A DNA stretch of 64,000 bases. Origin: Parcubacteria group bacterium. GTDB taxonomy: Bacteria > Patescibacteriota > Minisyncoccia > UBA10092. Positions 1 through 64,000 of this stretch are shown piece by piece. The notes below the pieces were generated by a model. It saw only the letters and a program-made list of their open reading frames with translations, did no database searches and had not been told where the DNA came from. The translations under genes and the position numbers were made by a program. The stretch is from contig JACPLW010000002.1 in the NCBI GenBank assembly GCA_016186325.1, positions 1,485-65,484 on the forward strand, written 5' to 3'. Each line of letters begins with the position of its first letter. Within the stretch, counting starts at the first letter, position 1.

Positions 1-261
1 GTTCGAGGCCCTGATGGGCCCTCAGGCCCTAGAAGGGAGCTTGTCGAGGGGTCGCCGACATTTTTTATTTCCGGATAGCGCGCAATTAAAGCATTGGCGA
101 TTGTTCTGCTTGGCTCGTTTATGGAAGGATGGACCGAGATTCCCGCTTGTTTGTTCAAAACCACAACATCGTTGTCTTCATAAACAATAATAAGCGGAAT
201 ATTAAAATCCGGTTTTAATTTTAGTTGACTAGTCATAACGTTTAAACCAAACCGTCTCAAT

Positions 262-900
262 TTAGTCGGGCTTGTATTGTTTAATATATTTATTTTCTTC
301 AATCTGTTCATATCCCATTTTTTTAGCTAATGTCGTGGTCAAACCTTCGTATTGTCTATCTGAATTTTGACTCCTGGAGTTATCAACAATTTCGCTTCGT
401 AAACCACTGGCAGAAATTTTATCAGAATATTTTTTCATAATATTTTTAATAATTCCCCCTCTCATTAATAGCATTGCGCTTCCATACCCCAATCCTTCGT
501 AATCTTTATTGGTTTCGAATTCTCCCTTTACAGTGTTTTTTTCGAAATTGAACATTAATCTTGTCATAGAAATTTCACCTTCGTTGAATAGGCTTGTATT
601 TCCGATATTTGCTGGTGGAACTTCTTGGAATAAACCGACCCTAATCCATATATTTCCGGATTTTCTTGGATAAATTTCATACAATAAAGTAAATATTTTT
701 CCATCAATTTCCAGCGATTCTTCGAAGCGTAGCTGTTCCTGTAATGTAGATTGTAAAAGTCTATATGCGTGCTCCAATATTTTTCTGGTTGATTCTTTAG
801 AAATTTCTCCCTCTATCTCGAAATAACTTAAAATAAGTTTTAATTCTTCAGAATCTATAGTTTCTAATTTATGTAAACTATTCTTTGGCTCTTGCTCCAT
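262..900 (-). CDS. GNAT-family N-acetyltransferase-like protein
   Basis: 212-aa ORF; GLGYGSAMLL resembles the GNAT acetyl-CoA motif (Q/RxxGxG/A); otherwise unassigned. Confidence 0.4.
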   Translation of the reverse strand: MEQEPKNSLHKLETIDSEELKLILSYFEIEGEISKESTRKILEHAYRLLQSTLQEQLRFEESLEIDGKIFTLLYEIYPRKSGNIWIRVGLFQEVPPANIGNTSLFNEGEISMTRLMFNFEKNTVKGEFETNKDYEGLGYGSAMLLMRGGIIKNIMKKYSDKISASGLRSEIVDNSRSQNSDRQYEGLTTTLAKKMGYEQIEENKYIKQYKPD

Positions 901-932
901 AATATATGTTAAAATATTTATTTTCTAAAATG

Positions 933-1004
933 TGGGCGCAGAAGGGATCGAACCTTCGATCTTTACAATGTCAATGTAACGCTTTACCACTAAGCTATGC
1001 GCCC
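933..1004 (-). tRNA. tRNA-Val (anticodon GAC)
   Basis: Reverse-complement folds as a cloverleaf: acceptor GGGCGCA/TGCGCCC, anticodon loop TTGACAT, T-loop TTCGATC. Confidence 0.8.
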
Positions 1005-1221
1005 TTATTAAATTATCAACTTAGTGGTGTTTTTTGATTGAAGTTCGAACATTTTTTGACGAAAATCCGAATTCCGAATTTTAAAATCCACTCGCTCGGG
1101 CGGGCAAAAAGGAAGAGGGTTGGGGGGGAAGGAATTTTTGCCCGCCCTCGCTTTCCGATTCCGATTTTCCCGCCGCCGAATTTCGTGCCAGTAAAACTGG
1201 CGCGCCGCTTACATTTAAAGA

Positions 1222-2400
1222 TTATAATTCTTTTCCCTCGGCTTCAACTTCTTTCTTAAATTTTACCTTATCCAAATTTTCCAGTTGCTTTTCCGTTAAT
1301 CTTACATCAACAATTTTTCCGATACCAACTTTTAGCCCGGTGGCATTTAATAATCTAATCAAGGCCAATTGGTTCATAAGCTGATTTCGCATTTTCTCGT
1401 CTTGATTCAAAAAATCTGGGTTTTCTTCCAGCGCACTCATAGCTTCTTCCATTACTTGTTTATTTTCACCCTTAACAACGCTACCGAGTTTAAATGTCCA
1501 TTTGCCGTCTTGTTGATGAAATAAAACATTTTCCTGACCAACTAAATCAATAAATTTGCCCGATGCTTCAAAATATTCCTTGAATCTCAATAAAAATTCT
1601 CTCGCACAATCTGCAAATTCTTTATCTTTATCCGCTAGCTCAAAAATTGGTTTCAGCTTTTCGTTAAATTTCAAAAAATCTTTTTCATCAAATTCACCAC
1701 CGCCTAAAAGTGCCCTATTCATTTTGTCATAGACTTCTCTATTTTCCTCAATAGATGGGTCTCGCTCGGTATAGCCAGCACTAAAATCTTTTTTATTCGG
1801 GTCTTTAAAAATATCACTCGCTTCCTGTATTGAAATTACACCCTCAATATTTTGCGAAATACCGTTCTGCTCAACACTTATTTTTTGCACCATTACTTTT
1901 TCACGCAAGCAATGTTCTTGTCCGAAATGTTTGTATAATTGTTCATTTTTACCATTTTCACCTTCTACGTATTCATCTGCCATTTTTCTTATTTCAGGGG
2001 GCAACTCAGCTTGTCCAATACTGCTCGCTTTTTCTAAAGCACTTCTATTTAACTTTATAACAAAAGCTGGATTTTGGGGATAAATAAAAACATCATGAGT
2101 GCCACCATGTCCGACTCTTTGCAACTGATTAAAATCAATAAATCCTTCTTTGTTTGGCAATTCACTTATAAAGGATTGAATTTTTATATCTTCACTTTCT
2201 ATGCCGAACTGCTCTCTAATCTCCTCAATCTTATTTTCGTCATCAATTTTTCTTTGGATAGCTTCTATTCGCTTGGTGTTATCAACGCCCTCTTCTTGTG
2301 GCGGTTGACTTGAAACTATTTCAGCTTGTGGTATTTCCGCGGCTTTCTTCTCTTCTTCCGGATTTTTTGGTTGCCTAAATTTTACTTCAAAATTTTCCAT
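1222..2400 (-). CDS. hypothetical protein with protein-kinase-like N-lobe signature
   Basis: 392 aa; glycine-rich loop VGHGGTHDVF followed by VIK lysine; later IDLVGQENVLF resembles a catalytic loop; acidic N-terminus; lies between duplicated tRNA-Val copies. Confidence 0.45.
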   Translation of the reverse strand: MENFEVKFRQPKNPEEEKKAAEIPQAEIVSSQPPQEEGVDNTKRIEAIQRKIDDENKIEEIREQFGIESEDIKIQSFISELPNKEGFIDFNQLQRVGHGGTHDVFIYPQNPAFVIKLNRSALEKASSIGQAELPPEIRKMADEYVEGENGKNEQLYKHFGQEHCLREKVMVQKISVEQNGISQNIEGVISIQEASDIFKDPNKKDFSAGYTERDPSIEENREVYDKMNRALLGGGEFDEKDFLKFNEKLKPIFELADKDKEFADCAREFLLRFKEYFEASGKFIDLVGQENVLFHQQDGKWTFKLGSVVKGENKQVMEEAMSALEENPDFLNQDEKMRNQLMNQLALIRLLNATGLKVGIGKIVDVRLTEKQLENLDKVKFKKEVEAEGKEL

Positions 2401-2470
2401 AAAATTATTTCATTAAATCATCAATTGAAACACCTAGCCCTTTAGCAATTTTCGCCATAGTTTCAATTTG

Positions 2471-2545
2471 TGGGCGCATCTGGATTTGAACCAGAGACCT
2501 TCTCAATGTCAATGAGACGCTCTAACCGGGCTGAGCTATGCGCCC
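2471..2545 (-). tRNA. tRNA-Val (anticodon GAC), second diverged copy
   Basis: Cloverleaf on minus strand; anticodon loop TTGACAT; shares 5' 12 nt and 23-nt upstream flank with the copy at 933-1004. Confidence 0.8.
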
Positions 2546-2565
2546 TTATTAAATTATCAACTTAG

Positions 2566-2637
2566 TGGGCGCACTAGGATTCGAACCTAGAACCGGTCGT
2601 GTATAAGACGACTGCTCTGCCATTGAGCTATACGCCC
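2566..2637 (-). tRNA. tRNA-Ile (anticodon UAU)
   Basis: Minus-strand cloverleaf GGGCGTA...TGCGCCC; anticodon stem GTCGT/ACGAC; loop CTTATAC gives anticodon TAT. Confidence 0.65.
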
Positions 2638-2662
2638 GTTCAATCTATCATAATTTACAACA

Positions 2663-2690
2663 AAAATCCCGCTTTGGCAACGGGATTTTT
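2663..2690 (-). terminator. intrinsic terminator hairpin (bidirectional) downstream of ftsH
   Basis: AAAAATCCCG-CTTTGGCAA-CGGGATTTTT with flanking T/A runs. Confidence 0.6.
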
Positions 2691-2737
2691 GTTATTCCGA
2701 TTTTTAAATAAAAAATGATAAATAAATTATTTTCCGA

Positions 2738-2802
2738 AGCTTATGAAAGCGTTTTAGCATGGTTTCACCCCGCAGTTGCGGGGTGAATAAAACGCTTTCA
2801 TC
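2738..2802. repeat. nested palindrome containing a family-A hairpin (CACCCCGCAGTTGCGGGGTG)
   Basis: Outer arms ATGAAAGCGTTTTA / TAAAACGCTTTCAT enclose the inner CCCCGCAGTTGCGGGG palindrome. Confidence 0.6.
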
Positions 2803-2896
2803 GGACAGCGAGGTCGCCGCTGGGCGAATGAGCGCGCGAGAAAAATGATTTATTTATTATTTTAGCGCGCGAAGAAAAATGTGGCGAGAATTCCAA

Positions 2897-4738
2897 TTAC
2901 GCCCCAACCATAATCGCTTCAAACTCATCCCGTTCAATCGTTTCTTTTTCTATCAGCCGCATGGCAATTTCTTTAAGTTTTTTCCTTCTTTGGGAAATGA
3001 TTTTCTTTGCCGTGTCATAAGCAATAGAAAGAAAACTCGTAATTTCTCTGTCAATAAGCTGGGCTACCGATTCTGAATAGTTTTTTTCTGATCCGAGTCC
3101 TCTGCCTAGAAACACCATTTCGTTTTCTTCGCCCAAAGAAATTGGGCCTAGTTTTTCCGACATCCCAAATTCGGTAACCAACTTTCTCGCCAGGTCGGTT
3201 GCTTTTTTAAGATCACTCGCGGCACCGGTAGTAAGTTCTTTGAAAACAATTTTTTCGGCCGCATAGCCCCCCATCAAAACGGCAAGATCGGCCAAAAATT
3301 GGCCTTTGGAATGAAGATGGCGGTCTTCAATCGGGAGCTTTAAAGTATAGCCGGCGGCACTGCCACGGGAAACAATCGAAATTTTATGAACCGGGTCGGC
3401 ATTGGGCAAAACGCCGGCAACCAACGCATGGCCCGCTTCGTGATAAGAAGCAATTTCTTTTTCTTTTTCTGAAAGAATGTGGCTTTTGCGTTCCGGCCCT
3501 AAAAGAACTTTTTCAATGGCATAGTAAAAAGTTTCTTGCTCAACGATTTTTTTGTTCTGGCGGGCGGTTAAAATCGCCGCCTCGTTTATGACGTTAGCCA
3601 AATCGGCGCCGGAAAAACCCGGAGTTCTTTCGGCAACCCTTCTCAAGTTAACTTCCGGAGCCATGGGCTTATCAAGCGCGTGGATTTTTAAAATCGCCTC
3701 GCGATCGTTTATATCCGGAATATCAATCATGATTCGGCGGTCAAACCGTCCGGGGCGAAGCAACGCTGGATCCAAAATGTCGGGACGGTTTGTAGCCGCC
3801 ACAATAATAACGTTGGTCTCACGGTCAAACCCGTCCATTTCAACTAGAATTTGATTGAGCGTTTGCTCTCTTTCATCATGACCGCCGCCAAGGCCCGCGC
3901 CTCTTTGCCTGCCAACCGCGTCAATTTCGTCAATAAAAATGATAGAAGGTGCGAATTTTTTTGCCATATTGAATAAATCTCTAACTCTTGAAGCGCCAAC
4001 CCCGACAAACATTTCCACAAACTCGGAACCGGAAATGTAGAAAAAAGGCACGTTGGCTTCGCCGGCAACAGCTCGAGCTAAGAGGGTTTTGCCGGTGCCC
4101 GGCGCGCCTACAAGAAGAGCGCCTCTTGGAATTCTGGCGCCAATATCTAAAAATTTTTTTGGATTTTTCAAAAAATCAACAATTTCAACGAGTTCTTCCT
4201 TGGCTTCGTTCGCTCCGGCAACATCGGAAAACATAACTTTTTTGCGTCCATCAAACGGCCCGGAAAGTTTGGCTTGCGATTTGCCAAATGAAAATGCACC
4301 CATATTGGCGCGACCGGCCTGCCGCATCATGTACCATATTAAAAATCCGACGAAGATAAACGGCAAAATAATGGGAAGAACCGTGCCGGCCCAAAAACTA
4401 AAACCAACGCTTTGTTCAACTTGAATATTTACATTTTTTAACTTAGCGCCGTCAACGCCATAGTTTTTCAGGGTTTCGGAGAGCGAACTTTCAATTTCTT
4501 TTTTGGCAAAAAATTTATCGTTGTTTTTAGAAGTTATTTCCAAATCATCGTTTTTAACGACAATTTTCGAGATTTCTTCGTTATTTATTTTACTAACCAG
4601 CTCGGAAAGAGCAATCACGTTCGGCTTTTCAAAAGCCGAATTAAGATAAGCAAAAATAAACGCGATCAAAAATAACGCGCCCAAGACAATAAGAATCTGA
4701 TTGATAAACTTTTTATAATTGAATTTAATTATTTTCAT
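2897..4738 (-). CDS. ftsH: ATP-dependent zinc metalloprotease FtsH
   Basis: 613 aa; N-terminal TM segments; Walker A GAPGTGKT; Walker B IIFIDEID; zinc motif HEAGHA. Confidence 0.95.
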
Positions 4739-4789
4739 AATCGGTTTTTGGTTATATTATCATAAAATTCAGAAATAGGCAATTTAATA

Positions 4790-4857
4790 CCCCGTCCCGC
4801 AGCCCCGACGTTGTAGTCGGGGCTCCGACCATAATGCGTCGGAGCTGCGGGACGGGG
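4790..4857. repeat. composite multi-hairpin element (family A outer stem plus two inner hairpins)
   Basis: CCCCGTCCCGCAGC [CCCGAC..GTCGGG] [CTCCGAC..GTCGGAG] CTGCGGGACGGGG; second copy of the same architecture at 54098-54155. Confidence 0.6.
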
Positions 4858-4870
4858 TTATCCTAGAATC

Positions 4871-6208
4871 TTACAAATCTCTAATTTCTTGGCCATTATA
4901 ACCGCCTAAAACTCGAATACATTGGTTATGATCTCTAATTTTCCTCATCAGCCCTTGAAAAGCTGAAAGAGTGGCATGGGTAACAATTACCTGCCACGGA
5001 TTTATCTTGTATACCCATTCAGACAGCTCTTTTCCGGAAGCATGCGACGAGAGATGAAATCTCTCCACATCGCAATGTCTGGGAATTTGCTGACGGTTTA
5101 CTTGGAACTGATGGCCGCGCTCAAGCTCTAAGAGCCGCCGGCCGCCGGTGCCCTCTACTTGATAACCCGGCAAAAGCACCGCGCTTTTATGGTCTGTCAG
5201 AATGTGGGGCAGATAAAACATCGCGAGTCCGCCCTCAAGCATTCCATGGGAAGAAACGATTACCGCCGGACCGCTTTTAAGAAGTTCTTGGCGGTAAGCG
5301 TAGGCCTCTTCCTGCTCTTCGGGAACGGCAATCAAATTTCTGGGAAAAGCTAAGCCATTATCATTAGGACTCCATTCATTAGAGTCGTTGATGATACCGG
5401 CCGCCGTTCTAATCATCCCATCAATATGAACCGGAACATCAATTCCGGCCTTGGCTAAGCCATTGGCCAAAATAATGCCTATGTTCGGTCCAGTGATGGA
5501 AAAAGACGGGACCAAAACCTTTCCACCCCGGCCTAGAATCCCGATAACCCGATTAACAAACCGTTGTTCCTCATGTTCACGGTCCGGCAAATTCCGGTCG
5601 CCGTAAGTTCCCTCCGTGATTAAAACCTCCGGAGAAAAAATATCATTGATAACTTCAGCCCCCTTAATGGTCGGCTGGTCGTGAAAACTAATGTCTCCCG
5701 AATGAGTTATCCTAAAACCGCTTGGGGAAACGATATCGATGCTCGCCGCTCCATTAATGTGGCCGGATGACCGAAATCTCATTTTCCAGCCCGGCCAAGG
5801 CGAAAACCATTCCGGCTTATGGACTAACTTAAATCTTTTGGGACTCACCGCCTTACTTATATCGGAAGCGGAGAAATATATATCAACTTTTTCTCCTCTA
5901 TCCAGTTTACGAGTTACGACTTTGTAAGAATCCCACAAAAGCATGCGGGTAAAGCGCCAAGTAACTTTGGTGCTGTAAACAGGCGTATCGGGATGCGCGT
6001 TCGTAAAAAGAGGCAGCATTCCGATGTGGTCAAGATGGCCGTGAGTTAAAAGCAACGCATCAACATGGCCTTCCACTATCGGCGGAGGCAAAATCTTTCC
6101 GCCTCTTTGCACTGCTCCGCAGTCAATAACAATCCTTTTGTTGTCAAGTTCAATTAAGTAATGAGACCCCGAGATGGGGACTCCGCCACTGAGCGCAGTA
6201 AACCTCAC
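4871..6208 (-). CDS. MBL-fold beta-CASP ribonuclease (RNase J / CPSF-like)
   Basis: 445 aa; metallo-beta-lactamase motif HGHLDHIG; beta-CASP-like C-terminal region. Confidence 0.65.
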   Translation of the reverse strand: MRFTALSGGVPISGSHYLIELDNKRIVIDCGAVQRGGKILPPPIVEGHVDALLLTHGHLDHIGMLPLFTNAHPDTPVYSTKVTWRFTRMLLWDSYKVVTRKLDRGEKVDIYFSASDISKAVSPKRFKLVHKPEWFSPWPGWKMRFRSSGHINGAASIDIVSPSGFRITHSGDISFHDQPTIKGAEVINDIFSPEVLITEGTYGDRNLPDREHEEQRFVNRVIGILGRGGKVLVPSFSITGPNIGIILANGLAKAGIDVPVHIDGMIRTAAGIINDSNEWSPNDNGLAFPRNLIAVPEEQEEAYAYRQELLKSGPAVIVSSHGMLEGGLAMFYLPHILTDHKSAVLLPGYQVEGTGGRRLLELERGHQFQVNRQQIPRHCDVERFHLSSHASGKELSEWVYKINPWQVIVTHATLSAFQGLMRKIRDHNQCIRVLGGYNGQEIRDL

Positions 6209-6394
6209 CTTTCCCTCCTTTTGGGCTTTTCTTAAGTTTTTTATTTATTTTAAAACTGATATAAAAGAGCTGATAAATATCATTTATCCCAGGAATGTTG
6301 GAAACCGAGCTTCCAACATGATAGATAACATTTATCAGGTCTTTTTAAAAATTTTCCCGCCTTTGGCGGGATCAGCCTCGGGCTGAAAAAATTT

Positions 6395-6425
6395 GGGGCG
6401 GCGAGACCGAGTGTCTCGCCGCCCC
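6395..6425 (-). terminator. intrinsic terminator of GC-rich gene 6453-7508
   Basis: GGGGCGGCGAGAC-CGAGT-GTCTCGCCGCCCC followed on the minus strand by CCAAATTTTTTC. Confidence 0.6.
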
Positions 6426-6452
6426 GCCGCCCCCGCCAATTGCGAAGGGTTA

Positions 6453-7508
6453 TTACTTCTTGCCGCGAGCGCGGTCGCGCTTCCAGTCGGAACTCTTATG
6501 AGTTCCGAACTCAGCGCCGAAGGTGCGCCGGTTCGCGGCGCCGCCTTCCAGCGAGCGCGCCTGGCTGACGCGCCCGGCGCTCTCCGCCTCACGCTTGACC
6601 ACGAGGCGAAGCCCCGCGACCGTATAGAACGTGAGAACTGCCCGCCGCTCCACCCAGTCAGGGTGGTCTTGCGGCAGATCCTTGCGGGCCCGGAAGTCCT
6701 CGAGGGCCTCCGAGCGGCACGTGCCGCAGCAGCGAATGCCGTAGGCGAGCGTCTTGCCCGCCTCCTCGATCTTGACCACTCCCGGAGGGATTTCTCCCGG
6801 AGGGATTTCCCACGGGAAGTTCTCCGCGTCGGCGCGGAGAAGCTCGCCGGCGACGATGTCGCCGCCGTCGCCCTTGCCGTGCTGACGGCGGTGAAGCTTG
6901 CCATCGTCTCCCCGCTCGAGGAGGAAACGCTGGGTCAGCTCCACCGGCTCGTTGTAACCGCGATGCCGCGGAGTGGCGCACGGCATCTTCTTGCCGGCCA
7001 CGAGCGGATCGGGATCCGGCTGCTCGGCGACCAGCTCCGCGATCGCCGCCTTCTCCGCGGCCAGCTCGGAAAGATAGTGCCTGAACATGGACCGGGTGAT
7101 CTCCACCCCGTCCTTGGCCTCGGCAGCAAACCGCTGCCGAATCCCACGGACCGTCGCCTGGCCCTTGTAGAGCCCGGCGTCCCAGTCCGCCTGCATCTCG
7201 CTGTCGAAGAGCAGCCGGTCGTCGTTGGCCGGCCTGCTGCTGCCGTCCTTCTCGGCCTTCTCGCGCTTGCCGCGCGAGATGATCTCGGCCGTCGCAGCCT
7301 CGATCTCAGCCACGGTCACGTCGGCCGGCATCCGCGGCTTGACCACCTCCGAGGCGGCCCACACCGCGAAACCGAGCGACCACCCCTGCTTCTCGGCGAT
7401 ACGCTTGAGCGCCTCGATGACGCCCTGCTGGCTGAACCGCTTCTTGTCATCCGCTGCTACAACTATCTTCCTGGGCTTGGCCATGATTGGCCTCCGTTGT
7501 CCCGCCAA
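6453..7508 (-). CDS. hypothetical protein (GC-rich island gene, no recognisable family)
   Basis: 351-aa ORF; SD ACGGAGG 7 nt before ATG; strongly GC-rich unlike its flanks; tandem 15-bp duplication encodes PGEIPPGEIP; own consensus promoter and terminator. Confidence 0.5.
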   Translation of the reverse strand: MAGQRRPIMAKPRKIVVAADDKKRFSQQGVIEALKRIAEKQGWSLGFAVWAASEVVKPRMPADVTVAEIEAATAEIISRGKREKAEKDGSSRPANDDRLLFDSEMQADWDAGLYKGQATVRGIRQRFAAEAKDGVEITRSMFRHYLSELAAEKAAIAELVAEQPDPDPLVAGKKMPCATPRHRGYNEPVELTQRFLLERGDDGKLHRRQHGKGDGGDIVAGELLRADAENFPWEIPPGEIPPGVVKIEEAGKTLAYGIRCCGTCRSEALEDFRARKDLPQDHPDWVERRAVLTFYTVAGLRLVVKREAESAGRVSQARSLEGGAANRRTFGAEFGTHKSSDWKRDRARGKK

Positions 7509-7594
7509 AGGCAGGGACTTTTGTATTGGTTGTCGCTCTTGAGGGCCGTTATTGGCCTCTTGAGCTTAAACCCTGTTTAGGAACTATTAACCAC

Positions 7595-7622
7595 ATTATA
7601 TCAAATATACAGAATATGTCAA
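7595..7622 (-). promoter_or_regulatory. consensus sigma70 promoter (TTGACA-16-TATAAT) driving GC-rich gene 6453-7508
   Basis: Minus strand reads TTGACAtattctgtatatttgaTATAAT. Confidence 0.6.
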
Positions 7623-7648
7623 GTACCTACTTATGCCGGCAGGTAGGC

Positions 7649-7677
7649 TTGACAATATAGCTAAAAAGGCGTACTAT
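7649..7677 (+). promoter_or_regulatory. sigma70-like promoter (TTGACA-17-TACTAT) for the NUDIX gene, divergent from the previous promoter
   Basis: TTGACAatatagctaaaaaggcgTACTAT; the two divergent -35 boxes sit in an inverted repeat TGTCAAGTACCTAC / GTAGGCTTGACA. Confidence 0.5.
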
Positions 7678-7799
7678 AAAAACAATCCGAGCACCTGCTT
7701 TCGCTCGTCGTCGGCGGATCGTGTTTCGCCGAAGCCGAGCTTCAGCGAGGCGAAGGCGGGGAAGATTCTTTGACAACAATAATAAACAAGGAAGAGGCG

Positions 7800-8531
7800 A
7801 TGGAAACACTGCCTAAAACGATGTCTTGTTTCGGAGTGATTATAGAACATAATCAAAGCCCGCCAAGAATTTATCTGGTCCATAATACCGCAGACCCTTT
7901 GGGGCCGAATGGCGAGGAAGGCAAGCCGACTGGCTGGGGACTTCCCGGCGGCGGCAGTTTGGATGGCGAAAGCCCTGATGAAACTGTTCGCCGAGAAGTG
8001 CTTGGCGAAGCCGGATTGGTTACCGAAATTGCGACACGAGGAAAAAATTCCGAATTCGGCGAAATCCTTTTTGAAGATAAACCGCTCATCAATAACAAAG
8101 TTTACATTTTTCATCTTAAAAGGATTGGCGAGGGATTTAGAAATATTGAGGAAACCGGCGAAACCGGAAGGGTTATGCTGGCAGATTTGGGAAGCATTCT
8201 AAAAATGCCCTTGGCTATTAAGAACATCCGTCATGAAGACGGAACAACGGAACAAATCAAAAACCCGGAAGGGATTTATTTTTCCGTCAGAGAAAGAATT
8301 TTCGGGGTACTGGATTATCTGGGTTATGATTTTTATAATCTCATTCCCGATCTTGATAAACTAATCAGTGAAATCAGCCGAAAGGAAGTCGGTAATTACA
8401 TTTACAACTTGCTTGCCGAGGTGATTGCAAAAAAGAATGAACTTTACGAGCGCCGGGCGCGGCGTCTGCGACCTGACGACGACGAGCTTTTGGAAAGATA
8501 CAGCGAGTGGGCCGTAAGGCAGGAGGGATGA
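7800..8531 (+). CDS. NUDIX hydrolase
   Basis: Nudix box GWGLPGGGSLDGESPDETVRREVLGEAGL; SD AAGGAAGAGG precedes ATG 7800 (the ORF track starts at TTG 7770). Confidence 0.8.
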   Translation: METLPKTMSCFGVIIEHNQSPPRIYLVHNTADPLGPNGEEGKPTGWGLPGGGSLDGESPDETVRREVLGEAGLVTEIATRGKNSEFGEILFEDKPLINNKVYIFHLKRIGEGFRNIEETGETGRVMLADLGSILKMPLAIKNIRHEDGTTEQIKNPEGIYFSVRERIFGVLDYLGYDFYNLIPDLDKLISEISRKEVGNYIYNLLAEVIAKKNELYERRARRLRPDDDELLERYSEWAVRQEG

Positions 8532-8533
8532 CA

Positions 8534-9142
8534 ATGGGAGAGCAAAAGTTCGTCAGAATGTTTGGCCGACCCGAAATCCACATTACCGCCTGCGCTGTTA
8601 CCAGAGATCGGGATTTCAACAATGTTATTAGCGACATTATTATTGAGACCAACCAGTTTTGGGACAGATATCCTCCTCATCATGAAAGAGCGTTGCTTAA
8701 AATGTATCAACAGAACCCGGGAAAGAACCTGATTTGTAACGATAGTACTCAAACCCTAAGAATCCCGATGTTGTTTTTGGGCAATAATTCCAACGATGGC
8801 TGGGGAGAATTGCAATTCCTTATTAAAGCGCCGAGATTGGTGAGACTAGCCCGTCACCGCTGTTTTGATACCAGGGTCAATCAATGGGTTCCAGAAACTA
8901 AACTGATCCAGCCAAAAACCAATATGGAAACCCACGCTTATCTGGCCCTGCGGTTTTACCACAATAGTTATCTGCCGCCGAAGATGCCGAAAACGCGGCG
9001 ATGGTACTTTGAGCCGGTATATGTGTCAATAAGAAATTCGGATTTTTACAAAATTGATGTTTTGTGGGAAAAGGAAAAAATCAAGATTACGGTAACCGTA
9101 TTAGACAAAAATTCGCCCGAAATTCCGAAACATTTGAGGTAA
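8534..9142 (+). CDS. hypothetical protein
   Basis: SD AGGAGGG 4 nt before ATG 8534; about 203 aa; no recognisable motif. Confidence 0.55.
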   Translation: MGEQKFVRMFGRPEIHITACAVTRDRDFNNVISDIIIETNQFWDRYPPHHERALLKMYQQNPGKNLICNDSTQTLRIPMLFLGNNSNDGWGELQFLIKAPRLVRLARHRCFDTRVNQWVPETKLIQPKTNMETHAYLALRFYHNSYLPPKMPKTRRWYFEPVYVSIRNSDFYKIDVLWEKEKIKITVTVLDKNSPEIPKHLR

Positions 9143-9152
9143 ATAAATTCGC

Positions 9153-9178
9153 CCCGTCTGCAATTTGCAGGACGGGGT
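9153..9178. terminator. bidirectional terminator hairpin (family A variant CCCCGTCTGCAA..TTGCAGGACGGGG)
   Basis: GC stem followed by TATTTTT on plus and TTTATTT on minus. Confidence 0.6.
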
Positions 9179-9182
9179 ATTT

Positions 9183-10418
9183 TTAAACTTTTTCTTCTTT
9201 CCCGCCCGTCATTGCCTGCGCCTGCCCGCCAGTCGCTGATGCTCCAGGCATCTGCAGGCGGGGCTCAGACTGCTCACGGACAGGCAAAAGACCCAAACTC
9301 ATCCGGTGTTCATCGGGAATAAAAGTTAAAACTTGAAATTTATATTTTTTGCCCGCTTCAAGCGCGGCTTTCATTTTATCGCCTGTGCCAAACTCCGAAA
9401 TATGACAAAGTCCTTGCAAAGATTCGTTATCCGGACAAACCACCTCAACAAAAGCGCCAAATGGATTAAACTTTTTAACCAGACCTTCAACTGTTTTGCC
9501 TTTTTCAAAATGAGGAATGGCCACTTTCCAAGGATCGGGCTTTAACCGCTTTAAAGACAGAGAAATCCTGTCATTGGTGATGTCAATAATCTGGGCAGAA
9601 ACATCATCACCGACTTTCACAAAATCAGCCGGATTTTCTATTAATTGCCAATCAAGTTCGGAAATGTGAATTAGCCCTTCGAGCTTGTCTTCACCAGCGG
9701 GCTTGCCCTCCGTAACCACGCTTTGCGGGGTGAAGGAGGACCATTTTATAAACGCGCCCCAATCAACAATGCCGGAAATCTCACCTTTGACAATATCGCC
9801 TATTTGATAATGGCCGATGGCCTCTTTAAAGTTTTCTTCTTCGGCCGCTTTTTCCGAAACAATCAGTTTGCCTTCTTTAGAATCAAAGTCTAAAACGCGC
9901 ACCTTAAAGTCACAGCCTATGAATTTTAACAGCTCTTCTAATATCTTTGTTTTGTCTCCGCCCTCAACCCGCGGGTAATGTTCGTTTGAGAGCTGACTAA
10001 CCGGAAGAAATCCGGCAACGCCGCTGATTTCAATCATCAGTCCGCCGCGATTGGCGTTAATTATTTTTGTGACAACTGCTTTATTTGTCTTTTTCAGTTC
10101 ACGAATCAAATCCCATGATTTCTGACTTTGAGCTTCCGCGAGAGACAACTCTCTTAAACCGGCCTCATTTTCGACTTCCACAATTTTGGCAAAAACACTA
10201 TCGCCGATTTTCAGGTTCTTTATTATGTTTTGGGCATTGGCAAATTCTATGCCGTAAACAATGCCAATACCGAAAATGCCAAGATCAATATATAAATTCT
10301 TGGCGGTTTTATTTAGCACTCTTCCTTCAATTACCTCGCCGGCCTTGGGCATGTTAAATGCTTTTGGCAGTTTGGCCAGAAGATTTTGCATATTTAAAAT
10401 TCCTATTTGAGCTTCCAT
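9183..10418 (-). CDS. rpsA: 30S ribosomal protein S1 (four S1 domains)
   Basis: 411 aa with repeated S1 OB-fold signatures (GxV.G.V..I...GaFV); GC-rich C-terminal tail. Confidence 0.8.
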   Translation of the reverse strand: MEAQIGILNMQNLLAKLPKAFNMPKAGEVIEGRVLNKTAKNLYIDLGIFGIGIVYGIEFANAQNIIKNLKIGDSVFAKIVEVENEAGLRELSLAEAQSQKSWDLIRELKKTNKAVVTKIINANRGGLMIEISGVAGFLPVSQLSNEHYPRVEGGDKTKILEELLKFIGCDFKVRVLDFDSKEGKLIVSEKAAEEENFKEAIGHYQIGDIVKGEISGIVDWGAFIKWSSFTPQSVVTEGKPAGEDKLEGLIHISELDWQLIENPADFVKVGDDVSAQIIDITNDRISLSLKRLKPDPWKVAIPHFEKGKTVEGLVKKFNPFGAFVEVVCPDNESLQGLCHISEFGTGDKMKAALEAGKKYKFQVLTFIPDEHRMSLGLLPVREQSEPRLQMPGASATGGQAQAMTGGKEEKV

Positions 10419-10485
10419 ACCTCACCAAGGTTATCATAAAATATCTTCTTGTCAACTGTCATAAAATCTGATAACATTTTCTCAT

Positions 10486-11208
10486 ATGACAATTTCTTGG
10501 TATGGAGAGGCCTGCTTTTTACTTGAAAGCGGGGGCATAAGAATCTTAATCGAACCGCCGCAAAAAGAATCCGGAATTAATCCACCTCGCTTAAAAAGCG
10601 ATGTTTTGGTTTATTCCCGCCCCAAAGGGGCGCCGCCGGAGGCGAGCCTCGCCAAGGGCGGGAGGCTCGCCTCATCAAATGAGGCGGCGAAACCTCGCGC
10701 CGAGAGAGTGGCTTTTTCCGACCCAGAATCAGGAGCGTTTATAATCGAATCGCCGGGCGAATACGAAGTTAAGGGCGCCAATATCCTAGGGATTGCCGAC
10801 CCCGCAGCTGCGGGGCAAGCAAATATTATATATAGCATTGAAATGGACGAAATAAAAATCGCCCATCTCGGTTTTGCGAATAAAAAATTTAATAGTGAAA
10901 AATTAGCAGAGCTTGACGATCCGGACATTGTTCTCGCGCCTGTTGGCGGAGGCGACATTTTGGACGCCGAAGGAGCAATGAACGTTATAAACCAGCTGGA
11001 ACCGAGCATTGCCATTCCAATGCTCTATGATATAAAGGGATTGAAAACCAAAAAAGCCCCTCTTTCCATGTTTCTTAAAGAAAGCGAGGCGAAAGAATCT
11101 CCCCAGCCAAAATTAATAATTAAGAAAAAGGACTTGGTCGAGGAAGAAACAAAAATTATAATTTTATCCCCCTACGGGGGATCTCCCGCAGGGAGAGAAC
11201 AATCATAA
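10486..11208 (+). CDS. MBL-fold metal-dependent hydrolase-like protein (UPF0173-like) with GC-rich in-frame insertion
   Basis: N-terminus MTISWYGEACFLLE and C-terminal DIVLAPVGGGDILDAEGAMNVINQL..IPMLYD fit the family; central ~45 aa (GAPPEASLAKGGRLASSNEAAKPRAERVA) is encoded by GC-rich palindromic DNA. Confidence 0.55.
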   Translation: MTISWYGEACFLLESGGIRILIEPPQKESGINPPRLKSDVLVYSRPKGAPPEASLAKGGRLASSNEAAKPRAERVAFSDPESGAFIIESPGEYEVKGANILGIADPAAAGQANIIYSIEMDEIKIAHLGFANKKFNSEKLAELDDPDIVLAPVGGGDILDAEGAMNVINQLEPSIAIPMLYDIKGLKTKKAPLSMFLKESEAKESPQPKLIIKKKDLVEEETKIIILSPYGGSPAGREQS

Positions 11209-11456
11209 TGAAACGAATACTGGAAAACATCCAAACCAAACCTGGCGCCGTAAAACACGTAGTAATGTGGGTCGGAATTTTTTTAATAATGACCGCGATT
11301 TTTAGCTTTTGGCTTATGACTTTTTCCTGGCAAGTATCTCAAACTGCGGAAAATAACTCCGCTTCAGAACTTGAAAAAGAGCTGCCATCGGTTTTTAACA
11401 GTTTAAAATCACAGACCGGCCTTCTTTTTGAAACTATGAAAAACTTAGGCAAATAA
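11208..11456 (+). CDS. small membrane protein (hypothetical)
   Basis: 82 aa with one hydrophobic helix; start overlaps upstream stop (ATGA). Confidence 0.4.
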   Translation: MKRILENIQTKPGAVKHVVMWVGIFLIMTAIFSFWLMTFSWQVSQTAENNSASELEKELPSVFNSLKSQTGLLFETMKNLGK

Positions 11457-11506
11457 AATGGTCCCCCCACCCTTTGCGGATTTTGCTCTAAGTTTAAAAA
11501 TGGATA

Positions 11507-14044
11507 ATGACTAAAAAAATAATCACAAACTCTAAAGAAACCCCTAAAAACGAAAGAGATTCGCAAAACTTAAACTTATCCGCAAAGGGTGGGGGAGAAA
11601 CGGGCTACGTAAAACCGCGGGAAATCGTCCGCGAGATGGAAGATTCGTATCTTGAGTACGCGATGTCGGTTATTATTTCCCGCGCTCTTCCCGATGTCAG
11701 AGACGGACTAAAGCCGGTTCACCGCCGGATTCTTTATGCCATGCACGATCTGGGCCTGACCCATCAGGCAAAATTCCGCAAATCGGCTCTTGTTGTCGGC
11801 GAGGTTTTGGGTAAATATCATCCGCACGGCGATATTTCGGTTTACGACGCCTTAACCCGGTTGGCGCAGGACTTTTCTTTGCGTTACCCGCTGGTAAACG
11901 GACAAGGTAATTTCGGAAGCATTGACGCCGACGCGCCGGCGGCGATGCGTTACACGGAGGCGCGGCTTACTTCGCTCGCCGAGGAAATGCTAAAAGACAT
12001 AGATAAAAACACTGTAGATTTTATTGATAATTATGACGCCACCCGCAAAGAGCCAAAAGTTCTTCCGGCCGCTGTTCCCCAGCTTCTTTTAAACGGCACC
12101 GTGGGTATAGCCGTAGGTATGGCTACAAATATTCCGCCCCATAATCTTGGGGAGATAATTGACGCTACTTGCCAACTTATTAAACATCCTAAAAGTTCGG
12201 TTGAAGACCTTTTGGAATTCGTAAAGGGTCCCGACTTTCCGACCGGCGGCATTATTTATTCCAAAAAAGATATTGCCGCCGCTTACGCCACCGGTAGGGG
12301 GCCTATTATCGCCCGCGGCGTAGCCGAAGCGGTTGAGGATAAAAAAGGCCGCGCTCAAATAATAATTACCGAAATTCCGTATCAGGTAAATAAATCAACC
12401 CTTCTTGAAAAAATTGCCGAGCTTGTCAGCGAGAAAAAAATTGACGGTATCCGCGACTTACGCGACGAATCGGACAGGGAGGGCATGAGAATTGTCATTG
12501 AGCTCAAAAGCGACGCCGCGCCGCAAAAGATTTTGAATAACCTCTACAAGCACACCGATCTTCAAAAAACTTTCCACTTAAACATGCTGGCTTTAGTTGA
12601 CGAAATCCAACCGCAAGTTCTTTCGCTTAAGGCCGTTTTGGAATATTACCTAAAACACCGAGAAGAAGTGGTGGTGCGTCGCGTAAAATACGATTTGGTA
12701 AAAGCGCAAGAGCGAGCGCATATATTAGAGGGCTTAAAAAAAGCGCTTGATTCAATTGATGAAGTAATTAAGGTTATAAAGAAATCGCAAGACAGGAGCG
12801 AGGCCTTAAAAAATCTTATAAACAGGTTCAAACTCACGGAAATTCAGGGGAGCGCTATTTTGGAAATGAAACTTGCCACTCTAGCCAATCTTGAAAGAAA
12901 AAAGATTGAAGATGAACTTATTGAAAAGGTAAAATTGATTAAAGAATTGACCCTTATTTTAAAAAGCCGCGAAAAAATACTGGAAATAATTTATCAAGAG
13001 CTTCAGGCAATAAAAGAAAAATATAACGACCAGAGAAAAACGAAAGTTATGGCCTCGTCTCTGGGCGAATTCAGAGAAGAAGATTTGGTACCGCTTGAAG
13101 AAGCTGTCGTAGTCTTAACCGAATCCGGATACATTAAAAGAATGAATCCCTCTCTAGTCCGCTCACAGCATCGCGGCGGCAAGGGCATGACCGGAATGTC
13201 TACAAAAGAAGAGGACGCTGTCACCCACTTTGTTTCAGCAAAAACCCACGATAACGTTTTGTTCTTCACCAACACCGGCCGCGTTTTCCAAACTAAGGTC
13301 TGGGAAATTCCGGAGGCCAGCCGGCAATCGCGCGGCAAAGCCGCAGTAAACTTTTTGGCCTTGAGCGGCGATGAAAGAGTTAACGCGATTCTGACATACA
13401 ACGAAAAACAGCTAAAGGAGAAGGGCACTGAAAAGTTCTTGGTGATGGCAACCAAGAGCGGACTAGTCAAAAAAACACCGATCGCCGACTTCGGTTCGGT
13501 TCGTCATTCCGGCCTCATTGCCATAAAACTTAAGAAGGGCGACTCTCTCAAGTGGGTAAAAGGCTCTTCGGGCGAAGACCAAATAATTTTTGTAACTATG
13601 CTCGGGCAAGCGATAAGATTTTCGGAAAAAGACGCGCGGCCATTGGGGCGGGCGACAGCCGGAATGCATGGCATCCGCCTGCATCAGGGCGACGAAGTTG
13701 TCAGCATGGATGTAATAACCGCCTCGGCCGCAAAAGACCAAAACACCAAATTCTTGGTGATTATGGAAAACGGTTTCGGCAAAAAAACATTCATTAAATT
13801 TTACAAAAAACAAAACCGGGGCGGTTCCGGCGTTAAAACCGCTAAAGTTACCCCTAAGACCGGAAAAATCGTTTCGGCGTTCATTATAGGACCAGACACT
13901 AAGGAAATGATTGCCATTTCAAAAAAAGGCGTAGTAATCCGCCTTGATCTTGAGTCAATTTCAACCGTTTCACGTGTAACCCAAGGCGTCCGTATAATGA
14001 GAGTTGAAGCGGGAGATAAAGTAGTTTCAGCAACGTTGTTGTAG
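11507..14044 (+). CDS. gyrA: DNA gyrase subunit A
   Basis: 845 aa; [37 protein letters not shown]; full-length GyrA with C-terminal beta-pinwheel repeats. Confidence 0.95.
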
Positions 14045-14185
14045 CGACTTTACCATAGGAACTATTCTGCAGTGATCATATAGTGTATTTCAAAAGTTAC
14101 AACTTAAGAACCGATCGGAAATTAAGTTGTTAAAAATTTAAATTATGTCAAAACCTATAAAAGTTAAAAAGACATTAAAATAATT

Positions 14186-14213
14186 GAGGGCCCTCGCATT
14201 GCGCGGGGGCCCT
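14186..14213. terminator. bidirectional terminator (GGGCCC stem) after gyrA and after GC-rich gene 14224-14715
   Basis: AGGGCCCTCGCATTGCGCGGGGGCCCT followed by T-rich tracts on both strands. Confidence 0.55.
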
Positions 14214-14223
14214 TATATTTATT

Positions 14224-14715
14224 TCACCTGAGTCGCTTCTGGCAGCAACCCAGATCCCCCATCCATCCGCACGACGTGCGGAGATGGGCGATCCTACTGC
14301 TGCTCGTCACCCTGGGAGGAGACTCCATGGTGATGAACGGCACCGGCTCGACTGCCGCCGGCTTCCGTGGAGGAAGAGCGACGAGCTTGACGCTCACCAG
14401 CCGGCGCGGCCTCTCCTTCCTGGGCAGTGCCCAAGAATGGTGGCCGTTCGAAACTGCGTCCGCGGCCACACCAGCGAAGGTTGCGCCGTGCGCAACCTCC
14501 TCGAGGATTTCGCGGCGCTCCTTGCCCTGACGGTTGTAACCGCAGAGCAACTTGAACGGATCGGAACTATCGAGATTAAGGATAGACCCACGACGCGTGA
14601 TGCCGCGTGAGGCCTTACTCCCGATGAGTTTCGCATCTCCTCGCCGCCGCCGTCTCGTGTCCAGGCGGCGGTTGTTGCCGTCGTCGTAGGTGTTCCTGAA
14701 CCGCCCAAATTGCAT
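14224..14715 (-). CDS. hypothetical protein (GC-rich island gene)
   Basis: 163 aa; strong SD GAAGGAGGAGG 5 nt before ATG; Arg-rich; no recognisable family. Confidence 0.45.
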   Translation of the reverse strand: MQFGRFRNTYDDGNNRRLDTRRRRRGDAKLIGSKASRGITRRGSILNLDSSDPFKLLCGYNRQGKERREILEEVAHGATFAGVAADAVSNGHHSWALPRKERPRRLVSVKLVALPPRKPAAVEPVPFITMESPPRVTSSSRIAHLRTSCGWMGDLGCCQKRLR

Positions 14716-14750
14716 CTTCGCCTCCTCCTTCTTCTTTATTTAAAAAAACA

Positions 14751-14773
14751 GGGGGGGGTCGAACCGCCCCCCT
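14751..14773 (-). terminator. intrinsic terminator between the two GC-rich genes
   Basis: Minus strand GGGGGGCGGTTCGACCCCCCCC followed by TGTTTTTTT. Confidence 0.6.
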
Positions 14774-14779
14774 CGGATC

Positions 14780-15034
14780 CTAGACGACGACGCGCTTCGC
14801 GCTCGACGCGTGGAGCTCGTCGAGCGCCGCCTGGGTGAGGTTCTTGCGGACCCACATGTGGGCTCCGCAGAAGAGCGGCCGCACGCCCGGACGGCGCGCC
14901 TTCGTCGCGCGCTCGCCGCCGTTGCCCCGCTTCTGACGGCGGGGGTTGTCGCAATCGGCGACGCGGCACGACGCCTTGAAATGCGCGAGCCACTCTTCGC
15001 GAGGTGGAATGACGGCCACGATTTCGTAGCCCAT
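14780..15034 (-). CDS. hypothetical protein (GC-rich island gene)
   Basis: 84 aa; SD AAAGGAGAGAGG before ATG; Cys/His-containing. Confidence 0.45.
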   Translation of the reverse strand: MGYEIVAVIPPREEWLAHFKASCRVADCDNPRRQKRGNGGERATKARRPGVRPLFCGAHMWVRKNLTQAALDELHASSAKRVVV

Positions 15035-15109
15035 GGTCCTCTCTCCTTTTGCCCCGCAACTGCAGGGCTTGTAAGAGTTTCGTGAAAGAACGGTTAACTA
15101 TGCTTAATT

Positions 15110-15138
15110 ATTATAATCTATATTCAACAATTTGTCAA
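15110..15138 (-). promoter_or_regulatory. perfect consensus sigma70 promoter (TTGACA-17-TATAAT) for GC-rich genes 15034-14224
   Basis: Minus strand reads TTGACAaattgttgaatatagatTATAAT; the ~70-nt leader contains the family-A motif CCCTGCAGTTGCGGGG. Confidence 0.65.
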
Positions 15139-15172
15139 TACCGCGCCCAATGTGCTAAAATAGGCAACATAT

Positions 15173-16633
15173 ATGACTAAAGAAAGTTTAAATATCCCAA
15201 AAGAAGTTAGAGAAACAATAAAGGCGCTAAATGACGCGGGGTTTGAGGCGTATGCCGTTGGCGGGTGCGTGCGCGATTTTATTTTGGGCCGGGAACCGAA
15301 CGATTGGGATATAACCACCAACGCTAAACCGGATGAAATCCAGAAAATATTTAAAAACAGCGTTTACGAAAATGATTTTGGCACGGTAGCGATAAACACA
15401 GAAAGCCAAAACGAACGGCTTAAAATAATAGAAATTACCACTTACCGGATAGAAGAAAAATACACCGACAAAAGACACCCCGATGCCGTTAAATTCACGA
15501 CAAAGCTTGAAGACGATTTGGCAAGGCGCGATTTTACCGTAAACGCCATCGCTTACGACGGAAAAAAATTTATTGATCCTTTCGGCGGACAAAAAGACAT
15601 CGCCTCTAAAATTATCAGAACCGTTGGCAACCCGAAAGAAAGATTTAATGAAGATGCCTTGCGCCTGATGCGCGCCATCCGCTTCGCCGTCCAGCTGAAT
15701 TTTAAAATTGATAAAAAAACCGTAGAAGGTATTGGGGAAAATTCCGGCGATATCGTGGCCATATCCAAAGAGCGCATCCGCGACGAAGTAATAAAAATCA
15801 TAAAAACAGAAAACGCCATGGCCGGCATTGAGATGTTAAGCGAATTCGGGCTTTTGAAACACATCATGCCAGAAATGGAAGAAGGGATTAATGTGGGTCA
15901 AAACAAACATCATATTTATACCGTCTGGGAACATAATTTAAGAGCTTTAGATTGGGCAGCAAAAAATGATTATAAAATGGAAGTTAGAATGGCTTCCCTG
16001 CTTCACGATGTCGGAAAGCCCAGAGCCAAACAGGGAGACGGGCCCGATTCCACTTTTTATAATCATGAAGTAGTCGGCGCTAAAATGACCGCTCAAATTT
16101 TGGAACGGTTAAAGTTCCCTAAAAAATTCGTTGAAAAAGTAACGCTTTTGGTACGCTATCACTTATTTTACTATAATGTTGAAGAAGTCAGCGAAAGCTC
16201 GGTGCGCCGGCTGGTAAAAAACGTCGGTCCGGAAAACATGGACGATCTTTTGGAAGTAAGAATGGCCGATAGAAAAGGTTCGGGCGTCCCCAAAGCCGAG
16301 CCATATAAGTTGCGCCACCTCCGCGCTATTATTGAAAAAGTATCGCGCGACCCGATTTCTGTAAAAATGCTTAAAATCAACGGAAATGATTTAATGAAAG
16401 AGTTGAAAATGGAACCGGGGCCGCGCTTGGGCTATATACTAAATATCCTTCTTGACGAAGTTTTAGACAACCCGAATAAAAACACAAAGGAGCATCTTTT
16501 AGAGAACGCTAAAAAATTAAATAAAGAACCGCTTGAAAAACTGGAAAAATTATTTAAAATGGCTCAAGCTAAAACACAGGAAGCGGCGGAAGAAGAATTT
16601 AAGGGAATTAAGGAGAAATATTACGTAAAATGA
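15173..16633 (+). CDS. cca: CCA-adding tRNA nucleotidyltransferase with HD domain
   Basis: GGCVRDFILGREPNDWDITT head domain; HD motif LLHDVGK. Confidence 0.85.
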   Translation: MTKESLNIPKEVRETIKALNDAGFEAYAVGGCVRDFILGREPNDWDITTNAKPDEIQKIFKNSVYENDFGTVAINTESQNERLKIIEITTYRIEEKYTDKRHPDAVKFTTKLEDDLARRDFTVNAIAYDGKKFIDPFGGQKDIASKIIRTVGNPKERFNEDALRLMRAIRFAVQLNFKIDKKTVEGIGENSGDIVAISKERIRDEVIKIIKTENAMAGIEMLSEFGLLKHIMPEMEEGINVGQNKHHIYTVWEHNLRALDWAAKNDYKMEVRMASLLHDVGKPRAKQGDGPDSTFYNHEVVGAKMTAQILERLKFPKKFVEKVTLLVRYHLFYYNVEEVSESSVRRLVKNVGPENMDDLLEVRMADRKGSGVPKAEPYKLRHLRAIIEKVSRDPISVKMLKINGNDLMKELKMEPGPRLGYILNILLDEVLDNPNKNTKEHLLENAKKLNKEPLEKLEKLFKMAQAKTQEAAEEEFKGIKEKYYVK

Positions 16634-17496
16634 AACATCAAGAAAAATTAGGAAGGCCGGTCATTGAAGACCCGGAAAATGGGAAGGATAAAGAATTGGG
16701 CCAGCCGGTAATTGAAGAGGAATTTGAAAAGGAGTCGGTTGAAGCAACACTTGCCGTGGTTAGAGAAGCGCTTGAGGAATTTTACAGCCGCCGGTCAAGT
16801 CGCGAAGATCAAACTGCTCTCTTTTTGCAAACCATGCGTGATCCGACGGAGCCCCTTACGATATCTGTGGAAGAAATAAAAAAAGAAGATGGCGACGTAA
16901 CTATTCCGCTTGCCATATTAGAAGCGGTAAGAGGCGAGATACAGTACGAATACGATGCCTTGAACTCGTTTGAGCTTGACGCGGAAAACCGGAGCGAAAA
17001 TGAAAAAATTGAAACGCTGCGCCGAGATGACTTTGAAAAAGAACTGCATTATCAGGAAGCCAGCGACGTTCTTTTTTCACATGCCGATTATGAAAGGCCG
17101 ACCCACGACGATCTTTTGAAATACCTTAGCAAAATAAAAGGATATATTAGGAAACTTGCAAAAGAAGAAGAGGAAAAATATAAAGGCGCGGGAGAGAGCG
17201 AGAGCAAGAACAGGATTCTTCGTTCACGGCTTTTAACCGATGTCCCGGCAATCGAGAGGTATGAAACCGGACGGCATACAACCCGCGACTATCGGGAAAT
17301 TATGGATGCAATCGATGCTAATCTTTTGGGTTATCGGGACCAAATAGGCGCCGCACTTCTTCAGTATGCGAACGATCCGCAAGAAATGTTTGTAAGCTAT
17401 ATAAAACAGAGTCTTAAAGAAACCAGAAGGCTAGAACTTATTCTTTCACAGCTTGAAGGCGAGCGAAACGAACGTGTCGCCAAAAAACAGCCATAA
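16630..17496 (+). CDS. hypothetical acidic protein
   Basis: 288-aa ORF overlapping the cca stop (ATGA); no motif recognised. Confidence 0.55.
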   Translation: MKHQEKLGRPVIEDPENGKDKELGQPVIEEEFEKESVEATLAVVREALEEFYSRRSSREDQTALFLQTMRDPTEPLTISVEEIKKEDGDVTIPLAILEAVRGEIQYEYDALNSFELDAENRSENEKIETLRRDDFEKELHYQEASDVLFSHADYERPTHDDLLKYLSKIKGYIRKLAKEEEEKYKGAGESESKNRILRSRLLTDVPAIERYETGRHTTRDYREIMDAIDANLLGYRDQIGAALLQYANDPQEMFVSYIKQSLKETRRLELILSQLEGERNERVAKKQP

Positions 17497-17653
17497 TTTT
17501 ATCGGGGCATAGTATACCGGCAGTACGCAGAAGAAAAATTTTATTATTTCTATAATCGGGCAATTAAAATCTAAAACAGGGTGTGGTCTAGCAGCTATGA
17601 CGCCGGCTTCGGGAGTCGGAAATCGAGGGTGCAAGCCCCTCCACCCTGACAGG

Positions 17654-18550
17654 TCAAGCAGTAAGAAACTTTTTAAACTTATTTTTCAGGTTCTTCTCTG
17701 AAAATTCCTTAGGGTAAATGTCTTTAGAATAAATCGCTATTAAAGCAATTTTATTTTTATAACAAAGTTTCTTTTTTTCTTTTATGGCCCGGTCATATCT
17801 GGGGCTATCGTTTGCTAACCCAAAATATTCTACAAAAGTTTCTTTATTTTTAGCGAATACTTTCCAATCCGTTTTATGGTGTGTTTTTGGATAACACGCA
17901 TCTCTTTCGTGTAATATATTATTTTTATAAAGCCAGTTATCAATCAAAAGCTCCGAAACGGAATCGCATAAATGACCATCTATAGCCGTAGCATTAATAC
18001 GCCTATACATCCGATTGTCGTGTGAGCGATTGGGGATAAACCCTGCCGCCTGAATAGTATTATTCCAAGAACCAAAAATTTTTATACACGACTTAGTAAT
18101 TCTTTCCATCTCTCGCCTCGCGGGTACTCTTTCAAATTTCTGCGTAAACTGTTTTATGATATCTATAAGTTGTTCAGAGGTATGGCTCCTTGTTTCTATC
18201 CGGCACTTCATAGAGCAATATTTTAGATTTCCATTACCCTTTTTGAAATGCTCTTTGCAATTTATGCAAGTTTTTAATTGCGCCTTTCTCTTCGGACTTT
18301 TTTTATTATTTACTATTGCGGCACAAGACCGAGAACAATAACTATGTGGAGAGATTTCGTTGGGTGTTCGTTTGAAAATCTTGCCGCAATTTTCACATAT
18401 CAATTTTTGTTTTTTCGTTTTATAGTAGTATTCGCACTTTCTTGAACAATAAAAATTCCACTTAAATTTTAAATTTTCATTAAATCGACCGACACTTCGA
18501 TAAACTGGCTTTTTACAATTTTTACAAAAAACTTTTTTAAGATTGGTCAT
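17654..18550 (-). CDS. multi zinc-ribbon protein with possible nuclease-like C-terminal domain
   Basis: 298 aa; at least five CxxC pairs in the N-terminal half; C-terminal IDGHLCDSVSELLIDNWL...HERD weakly resembles endonuclease folds. Confidence 0.5.
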   Translation of the reverse strand: MTNLKKVFCKNCKKPVYRSVGRFNENLKFKWNFYCSRKCEYYYKTKKQKLICENCGKIFKRTPNEISPHSYCSRSCAAIVNNKKSPKRKAQLKTCINCKEHFKKGNGNLKYCSMKCRIETRSHTSEQLIDIIKQFTQKFERVPARREMERITKSCIKIFGSWNNTIQAAGFIPNRSHDNRMYRRINATAIDGHLCDSVSELLIDNWLYKNNILHERDACYPKTHHKTDWKVFAKNKETFVEYFGLANDSPRYDRAIKEKKKLCYKNKIALIAIYSKDIYPKEFSEKNLKNKFKKFLTA

Positions 18551-18746
18551 GGGTATTATTTACTATTTTGTGTTTTATAAATTAATGTTAAATTAAAAGA
18601 GCTTAGTCTTTATTGATTATACCATAAATGGGAGGATTTAGCACTGGTTCGATTCCCAATGCCCCGACCAGTTGAAATAAAACTATTTCGCTTTTGCAAT
18701 AGTTTAAAGTATGGTAGAGTTGTTGAATTAAGATGCGCAACAATAA

Positions 18747-19352
18747 ATGAACTTCCTTGAAGAATCCGTAAAAGAAGACCTAAGTCAGCCAAAGGATGAG
18801 GAAATTTTGATTTTATCGCTTGATAAGCCGGCGCTTTTTAAAATTTTAATTGACCGTTACGAAGCGGCTTTTTTAAGAAAAGCGTTTGATATCCTGAAAC
18901 AACATGAAGAGGCCGAGGATATAGTTCAGGAAACATTCGTAAAAATTTATTTTAACGCCAAAAAATTCAAAAAAATGGCGGGGATTGAGTTTAAGAGCTG
19001 GGCTTACAAGATCCTCGTAAATACCGCCATCAGCCGATATCGGAAAACGAGCAAAAAATGGCAGGCCGAATCTACCAATCCGCTTGATTTGGAGCTAGCA
19101 AGCGAGCGAAACTTATCAACCGAAGATATCGTTTTAGAAAGCGAGACAAAAAGCTTGGCGTCTGAATTATTGTCGCGCCTTCCCGAACAACTCGGCCGCT
19201 TGCTTTCAAAATACTATATTGAAGACAAGCCGTATAAGGATATAGCAAAAGAAGAGTCAATAACTGTTCCGGCCTTAAAAATGAAGTTATTTCGAGCCAA
19301 AAAAATTCTAAAAAATCTTACCAAAAACGATGAAAACGGACATAAAATATAA
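18747..19352 (+). CDS. RNA polymerase sigma-70 family (ECF-type) sigma factor
   Basis: Region 2 EDIVQETFVKIY...WAYKILVN; region 4 helix-turn-helix YKDIAKEESITVPALKMKLFRAKKIL. Confidence 0.75.
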   Translation: MNFLEESVKEDLSQPKDEEILILSLDKPALFKILIDRYEAAFLRKAFDILKQHEEAEDIVQETFVKIYFNAKKFKKMAGIEFKSWAYKILVNTAISRYRKTSKKWQAESTNPLDLELASERNLSTEDIVLESETKSLASELLSRLPEQLGRLLSKYYIEDKPYKDIAKEESITVPALKMKLFRAKKILKNLTKNDENGHKI

Positions 19353-19710
19353 AAATCAGTTAAGTGACCGCGTAATGAGGCGAGTTTATTTCATATGGTT
19401 TTCAAGGCGCGTTTTGCCTTATCTTGCGGCAGAAGCCATGTTGTTCTCGGCATTCCTTTATCTGATCGGCCAACAGGTTTACGTGGCCAAAGTTTTGGAA
19501 TATGCGACATCGGTATTGGCCTCAAATATAGCCCATCCGGCGACTTTTGCGTCTTTTGCTATAGACCTATTTATCAGAACCGGCATTGGCGTACAAATTT
19601 CAGTAATAGGCTCTTTAGCCATGGTTTTCTTTCTCTTTAGAAACTTAATCAGCTCCACGTTCCAACTAATGGCGGCAAAAGAAACCAAATTGAATAATCA
19701 GATGTTATAG
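19330..19710 (+). CDS. membrane protein, putative anti-sigma factor
   Basis: 126 aa; three hydrophobic helices; immediately follows and overlaps the sigma factor gene. Confidence 0.4.
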   Translation: MKTDIKYKNQLSDRVMRRVYFIWFSRRVLPYLAAEAMLFSAFLYLIGQQVYVAKVLEYATSVLASNIAHPATFASFAIDLFIRTGIGVQISVIGSLAMVFFLFRNLISSTFQLMAAKETKLNNQML

Positions 19711-19740
19711 AGTAGTAAAGGTCGTTTTTACAAAAATATT

Positions 19741-19780
19741 AAACAAACCAGTCCCGCATATGCGGGACTGGTTTGTTTTT
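19741..19780. terminator. perfect 19-bp-arm palindrome, bidirectional terminator
   Basis: AAACAAACCAGTCCCGCATATGCGGGACTGGTTTGTTT followed by TTTTT. Confidence 0.65.
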
Positions 19781-19795
19781 TCACTATAAATTTTA

Positions 19796-19866
19796 AGCGG
19801 GTAGGGGGAATCGAACCCCCGTCATTAGCTTGGAAAGCTAAGGTAATTCCATTATACGATACCCGC
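19796..19866 (-). tRNA. tRNA-Gly (anticodon UCC)
   Basis: Minus-strand cloverleaf; acceptor GCGGGTA/TACCCGC; anticodon loop TTTCCAA; T-arm GGGGG TTCGATT CCCCC. Confidence 0.75.
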
Positions 19867-19921
19867 CTTCGTCCCGCCTCGGCGGGACTTCGGCGGGGCA
19901 AGCCCGCCAAAACTAAAGCCA

Positions 19922-20194
19922 TTATCTTACCGCTTCTTTTAAGTTTTTTCCGGCGCGGAACTTTGGAACTTTTACCGCCGCAATCTGAATTTTTTCTCCG
20001 GTGCGGGGATTAACTCCAACCCGGGCCTTTCTTGATGAAACGCTAAAAGCGCCGAAACCGGTTAAAGAAACTTCTTCGCCTCTAGAAAGCGAGGATGTAA
20101 TTTCATCCAATGTAGCGTCTATAGCTCTTTCGGCTTCAGCTTTAGTAGAGCCGAGTTTTGCCGCTACCATATCAACTAATTTATCTTTGTTCAT
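19922..20194 (-). CDS. hup: DNA-binding protein HU
   Basis: 90 aa; GFGAF..RKAR.GRNP.TGE beta-arm signature. Confidence 0.9.
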   Translation of the reverse strand: MNKDKLVDMVAAKLGSTKAEAERAIDATLDEITSSLSRGEEVSLTGFGAFSVSSRKARVGVNPRTGEKIQIAAVKVPKFRAGKNLKEAVR

Positions 20195-20233
20195 ATGATT
20201 CTTTTAATAATACTATTTTAGATTTTATAATTT

Positions 20234-21757
20234 TTACCGAGCATACTCAATAGCTCTCGTTTCTCTAATAACGTTAACTTTAATTTCGCCCGGGTATTTC
20301 AGTTCGCTTTCAATTCTTTTGGCAATTTCCTTCGCCAATTGAAGCGCTTTCAAATCATCAATAGTCTGCGGAGCAACGAAAACCCTGATTTCCCGGCCGG
20401 CAGAAATGGCGTATGATTTTTCAACGCCTTCAAAAGAGTTAACAATACCCTCGAGTTCGGTAAGCCGCTTGACATAGTTTTCAATCGTATCGCGCCGCGC
20501 GCCGGGCCGGCCTCCGGAAATGCCGTCGGCGGCAGTTACGATATACGATTCAAGAGTAGAAAAAGGATAATCCTCATGATGCGACTCCATTCCTCTAATA
20601 ACGGCCTCATCAACGCCGTATTTTTTAAGAATTTTTCTTCCCAATTCAACATGGGTACCCTCAATTTCATGGTCAACCGCCTTGCCGATATCGTGGAGCA
20701 AGGCCGCTTTTTTAGAAATCTCAACATTGGCGCCGAGCTCCTTTGCCATCATTCCGGAGATATGAGCCATTTCAATTGAGTGAATAAGAACATTTTGACC
20801 GTAGCTGGTGCGAAACGCCAAACGGCCTAAAAGTACAACAATTTCTTTCGGCAAGCCTAAAATGCCGACCTCGTAAGCCGCGGCCTCACCTGCTTCCACC
20901 AATTTTTTGTTTACCTCTTTTTTTGCTTCTTCAACTTTTTCTTCAATTCTGGCCGGTTGAATCCGTCCGTCGCTCATCAGCTTTATTAAAGCGGTTTTAG
21001 CAATCTCCCGCCTTAACGGATCAAATGAAGAAAGAGTTATAGCTCCGGGCGTTTCATCAACTATTACTTCCACGCCGGTTAATCTTTCAAGCGTGCGGAT
21101 ATTGCGGCCTTCTTTTCCGATAATCCGACCCTTTAAATCGTCTGACGGAAGGTTAACAGTAGAAGTAGTAATTTCGCTAACGTGAGAGCGGGCGTATCTT
21201 TGAACCGCCACAGTCATAATTTCCCGCGCCCTTTTTTCCAACTCTTCAATTCGGTTTTTTTCCATTTTGGAAATAGCCGCAACAAGATCGGTTTTAGAAT
21301 CTTCTTCTACTTTTTTAAATAAACTGTTCTTCGCTTCTTCGCCCGACATTCCGGCAACATGTTCAAGCATTTCTTCGCTTTTTGCTTTGAAAACCTCGGC
21401 TTCTTGCTTGATGGTTTTAACCGCGTTAACCTGGCCTTCAATGTCCGCCTTCAAGTTTTCGAGCTCGCTTTCTTTCTGATCAATTTTTCTAATTTGAGAG
21501 TTTAATCGCTCTTCTTGGCGCGTTAAAACCGCGAGTTTTTCCCGCTCTTGATTTTTCGCGTCTTCAAAAATTTTTACTGCCTGGTCTTTTGCTTGAAGCA
21601 AAAGTTCTTTGCTTTTGGTTTTTGCTTCTTCAAGCTGGTTCTTGATCTTAGTTTCTGCCGAATTTAAACTTCTTGTAGCAAAAATCTGGCGAGTAAGATA
21701 GCCCAAAGCCGCACCCAATGCCAAGGCCAGGGCGCCGATTATAAAATAGAAGGTCAT
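20234..21757 (-). CDS. rny: ribonuclease Y
   Basis: 507 aa; N-terminal TM; coiled coil; KH domain (IIGKEGRNIR); HD domain (LLHDIGK...HH). Confidence 0.9.
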   Translation of the reverse strand: MTFYFIIGALALALGAALGYLTRQIFATRSLNSAETKIKNQLEEAKTKSKELLLQAKDQAVKIFEDAKNQEREKLAVLTRQEERLNSQIRKIDQKESELENLKADIEGQVNAVKTIKQEAEVFKAKSEEMLEHVAGMSGEEAKNSLFKKVEEDSKTDLVAAISKMEKNRIEELEKRAREIMTVAVQRYARSHVSEITTSTVNLPSDDLKGRIIGKEGRNIRTLERLTGVEVIVDETPGAITLSSFDPLRREIAKTALIKLMSDGRIQPARIEEKVEEAKKEVNKKLVEAGEAAAYEVGILGLPKEIVVLLGRLAFRTSYGQNVLIHSIEMAHISGMMAKELGANVEISKKAALLHDIGKAVDHEIEGTHVELGRKILKKYGVDEAVIRGMESHHEDYPFSTLESYIVTAADGISGGRPGARRDTIENYVKRLTELEGIVNSFEGVEKSYAISAGREIRVFVAPQTIDDLKALQLAKEIAKRIESELKYPGEIKVNVIRETRAIEYAR

Positions 21758-21960
21758 ATTGATATTTTCCTAAAATCTTTAAAGTCATTTTAGTACTTGT
21801 ACATGATAACAAAAATAAATATTTTTGTCAAAGGTGTTTATTTATGAAAAATTTGATTTAAAAAAAACCGCTTAATGACCAAGCGGAACTATTTTTATAA
21901 TTAGTTTTTTCTTTCTTTTAACGTTCTGCCGATTTTATATTCCGTCCCTATCTTTCTCTT

Positions 21961-22245
21961 TCATGCGCTGTCTCCTGTACGAAACAAATGACGAAATGGT
22001 TCAAGATATTTCTTAGAAATCTTCTTATCCCTGACTAGGGTCATAAGATCTCGGTTTTCCTTTGGATCTTTGTGATGAGCGGTAATAGTTGCGCCTTGTG
22101 TCTGTTCAAATAGTATCCACATATAGGTGCGGAGGGCATCGCTTATAACTTCAACGTTCTTTCGTCTTGTAATCTTAGTAAATTCTCTAATTGCATCAAC
22201 GGCTTTACCTGTAACTTCAATAGTTAATTTCTTTTTCTTTGCCAT
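21961..22245 (-). CDS. hypothetical protein (possible RHH/antitoxin-like)
   Basis: 94 aa from ATG 22245 (MAKKKKLTIEV); SD GGAGACAGAA; preceded by ~150-bp repeat copy 1. Confidence 0.45.
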   Translation of the reverse strand: MAKKKKLTIEVTGKAVDAIREFTKITRRKNVEVISDALRTYMWILFEQTQGATITAHHKDPKENRDLMTLVRDKKISKKYLEPFRHLFRTGDSA

Positions 22246-22295
22246 TTCTGTCTCCATTATCATTTGATTTAGTTTTTAAATAACAAACTTCGTTT

Positions 22296-22443
22296 AAAAC
22301 AAAAATAGCACCTGGTGCTATTTTTGTAAAGTGAGCGGGCCGCCTCGTCCGCCAACAAGGTTGGCGAGACGAGCGAGACATTGCACGCCCCTCCTTCGCC
22401 CCGCTTTGCGGGGCTTCGGACGGGCAAGCGTTAGAACTTGTTT
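22296..22443 (-). repeat. ~150-bp promoter-bearing repeat, copy 1 (family G)
   Basis: About 95 percent identical to 24361-24509; contains terminator-like hairpin AAAAATAGCACCWGGTGCTATTTTT, -35-like TTTACA and the GTGCAATGTC motif. Confidence 0.7.
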
Positions 22444-22506
22444 GGCGGGTGTAGTAAATGATTGGTTTGTGCCAAGTTTCAAATAAAAAATAGCCGCAGA
22501 GCGGCT

Positions 22507-22983
22507 TTATTTCTGATACCTCACAATATCTATACCCAAATCGATTGGGCCGAAAGCAAGGGGCAGAAGTTCCCTAATAGTAGTGAGAACAATTAACTCT
22601 TTCTTGGTGGTTGAAAGAACAATCTGTAAATCACAACCGGATATTTGGGATATTTCGTAAAGCACTTGTCTGCAACTTCCACAGGGTCCTGTAACCTCGG
22701 TCGTATCAAAGTTCTCACCACGAGCAATGACGGCAATGCCTATGAATTTTCGTATTCCCATTGCATTCGCCCTAAGTACCGCCGAGCGTTCTGCACAAAT
22801 TGTTGAACCATAAGCGGCGTTTTCAAAATTCGTTCCTGATATTAATTGTCCATCTTGTGCAATGAGCGTTGCCCCAACATAGAAGTGAGAATAAGGATTA
22901 TATGAATTTTTGAGAACTTCCAATGCTGAATTTAATGCTTCTCGTTGTAGTTGACTCAACAATTCATATTTTACTGTCTGCAT
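22507..22983 (-). CDS. cdd: cytidine deaminase
   Basis: Zinc motifs CAERSAV and PCGSCRQ; SD GTGGAGG before ATG 22983 (the ORF track starts at an upstream GTG). Confidence 0.8.
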   Translation of the reverse strand: MQTVKYELLSQLQREALNSALEVLKNSYNPYSHFYVGATLIAQDGQLISGTNFENAAYGSTICAERSAVLRANAMGIRKFIGIAVIARGENFDTTEVTGPCGSCRQVLYEISQISGCDLQIVLSTTKKELIVLTTIRELLPLAFGPIDLGIDIVRYQK

Positions 22984-23086
22984 TTTTGCCTCCACTATTA
23001 CTGCAGCATGAATGTGTCAACTGTAAATTGTATAACATATTTATTTTTTTGCAAGCAGTTTAAAATTTCCTTTCATCACTCGTAAC

Positions 23087-23118
23087 CGCAACAAAAACAA
23101 CCGCGCAATTGCGCGGTT
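23087..23118. terminator. perfect 32-bp palindrome, terminator-like
   Basis: AAAAACAACCGCGCAATTGCGCGGTTGTTTTT. Confidence 0.55.
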
Positions 23119-23174
23119 GTTTTTATAACAAGCAGGACATTGCACGCTTGCCCACATTGTTTATTTTTGTGAAA

Positions 23175-23205
23175 TGAGAAAACCGCATGGCGTACCATGC
23201 GGCTT
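23175..23205 (-). terminator. intrinsic terminator, second of a tandem pair after gene 23246-23830
   Basis: Minus strand GCCGCATGGTACGCCATGCGG followed by TTTTCTC. Confidence 0.55.
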
Positions 23206-23230
23206 CTCGGTGAACGTTGTTACCGAGTTG

Positions 23231-23252
23231 TTTCTACTGCGACGGCTAGTTA
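23231..23252 (-). terminator. hairpin at the stop codon of gene 23246-23830
   Basis: GCGACGGCTAGTTAGCCGTCG, 10-bp stem. Confidence 0.45.
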
Positions 23253-23830
23253 GCCGTCGATATCTTCATCCGTACCGTAGGTCGGTGGATGAAAAGAAGG
23301 TACATCATCATGGTGTTGCCAGTCAGGAATCCGACCGGCTGGATCAAGTGCTCCCAGTTAAGCGTTGGGATTGCGAGCATCGCGGGGATACAAGAAGCCC
23401 AGAAGAAGCACCAGCCTGCACGAGACTCATCCTGTGGCCTGTACCATATATTCACGAAAGTCGGGATTGTTCCGACCAATCCCGTGACTTGCGCCGCCAA
23501 CATTCCAAGAATGGGGCTGTCAAAAATCCCCCAGAGCGCGATGCCGACCAGCGCGCCTACGAGCGACCACGTGTCCACTCGCGTCCATCCTGACTTGCCG
23601 TACTTGAGCGACAGTAGGAAGACGAGACACGCTCCGGTGATCGCTCCGACAATTTGTCCATTCACTGCATCCTTCACATACATCCCCGCGAAGGTGATAC
23701 CGTCTATGACCAACCAGATCAACCACGAGGCTTTCATTGGTTGGGTCTGCCGCTTGATTATTGCGGCAACGTAGGGCACGAACCCTAGTAAGAAGATGAC
23801 TCCAGAGAGCTGTGACAGAAACGTCCGCAT
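23246..23830 (-). CDS. polytopic membrane protein (GC-rich, hypothetical)
   Basis: 194 aa; 5-6 hydrophobic helices; SD GGAGGTG before ATG; visibly GC-richer than the flanks. Confidence 0.55.
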   Translation of the reverse strand: MRTFLSQLSGVIFLLGFVPYVAAIIKRQTQPMKASWLIWLVIDGITFAGMYVKDAVNGQIVGAITGACLVFLLSLKYGKSGWTRVDTWSLVGALVGIALWGIFDSPILGMLAAQVTGLVGTIPTFVNIWYRPQDESRAGWCFFWASCIPAMLAIPTLNWEHLIQPVGFLTGNTMMMYLLFIHRPTVRMKISTAN

Positions 23831-23964
23831 TGCGCACCTCCATTTTGTCTGTGAGTGTTTGGGGATTTAATAAGTATGATCTCTGCGACACAATAAAGCT
23901 CAGGATTTCTTCAGCTCAATTGTGTCGCAGGGATGAATTTAAAGATCCAATATTGATACATGCA

Positions 23965-23994
23965 ATTATACCATATAAACTTGATGCTTGTCAA
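23965..23994 (-). promoter_or_regulatory. consensus sigma70 promoter (TTGACA-18-TATAAT) for membrane protein gene
   Basis: Minus strand reads TTGACAagcatcaagtttatatggTATAAT, immediately preceded by CGTGCAATGTCCCGCTCA; the leader holds a 12-bp inverted repeat CTGCGACACAAT/ATTGTGTCGCAG. Confidence 0.6.
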
Positions 23995-24101
23995 ATGAGC
24001 GGGACATTGCACGACGTTAGAACCTGTTTTGAGCAAAATAAAACTGCCCTGGTCTATGCCTTGTCGACAGTTGTTATGATAAAGTGATGGACAGAGTAGT
24101 A

Positions 24102-24320
24102 TTATCGATAATCTCGATTACCGGGTGGTTCTAAAATTAAGACACTGTTCTCGGAAATGTTTAATTCTTTAAGCTTTGGTTTCAAGCCACCGTAGTTGTC
24201 TTTTTCGTATTGCTCATCTAGAAGCCTTTTTGCTTCCAGCTCATCATTAGCAGTTATCAAGAGCACTTGAGGTGTGCTGTAGAAGTCTCTTTCACAGTAA
24301 AATACGCACTTGTTGGCCAT
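24102..24320 (-). CDS. hypothetical small protein
   Basis: 72-aa ORF; ~150-bp repeat copy 2 lies upstream. Confidence 0.4.
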   Translation of the reverse strand: MANKCVFYCERDFYSTPQVLLITANDELEAKRLLDEQYEKDNYGGLKPKLKELNISENSVLILEPPGNRDYR

Positions 24321-24360
24321 TTTTCTTCCCCTTGTCTCTTAACTTTTAAGATTAAAGAAC

Positions 24361-24509
24361 AAAACAAAAATAGCACCAGGTGCTATTTTTGTAAAGTGAG
24401 CGGGCCGCCTCGTCCGCCAACAAGGTTGGCGAGACGAGCGAGACACTGCACAACCCTCCTTCGCCCCGCTTTGCGGGGCTTCGGACGGACAAGCGTTAGA
24501 ACCTGTTTT
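24361..24509 (-). repeat. ~150-bp promoter-bearing repeat, copy 2 (family G)
   Basis: See copy 1; a partial copy lacking two internal hairpin modules lies at 23996-24045. Confidence 0.7.
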
Positions 24510-24616
24510 GAATAAAAGATTCAAAATACTTGGCATTCGCTACAGCGATTTAGTTACCCTATCGTGTATTGCACTATTTTTTTCGCCGTGATACAAAATA
24601 CCGTCAGGAGGCGAAA

Positions 24617-24946
24617 ATGGCCAAGGCGCATCTAAGTTCAATCTCTGTAACTATGCCAGACGGCGACATCCTAGTTTGTAGTATTAACTGCGGCGAACTC
24701 GTAGACGGGTTGAAGCTCATGTCCTCTCCGTCCGTGCGAGAAGTCCGCTTCAGCATAGTGGACGAAGAAGGAAGAGACGGAACTCTTCTTTTCGTTAAGG
24801 ATAGTCAACGAGCAATAGCGGTCTACGCGATTCCTATGGCTTTGCAAGATCCGAAGGTCTATTACGACAACCTTGCGACCCGAGCTAAAGCCGCTGCGAT
24901 GGGAGGAGTGATGGGCTGTCTCGAAGAGTTACGTGGAGATGATTGA
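24617..24946 (+). CDS. hypothetical protein
   Basis: 109 aa from ATG 24617 with SD CAGGAGGCG (the ORF track starts further upstream). Confidence 0.45.
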   Translation: MAKAHLSSISVTMPDGDILVCSINCGELVDGLKLMSSPSVREVRFSIVDEEGRDGTLLFVKDSQRAIAVYAIPMALQDPKVYYDNLATRAKAAAMGGVMGCLEELRGDD

Positions 24947-25056
24947 CGCATACGACGACCAAAGAGTATCTCGGCCGTCTTTTTACTTAGCGGTTAGATT
25001 TCTACCTACTTTTAATTCAGAACACCATATTATGTGCAGCACTCTGACGGCAAGCG

Positions 25057-25092
25057 GGTGAGCAGAATCGAACTGCCGTTAATCTTTTTAAG
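25057..25092 (-). other. tRNA 3'-end-like fragment (T-arm plus acceptor, resembles tRNA-Gly 3' end)
   Basis: Reverse complement GGCAG TTCGATT CTGCT CACCCGC T; no matching 5' half nearby. Confidence 0.4.
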
Positions 25093-25162
25093 ATAACGGG
25101 CTATCCACAAGACAAAACCGAACCATTGTGATATTATTTATAGGTGGTAACAACACGTCATT

Positions 25163-25834
25163 ATGCGTAATGATAAGCATATTGCTATAAAATTAAGAAA
25201 GCAAGGGAAAAGTTACAGTAAGATAAGCAAAGAGTTGAACGTGCCTAAAAGCACGTTGTCTGCTTGGCTTTCGGATATAAATTGGTCTAGGTTTATAAAA
25301 ATTGGTCTTACGAGAAGAGCTAATTATATTGCTAGAAAACGATTACGATCATACAATAAAAAACAGAAAATATTTTGGGAAGCGTGGCGAGCACAGGCAA
25401 GACAACAAGCTCGCAGTAGCTTTCCGAAACTTAAGTCAAATCCTCTCTTTATATCAGGAATAATGATTTATTGGGGCGAAGGTGATAGTAAAATAGAAAA
25501 TTCCAACGTCAGGATATCAAACACTAATCCAGATATGATCAGGGTTTTTAATTTATTTTTGCGGATAATTTGTAAGGTCCCAAAAGAAAAAATAAAAATG
25601 GCAATGATTTTATACCCTGATCTCAATGAAATCAAATGTAAAAATTTTTGGAGTAAGACTTCTGGTGTGCCTAAGGGTCAATTTATAAAAACTCAATTTA
25701 TCAGGGGTAAACATCCTACCAAAAGATTGACTCACGGAATTGCTTTAGTATACTACCCTAGTAGAGAACTAAAAGAAAAAATATTCGTCTGGATTGAGCT
25801 TTTCCACAAACAATTTCCGCTCATGCGGGTGTAG
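25163..25834 (+). CDS. HTH-domain protein, possible LAGLIDADG-like nuclease; paralog of 31894-32562
   Basis: N-terminal HTH LRKQGKSYSKISKELNVPKSTLSAWL; central IMIYWGEGDSK resembles a LAGLIDADG-type motif; 3' end overlaps tRNA-Gly. Confidence 0.5.
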   Translation: MRNDKHIAIKLRKQGKSYSKISKELNVPKSTLSAWLSDINWSRFIKIGLTRRANYIARKRLRSYNKKQKIFWEAWRAQARQQARSSFPKLKSNPLFISGIMIYWGEGDSKIENSNVRISNTNPDMIRVFNLFLRIICKVPKEKIKMAMILYPDLNEIKCKNFWSKTSGVPKGQFIKTQFIRGKHPTKRLTHGIALVYYPSRELKEKIFVWIELFHKQFPLMRV

Positions 25835-25898
25835 CACAATGGTAGTGCGCTTGGTTGCCAATCAAGATACGTGGGTTCGATTCCCATCACCCGCTCCA
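25825..25898 (+). tRNA. tRNA-Gly (anticodon GCC)
   Basis: Acceptor GCGGGTG/CACCCGC; anticodon loop TTGCCAA; T-loop TTCGATT; CCA encoded. Confidence 0.8.
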
Positions 25899-25905
25899 TA
25901 ACACA

Positions 25906-25930
25906 AAAAGCCCTGTAAATGGGCTTTTTG
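25906..25930 (+). terminator. intrinsic terminator
   Basis: AAAAAGCCCTGTAAATGGGCTTTTT. Confidence 0.65.
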
Positions 25931-26025
25931 TGTTGACCCACTTACCCATTGCCAAAAGATATTTTTTGCGTTATTATGATAGCACATAACGATAGTGGAT
26001 AAGTTGTTATTAATTTTACCTAATT

Positions 26026-26808
26026 ATGCGCACAAAAATAAGAAAAATCACTCAAATTTTGGCTTTATCGGGCCTTTTTGCCGTATTTAGCTTTATCGGT
26101 TTAAAGTTCGCCGTGGCCCAAGAATTGCCGATGACAACCGCCGCCGACAAAGTTCCGTCTCTTAAAATTTTGCCGGCCGGCTTTTATCAATTTAACAATT
26201 TAAACATTTTAAAAGGACCCACTTTGGATGAGCCGCCGGCGACCATAGAAGCCATTCAAAAAAATGAAGATTCCTGCGTCGTTTATGAAAACGGTAAAAC
26301 CGACCGTCCTTTACCATGTGTCTTTAATAGCGAAGCGAGCAATAACTTTATAATTCAGATAGATGAAAGAACGACACTTCTTGGCAGTAATCAAGAGCCG
26401 GCGCTTTTAAGCGATTTTGCGGCCGGCGATCATGTTAATGTTTTGGGTTGGCTATTGGCTGATTCAAAAACCATCCGGGCGGCTGTTTTAAGAAGTTTAG
26501 AACAGAATAAAGATTTTCATCAGTCATTTTCGGGAACTATAAAAAAAGTTGACGCCAACGGCTTTATAATAACTCTTGATAATGGCGATGAAATTTCGGT
26601 ACAAACCCCGATTGTTGAAGGAGCGCAAGTTACAGTAAAGGGCGTTTTTGATAAAGTTAATATGGCAGTAAGCAATGTTTTATCGATGGCTTTCAGGTCG
26701 AATATAGTATTGGAAGCTCCCGCGGAAAAACCGGGGGTAGAAAAACCGGCGCCGGCCGCCAAGCCCTCTATTTTGTTTAAGAATTTCCTCAAAGTTTTCG
26801 GATTGTAA
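26026..26808 (+). CDS. secreted hypothetical protein
   Basis: 260 aa; N-terminal signal peptide (LALSGLFAVFSFIGLKFAVA). Confidence 0.55.
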   Translation: MRTKIRKITQILALSGLFAVFSFIGLKFAVAQELPMTTAADKVPSLKILPAGFYQFNNLNILKGPTLDEPPATIEAIQKNEDSCVVYENGKTDRPLPCVFNSEASNNFIIQIDERTTLLGSNQEPALLSDFAAGDHVNVLGWLLADSKTIRAAVLRSLEQNKDFHQSFSGTIKKVDANGFIITLDNGDEISVQTPIVEGAQVTVKGVFDKVNMAVSNVLSMAFRSNIVLEAPAEKPGVEKPAPAAKPSILFKNFLKVFGL

Positions 26809-26834
26809 ATTACAATTAAACCAATTAAAAAAAT

Positions 26835-27056
26835 ATGAAAAAAGAAAAACTTATAAAAACTTACGATGGTAAAGATTATTGTTTTGGAGGCCTTGGATGC
26901 CCAATTGTTGAGTTTTCGCCGGGTAAAAAAATTGTTAAGTTAAGCGACCCGGAAAAACCGCAAAACGGGCAATTTACTATGGGGGCGGTAGAGTACAACT
27001 TATTAATTAAAAACGCCAAAAAAGTTAAGGAAAAGACAGTCAAAATTTTGAAGTAA
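26835..27056 (+). CDS. small hypothetical protein
   Basis: 73-aa ORF; SD-like AAAAATATG context. Confidence 0.4.
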   Translation: MKKEKLIKTYDGKDYCFGGLGCPIVEFSPGKKIVKLSDPEKPQNGQFTMGAVEYNLLIKNAKKVKEKTVKILK

Positions 27057-27057
27057 C

Positions 27058-27087
27058 AACCCCGCTCCGCAGTTGCGGGGCGGGGTT
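27058..27087 (+). terminator. intrinsic terminator (family A, 13-bp stem)
   Basis: AACCCCGCTCCGC-AGTT-GCGGGGCGGGGTT followed by GTTTTA. Confidence 0.7.
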
Positions 27088-27128
27088 GTTTTAAAGTTTA
27101 CACTGAGCGAGTAAAACGAGTCGAAGTG

Positions 27129-27199
27129 TGCCGCGGGGCAGAATCGAACTGCCTTCAGATGCTCTTCAGGCACCTGCTTTACCATTAAGCTACCGCGGC
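27129..27199 (-). tRNA. tRNA-Phe (anticodon GAA)
   Basis: Minus-strand cloverleaf; acceptor GCCGCGG/CCGCGGC; anticodon loop CTGAAGA; T-arm GGCAG TTCGATT CTGCC. Confidence 0.75.
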
Positions 27200-27246
27200 C
27201 TATTTTGGTTATTTTATCGTGTTTTCTATTCAAAAACAAGGCGTTT

Positions 27247-27732
27247 TTAGAGATCTCGTTTCAGCTTAGGATTCCACAGCGTCAATTCGATTTTTCTTTT
27301 CCCTCCGAATGTAAAGTGATGCCGGGCAGGGTAACCTGATTTAGACGTGTTACTTATTGCCTTATTACCACCTATATAGAAACCGATATGTTTATGCGCA
27401 TTACCATTTCTAAAATCTGTTTTTTCCCATACTATTACACTTCCGATTTCGGGTTTTTTTATTTCTTTCCATCCGGATTTTTTTAAATCCTTAACGGTAG
27501 AATCAACGGTCGCGTGCCCTTCTTTAATAAACCTAAACAACAGTAAAATTGACGAAACATAAAACGCGCATGAAAGTTCGCCGTTTCTCGTAATATCGGT
27601 TTTTTTGCCATTTACTTTTGCGTATAAATTACGAAACAGCTTAGAACCGACACTGTTTTTAATAACAGCAATATACGTGTCGAAAATAATTAGAATTACT
27701 TTTTGTTTTTTTGCTGAAGTCGCCGAATTCAT
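27247..27732 (-). CDS. putative papain-like (NlpC/P60 or CHAP-like) cysteine amidase
   Basis: 161 aa; candidate Cys (GELSCAFYVSS) and His (HIGFYIG) catalytic residues. Confidence 0.35.
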   Translation of the reverse strand: MNSATSAKKQKVILIIFDTYIAVIKNSVGSKLFRNLYAKVNGKKTDITRNGELSCAFYVSSILLLFRFIKEGHATVDSTVKDLKKSGWKEIKKPEIGSVIVWEKTDFRNGNAHKHIGFYIGGNKAISNTSKSGYPARHHFTFGGKRKIELTLWNPKLKRDL

Positions 27733-28319
27733 CGCTTCTCGTATTCTTTGTGCACTTTGCCGGATTTTTTAATTGACGGCGTGAGCGCTATTTTATCTTC
27801 GTCCCATTTGGCGGGGCAAACTTTTCCCGGATTTTTAGAAACGAACTCAAGCGCCTTGAGCTTGCGGAGCGTTTCAACAGCGCTTCGCCCGATCGAATCG
27901 GAAACAATGTCAACGGCGCGCAGTATGCCCCCTGGGTCAATAATAAAAGTTGCCCGCTCTGCCATGCCATTTTCTTCGCTATAAATGCCTAATTCTTTAG
28001 AAAAATTTCCATTATGGTCTGACGCGAGCGGATATTTAATTCCGGACAGCAGTTTTTCAATTTCCAGCCAAGCCTTGTGGGTATAAACCGTGTCGGTGCT
28101 CACTGCCACGATTTCAGCTTTGAGCTTTTTAAATTCGGGGTAAAGATGATTTAAATCGGCAAGTTCGGTCGGGCAAACAAAAGTAAAGTCCGCCGGATAG
28201 AACAAAATAACCGTCCATTTGCCGGCAAGGTCTTTTGAAGCGAGCCGCCCGACTTCGTCTTTAAGAGGCCAATAAACCTCCAAAGAGAAGTGGGGAAATT
28301 TTTTATCAATTTGAAACAT
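27729..28319 (-). CDS. peroxiredoxin (AhpC/TSA family)
   Basis: FTFVCPTE peroxidatic Cys motif; likely start at MFQIDKK (28319) rather than the ORF-track start, which would overlap the upstream gene. Confidence 0.85.
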   Translation of the reverse strand: MFQIDKKFPHFSLEVYWPLKDEVGRLASKDLAGKWTVILFYPADFTFVCPTELADLNHLYPEFKKLKAEIVAVSTDTVYTHKAWLEIEKLLSGIKYPLASDHNGNFSKELGIYSEENGMAERATFIIDPGGILRAVDIVSDSIGRSAVETLRKLKALEFVSKNPGKVCPAKWDEDKIALTPSIKKSGKVHKEYEKR

Positions 28320-28365
28320 AATTTTATATATTTTAATTTTACCAGAAAATCGTTGAAATGAAATA

Positions 28366-28397
28366 GGGACAGGCGGTGCTGAAACACTGCCTGTCCC
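28366..28397 (-). terminator. terminator hairpin after the sigma54-activator gene
   Basis: GGGACAGGC-N14-GCCTGTCCC. Confidence 0.5.
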
Positions 28398-28419
28398 CCC
28401 TGAATCTGACCGGCCGGCA

Positions 28420-29502
28420 TCAAACCTTGCCTTTCGAAATTTTCGTATCATTTCTCCAGCATCCCCGAGTACTACCCAATCCATACCTATGCAACTTACT
28501 GTACAAAGTTTTTAGGGCTATTCCAAGGCTTATAGCGGTTAGTTTTTTATCACCGCCCGAATTTTTTAGCGCCGCCGAAATCATCTCAGCCTCGAGACTG
28601 GCCATGGCCTCTGAGAGAGATCTGCCCCTCTCTGGATGAGAAACTGCGCTATTGACTTGATTGATTTGGGCAGATTCGCCAACCGCCACCTCGGTGTCCA
28701 TCTTACCAAGCGCGGTTCGCACTGCCTCAACGGTCAAAACCCCAATGTCTTTATTTGAAAACAACTTTGAATGTTTGATAACATTTTTCAGCTCGCGGAC
28801 ATTGCCCGGCCAGCGGTGCTGGCACAAAAGCGCGAGCACGCCTTCCTCAATCTCTTCCTCTTCAGATTCAGATATCTGAAGGAAATGGCGCGTAAGAAGC
28901 CCGAGATCGCCATCACGTTCCCGAAGCGGCACAATTGGCACGGGGAATTCGTAGAGCCGATAGAAGAGATCGCTGCGAAACTTGCCATTCTTAACCATTG
29001 CGTAAAGATTTGCGCCCGTCGCAACAATCAATCGAACATCCACCGGCCTGTACTTCGTCTCGCCGATTCTGCGAACCTCATGATTCTCGGTAGCCCGAAG
29101 AAACCGAGCCTGAAGATGCGGCGGCATATCCTCGACCTGATCAATAAAGAGTGTCCCGCCATTCGCGGCCTCAATAAGGCCTATTGCTGGATGATGTGCG
29201 CTTGTGAATGCGCCTCGATCATGGCCAAAGAGCTCGTTCTCCATAAGTTCCATTGCTAGCGAGGCACAATCAACTATAATGAACGGCTCATTCGCGCGAT
29301 TACTCATCGCGTGAATCTCATGCGCGGCCACTTCTTTGCCGACGCCGGTCTCGCCCTGGAGGACAATGGTTTCCTCCGTCGGCGCGAGCTGCTCAAGCGT
29401 CCTCTTCATCTTCTGTATTCCGGCGCTTTCTCCTATAAATCTGGACCATCTTACTTGAGTCTCTGTTCGCAATCCAATGCCTTGCATCCCAATCCTATTC
29501 AT
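28420..29502 (-). CDS. sigma-54-dependent transcriptional activator (AAA+ plus Fis-type HTH, no receiver domain)
   Basis: Walker A GETGVGKE; GAFTSA; ESELFGH; C-terminal HTH; SD GAGGGGGA before ATG. Confidence 0.85.
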   Translation of the reverse strand: MNRIGMQGIGLRTETQVRWSRFIGESAGIQKMKRTLEQLAPTEETIVLQGETGVGKEVAAHEIHAMSNRANEPFIIVDCASLAMELMENELFGHDRGAFTSAHHPAIGLIEAANGGTLFIDQVEDMPPHLQARFLRATENHEVRRIGETKYRPVDVRLIVATGANLYAMVKNGKFRSDLFYRLYEFPVPIVPLRERDGDLGLLTRHFLQISESEEEEIEEGVLALLCQHRWPGNVRELKNVIKHSKLFSNKDIGVLTVEAVRTALGKMDTEVAVGESAQINQVNSAVSHPERGRSLSEAMASLEAEMISAALKNSGGDKKLTAISLGIALKTLYSKLHRYGLGSTRGCWRNDTKISKGKV

Positions 29503-29642
29503 TATTATCCCCCTCGGTGTTAAGGTTCAACTTCCTGTCACTACCGACAAAATACAATAAAAACATAGAAAAGTCAAATAATAAAACAACTCGTAATTTA
29601 CTCTTTGAATTAATAAGGACGCGGCGTATTCAGGTGAGCCAT

Positions 29643-30395
29643 TTAAAAAAGATCAATTTTGCTTTTCCAATCGTCCATAATATTTACCATTTTCTCGTTA
29701 TCAGAACGGCCGAGTTTTTTCAACTGCTTCTTGTCGTCTACCCATTCGCCCCCGTCCCAATATTCAACATTGTCAAATACTGTTTTGTATAATGCTTTTT
29801 CACCGTACACGGTACCTACATAAAAATAATTCCTGACGGCTTTTTGAGCATGCCTCACACCGTCTAACATCAACCACATACCGAGTGACTGGAAAACAAG
29901 AGAAAGATCATAAAAAGAATACCAAAAATGAGTCATATCTTTATCTGAAACCTCAAAGACATAAGCTAATGGCTTATTATTCATACTATATGAAACTATG
30001 TCGGTTATAAGGCCATGATTGAGTATCGTTTTCAAACGCTCTTCAGGCATCACCAAGGGTCCATGCCGTTTTGAAAAATAATCAGAACAAAAATTAATGA
30101 AACCTTTGTTGCTTATGTCAAAATTCTTAAGTGGCACCAATTCGCGAATCAGTTTACCGTCAAATTTTCTTGCAACTCGGCGATTTTCGCTTGAAAGTTT
30201 AAATGACCCCAACGGAACACGCGCGCTTCGAGCCATATAAAAAATATCCTTAACTCCAGGACTGCCAGAATACGGCAAATAGCCGGCAGTATAGATGTCA
30301 GAGAGTTTGTCTTTTTTGTTCCGAATACAATAATTCGCGTAACCAAAAGAATATGTTTTATAATTGTGTCCAAATTCACTTTGAAACTTTTTCAT
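29643..30395 (-). CDS. arginyl/leucyl-tRNA--protein transferase-like (ATE/Bpt family)
   Basis: C-terminal YFYVGTVYGEKALYKTVF..VEYW resembles the ATE_C signature (YLGY...KM.YK..F). Confidence 0.45.
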   Translation of the reverse strand: MKKFQSEFGHNYKTYSFGYANYCIRNKKDKLSDIYTAGYLPYSGSPGVKDIFYMARSARVPLGSFKLSSENRRVARKFDGKLIRELVPLKNFDISNKGFINFCSDYFSKRHGPLVMPEERLKTILNHGLITDIVSYSMNNKPLAYVFEVSDKDMTHFWYSFYDLSLVFQSLGMWLMLDGVRHAQKAVRNYFYVGTVYGEKALYKTVFDNVEYWDGGEWVDDKKQLKKLGRSDNEKMVNIMDDWKSKIDLF

Positions 30396-31804
30396 TTTTT
30401 ATAATTTTCTTCTAACCACTTTGTTACCAACCCTACAAACCCGTCAAATCCTCCCGAGGACATGGCAAGCACTACCGAGTCCTTATCAACGTTATTCTCC
30501 ATTAATACTATTCCCTTTTGTATACTGTCAAATCCCCTAACCGAATGCCCCGCTTCACTTACTCTGTTTACTATCTCTTTCAATGTTAACCCGCTATCAT
30601 TCGGGGGTTTATATATAAAAATTTGATAAGCGCCGTCAAAAACTCTGTCGTACCAATCAATCGCTTCGCGACTTCTCCAACTTAAAGAGTGTGGCTCGAA
30701 CAAAATTATAAGCTTCTTGCCGGGAAAATGAGCTCTAACTGCTTCTATCGCCGACTTTGCCTTAGGAAGAGACGAACCAAATCCTTCATAAAACGGAACT
30801 GATGTTTTGTCTGATTTTTTGTCCAACCGCCTGTTAATTGCCTTGAAGGAAGCGATGGCTTCAGAAAATTCGCTTGGAACAACCAGATTCAGCGACAGCA
30901 ACAAGACGCCTGCGCCAAGAATATTCTCAACATTATGAAGCCCAAGTAAATTCGTCTTTACATTAACTATAAAACTCTCTCCCTTAAAAATATCGAAACA
31001 GGTTATCTCTCCTAATTTAATATTTTCAATATGCCAGTCGGCATTGCTCTTTGTACTGTAAAAATTTGTTTGTTCCTCAAGGCCGCATTTTGAAATTGTT
31101 TCTTTTACTCCTTCACCGTCGGCACATGCAACAATTAATCCGCCCGGAGGGATTGAGGATAGTAATTCAATAAATGGAGCTTTGTAGTCGTTATGGGTCT
31201 TAAATACATTAACGTGGTCGTGAGCCAAAGACGTCAGTAAAACATGCTTTGGATGATAATGTAAAAATTTAGACGAGTCGTCCCAGTTTGATGTTGGATA
31301 CTCATCACCCTCAAGCACGAATATATTACCGTCTCCCTTCTTGGAACTTTCATCGGGAGTATTGGGTATTGCGCCAATGAAGTAGCTGGGATCCTTTCCG
31401 GCATATTCAAGACACCATGCAACAAGAGCCGCGCAAGTTGATTTACCATAACTGCCAACTGCCACAACATTTTCTTTGCCTATATTTAGCTCTCCCAGAA
31501 CTTCGGGAAATGACTTTACCGAAACACCCGAAGAAAAAGCAGCCTCAACTTCTTTATTCTCTTCCTTCGTTAAACCAGAATGTCTGCCAATTATAATTAA
31601 GCTGGTATCCTTAGGAATATTGCTTGGACTGTATCCTTTTTTAAAATTGATGTTGTGTCTTTTTATGTATTCCGAAACGGGCGGATAAAAGTTGTCGTCA
31701 GAACCGCTCACCTGCCAACCATAGTCAATAAGCAGTTTTGCAACCGCGCTCATCCCAGCACCGCAAATACCAATAAAGTGAGCTTTTTTGTTTTGAGAAG
31801 ACAT
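30392..31804 (-). CDS. Mur ligase family protein (MurC/Mpl-like)
   Basis: HFIGICGAGMS N-terminal Rossmann; GSYGKSTC P-loop of Mur ligase middle domain. Confidence 0.65.
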   Translation of the reverse strand: MSSQNKKAHFIGICGAGMSAVAKLLIDYGWQVSGSDDNFYPPVSEYIKRHNINFKKGYSPSNIPKDTSLIIIGRHSGLTKEENKEVEAAFSSGVSVKSFPEVLGELNIGKENVVAVGSYGKSTCAALVAWCLEYAGKDPSYFIGAIPNTPDESSKKGDGNIFVLEGDEYPTSNWDDSSKFLHYHPKHVLLTSLAHDHVNVFKTHNDYKAPFIELLSSIPPGGLIVACADGEGVKETISKCGLEEQTNFYSTKSNADWHIENIKLGEITCFDIFKGESFIVNVKTNLLGLHNVENILGAGVLLLSLNLVVPSEFSEAIASFKAINRRLDKKSDKTSVPFYEGFGSSLPKAKSAIEAVRAHFPGKKLIILFEPHSLSWRSREAIDWYDRVFDGAYQIFIYKPPNDSGLTLKEIVNRVSEAGHSVRGFDSIQKGIVLMENNVDKDSVVLAMSSGGFDGFVGLVTKWLEENYKK

Positions 31805-31810
31805 TTTTCG

Positions 31811-31881
31811 GTGGACCTACGGGGAATCGGACCCCGGATTTGATCATGCCATGATCACGTGTTACCACTATACCATAGGCC
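31811..31881 (-). tRNA. tRNA-Ala (anticodon GGC)
   Basis: Acceptor GGGCCTA/TAGGTCC with G3.U70; anticodon loop ATGGCAT; unusual T-loop TCCGATT. Confidence 0.65.
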
Positions 31882-31893
31882 CCTATTGTAAAA

Positions 31894-32562
31894 TTAAATT
31901 ATTTCTGCAATTTTCATTAACTCATTAAATATATCTGCAGAAAAATAATCAATTCTGCAAACACCCTTATAATCCAATTTTTTGGATGGCCTCCCTAATG
32001 TTCTTGGATCTATTTGTGCTTTATAAAATTTTTTAAGAGGAATTCCTGTTGTTTTAGACCAAAATTTTTCTAGAGTTTTTATATCTTGGTCGGCTCTACA
32101 TTGTAAGGTGCATCGAAATTTATTTTCATCAATATTATAACAGCGTCGTAATAATCGTAAAAATAAGCTAATTACTTTTGGATCAGAGTTCCCGAAAACT
32201 ACGGAACAATTCGATTTTTTTCCTTCGCCCATATATAGCATTGCGACAACGATTTTAGCAATATTTTTATCTTCAATAAGTTTTTTAAGATGCCAAACGC
32301 GATCAGATACTAATTTTAAGTACTGTTCTCGTTTTTTTCTGTTTGTCGCCAAAGCCAATTTTCGACTTCTATTAACATTATCTATGACCCGATTTTTTAA
32401 TACTTGTTTTTGATCTTCAGACAATACAATATTTTTAAACCAAACTGATAACGTACTCTTGGAAATTGGATGATTTAATTTATTCTGAATTTCACCGTAT
32501 GTTTTTCCATTTTTTCGCAACAATACGGCTTTATTTTTTAAGTGGTAGTATCTTGATTTCAT
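31894..32562 (-). CDS. HTH-domain protein, possible LAGLIDADG-like nuclease; paralog of 25163-25834
   Basis: N-terminal HTH LRKNGKTYGEIQNKL..KSTLSVWF; AMLYMGEGKK; FWSKTTGIP shared with the paralog. Confidence 0.5.
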   Translation of the reverse strand: MKSRYYHLKNKAVLLRKNGKTYGEIQNKLNHPISKSTLSVWFKNIVLSEDQKQVLKNRVIDNVNRSRKLALATNRKKREQYLKLVSDRVWHLKKLIEDKNIAKIVVAMLYMGEGKKSNCSVVFGNSDPKVISLFLRLLRRCYNIDENKFRCTLQCRADQDIKTLEKFWSKTTGIPLKKFYKAQIDPRTLGRPSKKLDYKGVCRIDYFSADIFNELMKIAEII

Positions 32563-32604
32563 AAGCAGATTGTAATTGTACTATAGAACTATACCATGTT
32601 CAAG

Positions 32605-32925
32605 TCAACTCTTCAATTTTTGGTCGTCAAATCTATGCTTGTCTCTCGTCATCGATTTTCTAAAACTTTTCTTTATCGCCCTATCTAAATCAAGATTATT
32701 GGAATTGGCAAAACAAATTAAAGTATAAAGAATATCGCCGATTTCTTCCTCCAGGTCTTGTTCCGCTTCGGTTTTCTTTTTTGATTTTTTACCGTAAAGA
32801 TGGTTTACAATACGCGCAAACTCTCCACATTCTTCAAAAAGGCAGGCCAAAATAACCAATGGCGGCCAATATGGCCACTTGTTTTCTTTAAAAAATTTAT
32901 CTAATTCTTTTTGATATTTTTTCAT
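32605..32925 (-). CDS. MazG-like nucleoside triphosphate pyrophosphohydrolase
   Basis: EECGEFA...EEIGDILYTL signature. Confidence 0.65.
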   Translation of the reverse strand: MKKYQKELDKFFKENKWPYWPPLVILACLFEECGEFARIVNHLYGKKSKKKTEAEQDLEEEIGDILYTLICFANSNNLDLDRAIKKSFRKSMTRDKHRFDDQKLKS

Positions 32926-32928
32926 AAC

Positions 32929-33195
32929 TTATTCCCCAAGAAGTTCTTCGCGCTCGGAAATCTCCTGACGCAATTCTTCTACCTCAATTCTAAGAGTTTC
33001 TATTTCTTGAGCATTTGCACTCGCGTCTTTCTCTAATTCTGAAAGTTTTACTTCTCGTTCTTGCAACATTTCTTTTAAAGCAGGGATCTGATCGATCATT
33101 TCGGCAAAATCTTCGGGAGACATTTCCGCAGCGCCTTCCGTTTCTTCAACACTTTTTACTTCTTCTGACTTGTTTTGTGGCATTTCTATACTCAT
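32929..33195 (-). CDS. hypothetical acidic coiled-coil protein
   Basis: 88-aa ORF. Confidence 0.45.
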   Translation of the reverse strand: MSIEMPQNKSEEVKSVEETEGAAEMSPEDFAEMIDQIPALKEMLQEREVKLSELEKDASANAQEIETLRIEVEELRQEISEREELLGE

Positions 33196-33234
33196 ATGTT
33201 ATTTATCTTTATTTAATAATAAACATTAGCCCTA

Positions 33235-33306
33235 TGCCCTCGAGAGGAATTGGACCCCTATCTTACCCTTAGGACGGGTCTGCTCTGTCCGTTGAGCTAC
33301 GAGGGC
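33235..33306 (-). tRNA. tRNA-Arg (anticodon CCU)
   Basis: Acceptor GCCCTCG/CGAGGGC; anticodon loop GTCCTAA; T-loop TCCAATT. Confidence 0.6.
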
Positions 33307-33393
33307 AACATGAATAAAAATTAATTTGCGTTAACTGCGTTATATATTATACTATATATAAACAAACAATATTAAACCTTAAATTTTAATAAT

Positions 33394-34446
33394 ATGCCAG
33401 AAAAATCTCCTATTATAAAATTAGTTAAAAAATGCGCGCCGGCAGTTGTTTCAATTGTTATTGCCAAAGATCTTCCGAAATTGGAAAATTTTCCGGATTT
33501 TTTCCCTTTTTTGCCTTTTAATCCCGCCGAATTATACAAACAAATCCCGCCGGAAATGTTTGACGAACACGGGCGGGTGAAAATTGGCGGCGGTTCGGGA
33601 TTTATAATTTCCGAAGACGGCTTTGTTCTGACAAACAAGCATGTAGTGGTTGACCCGAAGGCCGATTACACGGTTGTAACCAATAATGGCGCGAAACATC
33701 ATGCTAAAGTTGTGGCTCGTGATCCAATTAATGACGTTGCTGTTCTTAAATTTGAAGGAAAAAGCCAGCCGTACATTGAACTAGGCGATTCTACAAATCT
33801 TGAGCTGGGGCAAACAGCTATCGCTATTGGCAACGCTTTGGGACAATTCCAGAATACTATTTCATCCGGAATCGTTTCCGGCCTTTCGCGAAACATTTCG
33901 GCTCAAACTGAAGTAGGTGGTCAGAAACAGGAATTGCGAGGCGTAATTCAAACCGATGCCGCAATCAACCCGGGAAATTCCGGCGGCCCATTGGTTGACA
34001 TTAACGGCGAAGCTATTGGAATTAACTCCGCCGTTGTTTTCGGCGCTCAAAACATTGGTTTCGCTATTCCCATAAATGCCGCAAAGAAAGCACTGGCCGA
34101 TATTAAAAAATATGGCCGCATCCGCGCCCCATTTTTAGGTTTGCGATACATATTAATAGATCCGGTTTTGAAAATGAGGCACAATTTACCGGTAGATTAC
34201 GGCGCCCTGGTTGTCCCCGAAGCCACGCCGGGTGATTACGGCGTTCTTCACAACAGTCCGGCAGAAAAAGCCGGAATAGAAGAACATGATATTATTTTGG
34301 AAGTCGACAACAAAAAAGTAACCAAAGATCTACCTCTTTCGGATATTATTCAAGCTCATGAAGTCGGCGATAAATTGGGCCTAAAATTGTTAAGACGGGG
34401 CGGAAAAGAACTGGAAACAACGATAGTTCTTGAGGAAATGAAGTAA
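33394..34446 (+). CDS. htrA: HtrA/DegP-family serine protease with PDZ domain
   Basis: Catalytic triad context TNKHVV, D, GNSGGPLVD; C-terminal PDZ. Confidence 0.85.
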   Translation: MPEKSPIIKLVKKCAPAVVSIVIAKDLPKLENFPDFFPFLPFNPAELYKQIPPEMFDEHGRVKIGGGSGFIISEDGFVLTNKHVVVDPKADYTVVTNNGAKHHAKVVARDPINDVAVLKFEGKSQPYIELGDSTNLELGQTAIAIGNALGQFQNTISSGIVSGLSRNISAQTEVGGQKQELRGVIQTDAAINPGNSGGPLVDINGEAIGINSAVVFGAQNIGFAIPINAAKKALADIKKYGRIRAPFLGLRYILIDPVLKMRHNLPVDYGALVVPEATPGDYGVLHNSPAEKAGIEEHDIILEVDNKKVTKDLPLSDIIQAHEVGDKLGLKLLRRGGKELETTIVLEEMK

Positions 34447-34527
34447 ATTTTAAAGATTTGACTTTTTGTTTGAAATTTCTTAACTTTTAAAGAAAGTTCT
34501 TAAAATCAACCCAAAATTGGAGAAAGA

Positions 34528-34779
34528 ATGGGCGGATTAAGGGCTTTGGAACTTTGTTTAGAGTGTAGTAACGCAATTGAAGTGATTACCGTAGATTCTG
34601 TAATGACACCGGGCAGATGCTGTCCGCAAGAAGTAGAATGCGTTCATTTAAATAGACACTGGCCGGGTTGCAAGGTTGGAGAGGATATCTTTTCGAGAGA
34701 ACCAGTATGCAATCAATTAGCTACAGGTTCTCCCACCAAAATTTTTCCTCCATTTAGAATTATTGCACAGTCCCAATAA
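34528..34779 (+). CDS. hypothetical Cys-rich small protein
   Basis: 83-aa ORF; SD GGAGAAAGA; weak evidence. Confidence 0.3.
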   Translation: MGGLRALELCLECSNAIEVITVDSVMTPGRCCPQEVECVHLNRHWPGCKVGEDIFSREPVCNQLATGSPTKIFPPFRIIAQSQ

Positions 34780-34800
34780 CCCCATAATTTCGGGGTTTAT

Positions 34801-34826
34801 CCCCACACCCATGCATGGGTGTGGGG
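34801..34826. terminator. perfect 13-bp-arm palindrome (CCCCACACCCATG/CATGGGTGTGGGG), bidirectional terminator
   Basis: Palindrome with no spacer between convergent genes. Confidence 0.55.
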
Positions 34827-34840
34827 ATTTACTTATTAAT

Positions 34841-35602
34841 TTATTCCGTTTTACCCTCAATTTTTTCAGGTCGGCATTTCCACAACATTTCAAATATTTG
34901 ACGCAAGGTTTTAGCCACATCCGGATTTTGCATAAAAACTCCTTGCATATGTCGAAGTGAAAATATCTGAATAAAATCATCACCGATTTCTATGGAAGAA
35001 TCGCTAAAATAATCTTTCGGATCCAGATATTTCATAGCCCATCCGAAATAACTCTCTCGCCCCTTATACCACGAAAGCGAAGGGTCATTCGGTGTCATGC
35101 CCCGAAGTTTAATGCCGGCTTTTTTGCAATCCTCATTCCATTGATGAAATATTTCCTGCATTTCAGGCGAAATATTTTCAGTTTCCCGCGCATAAAATCC
35201 GAGGATTTCCTGGCCGGCCATTCGTTTAACCGATTCGGTTATCATGTTTTTAATTCCTCGCTCGCCCTCATAATAGAGTGTTTTAAATTGCGGGCCGGTT
35301 TTATCTGCCATTGCCATAAGTTGAGGTAAAACACTTTTTGAAAGATTAAGGCGTTCTTCCGCTTCTGCAAAAAACTCATCAGGAGATTTTGCAATATATA
35401 GCTTTTTTCGTGTTCTGGGGATTTTTAACGCAAGACCCTTGTTTATAAGATTTTCAAGAATGACATATGTCGTGGGCCGCTTAACTTGCGCCTGATCAGC
35501 AATCATTTGAGCAGAACCGCGCCCAAATTGAACTAAAGCCATGTATACTTTAGCTTCTTTTTCATCAAGTCCTAAATTTTTTAACGCTTCTTCAATTTTC
35601 AT
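34841..35602 (-). CDS. TrmB-family transcriptional regulator
   Basis: N-terminal winged HTH LDEKEAKVYMALVQFGRGSAQMIADQAQVKRPTTYVILENL. Confidence 0.75.
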   Translation of the reverse strand: MKIEEALKNLGLDEKEAKVYMALVQFGRGSAQMIADQAQVKRPTTYVILENLINKGLALKIPRTRKKLYIAKSPDEFFAEAEERLNLSKSVLPQLMAMADKTGPQFKTLYYEGERGIKNMITESVKRMAGQEILGFYARETENISPEMQEIFHQWNEDCKKAGIKLRGMTPNDPSLSWYKGRESYFGWAMKYLDPKDYFSDSSIEIGDDFIQIFSLRHMQGVFMQNPDVAKTLRQIFEMLWKCRPEKIEGKTE

Positions 35603-35732
35603 AATAAGAACAGTATAGTCTATTTAAAAAAGTTTGTCAATAATTTTGACAAATAAATGTTGTAAAATGTAAAAATTGGCTTAAATTAAGGTAAAAGTTG
35701 AGCTTTTTTAGTTATAAATTCCGATATATTTA

Positions 35733-35761
35733 TTGACATAATCACAAATAAATGCTATACT
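35733..35761 (+). promoter_or_regulatory. consensus sigma70 promoter (TTGACA-17-TATACT) at the start of a GC-rich island
   Basis: TTGACAtaatcacaaataaatgcTATACT; ~120-nt GC-rich leader before the first SD. Confidence 0.65.
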
Positions 35762-35889
35762 ACAGGCAGAACATTAAGATTCATTAAACGTACTCCGAGC
35801 GCGAAAACTGATCTGGCACGCGAGAGGGCGCGGCGGATTGGCTAGTAGATAAGACTTGGGGGAATAACATCCATAAAGGAGGTGATTTC

Positions 35890-36180
35890 ATGGATAAACG
35901 GCACTGCTACCTTTCAGTAGCAGGCTGGCGCTACCCGCGTCATACCATCATTGATGGAAATGTCATCATGATGGAAGTGGCGATGGGAAGCTGCCAACAC
36001 TGTCCTACTTGCTCTCGGCGAGTAGAGATGGTGTCATCTCGGCTTCGGGGTACCAACTCCAAGTGGAGTTGGGAGGGGTTCGGTAACGGACTTTACCTCA
36101 AAGTCGAGATGCCCGATGACGCTGAACAAGTAGAACAATACTTGTCTCGGCTAATCGGAGTCTCTGTCTGGCTCAGATAG
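35890..36180 (+). CDS. hypothetical protein (GC-rich island ORF 1)
   Basis: 96 aa; SD AAGGAGGTGA 4 nt before ATG; CxxC..C motif. Confidence 0.45.
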   Translation: MDKRHCYLSVAGWRYPRHTIIDGNVIMMEVAMGSCQHCPTCSRRVEMVSSRLRGTNSKWSWEGFGNGLYLKVEMPDDAEQVEQYLSRLIGVSVWLR

Positions 36181-36352
36181 CTAGACAGAAAGCCAGTACC
36201 GGCGTCGGAGTGGAACCGACGTGACAACAGAAGGCTCGACTGACCCTCCACCAGTCGGACCAAACCAAGAGACGATTCCATATGCCGAGTCCGGTCGGCT
36301 TATCCCAGGAATCTCTCGGGGCGCGCGGCTGCCTTCAAAAGAAAACCGCAAT

Positions 36353-36418
36353 GGTCGAGCAAAAAACCGCTCGACCTCCCACCAAAGTTTTTGAAGCTTT
36401 CGAAAATTTTGGTGGGGG
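36353..36418 (+). repeat. family-B structured module, copy 1
   Basis: GGTCGAGC..GCTCGACC hairpin, then CCCACCAAAGTTT..AAATTTTGGTGGG arms with a G.U pair on the plus strand. Confidence 0.6.
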
Positions 36419-36474
36419 AATAATGAAAGTTCTTTAATCAAGAAATAAAAAAGAAGAGGGGGTGAGGCCTTATT

Positions 36475-36717
36475 GTGGTGAAATTCATCGTTACATGCGA
36501 TTGGATTGTCTTCGGAGATCGTCCTTTTGGCGGCGACATGCACACAGATGTCGCTCGCCGAAACGGCATCCCGAAAACATCCGTCCGGGGCGGTGGACTC
36601 TCCGATCTGACAGAGCGCCGGATATTTGGGACATCGTATGGTTTCGGATCATACGATCCCGAAGCAATCCGAGCGCTTCTGCCAGATTGGCAGATCGCCG
36701 AGCCCTCTGACTACTAG
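36475..36717 (+). CDS. hypothetical protein (GC-rich island ORF 2, GTG start)
   Basis: 80 aa; SD AAGAAGAGGGGGTGAGG 7 nt upstream of GTG. Confidence 0.4.
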   Translation: MVKFIVTCDWIVFGDRPFGGDMHTDVARRNGIPKTSVRGGGLSDLTERRIFGTSYGFGSYDPEAIRALLPDWQIAEPSDY

Positions 36718-36747
36718 AACAAATCCAAAATGGAAGGAGGTGAGTGC

Positions 36748-36882
36748 ATGGTAGAGGACATGGAGTTTTTCTTCGAGGAAGACGACATCGACATCTCCTT
36801 CGAGGAACTCGGACTCTGCCCCCACTGCGGAGCGGCAGATGACGAGGGATGTGAGGGTAGTTGCCCCAGCTTTCTGGAGTAA
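36748..36882 (+). CDS. small acidic Cys-rich peptide (44 aa)
   Basis: SD GGAGGTGA 5 nt before ATG; MVEDMEFFFEEDDIDISFEELGLCPHCGAADDEGCEGSCPSFLE. Confidence 0.4.
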   Translation: MVEDMEFFFEEDDIDISFEELGLCPHCGAADDEGCEGSCPSFLE

Positions 36883-37026
36883 CTGCCTCACTAACCCCAT
36901 CCATCGGGGATATAGGTGGAGTAGTCGGAGCCTGCGGTGTCCGACGAAAAACTCTGATGCAATGTTAGAGCGGCTAAAAAGCCGAATCAGGCTAGGAGAG
37001 TCCATAGAAACGGCAAAACTCTCCAC

Positions 37027-37107
37027 GGGTCGAGTGAAAAAAGAAATCTCGACCTCCTACCAAAGTTCTCAAAAAGTATTTTGAAAATTTTGGTAGTTTA
37101 TTTTTTT
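37027..37107 (+). terminator. family-B module copy 2 acting as intrinsic terminator
   Basis: GGGTCGAG..CTCGACC hairpin, then CTACCAAAG..TTTGGTAG stem followed by TTTATTTTTTT. Confidence 0.6.
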
Positions 37108-37242
37108 CTCTTTTTTAAGTGTTTGAAAAATTCGATTTGCCGCAATCGTTTTTTTGCTTCGGCAAGAGTTTTGTATGAACCGAAAGAACGGCCGGTAGTT
37201 TCTGATAAAACAACATACTTGCCTTTTATTTTTTTAATCATG

Positions 37243-37315
37243 GGGTGCCTAACGGGATTCGAACCCGTTCTTAGACTGCCACAGAGTCTAGTGCTGCCAT
37301 TACACCATAGGCACC
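37243..37315 (-). tRNA. tRNA-His (anticodon GUG)
   Basis: Acceptor GGTGCCT/AGGCACC; anticodon loop CTGTGGC; T-arm CGGGT TCGAATC CCGTT; no encoded G-1 seen. Confidence 0.6.
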
Positions 37316-37383
37316 ATACGCAAAGAAATATACGTTTTTAATTGACGCTTGTAAAATTTACCTGCCCAGAAACGAGGCATTAT

Positions 37384-37632
37384 TTATTCCTCTACCAAAA
37401 AAACTTCGAAGCCGTCGCCGATTTTTTCATCAACTTTTATTCCAACAATGTCGCCTTTTTTTGCCGAATCAATATCTTTATGTTCCATTTGCATTGAACT
37501 GACCGTTTGTTCAACTTCCTTGTCTCCGTGAACAAATTTAACTTTATCGCCAACAGCCAGCTTGCCTGAAAGCTCAATAATAGCAACACCTATGTTGCCG
37601 TAATAATGAGTAATTTTGCCGATTTTTTTCAT
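37384..37632 (-). CDS. small beta-barrel protein (EF-Tu domain-2-like, hypothetical)
   Basis: 82 aa; GDIVGIKV..GD beta-barrel-like signature. Confidence 0.4.
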   Translation of the reverse strand: MKKIGKITHYYGNIGVAIIELSGKLAVGDKVKFVHGDKEVEQTVSSMQMEHKDIDSAKKGDIVGIKVDEKIGDGFEVFLVEE

Positions 37633-37694
37633 AAAATGAATTTAATGCTAATTATAACTAATATATACCATAAAATTTCAATTATTACAATAAC

Positions 37695-37723
37695 TTGACA
37701 AGATTAGAGTTATTTGGTATAAT
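37695..37723 (+). promoter_or_regulatory. perfect consensus sigma70 promoter (TTGACA-17-TATAAT)
   Basis: TTGACAagattagagttatttggTATAAT; SD AGGAGAAG follows; drives 37762-37968. Confidence 0.7.
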
Positions 37724-37761
37724 TTAAATGCAGGATGTAAATTTCTCAGTAGGAGAAGAAA

Positions 37762-37968
37762 ATGCAGATCAGGAAGCAGTTGAGGCGGATGGCCAACGCG
37801 GCTAACGCGATCGCGGCGGGTCGCGAAAGGCCGATCACCCCGGAGCCAAACGGGTACGCCGGCGAGCATCACCGGATTCGCCACAAGTCCAACAAGGGAC
37901 CGCGGATGCGCGGTTCCGGGACCGCGCCGCGCCGCACGAAGAAGAAGGGTGGTGGCGCCGGCCAGTAG
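37762..37968 (+). CDS. small highly basic protein (GC-rich, hypothetical)
   Basis: 68 aa rich in R/K/G; perfect promoter, strong SD and strong terminator. Confidence 0.55.
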   Translation: MQIRKQLRRMANAANAIAAGRERPITPEPNGYAGEHHRIRHKSNKGPRMRGSGTAPRRTKKKGGGAGQ

Positions 37969-37987
37969 CCGGCGCCCCACACGCCTT

Positions 37988-38040
37988 GGAGCGATTCGTC
38001 CGTCAGTCGACGGACGGACTCGCTCCGGGGCGCTTTTTTT
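37988..38040 (+). terminator. intrinsic terminator
   Basis: GGAGCGATTCGTCCGTC..GACGGACGGACTCGCTCC hairpin then GGGGCGCTTTTTTT. Confidence 0.65.
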
Positions 38041-38431
38041 ATCCCCTCCTTACCACAGAAGCTTTGATGGTTTTGCAACCCCAATGTTGTTTTATAAGAC
38101 GAACGGTTTTTTTATCATCAAAATCCCGACAAGAATAGACGTCCATTGAAACGTAGCCTAACTCCGGCCAGGTATGAGCTGAAATGTGGCTTTCGTAAAT
38201 CATAACAAAACCAGAAAGTCCCCAATCGCCTTTTTTATCAGCTTCTTCGCAAAAAACCACGTAAGGAATCGTTAATTTTCGCATCCCGATTTTTTGGGGC
38301 AAATCGTTAAGAAAATCAAAAACTATTTTATGATTTTCGAGTTTTTTTCGCTCGATGCCGCGAGCGTCAATCATTAAATGTTTTCCGTAAACCTTATAGT
38401 TACTCTTCGATACGGTTTTTTTTCTGTTCAT
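38039..38431 (-). CDS. speH: S-adenosylmethionine decarboxylase proenzyme (SpeH type)
   Basis: Hallmark ESHISAHTWPE cleavage/active-site motif. Confidence 0.8.
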   Translation of the reverse strand: MNRKKTVSKSNYKVYGKHLMIDARGIERKKLENHKIVFDFLNDLPQKIGMRKLTIPYVVFCEEADKKGDWGLSGFVMIYESHISAHTWPELGYVSMDVYSCRDFDDKKTVRLIKQHWGCKTIKASVVRRG

Positions 38432-38567
38432 CGCATTTCAGTTTAAAAAATTTTTTGATATTAATGAACATTTTACAATACACTTTAAAAAGTGTAAACG
38501 TGTGGATAAATAAAATTAAGAAAAAACTTTACGGGAACAAGTTTTTCTTTGTTTACACCGAGCCTGC

Positions 38568-39137
38568 TTACTTTGTAAATTTGAAAGTGGAAAGTATTTG
38601 TTTAAGAATTTCTTTTGATTCAGATGTAACGGGTTGAAGGTTAAAGGTAACGACTCCTCCATTGGGATGAGAAATCCACGCGCTGGCACTGTCGTCAGCA
38701 CCCGTTCCCCAATCAATTGACGCGATAACTTTACCTATCTTAAACGATTCGCACCTCAAGGAATCATTGGGGTATGCGCTACAATAAGTTATTCCCATAA
38801 CACTAAGTTGGCTTTGGGAAATAAAGCCAAGAGTTATAACATACCCGTTATTATATTTCGCTCCTCCGTCACTTCCTTTTGGTAAATAACAAAGAGCGAG
38901 CGATGTATCCCCTAATTCTCTTTGCGATTCACAGGAGGTAGGCGGATATTGAAAAGAATAGTTCAAATTACTGTCGGTATATGTTTTCAAATTTACGGTT
39001 TTATCTGGCGTTGGTGACTGTTGCGCGACAGGTTCTGACTTCTTTACAAAAGCAAAGTATCCTACTGCGCCGGCAAGAGCGGCAACAATAAACAGAATCA
39101 AAATAATGTTTGCAAAATTTTTTCGGTTGATATTCAT
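38568..39137 (-). CDS. secreted hypothetical protein
   Basis: 189 aa with N-terminal signal/TM (ILILFIVAALAGAVGYFAFV). Confidence 0.5.
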   Translation of the reverse strand: MNINRKNFANIILILFIVAALAGAVGYFAFVKKSEPVAQQSPTPDKTVNLKTYTDSNLNYSFQYPPTSCESQRELGDTSLALCYLPKGSDGGAKYNNGYVITLGFISQSQLSVMGITYCSAYPNDSLRCESFKIGKVIASIDWGTGADDSASAWISHPNGGVVTFNLQPVTSESKEILKQILSTFKFTK

Positions 39138-39297
39138 ATGTTAGTTAACAATTTAATTTTTTGATTTTATGATTAAAAAACTTTCTCTTCCCTCTTTTTT
39201 ATATACTATCCGTAAAACACGGTCTCTGTCAAAATTTCAAATTTGTTTTCTGCGTGTTTAGTAAAAATTACCATAAAAATTAAATTTTTTACCGTTG

Positions 39298-39369
39298 CGC
39301 CCTCGAAGGGAATCGAACCCCTATCAACGCCTTAGAAGAGCGCTGCTCTGTCCATTGAGCTACGAGGGC
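39298..39369 (-). tRNA. tRNA-Arg (anticodon UCU)
   Basis: Acceptor GCCCTCG/CGAGGGC; anticodon loop CTTCTAA; T-loop TTCGATT. Confidence 0.75.
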
Positions 39370-39427
39370 AATAATTTAGAATAAACGTAAAATAACATAA
39401 AACGGGTTGAAATTCAACTAAAATTTT

Positions 39428-39498
39428 GCTATAATATTTAAAATATCGGGGTATAGTGTAATGGCAGCACGAGTCTTTTGGGAAGATTTAGTCTCGGT
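39428..39498 (+). tRNA. tRNA-Pro (anticodon UGG)
   Basis: Acceptor CGGGGTA/TACCCCG; anticodon loop TTTGGGA; T-arm CTCGG TTCGAAT CCGAG. Confidence 0.8.
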
Positions 39499-39527
39499 TC
39501 GAATCCGAGTACCCCGACAGAGAAAAA

Positions 39528-39559
39528 CTAAATTTTGGGCCTATAGTCTAGTGGTAGAA
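39528..39559 (+). tRNA. split tRNA-Ala, 5' half (acceptor, D-arm, 5' anticodon stem)
   Basis: GGGCCTA TA GTCT AGTGGTA GAAC A CGTCA TT...; pairs with the 3' half at 39973-40009. Confidence 0.55.
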
Positions 39560-39592
39560 CACGTCATTCGTCCCGATTTATTAAATTTTTAA

Positions 39593-39847
39593 ATGTTTTA
39601 TTGCTATATATTAAAATCGAGAATAAATGGTGCTTATTATGTAGGAAGTTGCCAAAGCATTGCTATAAGGCTTGACCAACATAATAAATTTTTAGTTCCT
39701 TCCACAAAAAGATATGTTCCATGGGATTTAGTCTATCAAGAAAAATTTGTTACATTAAAAGAAGCTAGAAACAAGGAACTAAAAATAAAGTCCTGGAAGA
39801 AAAGAAGTTCTATAGAAAAATTAGTTAAAACATTTCAAAATTTTTAA
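39593..39847 (+). CDS. GIY-YIG nuclease family protein
   Basis: FYCYILKS..NGAYYVGSC...R..QHN GIY-YIG motif; located inside the split tRNA-Ala gene. Confidence 0.8.
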   Translation: MFYCYILKSRINGAYYVGSCQSIAIRLDQHNKFLVPSTKRYVPWDLVYQEKFVTLKEARNKELKIKSWKKRSSIEKLVKTFQNF

Positions 39848-39883
39848 TAAATCGAGGATCCGCGATAACCTTGGTGGGCCCAG

Positions 39884-39957
39884 AGGGCCCATAGTTAAGT
39901 GGTATAACGGCGCATTCGCATTGCGTAAGCGGGAGTTCGATTCTCCCTGGGTCCACC
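39884..39957 (+). tRNA. tRNA-Ala (anticodon CGC), nested inside the split tRNA-Ala locus
   Basis: Acceptor GGGCCCA/TGGGTCC with G3.U70; anticodon loop TTCGCAT; CCA encoded; flanked by 15-bp inverted repeats CGATAACCTTGGTGG / CCACCAAGGTTATCG. Confidence 0.8.
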
Positions 39958-39972
39958 AAGGTTATCGGGACA

Positions 39973-40009
39973 TTGACGAAACGGCGGTCCGATTCCGCCT
40001 AGGTCCACC
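39973..40009 (+). tRNA. split tRNA-Ala, 3' half (3' anticodon stem, T-arm, acceptor, CCA)
   Basis: TGACG AAAC GGCGG TCCGATT CCGCC TAGGTCC A CCA; acceptor complements 39528-39534 including G3.U70. Confidence 0.55.
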
Positions 40010-40111
40010 AAACAGGAAATTGCAAGCAAGAGGGAGTCGCCTTGCCCGTCTCGCTCCCGCGCTCCGCGCGGAAAAATGGTGGCGCAATTCTTGAACAAGC
40101 CCTAAGAGGCT

Positions 40112-40136
40112 ATTTTGTTTTCTAAGAAAACAAAAT
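40112..40136 (+). terminator. hairpin terminator
   Basis: ATTTTGTTTTC-TAA-GAAAACAAAAT. Confidence 0.5.
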
Positions 40137-40145
40137 TCAAATAAT

Positions 40146-40212
40146 GACAAGGTTTTGGGCATAATTATTGAGGTTTTAGGCCATATTTTTGATTATGCCC
40201 AAAACCTTGACA
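40146..40212. promoter_or_regulatory. 21-bp inverted repeat overlapping the -35 box (candidate operator)
   Basis: TGACAAGGTTTTGGGCATAAT ..25 nt.. ATTATGCCCAAAACCTTGACA. Confidence 0.5.
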
Positions 40213-40235
40213 AACTGACGTAAATTTGCTATAAT
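40207..40235 (+). promoter_or_regulatory. perfect consensus sigma70 promoter (TTGACA-17-TATAAT)
   Basis: TTGACAaactgacgtaaatttgcTATAAT; ~215-nt leader to SD AAGGAGGAG. Confidence 0.7.
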
Positions 40236-40456
40236 AAAGATATAAAAATTGATGTAGTTTTAGATCAATTTTTGCTCTTGTTCTTTGCAAATTTGCGAGC
40301 GAATCTCCTTGAGATTTTGAAATGAGCAGCGCATTGAGTGGCTGAAACACCACTTGTTGCGCTAACAGATATTTAATGCACTGCTTATAACGAGTTAGAC
40401 CTCGTCGTGGTCGTGTAGGACACACGATTCAAAATCGCAAACCAAAGGAGGAGCCG

Positions 40457-41133
40457 ATGGAAGTAGGAGTGCTGTTCTCAAGCGACGGCATTCTGGCGCT
40501 AAACAAACCGCCCGGGATGTGCAGTCAGGGACCCAAGACTTCGGATATCCCGGAGTTGTGGGAACTGCTACGAACACACCACCCTGGCGGTCATGTCGCT
40601 CATCGGATCGATCAGTACACATCTGGTATCAATCTAGCTGGTGCTTCAAAACGGCAGATCAGTTATCTGATGCGTAACTGGCACCAGATCACGCGAAAGA
40701 ACTACCTGTCTGTCTCATCAACAACCCGACGTGGAGCGAGAAGGTTGTGGACACGCCCCTCAAGGGTAAGTCCGCAATCACTGCGTTCACGGTGCTTGAG
40801 CGTTCTGGATCGTTGGCGTTGATTCAATGCCAGCTAGTCCAAAACGGGCGGACTCATCAAATCCGGCGACACCTGAAGTCGATCGGTGCACCGATCGTCG
40901 GAGACCGAAAGTACAAGGGTCCGACAACCAGGGTGCGGTCTGGTCAACTGCTTCATGCGTGGCGCATGGAGGTCAGACTGCCGGACGATTCTGGTAAGCC
41001 CGGCCCTTGGATTACCATTCAGGCGCCGATCCCCAACGATTTCAAGCAGATCAACTTCGATTGGAGTCGCTGGGATGCCAACGCCAACACAACGCTGGAG
41101 ATCTGGGCAGTTCCCTCCGGTTGGCGACACTAA
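40457..41133 (+). pseudogene. RluA-family pseudouridine synthase, frameshifted (GC-rich)
   Basis: Frame 1 carries HRIDQYTSGINLAG (RluA catalytic Asp motif); frame 2 (40747-41133) carries the RluA C-terminal half (GRTHQIRRHL..GDRKY); frames overlap around 40747-40822. Confidence 0.65.
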
Positions 41134-41151
41134 CTCGCCCCTCTCAACTCA

Positions 41152-41194
41152 AAAGGCCCCCGTGGTAGCAACATCACCACGCGGGGCCTTTTTC
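41152..41194 (+). terminator. strong intrinsic terminator
   Basis: AAAGGCCCCCGTGGT..ACCACGCGGGGCCTTTTTC. Confidence 0.7.
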
Positions 41195-41213
41195 ATTTTT
41201 ACAAAGAACTTTT

Positions 41214-41242
41214 GATAGCAGAAAAATAATTTTTCTGCTATC
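41214..41242. terminator. second hairpin (perfect palindrome)
   Basis: GATAGCAGAAAAATAATTTTTCTGCTATC. Confidence 0.45.
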
Positions 41243-41301
41243 ATCTAAAAGAAAATTTTTCATAAGATTTGATACAACGAACAGCAGAAATGCTGATTTT
41301 T

Positions 41302-41334
41302 TGTTTCACGTGAAACATTGTTTGACGTGAAACA
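41302..41334. promoter_or_regulatory. tandem 16-bp operator-like palindromes TGTTTCACGTGAAACA / TGTTTGACGTGAAACA
   Basis: Two adjacent copies ~45 nt upstream of the HIT gene; the same motif pair recurs at 42963-43002. Confidence 0.6.
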
Positions 41335-41389
41335 ATGTAATTGTTAATCTTCAACTCAAAGAAATTGGACTTTAAAATTGGGGGAAAAC

Positions 41390-42001
41390 ATGAATAGCAA
41401 TTGTGTTTTCTGCGACCGAACCAAGATTGAGGAGCGTATTATTGCCGAAACGGAAGATTGGTACTTAATAGCTACCATTGGCCAAATAACAGAAGGCGGC
41501 TATGTTCTCATAATCCCCAAGCGGCATGTACCTTGCGCCGGAGCGATGAAAGAGCAAGAGATTGTTAAAATGGACGACATATCGCGCATTGCAAGCGATT
41601 ACACAGAGGTAGAGTACGGCGTAAGACCTATCATCTTTGAACATGGCATTGTGGGCCAGACGATTCAACATGCCCATCTTCATCTTTTACCCGCCCGGAT
41701 TCGCATGTGCGGCAGAATCTATCGGGATTTTCCCAACGCGCAGATCTGCTTCTTAGATTCGCTCAAACTGCTTCGATGGACTTATGATGCAATGGGAGGA
41801 AAAAAGTATCTCCTTTGGAGCACCCCGGAAAACCTGTTGAAGACCGTTATTGATCCGCCAGCGCCGTTGCAATATTTACGGCTAATTGCAGCCGAACTTG
41901 TTGGCCATCCGGAGCGCGCAAATTGGCGCGATTGTGATCCTGAAACCGACAAAAAACTGTGGCAGGAGACCGTTAGCCGCCTTAAGCCATATTTTTCATG
42001 A
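41390..42001 (+). CDS. HIT-family (histidine triad-like) hydrolase
   Basis: IIPKRHV and QHAHLHLLP histidine-triad-like motifs; SD TGGGGGAAAAC before ATG 41390. Confidence 0.55.
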   Translation: MNSNCVFCDRTKIEERIIAETEDWYLIATIGQITEGGYVLIIPKRHVPCAGAMKEQEIVKMDDISRIASDYTEVEYGVRPIIFEHGIVGQTIQHAHLHLLPARIRMCGRIYRDFPNAQICFLDSLKLLRWTYDAMGGKKYLLWSTPENLLKTVIDPPAPLQYLRLIAAELVGHPERANWRDCDPETDKKLWQETVSRLKPYFS

Positions 42002-42031
42002 ATTTTAAAAAAATAACCCGAATAGCAAGCG

Positions 42032-42850
42032 CTATTCTGGGTTTTTTAATTTTTTATTCCTTAATAACAGGCGTATTTTGTACATTTTATCTTCATATTC
42101 CGCTTGAAAAACCTCATGAAGATAAAATCCTAAAGAAACAAGTTGAATTATCAGAAGAATAATACCTGTATAAAGGTAAAAATTGTTTTTCCATATTATG
42201 CCGGCTAAATAGAAAATCATGCTGAAAGCGGTAAGACCGGTGTGAAACCGCGCCCCGATCGTCGTTACTAAGTCATTTAGCAGAAATTCTTGCATAAACT
42301 CAAAATACAGCTGATCCCGCCTTTCGCGACGCTTTTCTCGCTGATAAAGCCACGTACCCAGCAAAATCAAAAACATACATGTTGCAGTGACTAGTAGAAT
42401 CGTGTTCATAATAAATAATGCCGGCCATCCAAACGATTTTGTCGCGTAAATGCTTAAAAATATCATCCATAAGATAAGTAAAAAATCTCTGGTATGATCC
42501 AAGAGAGTCCCCAAAGCTGTAACTTCATTGTTATTTCTCGCGACTGGGCCGTCTAAAAGATCGGTAATCCACGCAAAAGCTAAAAGCCATACTTGACGCC
42601 CAACATCATCCCCAAAATAAAACAGATCAAAAATCGCCCAAATAAGAACAACGAATCCCACCACGGTTAAATGATTTGCTCTTATTCCTATGGCTGCAAA
42701 AATATCGGTTATTTTTGTCCGCTTAAAGAACCGGTCGCGCCACTTTTTCTCAAGCGGTGTCCAATATCCCTCCTTCGTTAAAGCTTCCGCTGACGCCAAG
42801 GCTTTGGCGGACAAGTCGGCGGGCAAGCTCTCTTTTTCCTCTTCGGCCAT
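42032..42850 (-). CDS. CDP-alcohol phosphatidyltransferase family membrane protein
   Basis: DLLDGPVARNNNEVTALGTLLDHTRDFLL matches D-G-x2-A-R-x8-G-x3-D-x3-D; multiple TM helices. Confidence 0.6.
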   Translation of the reverse strand: MAEEEKESLPADLSAKALASAEALTKEGYWTPLEKKWRDRFFKRTKITDIFAAIGIRANHLTVVGFVVLIWAIFDLFYFGDDVGRQVWLLAFAWITDLLDGPVARNNNEVTALGTLLDHTRDFLLILWMIFLSIYATKSFGWPALFIMNTILLVTATCMFLILLGTWLYQREKRRERRDQLYFEFMQEFLLNDLVTTIGARFHTGLTAFSMIFYLAGIIWKNNFYLYTGIILLIIQLVSLGFYLHEVFQAEYEDKMYKIRLLLRNKKLKNPE

Positions 42851-42962
42851 TATTGTCCCTCCAAGTTTTTAAGGGTCTGATTTTTAATAAAAGAGTAAAC
42901 GAAATGTGAAAAAAAATCAATCTGCCAGCTGGTAAATTGATTTTTTTTCACCACAAATGATA

Positions 42963-43002
42963 TGTTTCACGTGTAACATTTGATAATGTTACACGTGAAA
43001 CA
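42963..43002. promoter_or_regulatory. second pair of TGTTTCACGTGNAACA operator-like palindromes
   Basis: TGTTTCACGTGTAACA and TGTTACACGTGAAACA, mutually reverse-complementary, between divergent genes 42850(-) and 43003(+). Confidence 0.6.
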
Positions 43003-43407
43003 ATGACCACCGAGAAACAAAACATAGGAAGATTAGGTGAAGATATTGCCGTAAAATACCTTGAAAACAAAGGTTATAGCATTTTAACTCGCAATTATCG
43101 CAAGCCATGGGGCGAAATTGACGTAATCGCATCGGAAAACGTTGGTAAAAACCAGTTCTTGGCTCTAAAGAGCCAAGAACTGGTTTTTTTTGAAGTCAAA
43201 ACCCAAAACCAAAGATTTGAATGGCGGCCGGAAGAAAATATAACAAGACATAAAAAACACCAATTATCAAGAATTGTCGCAACTTACATGAAAGAACATG
43301 AAATTTCAGAAAGTCAAGATTGGAGAATTGACGTTTTGGCAATAAAACTAGACTTTGAAACAAAAAATGCTCAAATTGAGCACATCAAAAACATTGCTCT
43401 AAATTAA
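43003..43407 (+). CDS. YraN/UPF0102 family endonuclease
   Basis: GEDIAVKYLENKGYSILTRNYR..GEIDVIA..VFFEVKT. Confidence 0.8.
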   Translation: MTTEKQNIGRLGEDIAVKYLENKGYSILTRNYRKPWGEIDVIASENVGKNQFLALKSQELVFFEVKTQNQRFEWRPEENITRHKKHQLSRIVATYMKEHEISESQDWRIDVLAIKLDFETKNAQIEHIKNIALN

Positions 43408-43465
43408 ATCCACTTATCCCCAACTTACCCACCCCTCCGCCCAGAAATTGGGCGAGGCTTGCCCT

Positions 43466-43488
43466 GCAACTGCGGGATGGCAAAACTA
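43466..43488. repeat. family-D palindrome CTATTGATGTCGGACATCAATAG
   Basis: Perfect 11-bp arms; related copies at 59145-59166, 60407-60429, 63332-63352. Confidence 0.6.
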
Positions 43489-43590
43489 TTGATGTCGGAC
43501 ATCAATAGTGGGTGTTGACAGCAAAGTTTAAAGTTATATGCTATGAGCATAAACAGAACTTTAAAATTTTAAGAGAGAAGGGTCTCTGAA

Positions 43591-44826
43591 ATGGGAAAGA
43601 AAACGCAACGTTTAGTTGAATTAGCCCATAAGCACTTGCCCAGAAATTACGCTCCACCGGATGATCTTGTTTTAAGAAGAGGACATGGCTGTTATCTTGA
43701 AGACGTTAATGGTAATACCTACCTTGATATGCTTTCTTGCTATTCTGCCGCAAACTCCGGTTACGGCAATAAATCGGCAAATACGGCAATATTACGGCAA
43801 ATTGCCAAAGGTATTTTGTGCAACGCCAATTGTTTCTGGGAAGAGCAGAAAATTCTTTTTGCCCATGACTTGGCCAAATTCTGCAACGATTTTGGCTTAA
43901 ACGGACTTGATGTAGTTTTACCTATGAATAGCGGCGCCGAAGCGGTTGAAACGGCTATAAAAATAGCGCGTAAATGGCGTTACTGTTATTTAGCAAAAGG
44001 TATTGCCTATGACACAGCAGAAATTATTTGCTGCGAAAACAACTTTCATGGCAGAACTCTCGGCGCTATTAGCATGTCAACAGTAGATCAATATAAAAAA
44101 TACTTTGGTCCGCTAATCCCAGGCATAAAAATCGTTCCTTTCGGTAATGTAGACGCTTTAAAAAAGACAATTAATAACAATACAGCCGCATTTTTAGTTG
44201 AACCGATACAAGGCGAGGGCGGAGTTATTATCCCGCCCAATGACTACCTTTCCGAAGTAAGGAAAATTTGCGATGAACAAAATGTTTTATTTATTTTGGA
44301 TGAAATCCAGAGCGGTTTTGGCCGAACCGGTAGAATGTTTGCCTGCAACTACGATAATGTTGTTCCGGATATGATAATTTTGGGCAAGGCCTTGGGCGGC
44401 GGACTTCCGATTTCCGCGGTTGTCGGCAAAGAAGAGATAATGGATGTTCTTGATCCGGGAGATCACGGTTCTACATTTGGCGGCAATCCTTTGGCTTGCG
44501 CCGCGGCGCGGGCCTCGCTAAGTTTTATGCGGCGCCGTCGGCCGGATAGGCGAGCGGCTGAATTAGGGTTTTACTTTAAAAATAAGCTTAACAAGGTGGC
44601 GGCGCAAAGTCCGCACATTAAAGAAATAAGAGCACTTGGTCTTTGGATTGGCATTGAAGTTCACCATAGCGGCCCAACGGCTCATGAATTTTGCAAAGAG
44701 CTTTATAAAGAGAAAATACTCTGCAAAGAAACTAGAGAATATACCATTCGCATGAGCCCGCCCCTTACAATCACTAGAAAAGAGCTTGATTTTGCGCTTT
44801 CAAAAATCCAAAAAGTTTTTACATAA
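43591..44826 (+). CDS. class-III aminotransferase (ornithine/acetylornithine aminotransferase-like)
   Basis: ILDEIQSGFGRTGRMFA PLP-lysine region; GGGLPISAV. Confidence 0.85.
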   Translation: MGKKTQRLVELAHKHLPRNYAPPDDLVLRRGHGCYLEDVNGNTYLDMLSCYSAANSGYGNKSANTAILRQIAKGILCNANCFWEEQKILFAHDLAKFCNDFGLNGLDVVLPMNSGAEAVETAIKIARKWRYCYLAKGIAYDTAEIICCENNFHGRTLGAISMSTVDQYKKYFGPLIPGIKIVPFGNVDALKKTINNNTAAFLVEPIQGEGGVIIPPNDYLSEVRKICDEQNVLFILDEIQSGFGRTGRMFACNYDNVVPDMIILGKALGGGLPISAVVGKEEIMDVLDPGDHGSTFGGNPLACAAARASLSFMRRRRPDRRAAELGFYFKNKLNKVAAQSPHIKEIRALGLWIGIEVHHSGPTAHEFCKELYKEKILCKETREYTIRMSPPLTITRKELDFALSKIQKVFT

Positions 44827-44834
44827 TAAATTTT

Positions 44835-44860
44835 ACCTCCATTGCATTTGGAGGTTTTAT
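44835..44860 (+). terminator. intrinsic terminator
   Basis: ACCTCCATTGCATTTGGAGGT followed by TTTTATT. Confidence 0.65.
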
Positions 44861-44880
44861 TATGTAAATTTATAGCCATA

Positions 44881-44953
44881 GGGCGACTAGCTCAATCGGC
44901 AGAGCGTCTCGTTTACACCGAGAAGGCAATAGGTTCGAATCCTATGTCGCCCA
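44881..44953 (+). tRNA. tRNA-Val (anticodon UAC)
   Basis: Acceptor GGGCGAC/GTCGCCC; anticodon loop TTTACAC; T-arm ATAGG TTCGAAT CCTAT. Confidence 0.8.
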
Positions 44954-45123
44954 TAATTTAGCAAAGTGGGCCAAAGCCAAATGTTTGGCTTTGGCGGGAA
45001 TTTTAGTGAGCTTTAGCGAGCGTTAAAAAATTCCCCGGAAGAGCGACTCGTTTATTCCCGATTTGTCTAAAAATTCAAGTTCTTGTAGAATTTTTAGCAA
45101 CAAATCGCAATCCCGCTTAAAGT

Positions 45124-45197
45124 GGGCGCATAGCTCAGCTGGTTAGAGCGTCGCATTTACACTGCGAAGGCCCTCCGTTCGAATCGGAGTGCGCCCA
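45124..45197 (+). tRNA. tRNA-Val (anticodon UAC), second copy
   Basis: Acceptor GGGCGCA/TGCGCCC; anticodon loop TTTACAC; T-arm CTCCG TTCGAAT CGGAG. Confidence 0.8.
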
Positions 45198-45247
45198 CTT
45201 TGTGCGGGACACCGAGTAGGTCCGAGGTTCAATCCCTCGAACGCCCA
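45198..45247 (+). other. tRNA 3'-fragment (T-arm CGAGG TTCAATC CCTCG plus acceptor AACGCCC A) directly abutting tRNA-Val
   Basis: No matching 5' half; lies between tRNA-Val and a tyrosine recombinase gene. Confidence 0.4.
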
Positions 45248-45339
45248 TCAAAATTTGATATTTGACACAACAAAAATAAGAAGTTATAATAGAAAAATTA
45301 GATCCGATAGCTCTTTTCAAATGTAAATGAGGGAACTAA

Positions 45340-45642
45340 ATGGCGACATCTGTTGGTAAAGCGGCCTCTAGAAAATCTGACAACTCCGAGCTTGTAAAAG
45401 CTCAGAAGAAAATAAAAAAATTAGAGGGTCTTTTGGCGATAGAACTTGAAAGAGCCGCCGAACTTCTGAAAGAAAACACGGAGCTTGAATCAAAGTTAGA
45501 AGAAACTCGTAAACAGCGTGATTGCTGGCAAAAACTTTACAGAGAGATAAATCCGGACAAAAAGATTGACTGTAATCGGCAGAATGCCCTAATTGTGAGG
45601 GGTGAAATAGATATGAGCGAAGTATTGGGACAGGAAAAATAA
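45340..45642 (+). CDS. hypothetical coiled-coil protein
   Basis: 100-aa ORF; SD GAGGGA. Confidence 0.4.
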   Translation: MATSVGKAASRKSDNSELVKAQKKIKKLEGLLAIELERAAELLKENTELESKLEETRKQRDCWQKLYREINPDKKIDCNRQNALIVRGEIDMSEVLGQEK

Positions 45643-45699
45643 AAAGATTAAAAGTCCCAGTATTACACTCCGTGAGACAAGCGTTGTCTTATGGGGTTT

Positions 45700-46596
45700 T
45701 TATTTTCTCTGTTTTCCGTGAAAAGCGTTGTGGACTTCTCTTAATTTTTTATCGGTTATGTGGGTGTAAATTTGAGTCGTGGTTATATTTGAGTGTCCCA
45801 AAAGTTCCTGAACCGAGCGGATATCGGCGCCATTCATTAAAAGATCTGTGGCAAACGAGTGGCGCAAAGTATGGGGCGTGACTTTTTTTGAAAGCCCGGC
45901 TTTAGCCGCATAATGCTTCATCAACCGTTCAACACTTCGGCTTGTCAACCGCAGATTATCGGTCTTGGCCGGATTTTTTGTTTGCCTGATGAAAAGTGCC
46001 TCGTCAACGTCCTCTCGTCTTTCCAAATAGTTTTTTAGCGCTTCTTTGGCGGTATCGGAGATGAAAACCAGGCGGACTTTATCTCCTTTGCCGCGCACCG
46101 AAAACTCGCCGGATTTAAGGTTGACCGAATCGCGGTTTAAATTGCAAAGTTCAGAAACCCGCAGTCCGGTGGAAAATAATAGTTCCAAGATAGCTTTATC
46201 ACGAGCGTTGGTTGGAGATGTTAGTAGGCGCTCAATTTCGTTCCCTTCAAGGAAAGATACCTGCCTCTCCGATTGTTTCCCCAGCTCAATTTTGTCGGCC
46301 GGCATAACCTTGAAATCCCGCCGTGCCAGATATTTTAAAAAATTCCTAAGCCCTATTAAATAATAATTCTGGGTGATCTTTTTAAGCCCTCTTCCGTCCT
46401 GATTTGCCTGCCGGTTCAGCCAAAGACGGTATTGCCTGACCATTTCCGGTGTGATTTGTTCCGGTTTTAAAACCTTAGAAAACTCAAAGAATTTTTTTAA
46501 ATACCGTTCGTAATTCACCCGCGTTTTAATTGACCGGTTTTTTTCTATTTCCAGATAATCCAAATAGTCTTTTAGCAATTCGCCTATGTTTGTCAT
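45700..46596 (-). CDS. tyrosine site-specific recombinase (XerC/XerD-like)
   Basis: RHSFATDLLMNGADIRSVQELLGHSNITTTQIYTHI with catalytic R..H..Y. Confidence 0.85.
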   Translation of the reverse strand: MTNIGELLKDYLDYLEIEKNRSIKTRVNYERYLKKFFEFSKVLKPEQITPEMVRQYRLWLNRQANQDGRGLKKITQNYYLIGLRNFLKYLARRDFKVMPADKIELGKQSERQVSFLEGNEIERLLTSPTNARDKAILELLFSTGLRVSELCNLNRDSVNLKSGEFSVRGKGDKVRLVFISDTAKEALKNYLERREDVDEALFIRQTKNPAKTDNLRLTSRSVERLMKHYAAKAGLSKKVTPHTLRHSFATDLLMNGADIRSVQELLGHSNITTTQIYTHITDKKLREVHNAFHGKQRK

Positions 46597-46640
46597 TATT
46601 TTGATAATAAAATATTTTCCGACATTCTACAACGACAGAA

Positions 46641-46680
46641 AAATGTAGCTCCTCCGGCGATCGCCGGAGGAGCTACATTT
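46641..46680. repeat. perfect 40-bp palindrome between divergent xer-like and rpsO genes
   Basis: AAATGTAGCTCCTCCGGCGATCGCCGGAGGAGCTACATTT. Confidence 0.6.
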
Positions 46681-46726
46681 TTATAATCTTTACTAGACTA
46701 GAATTATATGATATTATCTTCATACG

Positions 46727-46993
46727 ATGCTAAAAACCAAGGAAAAGTCAAAAATTATTGAGAAACATAAGATTCATCCGACCGATACCGGTTCGACTGA
46801 TGTCCAGATTGCCATTTTAAGCGAAGAAATCGAAAGATTGGCAAAACACCTCAAAAAACACGCCAAAGACAACCACTCGCGGCGCGGGCTTTTGGGAATG
46901 GTTTCCCAAAGAAAACAGCTTTTGAGCTACCTGCAGAAAACCAACGAAAAAAGATATAACACTTTGGTTAAAAAGGTGGGATTAAAAAAGTAA
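46727..46993 (+). CDS. rpsO: 30S ribosomal protein S15
   Basis: 88 aa; TGSTDVQIAILSEEI...HSRRGLL signature. Confidence 0.9.
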   Translation: MLKTKEKSKIIEKHKIHPTDTGSTDVQIAILSEEIERLAKHLKKHAKDNHSRRGLLGMVSQRKQLLSYLQKTNEKRYNTLVKKVGLKK

Positions 46994-47533
46994 ATGCCAA
47001 TAATAAAACATAAAGACCAGCGTGTCGCGATTTTAATAGATGTCCAAAACCTTTACCACTCGGCAAAAAACATTTACAATGGCCGGGTAAATTTTTCCAA
47101 AGTTCTGGAAGCAGCTTTGGCGGGCCGAAAGTTGGTTCGCGCCTTGGCTTACGTGATAAAAACCGAAACTGGGGAAGAATCGGCGTTTTTTGAAGCATTA
47201 ACCAAAATGGGGATTGAAACAAAGATAAAAGATCTTCAAATTTTCCCCGGCGGCATGAAAAAAGGCGACTGGGATGTGGGAATGGCGGTAGACGCGATTC
47301 GACTTAGCGAATTCACGATAGATTCAATAGTACTTGGTACCGGCGATGGCGACTTTGTCCCGCTGGTTGACTATCTAAGAGGAAGGGGCCGTCAAGTGGA
47401 GGTTATTGCTTTTGGCAGATCTACTTCGGCAAAGCTAAGAGAGGCGGCGGATGATTTTATCGACATGTCGGCCGACCCAAGAAAGTTCACAATCCCAATA
47501 AAGAAATCCAAACGGAAACCAATGAAAAAATAA
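46994..47533 (+). CDS. NYN-domain (LabA-like) protein
   Basis: VAILIDVQNLY...GTGDGDFVPLV. Confidence 0.65.
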   Translation: MPIIKHKDQRVAILIDVQNLYHSAKNIYNGRVNFSKVLEAALAGRKLVRALAYVIKTETGEESAFFEALTKMGIETKIKDLQIFPGGMKKGDWDVGMAVDAIRLSEFTIDSIVLGTGDGDFVPLVDYLRGRGRQVEVIAFGRSTSAKLREAADDFIDMSADPRKFTIPIKKSKRKPMKK

Positions 47534-47637
47534 TTAAAAAAATTAAATAAAATAATAATTAATGGTTCGTCTGTGGATAGGTAGTTCAGGACCTTTAGGT
47601 GCTGACCTAAAATCTATAGACGGACCTGCAAAAAATA

Positions 47638-49748
47638 TGCAGGAAGTAAAAAAATATTCTCTGGATTTTGCCCCGCCATCAGCGGGACGAGCCGGCCAGA
47701 CGCTAAAAATTGAAATAGGCAAACTGGCAAGTCAAGCTAATGGCGCCGTAACCGCACAACTCGGTGATACGGTAGTTTTGGCAACGTGCGTAATGTCAAA
47801 AAATCAGAAAATCGGAGTGAATTATATGCCGCTCACGGTTGATTATGAAGAAAAGTTTTATGCCCGCGGCAAAATTTTGGGCTCAAGATTTATGAGGCGG
47901 GAAGGCCGGCCTTCGGATGAAGCCATTCTAAACGGCCGTTTGATTGACCGGGCCCTGCGTCCGCTTTTTGATACAAGTATTCGCAATGAAATTCAAATTG
48001 TCACCACGGTTCTTTCGGTAGACGATAAAAATGACCCGGATATCGTTGCCATGATCGCTTCCTCGATAGCTCTTGCGATTTCTGACATCCCGTGGAACGG
48101 GCCTATCGCGGCTGTAAGAATTGGTCGCGCCGATTCAAAATGGATCTTGAATCCGAGTTTTGAAGAACGCCGATCGGGCATTACCGATTTAGTTGTTTCG
48201 GTCTCTCCGGACTTAAAAATAAATATGATCGAGGCCGGCGGATCTGAAATAAAAGAAGAAGAACTTTTGGAAGGATTCAAATTCGCCGAAGAAACTCTTA
48301 AAAATATCGTTGAGTTTATCAAAAAGATCGCCGGTGATTTTAATACACCAAAAGCGACGGCTGTTCTTGAGGCTACCGATAGCGAACTAGAAGAAAAAGC
48401 AAATGAATTTTTAAATGAAGACAACGCTCTTGAGAGCGCTCTTAACGAAAAGAAAAAAACGCAGTTGTGGATGAATTTAGACGTTTTAAAAGAAAAATTG
48501 ACGGCTTATATCAATACCATTGATGAATCAAAAGTAAAAATGGCAGAAAACTTTTTTGAAAAGGCAGTTGATAAAATGGTTCATAAAAATATTTTGGAAA
48601 AAGAATTGAGGCCAGACGGGAGATCTCTCGACGAATTGAGAGATTTAAGTTCTGAAATATCGTTTCTTCCCCGCACCCACGGTAGCGGCCTATTTCAGAG
48701 AGGCGAAACCCAAGTTTTGTCGGTTTTGACTTTGGGCGCTCCTTCCGATGAACTTATTATTGAGGGAATGGTAATAAGCACTAAAAAACACTTTGTCCAC
48801 CAATATAACTTTCCGCCTTTTTCGGTCGGAGAAATTGGCCGGATGGGCGGGCCGAAAAGAAGAGATATAGGCCATGGCGCTTTAGCCGAAAAAGCGCTTC
48901 AAATGATGGTGCCTGAAAAAGAAGAATTTCCTTATGCCATAAGAATCGTCTCCGAAGTTTTATCGTCCAACGGTTCTTCATCTATGGCATCAACTTGCGC
49001 CTCAACATTGGCGCTTATGGATGCCGGCGTGCCTCTTAAAAAACCGGTGGCCGGCATCGCCATGGGTTTGATGAGCGACGGGAAAAACGTTCATAAAATT
49101 TTAACCGACATTCAAGGCCCGGAAGACCACTATGGCGACATGGATTTTAAAGTGGCCGGCACGCGCGACGGTGTTACCGCCCTGCAAATGGATGTAAAAA
49201 TTGATGGAGTGGATATAGAAACACTCGAAAAAGCCCTGGCGCAGGCAAAAAAAGCGCGGCTCCAAATTTTGGATCATATGGCAAAAACCATCGCCGAGCC
49301 AAAAAAAGAATTATCGCCACTCGCGCCAAGAATTATTACCATGCAAGTTCATGTTGACAAAATTAGAGAGGTTATCGGCCCGGGCGGCAAAGTGATTAAC
49401 GATATCATCGCCAAAACCGGCGCCACGGTTGACATTGAAGATTCCGGCTTAATTTTCATAACCGCCGAAAATGAAGAAAGCGGGCTCAAAGCCAAACAAA
49501 TGGTTGAAGATATCGTTAAAGAGTACAAAATCGGCGATATCGTCACCGGTAAAGTAATTCAAATTCTTGATTTTGGCGCCATTGTTGAAATTGGCCGCGG
49601 AAAAGACGGAATGATACACATTTCGGAGCTCGCTCCGCGCCGAGTAGAAAAAGTCACCGACATCGTAAACATCGGCGACGAAGTAACAGTGAAAATAAAG
49701 AGGGTTGAAGGCGGAAAAATCAGTTTGTCGTTAAAAGACGTGAGTTAA
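47638..49748 (+). CDS. pnp: polynucleotide phosphorylase
   Basis: RNase PH domains, KH and S1; start taken at MQEVKKYSLDF (family-typical N-terminus); the ORF track extends to ATG 47562 across a stem-loop leader. Confidence 0.9.
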
Positions 49749-49760
49749 GAAATATAAAAT

Positions 49761-50135
49761 ATGAACGAGAATTTGCCAAAATCTGAAACTAACGAAGAAA
49801 GTGAGAAACATCTATTAAGTGACGCAAAACGTGTAATAAATTCTATGTGGAAAAAAGCGATGGACGCGGGCGATCTTCCATTGAGCGTAGATCCGAGTTA
49901 TCAGGTTTGGCTAGAAGATTTGGAAAAGCGTAAAAGCGAATTCGCAAGAGTTTTGTTTAACAAAGCTAGAGAATCGGTTGGAGAGGATAAACTTCGTTCA
50001 GCGCAGACACTTAAACATCTTATGGAGCTTCTCAATAACTCGGAGCGGCACGAATTGTTAAAAGAACTCATGACAACAGATGAAGCGATACAAAAATTGA
50101 TTGCGGATGCGGAGCAGCAGGTGAGATCAAAATAA
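49761..50135 (+). CDS. hypothetical protein
   Basis: 124-aa ORF within the inserted segment after pnp. Confidence 0.45.
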   Translation: MNENLPKSETNEESEKHLLSDAKRVINSMWKKAMDAGDLPLSVDPSYQVWLEDLEKRKSEFARVLFNKARESVGEDKLRSAQTLKHLMELLNNSERHELLKELMTTDEAIQKLIADAEQQVRSK

Positions 50136-50151
50136 ATACTTCTCAATCAAA

Positions 50152-50190
50152 TTACGGATTTTCAACCGATCGGAATAATGTCCGTAATTT
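50152..50190. repeat. 39-bp direct repeat copy 1 (ATTACGGATTTTCAACCGATCGGAATAATGTCCGTAATT)
   Basis: 38/39 identical to 50855-50893; internally an imperfect inverted repeat ATTACGGA..TCCGTAAT. Confidence 0.7.
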
Positions 50191-50233
50191 GAAGTAAGTG
50201 CAAAAATAAATAAAGTTCTTTTTATAAAAATTT

Positions 50234-50782
50234 TTATAGACGAAATCTCTCTTTAAGATCTAACTCAATATCAACATCTTTAATTCTTAAAAATCTTACG
50301 TAGGGAGCGAGGTTAAACATTTCTACAATAAAATCTATTTCATTTTTACATTCATATGGATGAATAAATACACTTTTCTGCATTGGGTAAAAGCCAAGCT
50401 CTTTTAACTTAGCTGCCAGGGCTTTTCTCCCAACATTTTTATCTTCGGGTATATCAAAAATTACTAAACGCCATAATTTGTCCCATTGCGTTGGTTTTTT
50501 AATTTCTATTTTATCCAAATCATATTTTAAAATTCTGCTTTTCCCTTTTGCGCTCAAAGTAAGCATAACCGTTCCGTCTTTATCTTCTTTATAGTCAACA
50601 AGCTTTGATCGGTACAATCTTTTTATTGCTTCTCTTAAATACCGCTCATTTATTTTTCCCCATTCTTTAGAAACTTTCTTTAGAATACGAAAATAATGAT
50701 CTGGCCGACGTGTTAAAGATAAAGCAAATCCAGCTTCTAAGAGAAGTAAAACTTTTTTACTTGCCGGTCCTAAATGTTTCAT
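50234..50782 (-). CDS. hypothetical protein with wHTH-like N-terminal and Cas2/VapD-like C-terminal signature
   Basis: 182 aa; C-terminal WRLVIFDIPEDKNVGRKALAAKLKELGFYPMQKSVFIHP resembles the Cas2-fold core; no cas genes or CRISPR nearby. Confidence 0.45.
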   Translation of the reverse strand: MKHLGPASKKVLLLLEAGFALSLTRRPDHYFRILKKVSKEWGKINERYLREAIKRLYRSKLVDYKEDKDGTVMLTLSAKGKSRILKYDLDKIEIKKPTQWDKLWRLVIFDIPEDKNVGRKALAAKLKELGFYPMQKSVFIHPYECKNEIDFIVEMFNLAPYVRFLRIKDVDIELDLKERFRL

Positions 50783-50854
50783 GTATTTCCTTTACTTTAT
50801 TATTTTTGATAATTTAATTTTTTTTATTATTTAAATTTAAATAATATCACAAAG

Positions 50855-50893
50855 ATTACGGATTTTCAACCGATCGGAATAATATCCGTAATT
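50855..50893. repeat. 39-bp direct repeat copy 2
   Basis: See copy 1. Confidence 0.7.
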
Positions 50894-51004
50894 GGCAATA
50901 GACACAAAAATAGAAAAATCAGTTTGTCGCTGAAGGATGCCGCAGATAGAAAATAGAAACAAAAAAAAGCCGTTGGAATTATATCCCACCGGCAAGAAGT
51001 TATT

Positions 51005-51181
51005 TTATCTTCTAACTTTAGCTCCGCAATCCCAGCAACGCTTATCGTCACTTGTCCAAGTATCGTGATCACAAGCAAATTTACCAACATCTTCAACAGG
51101 AATTATTTTCTCAAAGCCCCTTGAACGAATCCGGAGTACAAGATATTTACCTTGCGCATCACGCCGATACTCTGTTTTCAT
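51005..51181 (-). CDS. small zinc-ribbon protein (58 aa)
   Basis: SD AAGGAGG 4 nt before ATG; CDHD...CWDCG. Confidence 0.45.
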   Translation of the reverse strand: MKTEYRRDAQGKYLVLRIRSRGFEKIIPVEDVGKFACDHDTWTSDDKRCWDCGAKVRR

Positions 51182-51218
51182 GTTGCCTCCTTGGAGTTGA
51201 AGAGTGCCCCCCAGGGGC

Positions 51219-51401
51219 TTATCTGAAAACATGGCACATATCGTAATCTTTTTTAACTCTTGTCGCGCTATAGCCAGAGATTAGGCGAGCTTCTCGATAC
51301 GCTTGAGGTAAAAATGTATCACATCTTGGCGAGCACCAATTTTTATGGTCTTTTATTTCTTTCTCAACGGCTTTTCGCAGTTCTTGGACAGTTTTTTTCA
51401 T
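51219..51401 (-). CDS. small hypothetical protein (60 aa)
   Basis: SD GAGGAGG before ATG; tandem with 51005-51181. Confidence 0.45.
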   Translation of the reverse strand: MKKTVQELRKAVEKEIKDHKNWCSPRCDTFLPQAYREARLISGYSATRVKKDYDMCHVFR

Positions 51402-51549
51402 AACGCCTCCTCGTTGTTAAAAAACAGAAAAAGTGCTGTGAACAGAGTCTATAACACAACAGTTTTAAACTCAAGTTTTATGTTGCTGTGGATAAACGAA
51501 CAACATTGTCCTGCAGCTGCGAGGTGGTTTTTATGTTATAATAAAAATA

Positions 51550-52650
51550 ATGGCAGACCCAACTACACAAAAAGACGAAAATATTGTTATTCGGACAATG
51601 AAAAGCGACCTGGAAGACTTGAACAATCCTCGTCCAAAAAAAGAGAAGGAACCGATTCCGGTAATGCCGGCGGGATCTATTTCTAAAGAGACGCAATACA
51701 AGGCACCTCAAATGCCAACGCTCCCGCCACTGCCAAAAATAGAAGAGAAAACTAAACCGCCTATTTTAATTGTTCCGCAAAAAATTATTCCTCCAAAGGA
51801 GATCACTGAAATCCCCGCGAGACCTATATATAAAGCTATGCCCGCGTTGATTAAGATTGGCGCCATCGGATTGGGCGTAATTTTAATCACGATTTTTGGA
51901 CTTTATGGCTATTGGAAAGTTTTTATTCAAACTGAACCGCCGGCGCCACCCGTTATTACGCCTAGCGCCACAACCACTGTTCCCGGATTTCCTATAACGC
52001 CATCCGCTACCACAACAGCACCCATAAAATTCTTCAATAAACTACCGAACAAAACGGTGACAATTGATTTGTCTTCAAAAACACCGGGCGCGCTAATTCA
52101 AGCATTACAATCTGAAGCGGCTGTAAGCGAGACACGCGCTTCGGTAAAACAAATTAAAGTAACCTACCTGGGGAAATCTATAACTGCTCAAGAATTCTTT
52201 GACTTGATGTCTATCTTCGCTCCACAGAATTTTCTGTCAAACTATGAAAATGAATTTGCTTTTACTTTTTTCTATCACTTATACCAGCAAAAAAACGAAG
52301 TGCGGCCAATTTTGATTTTAAAAACCAAAAACCGAGACTTGGCTCAAACCCAGCTGCAAGATTGGGAAAAAACCAGCTTAATAAGCGATATGTACCCTTT
52401 GTTTTTATTAGATTTTAAATTACCAACAATAAAATCTTTTAAATCTTACTTATTTATCAATCAACCTGTCCGATATCTAAACATTAATGTCCCGTACGCT
52501 TCATTAAGCTACACAATCTATAACGACTTTGTTATTTTATCGACTTCCAGTGCCGGAATGTTTGTAATTTTGCAAGACTTGACGGGACAAAGCATTTCCG
52601 CCGATTACTTAAAGCGTCTCGAGGCTTCACTCGGAAATTTAACCAGATAA
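51550..52650 (+). CDS. membrane-anchored Pro/Thr-rich hypothetical protein
   Basis: 366 aa; TM helix AIGLGVILITIFGLYGYW; PT-rich linker. Confidence 0.5.
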   Translation: MADPTTQKDENIVIRTMKSDLEDLNNPRPKKEKEPIPVMPAGSISKETQYKAPQMPTLPPLPKIEEKTKPPILIVPQKIIPPKEITEIPARPIYKAMPALIKIGAIGLGVILITIFGLYGYWKVFIQTEPPAPPVITPSATTTVPGFPITPSATTTAPIKFFNKLPNKTVTIDLSSKTPGALIQALQSEAAVSETRASVKQIKVTYLGKSITAQEFFDLMSIFAPQNFLSNYENEFAFTFFYHLYQQKNEVRPILILKTKNRDLAQTQLQDWEKTSLISDMYPLFLLDFKLPTIKSFKSYLFINQPVRYLNINVPYASLSYTIYNDFVILSTSSAGMFVILQDLTGQSISADYLKRLEASLGNLTR

Positions 52651-53787
52651 AAAACTCTTTAGCCTTAGAATTCTAAACAAGGATTCATCGATTCTCTTTT
52701 CCGTAATCTCCTTATTGAGCACGGCTTTTTTTAATTGGTTTAAAATTTTAACTTGTTTTTCCGGCGTGAAAGTACTGATAAGCATATCCGCGCCGGCATT
52801 AATAGAATCTACGGCAACTTGTTCGATTGAGCCTCCAACCGATGCCATTTCAAGATCATCGGTAATAATCACGCCCTCAAACTGAAGTTGTTTTCTCAAA
52901 ATACCACCAAGCATTTCTGAAGACAGCGTAGAGGGTTTTTGACTTATAAAAGGAATGGCAATGTGGGCAGTCATAATTGCAGGAACCCGGCTGTCAAGCA
53001 GTATTTTTTTAAATGGTACCAGGTTAATGTCAAATGTTTCCTTATTGATTCTTAGCAACGCTTTATTATTGTGAGGATCCGATAAAATGTCGCTATATCC
53101 CGGAAAATGTTTAACAACCGGCATTACGCCGCCCTTGATATAGCCGTTTACCATAGCTCCCCCTAATTTGCCGCTGTTTTCAGGAGTAGTCTCAAATGTC
53201 CGATGATAAAGATAAGAATTTTTATCCGAAACATAATCCAGAATCGGCGAAAAATTCATATTCACGCCTAATTCTTTCAGTTCTTGCGCTCTTTTAAAAG
53301 CGACGCTTTCTGCTTGAGCTATGCTGATAATTTTGTTTTGCGGCGTTAATTCGCTCAAAAATTTAAAACGCACCATAACCCCTCCTTCTTGATCGGTGGC
53401 AATCAAAAGCGGAATTTGAGAAATTGATTGTAAATCACTAATGAGTTTTCTGACTTGGTTTCGATTTTCTACATTACGGCCCAGTAAATTTATGCCGCCA
53501 ACATGATACTGCTTAATCATCTTTTCAACATGGCTATCGACATATTCATTTTCAAAGCCGATAATCATCATTTGCCCGATTTTTTCATCCAAAGACATTT
53601 TAGAAATTTTTAACTTAACAGGGTCATCTATTGGCGATTTTAAATTTGTTAATTGATTTGGTTCTTTTTCAGATTTTCCTTGCTCCGTACTACCAATAAA
53701 ATAAAATACTGTACTGCCTGCAACTGCGATAAACAACGCGATGATTAAAATATTCTTAAACATACAAACATAATATACCATGGCCAT
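52639..53787 (-). CDS. nagZ: beta-N-acetylhexosaminidase (GH3 family, NagZ-like)
   Basis: KIGQMMIIGFE; ATDQEGGVMVRF; KHFPGYS. Confidence 0.8.
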   Translation of the reverse strand: MAMVYYVCMFKNILIIALFIAVAGSTVFYFIGSTEQGKSEKEPNQLTNLKSPIDDPVKLKISKMSLDEKIGQMMIIGFENEYVDSHVEKMIKQYHVGGINLLGRNVENRNQVRKLISDLQSISQIPLLIATDQEGGVMVRFKFLSELTPQNKIISIAQAESVAFKRAQELKELGVNMNFSPILDYVSDKNSYLYHRTFETTPENSGKLGGAMVNGYIKGGVMPVVKHFPGYSDILSDPHNNKALLRINKETFDINLVPFKKILLDSRVPAIMTAHIAIPFISQKPSTLSSEMLGGILRKQLQFEGVIITDDLEMASVGGSIEQVAVDSINAGADMLISTFTPEKQVKILNQLKKAVLNKEITEKRIDESLFRILRLKSFLSG

Positions 53788-54057
53788 GTGGATAATTGGT
53801 TATTGACAAAACAACAACATGGTGCTAAGCTTATTATAAGTCCTCGTTTCTGATCTGTTAAAAGTTATCCTGGTATTCGTACTGGGAAAAGGCTATCTGC
53901 TAGCCAAAATTGATTAGCTCTTTTCAAAAATTTAGGTCTTGTACCGCAGAGCGGAACAAGGACATTAGGATAGAGAAAGCAGACTCTATCCATACAAGGG
54001 CGACCAACACCCATTTAAACAATAGTTTTACGGGTTCTAACGGCGCCCTTTTTCGTT

Positions 54058-54090
54058 GTTGTCAAAAATTTAATAATTTTTGGTATAACA
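54058..54090 (+). promoter_or_regulatory. sigma70-like promoter TTGTCA-18-TATAAC upstream of composite element and dksA-like gene
   Basis: TTGTCAaaaatttaataatttttggTATAAC. Confidence 0.45.
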
Positions 54091-54097
54091 AACAGAA

Positions 54098-54155
54098 CCC
54101 CGCAATCCCGATATTACAGTCGGGACTCCGACCCCAGAGGCGTCGGAGCTGCGGG
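54098..54155 (+). repeat. composite multi-hairpin element, copy 2 (in the dksA-like 5' UTR)
   Basis: CCCCGCAATCC [CCGA..TCGGG] [CTCCGAC..GTCGGAG] CTGCGGG; same architecture as 4790-4857. Confidence 0.6.
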
Positions 54156-54208
54156 ATTTATACGTTATTGTTGACCGCTTTTTAATTTTCGTATACTATC
54201 TAACCATT

Positions 54209-54607
54209 ATGTTAGACCAACAAACTTTAGAGGAATTAAAATCTGCGCTTGATAAAGAGCGTGAAATTCTAATTGGTGAATTAGAAACCATCGCTACGCC
54301 CGATCCTCACTTAAAGGACGACTGGAACGTCAAACATGAAGAATGGAGTGAAAATCAAATAACAAGCGAGGAAACGCTTGAAAGCGATGAGAGCGTCAAC
54401 GAATCAGACGAAGATATGAAAAATAAAGCTCTTTCCGACCATCTTGAATTAAGATTGAGAGATGTAAATAATGCTTTAAAACGCATGGAAGACGGAACCT
54501 ATGGGACTTGCGAAGTTTGCCAAGAACCAATCGCGCTTGAACGGCTAAAAGCCAACCCGGCAGCTTCAACCGATGTAGAACATGCTGTGAAAAATCATGG
54601 CATCTAA
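54209..54607 (+). CDS. DksA/TraR-family C4 zinc-finger protein
   Basis: C-terminal CEVCQEPIALERL; coiled-coil N-terminus. Confidence 0.7.
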   Translation: MLDQQTLEELKSALDKEREILIGELETIATPDPHLKDDWNVKHEEWSENQITSEETLESDESVNESDEDMKNKALSDHLELRLRDVNNALKRMEDGTYGTCEVCQEPIALERLKANPAASTDVEHAVKNHGI

Positions 54608-63912: not shown

Positions 63913-64000
63913 GCATATTTGCTGTGATATGGAATCTTTTCAAGATATTCCCGAAGATGCCCAACCTCGTGGTTTATACAGGGATAATCGCCCATCCGGA

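What the first reader, a model, noticed from the sequence alone, without database searches (positions are those of the whole stretch)
21961..24509. Four consecutive minus-strand genes each preceded by a GTGCAATGTC(C/T) motif; two carry a ~150-bp promoter-containing repeat
The motif (plus-strand GGACATTGCAC) occurs at 22378, 23135, 24002 and 24442. Each time it lies upstream of a minus-strand gene: the small protein 21961-22245, cdd, the GC-rich membrane protein, and the small protein 24102-24320. Copies 1 and 2 sit in ~150-bp repeats that are about 95 percent identical (22296-22443, 24361-24509). A third copy (23996-24045) is the same element minus two internal hairpin modules and abuts a consensus promoter (CCCGCTCATTTGACA). 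Three tandem terminators (23087-23252) separate the membrane gene from cdd. This looks like a co-regulated module with a shared cis element and modular hairpin insertions.
Basis: seen in the sequence. Interest (0 to 1): 0.65.

Follow-up and report, generated by a model that had tools for sequence, protein, structure and literature searches.

The report
Gene-cassette junction repeats beside tRNA-Gly
The repeated motif most likely does not switch the four genes on together; it is a conserved ~33-base junction sequence that marks the ends of small, horizontally acquired gene cassettes stacked next to a glycine tRNA gene in a groundwater Parcubacteria (CPR) genome.

Summary
The sequence features are real. 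There is a 148-nt direct repeat (142/148 identical). A short copy lacks two GC-rich hairpins and abuts a perfect TTGACA-18-TATAAT promoter. A fourth, partial copy lies between terminators.

Comparison with about 85 related groundwater loci changes the reading. In relatives, tRNA-Gly(GCC) sits 96-121 bp upstream of rny. In this genome about 3.3 kb of strain-specific genes is inserted there. The motif is the core of a ~33-nt element (AAACAGGTTCTAACGTCGTGCAATGTCCCGCT). Its last 6-8 nt equal the tRNA-Gly 3' end.

Two comparisons place this element at insertion boundaries:
- Empty versus filled site: an insertion at tRNA-Gly(TCC) in L127 ends with it.
- The same membrane-gene cassette starts directly after a real tRNA-Gly in L216, and directly after the core here.

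The core is 31/32 identical between genomes whose flanks do not align. Its spacing to promoters varies, and in some copies no promoter follows.

The rest of the 148-nt repeat is made of three parts:
- a copy of the native tRNA-Gly 3'-flank palindrome, which looks like both a terminator and a promoter;
- a hairpin from a dispersed family of ~40-nt palindromes, one of which is inserted in-frame in a coding gene;
- a second hairpin.

Best reading: att-like cassette boundaries in a tRNA-linked variable islet. The recombination mechanism is inferred, and no integrase lies in the islet.

The parts
25053..25079 (-). 27-nt 3' remnant (T-arm plus acceptor end, ...CACCCGCT) of the native tRNA-Gly(GCC). 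This is the anchor of the insertion hotspot.
   Evidence: 100% identical to positions 6150-6176 of the intact tRNA-Gly(GCC) of relative L127. ARAGORN finds no tRNA here.
24410..25052 (.). Cassette 1 body. It carries a 109-aa ORF (24617-24946, plus strand, no family match) and ends in element B.
   Evidence: Begins directly after CACCCGCT of the tRNA remnant. No homologue in 80 related loci. GC3 0.50.
24361..24508 (-). Element B (148-nt repeat). Parts: left core half ...GGTTCTAACG (24495-24508), hairpin-2 module (24454-24494), motif GTGCAGTGTC (24442-24451), hairpin 1 (24405-24440), CCCGCTCA (24397-24404), palindrome with TTTACA-17-TATTTT (24364-24392).
   Evidence: The right part aligns to the 3' flank of tRNA-Gly(GCC) in L127 and L143.
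24102..24320 (-). 72-aa ORF ('gene 4'), the cargo of cassette 2. No family match.
   Evidence: Exact copies occur in short contigs from independent assemblies (Logan).
23996..24030 (-). Core copy 3, without hairpins: AAAACAGGTTCTAACGTCGTGCAATGTCCCGCTCA. It is the distal end of cassette 2.
   Evidence: nhmmer E=1.8e-11. 31/32 identical to L131 2359-2390 and 93% identical to L128 8512-8540, while the flanks do not align.
23965..23994 (-). Consensus sigma-70-type promoter TTGACA-18-TATAAT. It starts 1 nt after the core and opens cassette 3.
   Evidence: 12/12 match. L216 also has a TTGACA promoter directly after its tRNA-Gly 3' end, upstream of the homologous gene.
23879..23934 (-). Conserved 5'-UTR hairpin of the membrane gene.
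   Evidence: Inverted repeat I2. The same hairpin, with compensatory changes, occurs in L216 and in Sungbacteria loci L217-L219.
23246..23830 (-). 194-aa multi-pass membrane protein gene with foreign base composition. This is the cargo of cassette 3.
   Evidence: GC3 0.69. No Pfam or NCBIfam family. Homologues: 82% aa in L216, 75% in a Sungbacteria MAG.
23131..23153 (-). Partial core copy 4: GGGCAAGC (hairpin-module remnant, in the orientation seen in L127) plus GTGCAATGTCCTGCT. It is the distal end of cassette 3. Terminator hairpins flank it at 23183-23202 and 23093-23124.
22507..22983 (-). cdd (cytidine deaminase), the cargo of cassette 4. It has its own promoter-like site (23054..23027) and terminator (22492-22506).
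   Evidence: Pfam PF00383 1.5e-15. Promoter and terminator scans. Absent from the 80 related loci.
22296..22443 (-). Element A (148-nt repeat). Parts: left core half (22430-22443), hairpin-2 module (22389-22429), motif GTGCAATGTC (22377-22386), hairpin 1 (22340-22375), CCCGCTCA (22332-22339), palindrome (22299-22327).
   Evidence: From CCCGCTCA onward it is 90% identical to the region upstream of the gene-1 homologue in L127.
21961..22245 (-). 94-aa ORF ('gene 1'), the last cassette before the rny promoter (21831..21803).
   Evidence: In L127 its 85%-aa homologue lies inside an insertion at tRNA-Gly(TCC) instead. In L207 a 53% homologue lies between a tRNA remnant and rny.
25163..25898 (+). 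HTH plus LAGLIDADG-like protein gene (25163-25834), followed immediately by an intact tRNA-Gly(GCC) of a different sequence type (25825-25898). The unit is inverted and occupies the place of the 5' two-thirds of the native tRNA.

Best explanation
GTGCAATGTC is the middle of a conserved ~33-nt junction element, AAACAGGTTCTAACGTCGTGCAATGTCCCGCT(CA). Its last 6-8 nt are the 3' end of tRNA-Gly.

The region between the former tRNA-Gly(GCC) and rny is an insertion hotspot, and small single-gene cassettes have piled up there. Each cassette begins directly after a CCCGCT. That CCCGCT is either the tRNA end or a copy of it inside the previous junction. The cassette then brings its own promoter, or the tRNA-type terminator/promoter palindrome, and ends with the junction element. 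The four motif copies are therefore cassette boundaries (att-like sites or scars) and not operators.

The 148-nt repeat consists of:
- the junction element;
- two GC-rich hairpins, one of them a member of a dispersed, RPE-like palindrome family;
- a copy of the native tRNA-Gly 3'-flank palindrome.

**Shown:** the boundary position, the conservation, the variable cargo and the hairpin polymorphism.

**Inferred:** the junction is the recognition or crossover site of a recombinase supplied in trans. Recombination between junction copies or with the tRNA end would insert, excise or reshuffle cassettes.
For: 1. **Backbone.** p260 - tRNA-Gly(GCC) - rny is conserved in about 14 relatives. The tRNA-to-rny spacer is 96-121 bp in L130, L132 and L134-137, but 0.7-5.5 kb with unrelated genes in the others and about 3.3 kb in the window.
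2. **Empty versus filled site.** In the window, tRNA-Gly(TCC) runs straight into its native flank. In L127 a ~520-bp insert carrying the gene-1 homologue starts right after TACCCGCT. It ends with the core variant AAAAACAGGCTCTAATATCGTGGCATAACTCGCTCA, and the same native flank then resumes.
3. **Membrane cassette.** The cassette (promoter, conserved 5'-UTR hairpin, gene; 79.5% DNA identity against 71% for rny) starts directly after a real tRNA-Gly 3' end in L216 and directly after core copy 3 here. In L216 it ends with a core-like sequence, followed by a promoter and a MazE/Fic pair.
4. **Location and orientation.** All 12 core-family copies compared (4 in the window, 8 in L127, L128, L131, L145/L171 and L216; L216's is a weak match, E=1.1) lie downstream of a tRNA-Gly gene in the tRNA's orientation. 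No match with E<1 lies elsewhere in about 940 kb searched.
5. **Conservation.** The core is 31/32 identical between the window and L131, although rny DNA is 76% identical and the flanks do not align.
6. **Right part of the repeat.** It is homologous to the tRNA-Gly(GCC) 3' flank of L127 and L143, with one compensatory stem change. In L138 a true 17-nt partial tRNA occupies the core's position.
7. **Foreign cargo.** Membrane gene GC3 is 0.69.
8. **Possible excision junction.** Logan contig L122 joins cdd to a hybrid A/B element to gene 4. That is the junction expected after recombination between copies A and B.
Against: - No integrase or transposase lies in any of the islets examined. The only tyrosine recombinase in the window is an ordinary Xer-type gene 21 kb away.
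- The core has no obvious dyad symmetry of the kind usual for tyrosine-recombinase core sites (by inspection).
- The last cassettes in the window, L131 and L207 have no distal core.
- Only two clean boundary comparisons exist.
- L122 may be a k=31 assembly chimera, because the two repeats share 68 identical bases and the contig looks low-coverage.
- Most core copies are directly followed by a promoter-like sequence, so a transcriptional role is not excluded.
- No viral contig carries the core.
Confidence: 0.62

Rival explanations
1. Passive relics. The elements are decayed partial or pseudo tRNA-Gly copies: leader hairpin, D-arm-like GTCGTGCAATG, acceptor 3' end and terminator. They were left by old integrations or duplications and spread only by homologous recombination or segmental duplication. 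No dedicated site-specific system acts on them today.
For: - Element A aligns with the leader hairpin plus the 5' part of tRNA-Gly(TCC) and tRNA-Gly(GCC) genes: score 41-51 against a shuffle maximum of 31-34.
- Its end and flank equal the tRNA-Gly 3' end plus terminator.
- L138 carries a true 17-nt partial tRNA in the same position.
- No integrase is present in the islets.
- Partial tRNAs scattered through tRNA-linked islands are known (10.1101/2020.12.28.424599).
Against: - The core is 31/32 identical across genomes with about 76% rny DNA identity and flanks that do not align. Neutral relics should not be preserved like that.
- tRNA covariance models do not recognise any copy at E<=5. ARAGORN calls none of them.
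- Most of the alignment score comes from the separately mobile hairpin module.
Confidence: 0.2
2. The motif is an operator, activator or UP-type site upstream of promoters that co-regulates the four genes.
For: In 8 of 12 copies a -35-like hexamer follows within 1-10 nt of the core. These include a perfect consensus promoter at copy 3 and the rny promoter in L127. The sequence is conserved independently of its flanks.
Against: - Spacing to -35 is not fixed (1, 3, 8, 9 or 10 nt).
- Four copies have no promoter after them.
- The real tRNA-Gly 3' end is followed by a promoter in the same way (L130, L132, L134, L216). So promoter adjacency is a property of the insertion point.
- The cargo genes are unrelated, strain-specific and differ in composition.
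- Copy 4 lies between terminators.
Confidence: 0.1
3. The 148-nt repeats encode a structured small RNA or mRNA leader.
For: Strong predicted folding: -75 kcal/mol, z about -7.
Against: - The stability comes from three independent hairpins. Two are absent from other copies, and one is a mobile palindrome found even inside a coding gene.
- The conserved core alone does not fold (z +0.8).
- No Rfam family matches.
Confidence: 0.05

Closest known systems
tRNA-linked genomic islands built by successive site-specific integrations, for example the Prochlorococcus islands with tycheposons
   Same: Variable DNA sits directly 3' of a tRNA gene. Copies of the tRNA-end motif separate neighbouring inserts, and newer inserts push older ones away from the tRNA. 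Degenerate remnants lacking integrases occur, and the cargo is strain-specific (10.1101/2020.12.28.424599; window data).
   Different: The units here are single genes of 0.4-0.9 kb, and no integrase is seen in any islet. The repeated site shares only 6-8 nt plus a T-loop-like GGTTCTAAC with the tRNA. It is otherwise a conserved non-tRNA sequence. The host is a CPR bacterium.
Integron cassette arrays (attI / attC / IntI)
   Same: One-gene cassettes in one orientation. Each ends in a recombination-site-like element, and they are stacked at one primary site. Composition is heterogeneous, and toxin-antitoxin cargo occurs (MazE/Fic in L216).
   Different: There is no IntI gene. The core is not an attC-type imperfect palindrome with R''/R' core sites. 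The cassettes carry their own promoters. The primary site is a tRNA 3' end.
Xer-dependent dif modules (pdif modules of Acinetobacter plasmids) and other elements that borrow the host Xer recombinase
   Same: Small gene modules bounded by short conserved sites, with no recombinase of their own. The host Xer recombinase is the only tyrosine recombinase in reach (window 45700-46596). This comparison rests on general knowledge.
   Different: The core shows no 11-6-11 dif-like dyad. No link to Xer was tested.
Rickettsia palindromic elements and other MITE-like palindromes (for the hairpin modules only)
   Same: Short GC-rich palindromes, dispersed and present or absent between relatives. They insert in intergenic DNA, next to RNA genes and in-frame inside a protein gene (review PMC10969869).
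   Different: They are only about 40 nt long. No terminal inverted repeats or target duplications could be defined. They often abut the 5' end of tRNA-Gly genes.

Membership tests
Integron | Integron integrase (IntI) gene next to the array | tested here: not met
   The only tyrosine recombinase in 64 kb is at 45700-46596. It passes the XerA-type model (253.6 bits, cut-off 220). It falls far below the integron-integrase cut-offs: 134.9 against 265, and 92.9 against 435.
Integron | attC sites: imperfect palindromes with inverse core RYYYAAC and core GTTRRRY at the two ends | tested here: not met
   By inspection, the core has no end-to-end palindrome and no RYYYAAC / GTTRRRY pair. The short core does not fold (z +0.8). 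No attC model was available to run.
tRNA-targeting integrative element or genomic island | Insertion at the 3' end of a tRNA gene, with presence or absence varying between relatives | tested here: met
   Empty sites in L130, L132 and L134-137, and filled sites elsewhere. The insert boundary lies at ...CCCGCT.
tRNA-targeting integrative element or genomic island | Flanking direct repeats that are partial copies of the tRNA | tested here: inconclusive
   The shared stretch is only CCCGCT(CA), plus a T-loop-like GGTTCTAAC. L138 has a true 17-nt partial tRNA at the same position.
tRNA-targeting integrative element or genomic island | Integrase encoded within the element | tested here: not met
   By reading the islet ORF translations in L127, L128, L131, L133, L138, L139, L143 and L146, none looks like an integrase. 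None was found among the window ORFs scanned.
Transcription-factor or UP-type promoter element | Fixed position relative to the -35/-10 hexamers of the regulated promoters | tested here: not met
   Spacing is 1, 3, 8, 9 or 10 nt, and 4 of 12 copies have no promoter-like site.
Transcription-factor or UP-type promoter element | Co-expression of downstream genes and a cognate binding protein | not testable with these tools
   No expression or binding data are available.
tRNA gene or pseudogene | Match to a tRNA covariance model or cloverleaf | tested here: not met
   No RF00005 match at E<=5 in 21800-24700. ARAGORN finds nothing there.
MITE / RPE-like palindromic element (hairpin-2 module) | Many dispersed copies with presence/absence polymorphism, including in-frame insertion in coding genes | tested here: met
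   Six copies in the window plus copies in L131, L156 and L135. A ~39-nt in-frame insertion lies in ORF 9183-10418 and is absent from the L127 orthologue. The module occurs in both orientations at the same point of the core: window versus L127 and copy 4.
MITE / RPE-like palindromic element (hairpin-2 module) | Terminal inverted repeats and target-site duplication | tested here: inconclusive
   The outer stem arms act as inverted repeats. No clear target duplication was seen for module 2. GAGCG(G/A) flanks hairpin 1 on both sides.

The most novel reading that the evidence does not exclude
Parcubacteria carry an integron-like gene-cassette system without an integron integrase. The 3' end of tRNA-Gly would serve as the primary attachment site. 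A conserved ~33-nt cassette-borne site (AAACAGGTTCTAACGTCGTGCAATGTCCCGCT) would serve as the secondary site. A recombinase supplied in trans would insert, excise and shuffle promoter-equipped single-gene cassettes. The lone Xer-type enzyme, or another tRNA-associated DNA-binding protein, could be that recombinase. This would give these tiny genomes a dedicated gene-capture locus.
Probability: 0.2. Interest if true: 0.8.

Novelty: new variant of a known kind. Interest (0 to 1): 0.5.

Why it matters
CPR/Patescibacteria have very small genomes, and little is known about how they gain genes. A tRNA-Gly-anchored locus that collects self-expressed single-gene cassettes behind a conserved junction site would be a concrete route for gene flow in this group, and it can be tested.

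For annotation, the practical points are:
- The motif should not be read as a regulon signal.
- The 148-nt repeats break assemblies. Nearly all contigs from independent assemblies (Logan) of this locus start or end inside them; the one that runs through, L122, gives a different join.

Tried and rejected
- **Genome-contig scan with the 16-mer GAGCGRGACAYTGCAC.** It returned 120+ hits in unrelated phyla. None extended beyond the seed, so these are chance matches and the scan was wasted.
- **Viral contig scans with the 23-nt and 18-nt core.** There was no hit for the long pattern. The short pattern gave two hits in GC-rich (50-58% GC), unrelated-looking sequence, taken as chance. No phage attP was found.
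- **Rfam, at gathering and E-value thresholds.** Only tRNAs elsewhere in the window and sub-threshold noise (a Leu leader match on the terminator hairpin).
- **Sigma-54 promoter idea.** TGAGCGGGACATTGC against TGGCACG-N4-TTGC matches the -12 part only, and it lies on the strand antisense to the genes. Rejected by inspection.
- **attC, dif and tRNA readings of the core.** Rejected; see the membership tests.
- **L122 as proof of a circular intermediate.** Kept only as weak evidence. The two repeats share 68 identical bases, more than the k=31 of that assembly, and the contig ends inside genes. Look-ups for the flanking genes gave only contigs that break inside the repeat. cdd is not on record under either start codon.
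- **D-arm similarity.** The resemblance of GTCGTGCAATG to the tRNA-Gly D-arm (TCGTATAATGG, 8-9 of 11-12) is too weak to count on its own.
Full report
**1. What is in the sequence**

The region 21961-24509 holds four minus-strand ORFs:
- a 94-aa ORF at 21961-22245;
- cdd at 22507-22983 (PF00383, 1.5e-15);
- a 194-aa membrane protein at 23246-23830;
- a 72-aa ORF at 24102-24320.

Only cdd matches a Pfam or NCBIfam family.

A 148-nt direct repeat lies at 22296-22443 (A) and 24361-24508 (B), with 142/148 identity. Read on the minus strand, each copy has this order:
- GGTTCTAACG;
- GC-rich hairpin 2;
- GTGCA(A/G)TGTC;
- GC-rich hairpin 1;
- CCCGCTCA;
- a perfect 14+14 palindrome, ACAAAAATAGCACC.GGTGCTATTTTTGT.

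The palindrome is at once terminator-like and the spacer of a 9/12 promoter match, TTTACA-17-(TG)TATTTT.

Copy 3 (23996-24030) is the same element without either hairpin. It is followed after 1 nt by a 12/12 TTGACA-18-TATAAT.

Copy 4 (23131-23153) is partial and lies between two strong terminator hairpins.

Exact GGACATTGCAC occurs only at 23135 and 24002. Copies A and B have one and two mismatches. The clustering is far beyond chance. No Rfam family matches.

**2. Origin and relatives**

Exact protein look-ups place the window in a 130,925-bp contig of a 'Parcubacteria group bacterium' MAG, locus tags HYW79_005xx.

Short contigs from independent assemblies (Logan) confirm the local sequence. 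Nearly all of them start or end inside the repeats.

A metagenome scan with the adjacent RNase Y gene gave 80 related loci from groundwater, with 54-93% aa identity.

**3. The backbone and the hotspot**

About 14 relatives share the order p260 - tRNA-Gly(GCC) - rny. The tRNA-to-rny spacing varies:
- In L130, L132 and L134-137 the tRNA is 96-121 bp from rny. Its 3' end (…CACCCGCT) runs straight into the rny promoter.
- In other relatives 0.7-5.5 kb of unrelated genes is wedged in.
- In the window the spacer is about 3.3 kb.

None of cdd, the 72-aa, 109-aa or membrane genes occurs at that position in any relative.

In the window the native tRNA is reduced to a 27-nt 3' remnant at 25053-25079, 100% identical to L127's tRNA.

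**4. The motif is a junction element**

The conserved unit is about 33 nt: AAACAGGTTCTAACGTCGTGCAATGTCCCGCT(CA) (alignment A1).
- It is 31/32 identical between the window and L131, and 93% identical to L128. The flanks do not align, and rny DNA is only 76-82% identical.
- Its last 6-8 nt equal the acceptor 3' end of tRNA-Gly.
- GGTTCTAAC resembles a T-loop.

Two comparisons fix its role.
- **(a) Empty versus filled site.** In the window, tRNA-Gly(TCC) is followed by its native flank. In L127 a ~520-bp insert starts right after TACCCGCT, carries the gene-1 homologue, and ends with a core variant (…CATAACTCGCTCA). The same native flank then resumes.
- **(b) The membrane-gene cassette.** In L216 it begins directly after a true tRNA-Gly 3' end. 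In the window it begins directly after core copy 3. In L216 it ends with a core-like sequence, followed by a promoter and a MazE/Fic pair.

All 12 core-family copies compared lie downstream of a tRNA-Gly gene and in its orientation. They are 4 in the window and 8 in L127, L128, L131, L145/L171 and L216. The L216 copy is only a weak match (E=1.1). No match with E<1 lies elsewhere in about 940 kb searched.

Reading the window on the minus strand gives this order:
- the tRNA remnant;
- the 109-aa cassette, ending in B;
- palindrome plus the 72-aa gene, ending in copy 3;
- promoter plus membrane gene, ending in copy 4;
- terminator plus cdd, ending in A;
- palindrome plus the 94-aa gene;
- the rny promoter.

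**5. The rest of the 148-nt repeat**

From CCCGCTCA onward, the repeat is homologous to the natural 3' flank of tRNA-Gly(GCC) in L127 and L143. It is also homologous to the flank of a true 17-nt partial tRNA in L138, with one compensatory stem change. A similar palindrome-containing promoter precedes the membrane gene in Sungbacteria.

Hairpin 2 belongs to a ~40-nt GC-rich palindrome family:
- It has six copies in the window and further copies in relatives, often abutting the 5' end of tRNA-Gly genes.
- One copy is a ~39-nt in-frame insertion in an S1-domain ORF, absent from the L127 orthologue.
- In the core it occurs at the same point in both orientations: the window one way, L127 and copy 4 the other.

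**6. Why not a regulatory motif**
- Core-to-(-35) spacing is 1, 3, 8, 9 or 10 nt.
- Four copies have no promoter after them: in L128 the next genes are convergent, in L131 an ATG follows after 28 nt, L127c runs into a tRNA terminator, and copy 4 runs into a terminator.
- Real tRNA-Gly ends are followed by promoters in the same way. Promoter adjacency therefore belongs to the insertion point.
- The cargo differs in composition: GC3 is 0.69 for the membrane gene, 0.50 for the 109-aa gene and 0.32-0.42 for the rest.

**7. Mechanism (inferred)**

The pattern fits site-specific insertion at CCCGCT(CA), with the core as the cassette-borne partner site. It resembles tRNA-linked islands in which partial tRNA copies separate successive inserts (10.1101/2020.12.28.424599). 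In organisation it also resembles integron arrays.

No integrase lies in any islet. The only tyrosine recombinase in the window is Xer-type. The core lacks obvious dyad symmetry.

Logan contig L122 joins cdd to a hybrid A/B element to gene 4. That is the junction expected for a 2,065-bp circle or tandem copy. It may instead be a k=31 chimera across the 68 shared bases.

The main rival reading is passive relics of pseudo-tRNA copies. It is supported by an alignment of element A to the leader hairpin plus 5' part of tRNA-Gly genes. It is weakened by the core's conservation.

**8. Comparison with known systems**

This is not an integron: there is no IntI, no attC structure, and the cassettes have promoters. 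It is not a tRNA. It does not look like a dif module.

It is closest to tRNA-anchored islands, with three unusual points:
- the units are single genes;
- no recombinase lies in cis;
- the conserved junction is mostly not tRNA sequence.

Searches of the held literature found no description of such a locus in CPR.

**9. Verdict**

The co-regulation reading is not supported. The best explanation is cassette-boundary (att-like) repeats in a tRNA-Gly-linked variable islet, decorated by mobile palindromes.

Interest is moderate. It would rise if active, recombinase-driven cassette exchange were shown.

Noticed in passing
[not shown]
   Followed up: partly
window 9701-9740 inside ORF 9183-10418 (-); also 7720-7761, 19861-19903, 61141-61182: A ~40-nt GC-rich palindrome family (CCNCC-TTCG-stem-loop-stem-CTTCG-GNGGG-CAAGC). 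One copy is an in-frame insertion of about 13 codons in an S1-domain protein, relative to L127. Another forms the 5' leader of tRNA-Gly(TCC), with its 3' arm overlapping the tRNA's first bases; this arrangement is conserved in L131.
   Followed up: partly
window 23879-23934 (-); L216 90-150; L217 about 5895-5950: A ~55-nt hairpin in the 5' UTR of the 194-aa membrane-protein gene. It is kept with compensatory changes in three lineages, including Sungbacteria. It may be a conserved regulatory RNA for this uncharacterised membrane-protein family.
   Followed up: partly
L122 (Logan SRR12113433) against window 22296-22749 and 23682-24508: This contig joins the 3' end of cdd to gene 4 through a hybrid element: A-type at five variable sites and B-type at the palindrome loop. 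It is either the junction of an excised circle or tandem duplication of the 2,065-bp unit, or a short-k assembly chimera.
   Followed up: partly
window 27250-31810 against L127 2222-5089: A second block, between tRNA-Phe and tRNA-Ala, differs completely from the closest relative. In the window it holds the sigma-54-type activator (28420-29502) and an AhpC-like gene. Variable DNA between tRNA genes therefore seems to be a general feature of this genome.
   Followed up: no
window 2565-2637 (-): tRNA-Ile with anticodon UAU, which is uncommon in bacteria. It is also present in relative L140.
   Followed up: no
window 61125-61210: One copy of the hairpin module is itself flanked by a perfect 12-nt inverted repeat, CTAAAGCCCATG / CATGGGCTTTAG.
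   Followed up: no
window 17654-18550 (-), next to tRNA-Pro 17577-17650: A 298-aa zinc-finger-like protein with a 'homing endonuclease associated repeat' (PF18780, 2.4e-11). It lies beside another tRNA gene.
   Followed up: no

Follow-up and report, generated by a model that had tools for sequence, protein, structure and literature searches.

Putative free-standing homing endonuclease genes with an HTH and a LAGLIDADG-like domain, each linked to one tRNA gene, in a Parcubacteria group genome

T4/T6 SegB and HNH genes are known from tRNA arrays (PMC2988022, PMC13096335, PMC5966550). SegB is a free-standing nuclease encoded between tRNA genes, which targets the tRNA region, is co-inherited with the neighbouring tRNAs and drives the duplication of tRNA segments (PMC2988022, PMC13096335). 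HNH genes embedded in the tRNA arrays of mycobacteria, plasmids and phages are implicated in shaping tRNA repertoires (PMC5966550). In CPR bacteria, single-domain LAGLIDADG enzymes are encoded in rRNA insertions; they form dimers and cut the site of their own insertion (PMC11270868). I-DmoI is an archaeal two-domain monomer encoded in an rRNA intron. WhiA (DUF199) is a non-cutting transcription factor of LAGLIDADG origin. Its two LAGLIDADG domains are degenerate and have lost the catalytic acidic residues, and its HTH is C-terminal. Here we report on two genes, A and B, of a Parcubacteria group bacterium and on the family to which they belong, a large HTH-LAGLIDADG-like superfamily that has no name yet and is found in Patescibacteria (CPR) and in phages with tRNA arrays. 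Judged from sequence and genomic position, A and B are fairly probable candidates for free-standing homing endonuclease genes with tRNA genes as their targets.

The features of the 64,000-nt stretch of DNA that was analysed (the window) are given in Table 1. The proteins of A and B were originally predicted to be similar, and they are paralogs: their alignment showed 29% identity over ~210 residues (E = 1e-18). The N-terminal HTH, central motif and FWSKTTG of the same prediction were found as a Pfam HTH_23 match at residues 6–38 of A, as IYWGEGDSK in A and LYMGEGKKS in B, and as FWSKT(S/T)G common to A and B, respectively. A family search of the window identified no third paralog besides A and B, and the ORF between two tRNA-Val(GAC) genes was absent from the family matches of the window. 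The N-terminal HTH is of the transposase type and is followed by a helix of ~50 residues and then by one LAGLIDADG-like domain. The HTH is the best conserved part of the protein. It resembles the HTHs of transposases (HTH_23, HTH_SB, and IS630) and also has Tc3 and Sleeping-Beauty-like matches, while a weak match to HTH_WhiA was found in one family member only.

Table 1. Positions of genes A and B and of the associated features in the window
Feature	Position	Strand	Remarks
tRNA-Gly(GCC) remnant	25053-25079	-	27 nt, tRNA positions 46-72, from the end of the variable loop through the T arm to the 3' acceptor strand
Leader of A	25080-25162	+	Conserved with loci L175 and L176
Promoter-like site in A leader	25109-25137	+	AAGACA-17-TG-TATTAT; consensus scan 9/12, extended -10; weak
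Gene A	25163-25834	+	223 aa; HTH, long helix and single LAGLIDADG-like domain; tRNA-Gly(GCC)-linked subfamily
Promoter-like site in A 3' end	25727-25754	+	TTGACT-16-TATACT; ~70 nt 5' of tRNA
tRNA-Gly(GCC)	25825-25898	+	ARAGORN and Rfam, 71.9 bits; CCA encoded; allele foreign to this lineage
Hairpin directly 3' of tRNA-Gly(GCC)	25899-25935		15-bp perfect stem; terminator-like, bidirectional
tRNA-Phe(GAA)	27128-27199	-	Usual upstream partner of the A site elsewhere; displaced and on the other strand here
tRNA-Ala(GGC)	31810-31882	-	ARAGORN and Rfam; co-oriented with B
Gene B	31894-32562	-	222 aa; paralog of A; tRNA-Ala(GGC)-linked subfamily
tRNA-Arg(CCT)	33234-33307	-	Usual upstream partner of the B insertion site

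The C-terminal domain is LAGLIDADG-like in its motif and appears to be so in its fold. When a profile of this domain was searched against PDB, I-DmoI was the only best sequence match (E ~0.01). In the alignment, which had an identity of 14–16%, LYxGEGxK...N was placed against GLYVAEGDK, the second motif of I-DmoI, and E106 of A against E117 of I-DmoI. The motif LY[WLMI][GA]EGxK closes a helix that spans residues 94–106 of A and 99–113 of B, and its Glu (E106 in A) is invariant in A, B and the cross-subfamily alignments. Thus, similar to LAGLIDADG proteins, the motif helix ends in a conserved acidic residue. WhiA scored equal to the LAGLIDADG enzymes. Compared with the canonical alpha-beta-beta-alpha-beta-beta-alpha topology, the predicted structure has a short first hairpin and an additional helix after the third strand. 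The LAGLIDADG assignment of the original prediction is supported by the profile match to I-DmoI and by the motif, but not by the Pfam LAGLIDADG models: LAGLIDADG_1/2/3 gave no match at E ≤ 1–10 among 17 diverse members. Searches of Pfam, NCBIfam, PHROGs, and PDB with full-length proteins or profile returned HTH matches only, and no nuclease model of Pfam, NCBIfam, or PHROGs matched the family proteins. Foldseek against PDB gave nothing at E ≤ 0.001 and no LAGLIDADG protein, the best being weak OmpA-like and RidA matches. A and B are putative nucleases.

The linkage to tRNA genes was surveyed in 160 related loci, 80 of the A family and 80 of the B family. tRNA-Gly(GCC) followed the A-family gene in 79 of 80 loci (76 complete and 3 cut by the contig end), and tRNA-Ala(GGC) followed the B-family gene in 80 of 80 (78 complete and 2 cut by the contig end). 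The linkage is thus subfamily-specific and almost absolute. The family gene was always 5' of and co-oriented with its cognate tRNA, either 0–65 nt away or covering about the first 10–15 nt. The distances from stop codon to tRNA ranged from -21 to +65 nt in 78 of 79 A genes, the exception being an ORF that reads 92 nt into its own tRNA. The stop codon was inside the tRNA in 30% of A genes and 64% of B genes. Moreover, the gene usually splits an otherwise contiguous tandem tRNA pair, Phe|Gly for A and Arg(CCT)|Ala for B. The nearest upstream tRNA was Phe(gaa) in 31 of 80 A loci and Arg(cct) in 35 of 80 B loci, in 31 of the latter within 300 nt. Other subfamilies precede Val(GAC), Arg(TCT), Arg(TCG), Arg(CCT), Gly(TCC), Ile(TAT), and Gln(TTG). 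Clustered at 50% identity, the family comprised 6174 clusters with E ≤ 1e-3, and 3782 of them reached E ≤ 1e-10. Its proteins group by tRNA identity and not by genome, and the same tRNA partner is kept within subfamilies across deep divergence. Neither the dedication of each subfamily to one tRNA nor the fixed 5' co-oriented position was part of the original prediction.

Family relatives were also located in the tRNA arrays of large IMG/VR contigs, and in one viral tRNA array (L167) a similar N-terminal HTH is fused to an HNH nuclease domain. Similar to SegB, A and B are located between tRNA genes. However, this location is all that they share with it in this respect, as no Pfam or PHROG match to a GIY-YIG domain was found in A or B. 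SegB is a GIY-YIG protein and a phage gene, whereas A and B are LAGLIDADG-like and found mainly on bacterial chromosomes. Furthermore, SegB has neither a one-subfamily-one-tRNA relation nor a fixed position 5' of a tRNA. The HNH genes of mycobacteria encode a different nuclease domain, and a strict pairing with one tRNA identity is not described for them. The I-ShaI-type enzymes of CPR rRNA genes resemble A and B in their phylum and single domain and, as is predicted for A and B, form homodimers and are directed at highly conserved structural-RNA genes (PMC11270868). Different from A and B, which are free-standing, outside the RNA gene and Pfam-negative, the I-ShaI-type enzymes are encoded by introns or insertion sequences and are positive for Pfam LAGLIDADG; they also lack the N-terminal HTH and long helix of A and B. 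In comparison with I-DmoI, the A/B family has one domain, a shorter first hairpin and an extra predicted helix. A and B are also unlike WhiA, given their one domain, N-terminal HTH and invariant Glu, and WhiA is without tRNA linkage.

In the window, A was originally noted to abut and overlap tRNA-Gly(GCC) and B to abut tRNA-Ala(GGC). Indeed, A overlaps its tRNA by 10 nt, such that the first 10 nt of the tRNA also code for the C-terminal end of A and contain its stop TAG at tRNA positions 8–10, and tRNA-Ala(GGC) begins 11 nt past the stop of B. Promoter-like sites at 5–100 nt 5' of the tRNA were found in 25 of 79 A loci, compared with 2–8 of 79 in control windows. The same enrichment was looked for before the tRNA of B loci and was not found. 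The hairpin that follows tRNA-Gly(GCC) has a folding energy of -22.1 kcal/mol (z = -6.9). L176 keeps a hairpin at the corresponding position, of which the stem sequence is different.

A fragment of a tRNA-Gly 3' end was originally noted upstream of A. Such a fragment is present 84–110 nt 5' of the ATG of A, but it is on the minus strand, inverted relative to both A and the intact tRNA-Gly(GCC), and belongs to another allele. When aligned to tRNA-Gly(GCC) of other Patescibacteria (L029 and L173), it was identical at 27 of 27 nt (blast E ~3e-8 to 4e-11). This match is beyond chance and the fragment is real. ARAGORN and Rfam (E ≤ 10) did not call it as a tRNA, because its 5' two thirds are missing and only the 3' third is left. 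Its T stem is GGCAG/CTGCT, and that of the intact tRNA in the window is GTGGG/CCCAT; these are thus different alleles. The intact tRNA also differs from the allele of L173 in the D arm and anticodon stem as well as the T stem.

L173 is from a close relative that lacks A. Its B is 89% identical to B of the window, and most shared segments have 78–86% nucleotide identity. The intact tRNA-Gly(GCC) of L173 ends in exactly the 27 nt of the remnant. It runs opposite to the intact tRNA-Gly(GCC) of the window, and it and the remnant have equal orientation relative to the orthologue of the ORF at 26026-26808. The homology of L175 to the window starts at 25053 and that of L176 at 25065, at or just inside the remnant. 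Given that L173 is without A and that its tRNA-Gly ends in the remnant sequence, A and the foreign tRNA-Gly replaced the resident gene. The remnant is a leftover of the former tRNA-Gly(GCC) of this lineage, and the A-less close relative bears out the original view of the fragment as an insertion footprint. A cassette of leader, A, foreign tRNA-Gly(GCC) allele and hairpin landed within the resident, oppositely oriented tRNA-Gly(GCC), and its arrival replaced the 5' 45 nt of the resident and left the 27-nt remnant behind.

The comparison with other genomes identified clean empty sites, and the genes behave as the original prediction proposed, as insertions beside tRNA genes: where the gene is absent, the flanking tRNAs are adjacent. 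In A-less genomes, the Phe and Gly(gcc) tRNAs are 1–10 nt apart, and in the B-less L046, 2 nt separate Arg(cct) from Ala(ggc). Among loci not selected for A, A was present at 4 of 8 tRNA-Gly(GCC) genes, a sample of eight only. Thus, presence and absence are polymorphic at one defined site, close relatives included, L173 being unoccupied. Horizontal arrival with co-conversion of flanking DNA was found in the window, from its foreign tRNA-Gly and the remnant of its own, and in L010, where two very different tRNA-Gly alleles flank A. In addition, a decayed tRNA-Gly allele is beside A in L059 and the 5' half of a tRNA-Ala is upstream of B in L119. The duplicated or broken tRNA copies beside A and B fit the behaviour of SegB.

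Flanking tRNA scraps are not typical of these loci, however, as they were seen in few of ~160. Upstream matches of at least 11 nt to the own tRNA of the locus were found in 6 of 288 tests and in 3 of 1342 controls; this enrichment is slight and sporadic, and a tRNA scrap was rejected as a defining part of the element. The identity of A proteins was compared with that of the upstream "host" tRNA (Spearman rho 0.20), a proxy that itself correlated with tRNA-Gly identity at a rho of 0.11 and is uninformative. Gene-linked and gene-free tRNA-Gly share D-arm and 5' types, and no self-immunity signature of an immune tRNA allele was found between them.

Nearly all sampled copies were intact and well conserved, and their sequences look lineage-associated; a host function would also explain such copies. 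Degenerate copies exist, 3 of ~160 in a sampling that favoured intact ones. L051 is a clear pseudogene, frameshifted, with an HTH deletion and a stop codon at the position of the invariant Trp, while L129 and L159 have one in-frame nonsense codon each. The pseudogenised copies leave the tRNA intact.

A host function is the core of the alternative that A and B are domesticated LAGLIDADG-derived DNA-binding proteins, analogues of WhiA, which would bind the neighbouring tRNA gene or operon and regulate its transcription or processing without cutting. The gene position would then be an old, vertically inherited operon structure. The strong conservation of the HTH, the overwhelmingly intact copies, the constant tRNA partner of each subfamily and, in a third of A loci, the presence of a promoter-like site for the tRNA within the 3' part of the gene all agree with this explanation. 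We nevertheless consider it unlikely. The acidic residue of the motif, lost in WhiA, is invariant here, and the gene is missing at about half of the unselected sites, with adjacent tRNAs, as well as in a close relative, so the tRNA does not need the gene. Moreover, the replacement of the resident tRNA by a cassette with a foreign one and the presence of relatives and an HTH-HNH analogue in viral tRNA arrays speak against it.

It is highly improbable that the proteins act on RNA, as maturase-like or tRNA-specific RNA-binding proteins that aid the folding or processing of their tRNA. Some LAGLIDADG proteins are RNA maturases, and the co-orientation of gene and tRNA, together with the stop codon inside the tRNA in 30–64% of members, implies that both are co-transcribed. 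However, many genomes have these tRNAs and lack the gene, linked and free alleles are not systematically different, the HTH with its Tc3 and Sleeping-Beauty-like matches points to DNA binding, and the tRNA remains intact beside pseudogenised copies. Hardly credible is a classic recombinase-driven integrative element with the tRNA and a partial direct repeat as attL/attR, one of the two original readings of the locus. In its favour, A is flanked by an intact tRNA and a tRNA 3' fragment, and its HTH is transposase-like. Tyrosine-integrase islands are likewise tRNA-associated, with a partial tRNA copy nearby, but they use the tRNA 3' end, an integrase and direct repeats, none of which applies to A or B. 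The 223-aa protein of A consists of an HTH and a LAGLIDADG-like fold; no integrase, recombinase or DDE domain was found in A or B, and no integrase or recombinase was detected in the ORFs around them, the majority of which matched nothing in Pfam. A lies 5' and not 3' of its tRNA. The fragment has the wrong orientation and allele for an att-type direct repeat and is derived from a whole resident tRNA according to L173, and flanking scraps are sporadic.

If A and B are homing endonucleases, their proteins would dimerise similar to single-domain LAGLIDADG enzymes. In genomes that lack the gene, they would recognise and cut the cognate tRNA gene itself or the junction of the two tRNAs. Recombinational repair would then copy in the gene and the adjacent tRNA gene. 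The conserved tRNA genes would act both as target and as homology arms, and would give the insertion a place to land where it does no harm and is well transcribed. The gene may be transcribed within the tRNA operon or from a promoter in its own leader. Where the stop codon is inside the tRNA, it would be lost on 5' processing of that tRNA, and expression would be limited thereby. A more specific version, which we put forward only tentatively and think doubtful, is a "tRNA replacement drive": the endonuclease would break the resident, single-copy and essential cognate tRNA gene, so that the cell survives only with the copy of the cassette, whose tRNA would have its promoter and 5' end embedded in the nuclease gene. 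The window, L010, and L059 are compatible with such a drive, short of proof. The genes would then spread by homing combined with retention like that of an addiction module, and they would be a main force that moves tRNA genes horizontally and reshuffles tRNA order in CPR bacteria.

The C-terminal domain of the family is covered by no model in Pfam, NCBIfam, or PHROGs. For annotation, it is relevant that the stop codon is inside a tRNA gene in 30–64% of members. If the homing endonuclease assignment is true, the family would be a large one of chromosomal, free-standing LAGLIDADG-type homing endonucleases and would supply a natural range of compact enzymes, built of an HTH and one LAGLIDADG domain, that have different and predictable DNA targets. 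It would also relate bacterial chromosomes to the association of nucleases with tRNAs that has recently been described in phages. The dedication of each subfamily to one tRNA would explain a recurrent, unannotated feature of Patescibacteria tRNA clusters, and the family would offer a concrete mechanism of horizontal tRNA gene replacement in very small genomes with single-copy tRNA genes.

Genes A and B of this Parcubacteria/Patescibacteria (CPR) metagenome-assembled genome were 29% identical across ~210 residues (E = 1e-18), showing that they are true paralogs, as the original prediction had proposed. Their reported contact with tRNA genes was also borne out. Gene A overlapped the intact tRNA-Gly(GCC) by 10 nt, and its terminal codons ATG CGG GTG TAG were positions -2 to 10 of this tRNA. 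The tRNA-Ala(GGC) began 11 nt past the end of gene B.

Positions of genes A and B and of the associated tRNA sequences in the window
Feature	Position	Strand	Remark
Gene A	25163-25834	+	223 aa
Gene B	31894-32562	-	222 aa
tRNA-Gly(GCC), intact	25825-25898	+	
tRNA-Ala(GGC)	31810-31882	-	same orientation as B
tRNA-Gly fragment	25053-25079	-	27/27 match to other Patescibacteria tRNA-Gly(GCC) positions 46-72

Among the 80 species-representative genomes sampled for the A family, 76 had a co-oriented tRNA-Gly(GCC) after gene A. The tRNA was interrupted by a contig end in three others, and a decayed tRNA-Gly remnant occupied its place in L059, the sole deviating locus. The distance between the stop of A and the start of the tRNA ranged from -21 to +65 nt, except for one ORF that extended 92 nt into its own tRNA. 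Similarly, tRNA-Ala(GGC) was found at the equivalent position in 78 of the 80 metagenome contigs sampled for the B family, the other two being cut by a contig end. A stop codon inside the tRNA was seen for 30% of genes in the A family and 64% in the B family, with -10 and -15 nt as the most common offsets. Moreover, a local profile search over all loci identified divergent paralogs directly 5' of tRNA-Val(GAC), Arg(TCT), Arg(TCG), Arg(CCT), Gly(TCC), Ile(TAT) and Gln(TTG). The proteins clustered according to which tRNA lay downstream and not by genome. For instance, the three copies of one locus, L067, grouped with copies that precede Arg(TCG), Gly(TCC) and Gly(GCC) in other genomes. The superfamily comprised 6174 clusters (50% identity) at E<=1e-3 and 3782 at E<=1e-10; a literature search found no paper describing it.

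In both families, the upstream neighbor varied while the downstream tRNA was constant. The commonest upstream neighbors were tRNA-Phe(GAA) for A (60–150 nt before the start) and tRNA-Arg(CCT) for B (typically ~43 nt before the start). Empty sites, proposed originally as a comparison, were found: where the gene was absent, the flanking tRNAs were contiguous, with Phe and Gly(GCC) 1–10 nt apart in four genomes (L089, L091, L119, and L153) and a gap of 2 nt between Arg(CCT) and Ala(GGC) in the B-less L046. Among loci not selected for A, the gene was present at 4 of 8 tRNA-Gly(GCC) genes. In addition, the family gene was a clear pseudogene in L051 and carried one nonsense codon each in L129 and L159, and the tRNA was intact in all three. 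In the window, the interval between tRNA-Arg(CCT) and B (within 32605-33195, -) contained two ORFs: one of 106 aa for a MazG-like pyrophosphohydrolase (Pfam E=5e-15) and one of 88 aa for an acidic coiled coil; of these, only MazG was present there in the close relative L173. Given the ~43 nt spacing of typical B loci, this site has gathered extra cargo in the window. Directly downstream of tRNA-Ala(GGC), 29643-31804 (-) encoded a Mur ligase of 470 aa together with a protein of 250 aa that weakly matched ATE_C and FemAB-type GNAT. The latter could be an aminoacyl-tRNA-dependent transferase beside a tRNA-Ala and a cell-wall ligase.

The tRNA-3'-end-like fragment noted near A was real, and it was inverted relative to A and the intact tRNA and belonged to another allele. 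L173 (GCA_030648915.1), whose B protein was 89% identical and most of whose shared segments had 78–86% nucleotide identity, lacked gene A. Its tRNA-Gly(GCC) and the orthologue of window ORF 26026-26808 were divergently oriented and 175 nt apart, which places this tRNA in the orientation opposite to that of the window's intact tRNA. The final 27 nt of the L173 tRNA were identical to the fragment, with matching orientation, and the remainder was unlike the intact tRNA-Gly of the window (D arm, anticodon stem, T stem; CCA unencoded). The fragment is thus what is left of the lineage's own tRNA-Gly(GCC). A cassette took the place of the 5' 45 nt of this resident tRNA; it comprised a leader of 83 nt, gene A, a tRNA-Gly(GCC) allele of foreign origin and a hairpin of 15 bp. 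Two A-bearing relatives, L175 and L176 (83–86% protein identity), had a block in common with the window from the remnant through the tRNA; homology started exactly at the outer end of the remnant in L175 and 12 nt inside it in L176.

A GC-rich palindromic element of ~150 nt was inserted within the tRNA-Gly remnant of L176, ~100–250 nt upstream of A. In the window, the outer (3') end of the remnant adjoined a patch of raised G+C (23050-25050; 0.46–0.58 versus ~0.35–0.42 in the surroundings) whose ORFs had no Pfam match, and homology to L175 ended exactly at 25053. This patch may represent an island whose integration site was the former tRNA-Gly 3' end. Moreover, a 392-aa ORF (1222-2400) was flanked by two clearly different tRNA-Val(GAC) genes (932-1004 and 2470-2545, -), and 170 nt separated two tRNA-Val(TAC) genes (44881-44953 and 45124-45198, +) that also differed from each other. 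Such unlike duplicate isoacceptor genes are unusual in so small a genome and could be vestiges of tRNA genes having been replaced, as seen for tRNA-Gly.

Comparable tRNA scraps were sporadic across the family. Two very different tRNA-Gly alleles flanked A in L010, one on each side; the upstream tRNA-Gly copy was intact and the downstream one decayed in L059; and the 5' half of another tRNA-Ala allele was upstream of B in L119. Inverted tRNA-Gly 3' scraps were located just 5' of A in L076 (5947-5977) and L077 (3136-3154). Both loci belong to a distant branch resembling Kaiserbacteria, and their geometry matches that of the window. This inverted arrangement may recur because of a binding site, fold-back repair or repeated landing in the inverted orientation. 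The scraps are scars, not components. In L067, the 3' end of tRNA-Gly(GCC) recurred downstream of the tRNA as two direct copies of 19 nt each (6925-6943 and 7061-7079), which resemble classic att-type repeats from integrated elements and have no relation to the upstream gene A.

Sequence libraries matched the N-terminal HTH only (HTH_23, Sleeping-Beauty, and CENP-B type; IS630 weakly). Confident AlphaFold models built from the family alignments (pLDDT: A, 92.9; B, 90.4) predicted a three-helix HTH, a ~50-residue helix and an alpha/beta domain for both proteins. Searched against PDB, a profile of the C-terminal domain only had I-DmoI as its best and sole coherent sequence match (E~0.01), in which the family LYxGEGxK...N was paired with the second LAGLIDADG motif of I-DmoI, GLYVAEGDK. 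The Glu of this motif was invariant in both the A and B families as well as in every divergent subfamily. However, Foldseek found no LAGLIDADG structures, the Pfam LAGLIDADG models gave no match, and the predicted topology had a short first hairpin and one extra helix. Thus, we call the domain LAGLIDADG-like, with its candidate catalytic residue intact, rather than a certified family member.

A regulator similar to WhiA would match the fold equally well and would fit the good conservation of the copies. It is nevertheless improbable, as the catalytic-type Glu is retained, many genomes have working tRNAs but lack the gene, and in the window it came with a foreign tRNA. A maturase-like role on RNA, which nothing specific favors, is very unlikely.

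Family relatives were also found within the tRNA arrays of large IMG/VR contigs, and L161 had the arrangement Leu(AAG)-ORF-Leu(CAG) with a 15-nt overlap. In L167, a viral contig carrying nine tRNA genes within 2 kb, an A/B-like N-terminal HTH was fused to an HNH_4 nuclease domain (4986-5543, E=1e-7) in place of the LAGLIDADG-like domain. Such an exchange of modules suggests that the C-terminal domain acts as a nuclease. In the viral contigs L164 and L165 (372 and 497 kb), a family member (4878-5663) was antisense between tRNA-Asn and tRNA-Glu and overlapped both, the only case seen of opposition to the neighboring tRNAs.

Between the integrative and homing elements originally proposed, homing is the better half, and the locus does not follow the logic of an att-like bracket; an integrase-type island, contradicted by gene content, orientation and position alike, has hardly any chance of being correct. 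A putative nuclease activity of A and B is the keystone of the homing reading. The protein would dimerize, as do the single-domain LAGLIDADG enzymes of CPR rRNA insertions (PMC11270868), recognize its cognate tRNA gene or a tRNA–tRNA junction and cut. Recombinational repair would then copy in the gene plus the adjacent tRNA, with conserved tRNA genes acting as homology arms. Gene A would be expressed from a leader promoter (25109-25137) or by read-through of the tRNA operon. Within the 3' end of A was a promoter-like site for the tRNA (25727-25754), and such sites were enriched in the A family (25/79 loci versus 2–8/79 in control windows). An embedded tRNA promoter would favor keeping the nuclease gene, for which T4 provides the precedent (PMC2988022). 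The closest functional precedent is SegB of T4/T6, whose gene stands free between tRNA genes; this GIY-YIG endonuclease promotes both the inheritance of the tRNA region and its amplification.

Phage tRNA regions are already known to harbor free-standing genes for homing endonucleases, and CPR rRNA introns to harbor LAGLIDADG enzymes. To our knowledge, what has not been described is an HTH-LAGLIDADG-like superfamily of which each subfamily is wedded to one chromosomal tRNA gene and able to replace that gene.

Follow-up and report, generated by a model that had tools for sequence, protein, structure and literature searches.

Island A, part of the 64,000-nucleotide stretch of DNA from a Parcubacteria (CPR) bacterium that was analysed here (the window), is confirmed by sequence comparison as a real operon of three genes with a strong predicted promoter. 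Our preferred reading, a tentative one with a probability that we put somewhat below even, is that it belongs to a class of loci known to date from CPR bacteria only and composed of a TrmB-like gene, a strong promoter and small-protein cassettes, in which a repeated module, called family B, would serve as an intercistronic element of RNA processing and stabilisation. The initial annotation had described a promoter, three small ORFs led by Shine-Dalgarno (SD) sequences and two copies of family B; all were found at or near the positions it gave and far above chance, and its view of a single promoter-driven operon with three genuine small coding genes and two copies of a structured-RNA module was borne out. 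The features are as follows.

34841-35602, minus strand: TrmB-like winged-helix regulator, 253 aa, divergent from the operon (Pfam TrmB PF01978, E = 1.4e-14, residues 7-74)
35640-35612, minus strand: predicted promoter of the divergent TrmB-like gene, 11/12 consensus positions
35633-35653, unstranded: perfect palindrome TTTGTCAA-N5-TTGACAAA, 8 nt arms, 100% complementary, overlapping the -35 element of the regulator's promoter
35733-35761, plus strand: predicted operon promoter TTGACA-17-TATACT with TG before the -10 element, 11/12 consensus positions
35768-35775, plus strand: start-site-proximal motif AGAACATT, immediately downstream of the -10 element in the window as well as in L008, L123 and L133
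35786-35889, plus strand: ORF1 cassette 5' UTR, conserved, containing TGGCAC and the SD sequence AAGGAGGTGA; nucleotide homology with L091 and L133 from 35786/35787
35890-36180, plus strand: ORF1, 96 aa, SD sequence AAGGAGGTGA at 35876-35885
36181-36352, plus strand: ORF1 cassette 3' UTR, GC-rich and structured; conserved downstream of ORF1 in L133 and L091
36353-36437, plus strand: family-B copy 1, covariance model 85.4 bits, E = 7e-20 (antisense 35.4 bits)
36475-36717, plus strand: ORF2, 80 aa, GTG start
36748-36882, plus strand: ORF3, 44 aa, SD sequence GGAGGTGA at 36736-36743
36883-37025, plus strand: conserved structured 3' UTR moving with ORF3, 77-89% nucleotide identity to L123 and L133 directly 3' of their ORF3 homologs
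37026-37117, plus strand: family-B copy 2, covariance model 68.8 bits, E = 1.5e-15
60341-60938, minus strand: second island, copies 3 and 4 flanking a 98-aa ORF, syntenic with L059 and L107
60834-60938, minus strand: family-B copy 3, covariance model 56.0 bits
60341-60463, minus strand: family-B copy 4, covariance model 45.1 bits
62182-62919, minus strand: second TrmB-like gene (paralog), upstream of the second island

Consensus promoters equivalent to that of Island A were present in L008, L123 and L133, and the motif AGAACATT that follows them is the reverse complement of AATGTTCT, a motif located 3' of the modules. From the predicted start at about 35768 to the ATG at 35890 the leader covers about 122 nt. 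Taken alone it is not unusually structured (z = -0.64 relative to shuffled sequences); RNAalifold applied to the leaders of four loci gave 20 consensus pairs, of which 4 show compensatory changes. The TGGCAC sequence at 35814-35819 lies within a stem of the conserved UTR. A sigma-54 promoter at this site was considered and rejected, as the initial annotation had done: the TGGCAC-N5-TTGCW spacing is absent, the next letters (GCGAGAGGGCG) contain no TTGC, no -12 element follows, and the motif is not conserved, reading TGGCAT in L133. In the latter locus the 5' UTR of the ORF1 cassette is preceded by a module, not by a promoter. GC content of the island is 51-55% vs about 37-42% in the flanks. 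Comparison with Rfam gave matches to tRNAs only at the gathering score, and at E values up to 10 no family meaningfully matched the leader, spacer or modules over 35600-38200.

The coding character of the three ORFs, whose absence in related sequences the initial annotation had named as a refutation, was supported by comparison with their relatives. None of the three reached the threshold in searches of Pfam, PHROGs or NCBIfam. ORF1 is a real coding gene of a CPR-only family with three invariant cysteines, represented by 72 homologous clusters and matching no Pfam entry. ORF2, whose SD sequence (approximately 36456-36466) lies 3' of module copy 1, differs from a homolog at 16, 9 and 38 first, second and third codon positions, respectively, with 23 synonymous codon changes. 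Look-ups of contigs carrying ORF1 and ORF2 at exact identity retrieved contigs of the same organism alone, all 100% identical, and hence no variation. For ORF3, a mechanical ORF list gave 50 aa from an upstream ATG; the 44-aa start is supported because homologs begin with MVED or MEED. Homologs with their own SD sequence and start occur in L123/L114, L118 and L133, and the SD, the start codon and an in-frame indel located in the acidic half are kept in several loci, in agreement with the assignment of ORF3 as coding.

The segment that follows ORF1 had been regarded as a spacer with three hairpins and, possibly, as a non-coding RNA. Three hairpins are approximately right for 36181-36352, and this segment together with copy 1 (36181-36474) folds far better than shuffled sequences (z = -4.75, 0/200). 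A free-standing RNA is not supported, because the "spacer" is the 3' UTR of the ORF1 cassette and the "leader" its 5' UTR, and both move with ORF1 upon a change in gene order. Comparison with L133 and L091 revealed one compensatory change in the first hairpin of this 3' UTR, which is absent after the more distant ORF1 of L008. The region 3' of ORF3, taken with copy 2 (36883-37110), is likewise strongly structured (z = -5.33 relative to shuffles).

Each family-B module is built of a variable GC-rich hairpin (H1), a conserved hairpin of 17-19 bp with an invariant G·U pair (H2) and a variable hairpin (H3), after which comes AAUGUUCUUU; in RNA, H3 is followed by single-stranded AA(U/A)GUUCUUU and then by the next SD sequence. 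The 5' arm of H3 overlaps the 3' side of the H2 base in most B copies. A purine-rich R' core is absent from the consensus, which reads YCCYACCAAAGTTTTYAA...TTGAAARTTTTGGYGGG and then GTTCTTT. For the module core CTCGACCTCCYACCAAAG, 3 occurrences stand against 0.04 expected; AAGTTCTTT alone was uninformative, being too common in an AT-rich genome. With a covariance model made from 49 instances (copy 4, 60341-60463, was outside the training set), the next best match in 64 kb after the four copies scored 14 bits. In copy 1, H1 occupies 36353-36376 (GGTCGAGC/GCTCGACC), H2 36378-36418 and AAAGTTCTTTAA 36426-36437, the hairpins being present in the MFE fold. In copy 2, H1 (37026-37054) and H2 (37055-37096) are both in the MFE fold and the GGG/H3 part is missing; H2 runs directly into a T-run at 37097-37117 (TTTATTTTTTTCTCTTTTTT), with no same-strand gene downstream.

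The arrangement of substitutions points to selection on structure. H1 and H3 covary, with 37 different stems for each hairpin among 51 instances, and four H1 pairs show 16-19 double changes each. The G·U pair of H2 was kept in 49/49 copies, and other H2 positions alternate between U·G and U-A (30/18) or between C-G and U·G (33/15 and 27/20). Such wobble pairs would be mismatches on the opposite strand, and covariance-model scores are about twice as high in the sense as in the antisense orientation. Since the wobble pairs are strand-specific, the module appears to act as RNA, from the sense strand, and selection for structure in the transcript is the simplest interpretation of these patterns; folded single-stranded DNA would equally accommodate these pairs, and hence a DNA-level role is also conceivable. 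In a variant form, B', the H2 sequence is unrelated but the layout, the H2/H3 overlap and the GTTCTTT tail are retained; B' numbers at least 17 copies, and its inner stem covaries. A third H2 sequence was found in L133; judged by these variants, the architecture of the module counts more than its sequence. In the window, B' did not rise above chance. Several other identities of the module were tried and rejected. A promoter inside H2 would have TTGAAA with no consistent -10 element after it, a tRNA-like cloverleaf around H1-H3 has no conserved closing stem, and a CRISPR or TIGR-type repeat does not agree with a spacing of 0.5-1.3 kb filled with ORFs. A double-stranded DNA operator of the TrmB-like protein in H2 was dismissed on the grounds of the strand-specific G·U pairs and of the unrelated B' sequence present in the same operon.

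Among 185,579 species genomes, true copies of family B were confined to MAGs labelled Kaiser-, Zambryski- and Niyogibacteria and Saccharibacteria; groundwater metagenomes contributed 41 further module loci. The IMG/VR viral contigs contained no copy, and there is thus no sign of phage origin. So far, family B appears to be a CPR-only structured-RNA family absent from Rfam, and the literature yielded no described CPR RNA motif. The initial annotation did not contain this CPR-wide family marking cassette boundaries, nor the PHPT1/Janus fold of ORF2. Position of the modules is regular: 46/54 modules begin downstream of a stop codon on the sense strand, at a median distance of 42 nt, and 30/54 are followed by an SD-led small ORF at a median of 57 nt past H2, the other 24/54 having no recognisable downstream ORF, at the end of the operon. 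A cassette comprises an ORF together with the conserved 5' and 3' UTRs that belong to it, and the module lies 3' of the cassette. L133 contains the three cassettes of Island A in an order that is circularly permuted relative to the window, with modules at the joints, and genes similar to ORF1, ORF2 and ORF3 are combined differently in L101, L107, L123, L127 and L129.

On the preferred reading, an endonuclease would cut the polycistronic transcript at one of two places: within the long duplex of H2, if the enzyme is of the RNase III type, or after the lone G of the A/U-rich tail, if it is of the RNase Y type. The upstream cistron would then end in stable hairpins, which would block 3' exonucleases, and in the case of a cut in H2 the downstream cistron would begin at or near H3. 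Each small gene could in this way acquire its own mRNA lifetime and dosage, regardless of its place in the operon. RNase Y sites are located 3' of a G in an A/U-rich region adjoining structure (PMC4608709) and include an intergenic site in an operon (PMC5449607). The module fits what is expected of an RNase III or RNase Y site (site rules from PMC4608709), namely an intercistronic duplex of about two helical turns or a G in an A/U-rich single strand beside structure: it is intercistronic, H2 has 17-19 pairs, and a lone G stands in the A/U-rich tail after H3. In 14 related loci an RNase Y gene lies a few kb at most from the module operon, and in the window it lies at 20237-21661, 14 kb from Island A; this linkage may reflect gene order inherited within one clade. 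Two properties of the module go beyond the proposed processing. Conservation of the H2 sequence exceeds by far what a purely structural nuclease site would need, which counts against the model, and the invariant G·U pair with the CCYACC...GGYGGG base suggests a sequence-specific partner for H2. Moreover, B and B' both keep the overlap of the H2 base with H3, which hints at a conformational switch.

In the early region of phage T7, intercistronic hairpins are processed by RNase III. Both these hairpins and operons cleaved by RNase Y, e.g. saePQRS (PMC5449607, PMC4608709), resemble Island A in having structured elements between cistrons of one transcript; the H2 duplex has roughly the size of an RNase III substrate, the lone G in an A/U-rich single strand beside structure recalls RNase Y sites, and the flanking hairpins of the module could protect the products. 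However, the abutting three-hairpin layout, the H2/H3 overlap and the invariant G·U pair are particular to the module, which, unlike the RNase III and RNase Y systems, also ends operons and marks reshuffled cassettes.

Termination is a separate problem. The initial annotation assigned the terminator function to copy 2, which is plausible because its long hairpin stands directly before a T-run; the module that lost H3 and gained the T-run probably doubles as the terminator of the operon. This does not extend to family B in general. In L123, L059 and the second island a distinct, canonical terminator comes after the terminal module, a fact which also weighs on the possibility that the modules are partial terminators or attenuators, letting expression fall along the operon, with copy 2 as the full terminator. 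A GC-rich H1 placed right after each stop codon, the T-run at the end of copy 2 and the presence of a T-run within 70 nt in 9/54 copies would agree with attenuation. Most copies, however, have no U-tract after H1 or H2, a terminator scan of the island found none (copy 2 was missed because its stem is AT-rich), and three hairpins with a conserved H2 exceed what termination needs, so that we consider this explanation unlikely. A similarly low probability is attached to a cis-regulatory RNA switch, in which the H2 base and H3 would compete for GGG (GAGCG in B'), the balance being shifted by a protein or ligand so that the ribosome-binding region downstream would be uncovered or hidden. The overlap between the 5' arm of H3 and the 3' base of H2, seen in most B copies and also in B', the CUCC(Y) linker after H1, which resembles an anti-SD sequence in B, the SD-led ORF at a fairly constant distance after 30/54 modules and the invariant G·U pair suggesting a specific binding partner are all in line with it. 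On the other hand, 24/54 modules stand at operon ends with no recognisable downstream ORF, B' has no such linker, the swapped segment is merely 3-5 bp long, and no candidate ligand or RNA-binding protein is linked to the operon. HK022 put RNA is a two-hairpin cis-acting antitermination element. Like the module, it has hairpins in tandem that nearly abut and that act in cis on a transcript from a strong, phage-like promoter, but put occurs once per operon, upstream of terminators, whereas family B stands after every cistron, including the last.

Integrons carry arrays of gene cassettes with small ORFs and attC sites. Island A shares with them small, mostly unknown ORFs, each followed by an imperfect hairpin element conserved in structure, a single promoter at the head of the array beside a divergent gene, recalling intI/Pc, and an order of cassettes that varies between genomes. 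It is conceivable that the modules are recombination sites for cassette exchange, where cassettes would either be excised and reinserted, in a manner similar to attC, or be swapped through homologous recombination between the conserved H2 sequences, and that their RNA appearance is secondary. The circular permutation between the window and L133, the varied combinations in the five loci mentioned above, conservation of H2 across lineages and the different H1 on either side of otherwise homologous joints would all fit. We regard this as improbable nonetheless, since no integrase or recombinase was found in any of the loci examined (the scanned neighbours of Island A include no IntI tyrosine recombinase, and the adjacent gene encodes a TrmB-type HTH regulator), family B has neither the R''/L''/L'/R' boxes nor a GTTRRRY core, its tail being GTTCTTT, the cassettes of Island A carry their own UTRs and SD sequences, B and B' coexist in one array despite unrelated H2 sequences, and ordinary homologous recombination could yield the permutation with no dedicated function. 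A wider proposal, to which we likewise assign a low probability, is that these loci form an undescribed CPR cassette system in which genes for small regulatory proteins, with their own UTRs, would be served by one promoter, the three-hairpin element would be both an exchange joint operating with no integron-type integrase and a transcript-cutting signal, and H2 with its invariant G·U pair would be the recognition site of a dedicated protein.

In enterobacteria, REP/BIME elements are repeated extragenic palindromes which can stabilise upstream mRNA. Family B is comparable in that palindromic units recur in intergenic and 3' regions of operons. If the modules were selfish repeats of the REP/BIME or MITE kind, functionless for the operon, one would expect features that are indeed seen: several near-identical copies per locus (e.g. 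three in 8 kb in L048), other small palindromes nested in the H2 loops of copy 4 and L133, and an H2 sequence kept across distant CPR lineages. In contrast to dispersed repeats, however, a filter-free covariance-model search found four copies in 64 kb, all in two TrmB-linked islands and in one orientation, the sense one. Their distance from the stop codon and the next SD sequence is fixed, the design is a composite of three hairpins, and the covariation of H1 and H3 together with the B' architecture indicates selection on structure; no target-site duplications were found, and no RAYT-like transposase was present among the Pfam-scanned neighbours. Selfish repeats are, in our opinion, a distinctly unlikely explanation, and intercistronic processing and stabilisation remains the reading that we prefer.

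The PHPT1/Janus fold is known mainly from animals. The relatives of ORF2 comprise 34 representatives, and the ORF2 of the window has no match to PF05005; sub-threshold matches were obtained for 9/29 family members, the best at 19.6 bits (E = 0.001), below the Pfam gathering threshold of 23 bits. A sequence-profile search of the PDB with the ORF2 family did not retrieve PHPT1, and the relationship was seen only by fold search and hhalign. The AlphaFold2 model of ORF2 (pLDDT 97) has the PHPT1 fold, a beta-sheet between two flanking helices, and the best four Foldseek matches were all PHPT1. Alignment of ORF2 with human PHPT1 by hhalign gave E = 8e-4 and paired H23 with His53 and S54 with Ser94, the numbering of the PHPT1 sequence used agreeing with PMC4817053. 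K3 corresponds to Lys21 by its position in the first strand, and H23 and S54 are invariant, K3 nearly so, within the family. The active-site residues of PHPT1 are Lys21, His53, Arg78 and Ser94 (PMC4817053); the ORF2 position after GGG, where PHPT1 has Arg78, is not conserved. Compared with human PHPT1 and Janus-Ocnus proteins (PF05005; PDB 2nmm, 2ai6; PMC4817053), ORF2 has apparent equivalents of Lys21, His53 and Ser94 and keeps the GGG and the G-x-S-x-x-x-G motif, but it has 80 aa vs 125, lacks the N-terminal ~18 residues and, to judge from the alignment and its reduced size, a loop around residues 29-39, falls below the Pfam threshold, and is a bacterial protein linked in an operon to a TrmB-like regulator. 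No description of a bacterial PHPT1 relative was found in the literature. From the model and the alignment, ORF2 is a miniature PHPT1/Janus-fold protein and a probable phosphohistidine phosphatase; it would probably strip phosphate from phosphohistidine, so that the cargo of the operon would probably be regulatory.

ORF3 is an acidic mini-protein with a conserved core LGLC..CGA.DDEGCEG.CPS.LE, and its C-x2-C...C-x3-C arrangement (CPHCG...CEGSC) indicates that it is probably metal-binding. CPxCG-type knuckles are typical of small zinc-binding proteins (PMC10716476). ORF3 resembles the Haloferax zinc-finger micro-proteins with C(P)XCG motifs (PMC10716476) in its length below 70 aa, the CPHCG knuckle and four conserved cysteines; it differs in having only one canonical CPXCG, the second pair being C-x3-C, and a long, very acidic N-terminal half, its metal binding being a prediction. 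The initial annotation had sensed in this peptide, with its acidic N-terminal half and a C-terminal half carrying four cysteines, the flavour of a RiPP precursor, in which case ORF3 would be a leader plus core and Island A a minimal RiPP locus. This is highly improbable: no maturation enzyme was found within ~10 kb of ORF3 in the window, nor next to its homologs in L123/L114 and L133, the knuckles are of the zinc-binding type just mentioned, and the conservation is reversed, the Cys-rich half being nearly invariant and the acidic half diverged vs the conserved leader and variable core expected of typical precursor families.

NCBIfam matched the TrmB-like protein in the N-terminal HTH only. Its homologue adjoins module-bearing operons in 22/55 loci, and in 13/23 of those at least 5 kb long; the link is not universal, as 10/23 long loci have no TrmB-like gene. 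The palindrome at 35633-35653 recurs as AGTCAA-N5-TTGACT / TAGTCA-N7-TGACTA in the equivalent intergenic region of L123 and L008, and from this recurrence we infer a candidate operator of the TrmB-like protein, whose binding there would probably control the divergent promoters. The neighbours scanned in the window included HtrA, TrmB, tRNA-His, AdoMet decarboxylase, MazG, Mur ligase, GIY-YIG and HIT, those in L123 were ClpP, RNase Y, ORF6N, PaaX-like and CCA-adding enzyme, and L133 contains TrmB and the three ORFs, nothing else. No CPR operon linked to TrmB was found described in the literature.

CPR bacteria form a large share of bacterial diversity; they are largely uncultured, most of their small genes are unannotated, and their organisms have very few classical two-component systems. 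The fold of ORF2 suggests phosphohistidine signalling in this group; it places PHPT1/Janus in a compact bacterial form of 80 residues linked to a transcription regulator, and offers a minimal scaffold for study of this enzyme class, while ORF1 and ORF3 provide two more small-protein families that can be annotated as real genes. Family B is a candidate RNA-control signal with clear covariation, organising small-protein operons in several CPR lineages, and would give a testable handle on post-transcriptional control in these bacteria and, possibly, on the reshuffling of their small genes.

The promoter proposed for Island A (window 35733-37107) in the initial annotation was recovered with 11 of the 12 consensus positions and a TG extension, and the expected strong SD was found before each of the three small ORFs. 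Upstream lies a divergent TrmB-like gene, encoding a winged-helix regulator.

34841-35602, opposite direction to the operon: TrmB-like gene, with its own 11/12 promoter facing away
35733-35761: Island A promoter
35890-36180: ORF1 (96 aa), strong SD
36475-36717: ORF2 (80 aa), GTG start, strong SD
36748-36882: ORF3 (44 aa), strong SD

In a genome of about 40% GC with several GC-rich islands, Island A reaches 51-55%. The spacer between ORF1 and ORF2 (36181-36474), suspected to be structured, folds far better than shuffled controls (z = -4.75), as does the region 36883-37110 (z = -5.33), while the leader on its own has no excess folding over shuffled controls (z = -0.64). No Rfam family matched the Island A RNA. 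A sigma-54-dependent activator with an AAA+ domain and a Fis-type HTH (E = 1.7e-58) is encoded at 28420-29502 (-); a sigma-54 promoter at TGGCAC of the Island A leader was rejected, although this activator gene is present in the genome. Close to the transcription start site, AGAACATT (35768-35775) is the reverse complement of AATGTTCT (36426-36437), a motif found after most modules, and the same relation was seen in loci L008, L123 and L133. Each module tail could pair with the transcript's 5' end; alternatively, the two motifs could be half-sites of a single DNA-binding protein. No covariation between them was found to choose between pairing and half-sites.

All three ORFs have homologs and are conserved as coding sequences. 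Contigs with an exact ORF1 or ORF2 belong to a single sample series and match the window at 100% identity, so that no variation can be drawn from them. Locus L008 has the gene order of the window (TrmB-like gene, ORF1 homolog, family-B module, ORF2), and its ORF2 homolog is 71% identical. The nucleotide differences between the two are distributed 16/9/38 over the codon positions, and 23 of the 58 codons for the same amino acid differ synonymously. The 72 homologous clusters of ORF1 are all hypothetical proteins of Parcubacteria-type genomes, with no Pfam domains among them; the invariant residues of the family are W13, R17, E29 and three cysteines.

ORF2, deposited in a 79-aa form as 'MAG: hypothetical protein HYW79_00650 [Parcubacteria group bacterium]', has 34 relatives of about 80 aa among 1.84 billion representatives searched by profile, with H23, G41, S54 and Y60 invariant. 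Nine of 29 relatives match the PHPT1 family of Pfam (Janus/Ocnus, PF05005), just under threshold. Alignment by hhalign to human PHPT1 (numbering consistent with the residues in PMC4817053) gave E = 8e-4 and paired H23 with His53, GGG with LGGGR and GTSYGFG with GYSMAYG. With the AlphaFold2 model (pLDDT 97), the four top Foldseek matches were PHPT1 structures. PHPT1 residues Lys21, His53 and Ser94 have their counterparts at the best-conserved positions of ORF2; no conserved position corresponds to Arg78. We conclude that ORF2 is a miniature protein of the PHPT1 fold, probably with phosphohistidine phosphatase activity.

Homologs of ORF3, each with its own SD and start codon, occur in L123/L114, L118 and L133. 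Their four-cysteine core is nearly invariant, and the acidic N-terminal half has diverged, with an in-frame indel. Since the nucleotide sequence too is conserved over much of the core, the coding signal of ORF3 is weaker than that of ORF2. In its CPHCG knuckle and C-x3-C pair ORF3 resembles small zinc-binding proteins (PMC10716476). Against the earlier view of it as a RiPP-like precursor, no RiPP enzyme lies near ORF3 or its homologs, and the pattern of conservation is the reverse of that implied by a leader-plus-core peptide.

The family-B module consists of a variable GC hairpin (H1), a conserved hairpin (H2), a variable hairpin (H3) and a tail. Its core occurs three times in the window against 0.04 expected, and the covariance model recovered exactly four copies over 64 kb: the two already annotated in Island A and two in a second island (60341-60938, -), the best match other than these copies scoring 14 bits. 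When one genome from each species was scanned for the pattern, chance matches predominated and true copies were found only in CPR MAGs, including three inside 8 kb of a single Kaiserbacteria contig. They share the upstream GC hairpin, YCCY, ACCAAAGTTTTYAA...TTGAAARTTTTGG, YGGG, the third hairpin and GTTCTTT. A stricter metagenome scan added 41 loci, mostly from groundwater; viral contigs gave zero matches.

Among 51 distinct instances, H1 and H3 each comprise 37 different stems at fixed positions. RNAalifold on 49 copies found four H1 pairs with 16-19 double compensatory changes each; in H2, one G·U pair is retained in 49/49 copies, and U·G/U-A and C-G/U·G alternate. These wobble pairs would become mismatches on the opposite strand, and antisense covariance-model scores are about half of the sense scores. 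Family-B is therefore selected as a sense-strand fold, most simply as RNA. In a variant, B', H2 (CTSTTCYG...CAGAAGAGCG) is unrelated to that of B, with layout and tail unchanged; at least 17 copies are known, with covariation in the inner stem. A third H2 sequence was found in L133.

Modules start a median of 42 nt past a sense-strand stop codon (46 of 54), and in 30 of 54 an SD-led ORF of 45-166 aa follows, its start a median of 57 nt past H2; modules lacking such an ORF stand at operon ends. In L123, L059 and the window's second island, a canonical terminator separate from the module comes after the terminal copy. Island A copy 2 is an exception: its GGG/H3 part is lost and a T-run comes directly after, so that the long hairpin probably ends transcription here, as the initial annotation had predicted.

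The units between modules appear in different orders. In L133 the TrmB-like gene of the window recurs together with all three ORFs, these being arranged ORF2 - B' - ORF3 - module - ORF1 - B, which is a circular permutation of the window order; blastn confirmed three blocks (35786-36395, 36584-36717 and 36734-37074). The former 'leader' (35786-35889) and 'spacer' (36181-36352) are UTRs of the ORF1 cassette, travelling with ORF1 and present also at its homolog in L091; both have some covariation. Similarly, the 3' UTR at 36883-37025 travels with ORF3. ORF1-like genes occur also in second-island-type loci (L101, L107, L129) and an ORF2-like gene in L127; cargo of other arrays includes zinc-ribbon proteins, a sigma-70 region-4 protein and weak receiver-like proteins. 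A Cys-containing protein of about 105-110 aa, with no Pfam match, lies directly upstream of modules in three unrelated loci and represents a further cassette family (minus-strand positions were converted for L074 and L112).

L074:6802-7134 (-): Cys-containing protein
L091:847-1173: Cys-containing protein
L112:2070-2387 (-): Cys-containing protein

Other features were observed in the window and related loci. The GC-rich leader of the second island (about 450 nt), with a long-range stem CTCTCCACTAAAGCCCATG ... CATGGGCTTTAGCGGGGAGA conserved in L059, looks like a structured RNA; at the Rfam gathering threshold it matched no family. It is followed by a 32-aa ORF, module copy 3, a 98-aa ORF and module copy 4. 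More GC-rich islands (up to 69% GC) have a consensus promoter each and no family-B module; their ORFs gave no convincing Pfam match and nothing in PHROGs or NCBIfam.

60341-61760 (-): second island
62182-62919 (-): TrmB paralog beside the second island
6335-7560 (-): GC-rich island, 351-aa ORF
14224-15059 (-): GC-rich island, ORFs of 163 and 107 aa
37762-37968 (+): GC-rich island, 68-aa basic protein

A small palindrome around AACCGATCGGAA occurs three times against 0.12 expected (14109-14120, 50164-50175, 50868-50879) and forms part of a 64-nt repeat (50151, 50855). In L133 the terminal module has a related copy inserted into its H2 loop (about 2570-2610), and L059 (about 4660-4700) has the element as well. 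Another palindrome family, AACTATTGAT...ATCAATAGTT, lies at 43484-43509, 60395-60420 and 63329-63354, one member being nested in the H2 loop of copy 4. A 148-nt direct repeat, 96% identical and containing the GC-rich hairpin-like CCCTCCTTCGCCCCGCTTTGCGGGG, is present 2 kb apart (22296-22443 and 24361-24508). An RluA-type pseudouridine synthase gene in a GC-rich stretch (40457-41133, +) is split into two overlapping frames of 121 and 128 aa, by pseudogene frameshift, sequencing error or programmed frameshift. A conserved non-coding segment that opens with GGGGGTGGTTRYCTGGATC..GCTTAA.TAGGGCGA, ahead of the first operon module in L123 (about 6030-5800, -) and at the contig end in L091 (about 1775-1882), may be another structured RNA of such islands.

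TrmB-like genes accompany 22 of 55 module loci (13 of the 23 of at least 5 kb), either divergent, as in Island A, or upstream on the same strand, as in the second island. A perfect palindrome at 35633-35653, TTTGTCAA-N5-TTGACAAA, overlaps the -35 of the gene's promoter, recurs in L123 and L008, and is a likely candidate operator. In 14 related loci an RNase Y gene (69-100% identical to that of L123, 929-2458) lies a few kb from the module operon, usually convergent with its end; that of the window (20237-21661, -) is 14 kb from Island A and not linked. This proximity may reflect inherited gene order, or could indicate a functional link.

For every reading of module function, ranking comes from anatomy alone; established are the covarying sense-strand structure, the fixed place after small ORFs, CPR restriction and cassette permutation. 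A recombination site is unlikely. The module has features in common with attC sites, intercistronic hairpins and extragenic palindromes, all known kinds of element, and fits the definition of none of them. In both B and B' the H3 5' arm shares the last 3-5 nt of the H2 3' arm (TGGG in B, GAGCG in B'; for example L048, L104, L114), and the H2 base and H3 top are thus mutually exclusive in two sequence-unrelated variants. Attenuation and a translational switch are each as improbable as recombination. We give a selfish palindrome still less weight, and a RiPP locus hardly any.

Our tentative preference, held at slightly under even confidence, is a signal for processing and stabilisation. H2, a duplex similar in size to RNase III substrates, would be an RNase III-type target, or the tail AA(U/A)G|UUCUUU an RNase Y-type cut site. 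The tail fits the preference of RNase Y for G in an A/U-rich stretch beside structure (PMC4608709), and this enzyme cleaves inside an operon intergenic region (PMC5449607). After the cut, the upstream message would end in stable hairpins. We found neither the module nor the cassette organisation, nor the families of ORF1 and ORF2, described in Rfam, in Pfam or in the literature that was searched, and there is a smaller chance that family-B is more unusual than the known kinds of element. Under the processing model, cleavage would uncouple expression of each cassette from its position in the operon, and such independence would suit mobile cassettes.

Follow-up and report, generated by a model that had tools for sequence, protein, structure and literature searches.

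The window analysed here, the whole 64-kb stretch of DNA, is AT-rich (GC 42.7%) and of Patescibacteria type, carrying 15 scattered tRNA genes and housekeeping genes that include GyrA, UvrD, RsmA and HtrA. Embedded in it are two islands with GC fractions of 0.52 and 0.56, against 0.35–0.45 in the flanks, each of which opens with a consensus sigma-70 promoter followed by a non-coding leader and small open reading frames (ORFs) with strong Shine-Dalgarno (SD) sequences. Island A lies on the plus strand, divergent from a TrmB-family regulator gene (34841..35602, minus strand; PF01978, 1.4e-14). Behind its promoter (TTGACA, 17 nt, TATACT, with a TG extension; 35733..35761, plus strand, 11/12 match) lie three plus-strand ORFs: ORF 1 (96 aa, strong SD, 35890..36180), ORF 2 (80 aa, 36475..36717) and the Cys-rich ORF 3 (44–50 aa, 36730..36882). 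Island B has the opposite orientation and follows directly on a second TrmB-family regulator gene (62182..62919, minus strand). Its promoter (TTGACA, 17 nt, TATAAT; 61800..61828, minus strand) matches the consensus at 12/12 positions and is kept in the related loci L092, L065, L216, L151, L121 and L198. Three minus-strand features follow: a GC-rich, non-coding leader of ~740 nt that is conserved in relatives (61058..61794), a 32-aa mini-ORF (MTKYHVVGGVVY..., 60959..61057) with synonymous changes in relatives, and a 98-aa ORF (60490..60786) that L092 and L065 lack in their orthologous islands and that L170 and L181 possess. Searches of Pfam and PHROGs returned no family for the island ORFs or for the cargo ORFs of related arrays, and Rfam returned no match for the island leaders in either a gathering or a permissive search.

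Both islands carry a hairpin module that the first-pass annotation had placed at four sites. The pattern CCAAAGTTN{10,40}AAATTTTGG matches four times in the window (36382-36412 and 37060-37093 on the plus strand, 60376-60429 and 60869-60900 on the minus strand) and nowhere else in it, with 0 matches in 100 dinucleotide shuffles, and a covariance model of the module family recovers the same four copies only (48–62 bits in sense, 29–41 bits in antisense orientation). All four of the proposed copies, in their two islands, are thus present. Each consists of a GC hairpin of variable sequence and, directly 3' of it, a hairpin of 19–22 bp, YCCCACCAAAGUUU...AAAUUUUGGYGGG. Folded as sense RNA together with the GC hairpin, the four copies reach -40.3, -28.0, -27.4 and -31.2 kcal/mol (copy A1 first; z-scores -7.9, -6.3, -3.1 and -5.8 in the same order), and their antisense folds, again in that order, reach -32.3, -28.2, -21.9 and -28.0 kcal/mol.

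Copy A1, the strongest (61.6 bits; -40.3 kcal/mol with its GC hairpin, z -7.9), joins a folded GC hairpin (GGTCGAGC...GCTCGACC, 36353..36376, plus strand) to a long hairpin of 19 bp with a 3-nt loop and two wobbles, G.U and U.G (36377..36417, plus strand); ORF 2 of island A starts 56 nt 3' of it, and the L222 homologue of that ORF is likewise preceded by a module. Copy A2 has a GC hairpin (37027..37055, plus strand, from the RNA fold) and a degenerate long hairpin (37057..37096, plus strand, 48.4 bits) with GTTC, one C.A mismatch and the right arm GGTAG; a T-rich tract (37097..37125, plus strand) follows directly, with 7/8 T right after the stem. It is the sole copy in the window that resembles an intrinsic terminator, and it probably closes island A. 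On the minus strand, copy B1 comprises a GC hairpin read from the sequence (GGGGCGCTC atctc GAGTGCCCC, 60907..60929) and a long hairpin (60863..60908, 59.4 bits) whose arms, ccctaCC/GGcgggg, leave an A.C mismatch on the transcribed strand beside the CC/GG core; the 98-aa ORF starts 76 nt 3' of it. Copy B2 has a long hairpin with an extended distal part (60370..60437, minus strand, 48.1 bits). Unlike in the other window copies, its GC hairpin is weak: only a weakly folding region (GGACA...TGTCC / CGAG..CTCG, 60438..60470, minus strand) lies upstream, in a flank that is kept in L170 and L181. A canonical intrinsic terminator (60289..60318, minus strand) stands ~50 nt 3' of this last module of island B, an arrangement shared with L092 and L130. 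The inner palindrome of B2 (60395-60420) is a member of a separate small repeat family (D12), and the window carries small palindromic repeat families besides the module (D12, I5).

Measured on these copies, the earlier description needs several corrections. The spacer between the arms spans 13–36 nt rather than 15–35 nt, and two wobbles are conserved, G14.U44 and U19.G39, where a single G.U had been counted. Arms that pair perfectly once G.U is allowed are found in A1 and B2; A2 (C.A) and B1 (A.C on the transcribed strand) each contain a mismatch. A2 also diverges from the consensus given in that description, with GTTC and the right arm GGTAGTT.

To place the module in a wider setting, a degenerate pattern scan was applied to 185,579 species genomes, giving 99 loci, and to metagenomes, giving at least 120. 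Such matches mix chance hits with true copies, the latter being recognised by the upstream GC hairpin and an extended arm consensus. A degenerate pattern scan of viral contigs (IMG/VR) gave nine pattern matches and no true module. A covariance model built from 30 copies and run over 44 sources yielded 57 distinct sense copies, 17 of which are divergent and do not match the scan pattern. Among the matches listed, true modules come from Patescibacteria only, in genomes and metagenomes alike, with source records labelled Zambryskibacteria, Niyogibacteria, Paceibacterota, 'Saccharibacteria' and Patescibacteria group. Copies are few, four in 64 kb (all in the two islands) and one to four per related locus. 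Their GC hairpins differ in sequence, and both pairing and position are kept. Excluded from all counts were tRNA 3' ends with an encoded CCA and a trailing A/T palindrome, many of them outside Patescibacteria and often at convergent tRNA genes, and the permuted tmRNA genes of alpha-proteobacteria. A gathering search of the window against Rfam 15 reported tRNAs only, a permissive search of both islands gave only chance miRNA-type matches (E ≥ 0.1), and in the related loci Rfam reported rRNA, tRNA and tmRNA only. The literature on integrons, cassettes or hairpin motifs in the candidate phyla radiation (CPR) yielded nothing specific. The module is a new sequence-conserved RNA motif, absent from Rfam 15.

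Its conserved stem of 19–22 bp has a GC-rich base, CCCACC/GGUGGG, and an A/U-rich body with the two conserved G.U wobbles. In the 30-copy alignment of a 20-pair helix, 91.5% of cells are paired and eight pairs show changes on both sides. Covariation scores 0.270, compared with 0.139 for shuffled alignments (0/500 shuffles reach 0.270) and 0.03–0.13 when the partners are slid by one to three columns. Because the scan pattern itself fixed several columns, the divergent copies carry most weight here: C9-G49 becomes U-A in three of them and C10-G48 becomes U-A in one, A8:Y50 is replaced by G-C in one, and G14.U44 by G-C in one. The compensatory changes that had been proposed as a check on the stem are found in the family, including at pairs that the scan pattern had fixed. 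Orthologues with a long loop (B2, L170, L092 and L121) contain an inner stem with compensatory and sense-strand wobble states of its own, and loop types, short or long, have been swapped between copies with identical flanks (L121 versus L144 and L216). The stem of the module is a real helix.

The helix is also strand-asymmetric. Over the 57 copies, 879 pairs are Watson-Crick, 141 are G.U on the sense strand and 35 are A.C or C.A on the sense strand, 24 of these at pair 8-50; since the copies share ancestry, such counts do not represent independent events. At the AAAG/AUUU wobble, 49 of the 57 copies have G.U, six A-U, one G-C and none A.C, and at four further pairs (5-53, 7-51, 15-43 and 19-39) wobbles are restricted to the sense strand. 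Tallied by position, five agree with the strand bias and one, pair 8-50, disagrees. Sense RNA folds are more stable than antisense folds in 34/37 copies (means -22.3 versus -16.6 kcal/mol), and in islands A and B, despite their opposite orientation, the favoured strand tracks transcription. The proposal that G.U always falls on the transcribed strand consequently survives as a strong tendency, 141 G.U against 35 A.C or C.A, with an exception at pair 8-50, where 24/57 copies have A.C. Copies with C-A on the transcribed strand, which the first-pass annotation had named as counter-evidence, formally occur at that pair, copy B1 among them. A correlation with the direction of transcription, on which it also relied, is seen: every copy lies in sense orientation relative to its neighbours, be they ORFs, tRNA-Lys, tmRNA or 16S rRNA genes.

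These neighbours fall into three settings. Array copies sit between small orphan ORFs in GC-rich arrays with consensus promoters adjoining TrmB-like regulators. The gene order RsmA-TrmB-array-UvrD around island B is kept in ~10 relatives at ~70% protein identity, which share the promoter, a conserved leader of 400–800 nt and the conserved mini-ORF, and in all of which the array-ending module is kept in the same position. The content of the arrays differs: L092 is without the 98-aa ORF, L065 has a Cys-rich ORF instead, and island-B-type arrays elsewhere (L144, L216 and L151) carry homologues of island A ORF 1 (~33% identity). ORF homologues common to different arrays are only 33–50% identical, and at ~70% protein identity the relatives, with their differing content, are too diverged for cassette breakpoints to be placed relative to the module. 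TrmB-like genes precede the arrays of L005, L012 and L147 as well. Among the cargo ORFs, a varied set of orphans, some start with a signal peptide or a lipobox. In a second setting, modules follow tRNA or tmRNA genes: the L130 array reads tmRNA, hairpin and module, ORF, tRNA-Lys, hairpin and module, ORF, tRNA-Lys, hairpin and module, terminator, and L209 has a related tRNA-Lys/tmRNA array with different ORFs. In the third, 16S rRNA genes contain three sense-oriented copies, which substitute for helix tips: that of h40 for L055 and L182, and one of the h9/h10 area for L172. In other genomes these helices are short and ordinary.

In the sense direction, 28/54 copies are followed 16–117 nt downstream by the start of an ORF (≥30 aa) that has an SD in front, compared with 9/54 in antisense. 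GTTCTT occurs ≤40 nt downstream in 23/57 copies and also ~12–25 nt after the -10 element of array promoters; its presence near both modules and promoters would fit a module that creates a new 5' end. By eye, CCC stands within 16 nt downstream in ~22/54 copies, against ~12% in a rough estimate from composition. An alternative hairpin between the right-arm YGGGR and a downstream UCCCR, with G.U allowed, was rejected (47/54 copies versus a mean of 45.6 for random 30-mers); L132 shows a few compensatory cases for this pairing.

The claim that the module acts as RNA is supported by the wobble bias, the covariation, the sense orientation and the 16S copies, the last because only an RNA-compatible hairpin would be tolerated inside 16S rRNA. 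Four related copies would have been too few for this argument; it holds because the family has grown to 57. We infer that the module is read as RNA on the sense transcript, while folding of the sense DNA strand may be an alternative to folding of the RNA.

By analogy with characterised hairpins, we tentatively propose, at a little under an even chance, that the module is a cis-acting RNA hairpin serving as a processing and stability signal for a double-strand-specific ribonuclease, in the manner of RNase III or of rRNA intervening sequences (IVS). The nearly perfect two-turn helix would be cut by a double-strand-specific endoribonuclease, either of the RNase III family or a dedicated enzyme, as happens to rRNA IVS and to the intercistronic hairpins of phage T7, and the cut would split the polycistronic transcript into units. 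The GC hairpin would stay behind to protect the 3' end of the upstream RNA (mRNA, tRNA-Lys or tmRNA), and the downstream RNA would begin a few tens of nucleotides ahead of its GUUCUUU/SD/AUG region. On 16S helix tips, the hairpin would represent an IVS-like expansion. At ~20 bp, the stem has a suitable length for an RNase III substrate of two helical turns. The near-invariant arms with their retained wobbles imply a reader that acts in trans and is sequence-specific. Several points speak against the processing signal. Generic RNase III substrates need no conserved sequence, and the conservation of the module points to a reader; A.C at pair 8-50 in 24/57 copies is unaccounted for; the copies are related by descent; five of them, A2 included, have a U-tract; and arrays of variable cassette content could also be explained by a site that acts at the DNA level.

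A rival explanation is a selfish palindromic element (MITE-, REP-, RPE- or IVS-like) that spreads as DNA, persists where its sense transcript folds harmlessly and has no host function. The recurrence of one sequence in unrelated contexts (16S helices of different lineages, tRNA/tmRNA arrays and ORF arrays) agrees with it, as do the exchange of loop types under identical flanks (L121 versus L144 and L216) and the presence of other small palindromic repeat families in the window (D12, I5). We nevertheless regard it as unlikely. Copy number is low, with four copies in 64 kb confined to two islands and one to four per related locus; no target-site duplication is seen, and the native 16S helix is replaced, not interrupted; and no transposase or RAYT gene occurs among the scanned neighbouring ORFs. 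Moreover, terminal modules hold their position between relatives at ~70% protein identity with near-invariant arms, a combination that indicates purifying selection.

A second rival takes the module for an attC-like site, at which a recombinase would act on the folded sense DNA strand to insert and excise small-gene cassettes in integron-like arrays. Much in the layout resembles such a system: co-oriented, promoter-led arrays of tiny orphan ORFs (GC 0.52–0.56 against 0.35–0.45 in the flanks), units bounded by a conserved, imperfect hairpin whose loop varies, content that varies between relatives (the window versus L092 versus L065; L130 versus L209) and ORF families that move between array types, as with the island A ORF 1 homologue in island-B-type arrays. 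Strand asymmetry, too, is a property of attC. The molecular signatures nonetheless argue otherwise and leave this reading with a slim chance. No integrase adjoins any array start, where TrmB-like regulators, structured leaders or tmRNA are found instead, and the sole nearby tyrosine recombinase (L147, after the array) is an AT-rich host gene of XerC/D type with its own promoter. The arms, YCCCACCAAAGTTT and AAATTTTGGYGGG, contain no RYYYAAC/GTTRRRY cores in either orientation; recombination sites within 16S rRNA genes, where copies also lie, would be hazardous; the coding strand is the one favoured, in step with transcription in both of the opposite islands; and ORF homologues shared between arrays are 33–50% identical and so are not recent transfers. 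A looser version, in which the hairpin marks the boundary of a Patescibacteria-specific cassette system, integron-like in layout and without IntI or attC homology, has a similarly slim chance. Here small accessory genes, some with a tRNA-Lys of their own, would be shuffled among promoter-led arrays at tmRNA- or TrmB-linked loci by way of the hairpin, which would act either as a folded sense-strand DNA site for a recombinase or through an RNA intermediate, and the 16S copies would be by-products.

Among the roles that the first-pass annotation had offered (processing site, terminator or small RNA), that of a terminator applies to few copies. An intrinsic terminator or attenuator between cistrons would account for the GC-rich stem base, for copy A2, which is followed by TTTATTTTTTT and closes island A, and for L109 and L086, where a U-rich GUUCUUU(U) follows the stem directly. 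As a general function it is nevertheless quite improbable, given that at least six T in the eight positions right after the stem occur in only 5/57 copies (A2 included), that a separate canonical terminator stands after the last module of arrays, that copies lie inside 16S genes and between co-transcribed tRNA genes and ORFs, and that a terminator scan flags none of the modules. For A2 and the four other copies with a U-tract, transcription probably terminates at the module, and its function may be context-dependent.

The left arm of the module resembles the 3' end of tmRNA or tRNA-Ala, which raises the possibility of a permuted tRNA-acceptor mimic comparable to a two-piece tmRNA precursor, with (U/C)CC-A-CCA as the 3' acceptor end and Y-GGG as the 5' end. 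In this very doubtful scheme, U5.G53 (19/57 copies) would be G3.U70, and the base opposite the 'discriminator' A8 is free, either U or C; genuine permuted alpha-tmRNA genes (L046 and L173) match the pattern, including the G.U, and tmRNA and tRNA-Lys genes are found in the arrays. The GC hairpin would serve as the T-arm, and RNase P with 3' trimming would excise the A/U loop. The GC hairpins, however, have tetraloops and stems of 7–10 bp, unlike T-arms. The acceptor-like stem, besides, would be only 3–6 bp long, and at the modules neither ARAGORN nor Rfam reports a tRNA or tmRNA. Changes in the 'CCA' are compensated in divergent copies (GTCA/TGAC, ATCA/TGAT(C) and ACTA/TAGT) and one copy has G8-C50, so that the element behaves as a plain helix.

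A double-stranded DNA operator for the neighbouring TrmB-like regulators is barely credible: the module is an inverted repeat, and TrmB-like genes flank both islands and the arrays of L005, L012 and L147, but its half-sites stand anywhere from 13 to >50 bp apart, it is found at ORF 3' ends far from promoters, copies also occur in 16S rRNA, and asymmetric wobbles with compensatory changes are the mark of a single strand that folds. A promoter reading, with TTGGTG or TTGAAA as the -35 and a downstream -10 element, was rejected by inspection, the spacing being inconsistent between copies; a promoter scanner placed promoters at the island starts only.

Hardly anything is known about RNA processing in the uncultured Patescibacteria (CPR). 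The occurrence of one hairpin in three settings, between cistrons of accessory genes, after tRNA and tmRNA genes and as short 16S insertions, suggests a single dedicated reader, whether an RNase or an RNA-binding protein. The rRNA genes of CPR bacteria contain many uncharacterised short, ORF-less insertions at helix tips that are presumed to be IVS cleaved by RNase III (PMC11270868). The module offers a handle on these short insertions. It also provides a searchable marker for GC-rich, TrmB-linked arrays of tiny orphan genes, which differ between close relatives and may encode functions in host interaction or defence.

In comparison with known systems, the module is a variant of processing, IVS or REP-type hairpins. 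The closest parallels considered are the 23S IVS of Salmonella, Leptospira and Coxiella and the intercistronic RNase III sites of phage T7 early mRNA. Hairpins of this class have a helix of ~20 bp or longer at an rRNA tip or between cistrons, and the module, with 19–22 bp, lies at h40, in the h9/h10 area and between cistrons. Like them, it is a long hairpin, nearly free of mismatches, that spans roughly two or more helical turns, is distributed sporadically across lineages and would leave the upstream RNA with a 3' hairpin. It differs from classical IVS in being much shorter (~40–70 nt), in a cleavage that is only proposed, in an arm sequence that is conserved across classes of Patescibacteria, and in that one sequence-conserved module is shared by 16S rRNA (h40, h9/h10 area) and the intervals between mRNAs, tRNAs and tmRNA. 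Correia elements are cut by RNase III, and REPs are mobilised by RAYT transposases. The module shares with REP/BIME and Correia elements an imperfect palindrome at gene 3' ends inside operons, and it may be likened to them in being transcribed, strand-asymmetric and potentially able to stabilise upstream mRNA. Whereas those elements are high-copy and species-specific, the module is low-copy, restricted to special arrays and rRNA, conserved across distant lineages and without an associated transposase.

With integron arrays, the module arrays have in common co-oriented small orphan ORFs behind one promoter, a boundary hairpin with a variable loop, strand-specific folding as in attC, and content that varies between relatives. 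They differ in that the loci examined are without IntI, attI or R''/R' cores, that the favoured strand is the coding strand, and that the module also sits within rRNA genes and 3' of tRNA and tmRNA genes. The intervening hairpin of permuted tmRNA, which is excised during maturation, reads similarly (...CC-A-CCA-AAGUUU...AAAUUUU-GGU-GGG...), with the same G.U and with a hairpin, the T-arm, upstream; in the module, by contrast, the 'CCA' covaries as an ordinary helix, and there is no T-loop and no tRNA-like domain. What is unusual about the module is its sequence conservation across Patescibacteria combined with its triple context in mRNA arrays, tRNA/tmRNA arrays and 16S rRNA.

Island B, the minus-strand array of small ORFs, starts with a perfect sigma-70 promoter followed by a conserved, GC-rich, non-coding leader (61058-61794, minus strand). 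Corresponding leaders occur in related loci from other genomes and metagenomes (L092, 1475-2093; L065, 4847-5238; L216, 1676-2463; L151, 3052-3721; L121, 1498-2304, minus strand), and across the window and these relatives the leader measures 400-800 nt. Among its long invariant stretches are GGAACAAATGGATGTGAGGTAATAAATCGCATATCGCAATTGTACCTCCTCCGTTCC and CTCGCCTCTCCACTAAAGCCC...GGGCTTTAGCGGGGAG, and it matched no family in Rfam. The leader may represent a new large structured RNA. Three relatives, L216 (about 1880-2080), L121, and L198, carry an insertion of ~200 nt within it (columns 231-400 of alignment A3). The insertion ends in a T-arm-like sequence, GAGCGGTTCGATTCCGCTC; ARAGORN called no tRNA in it. 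A repeat that forms a GC-rich nested hairpin (GCCCGCCTTCG..CCGCC..GGCGG..CTTCGGCGGGGC; window 19862-19901, 22387-22427, 24454-24478, and 61142-61181) is present in the leaders of the window, L092, and L065 and absent from those of L216, L151, L121, and L198, a distribution that looks like the insertion or deletion of a small element.

Downstream of the leader lies a mini-protein gene (window 60959-61057, minus strand; L092 2091-2168; L065 5236-5310), whose conserved product of 24-32 aa follows the pattern MT.Y.VV.G.VY..R...A. Because many of the substitutions between genomes are synonymous, this mini-ORF is a real coding gene.

The annotated regions of the window hold only two TrmB-family regulator genes, one adjoining each module-bearing island (34841-35602 and 62182-62919, both minus strand). 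TrmB-like genes also lie upstream of module-bearing arrays in the unrelated loci L005 (2092-2820), L012 (3234-3974), and L147 (6959-7693), and the array promoters are probably regulated by these neighbouring proteins. A further sigma-70 promoter, perfect at 12/12 positions (61999-62027, plus strand), may drive antisense transcription, since it is directed into the TrmB gene, which lies on the minus strand, from that gene's 3' end.

The architecture of the module recurs with a different hairpin sequence in a 148-nt unit present twice in the window (22296-22443 and 24361-24508; 96% identity between copies). On the minus strand, this unit runs from GC hairpins through an A/U-rich palindrome (ACAAAAATAGCACCNGGTGCTATTTTTGT) and GTTCTTTAATC to an ORF with a Shine-Dalgarno (SD) sequence. 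A recurrent GTTCTT(T) motif, often preceded by AATCCCAA, lies a few nt 5' of SD sequences. It is found shortly 3' of the module in 23 of the 57 distinct copies (in the window at 36430-36436 and 60850-60844), and also 12-25 nt downstream of the -10 element in array promoters, near position 61786 in the window, 1488 in L092, and 2190 in L147. A small palindrome family (AACTATTGATNNCGGANATCAATAGT; window 43484-43509, 60395-60420, and 63329-63354) has one member that forms the distal part of B2, the last module of island B, and another within the RsmA coding sequence. Two more islands of ~58% GC (about 6250-7650 and about 14100-15100) contain no modules; one is flanked by beta-lactamase-fold/RNase J-like and Nudix-like genes, the other by GyrA and CCA-adding enzyme genes. 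A 351-aa ORF in the island beside the RNase J-like gene had no match in Pfam.

Two related contigs with different ORF content, L130 (1950-3541, minus strand) and L209 (1-2050, plus strand), carry arrays in which small lipoprotein-like ORFs are interleaved with a tmRNA gene and with repeated, nearly identical tRNA-Lys(UUU) genes. In some of the pre-tRNA leaders of these arrays, 15 nt match the tag region of the tmRNA (GCCTGGCAACAGAA). Judged from its 3' end (6380-6440), the 16S rRNA gene of the Paceibacterota locus L055 appears to lack the canonical anti-Shine-Dalgarno, reading ...GGTCGTGGAATAATTC where other bacteria have GGATCACCTCCTTA.

The same palindrome as in the module, CCACCAAA(A/G)TTT...AAATTTTGGTGG, arises independently in two other settings: at the 3' ends of tRNAs whose CCA is encoded, often from convergent tRNA genes (L020, L022, L026, L069, L087, L133, and others, from Omnitrophota and other groups), and in permuted tmRNA genes of alpha-proteobacteria, where it is the intervening hairpin (L046 and L173).
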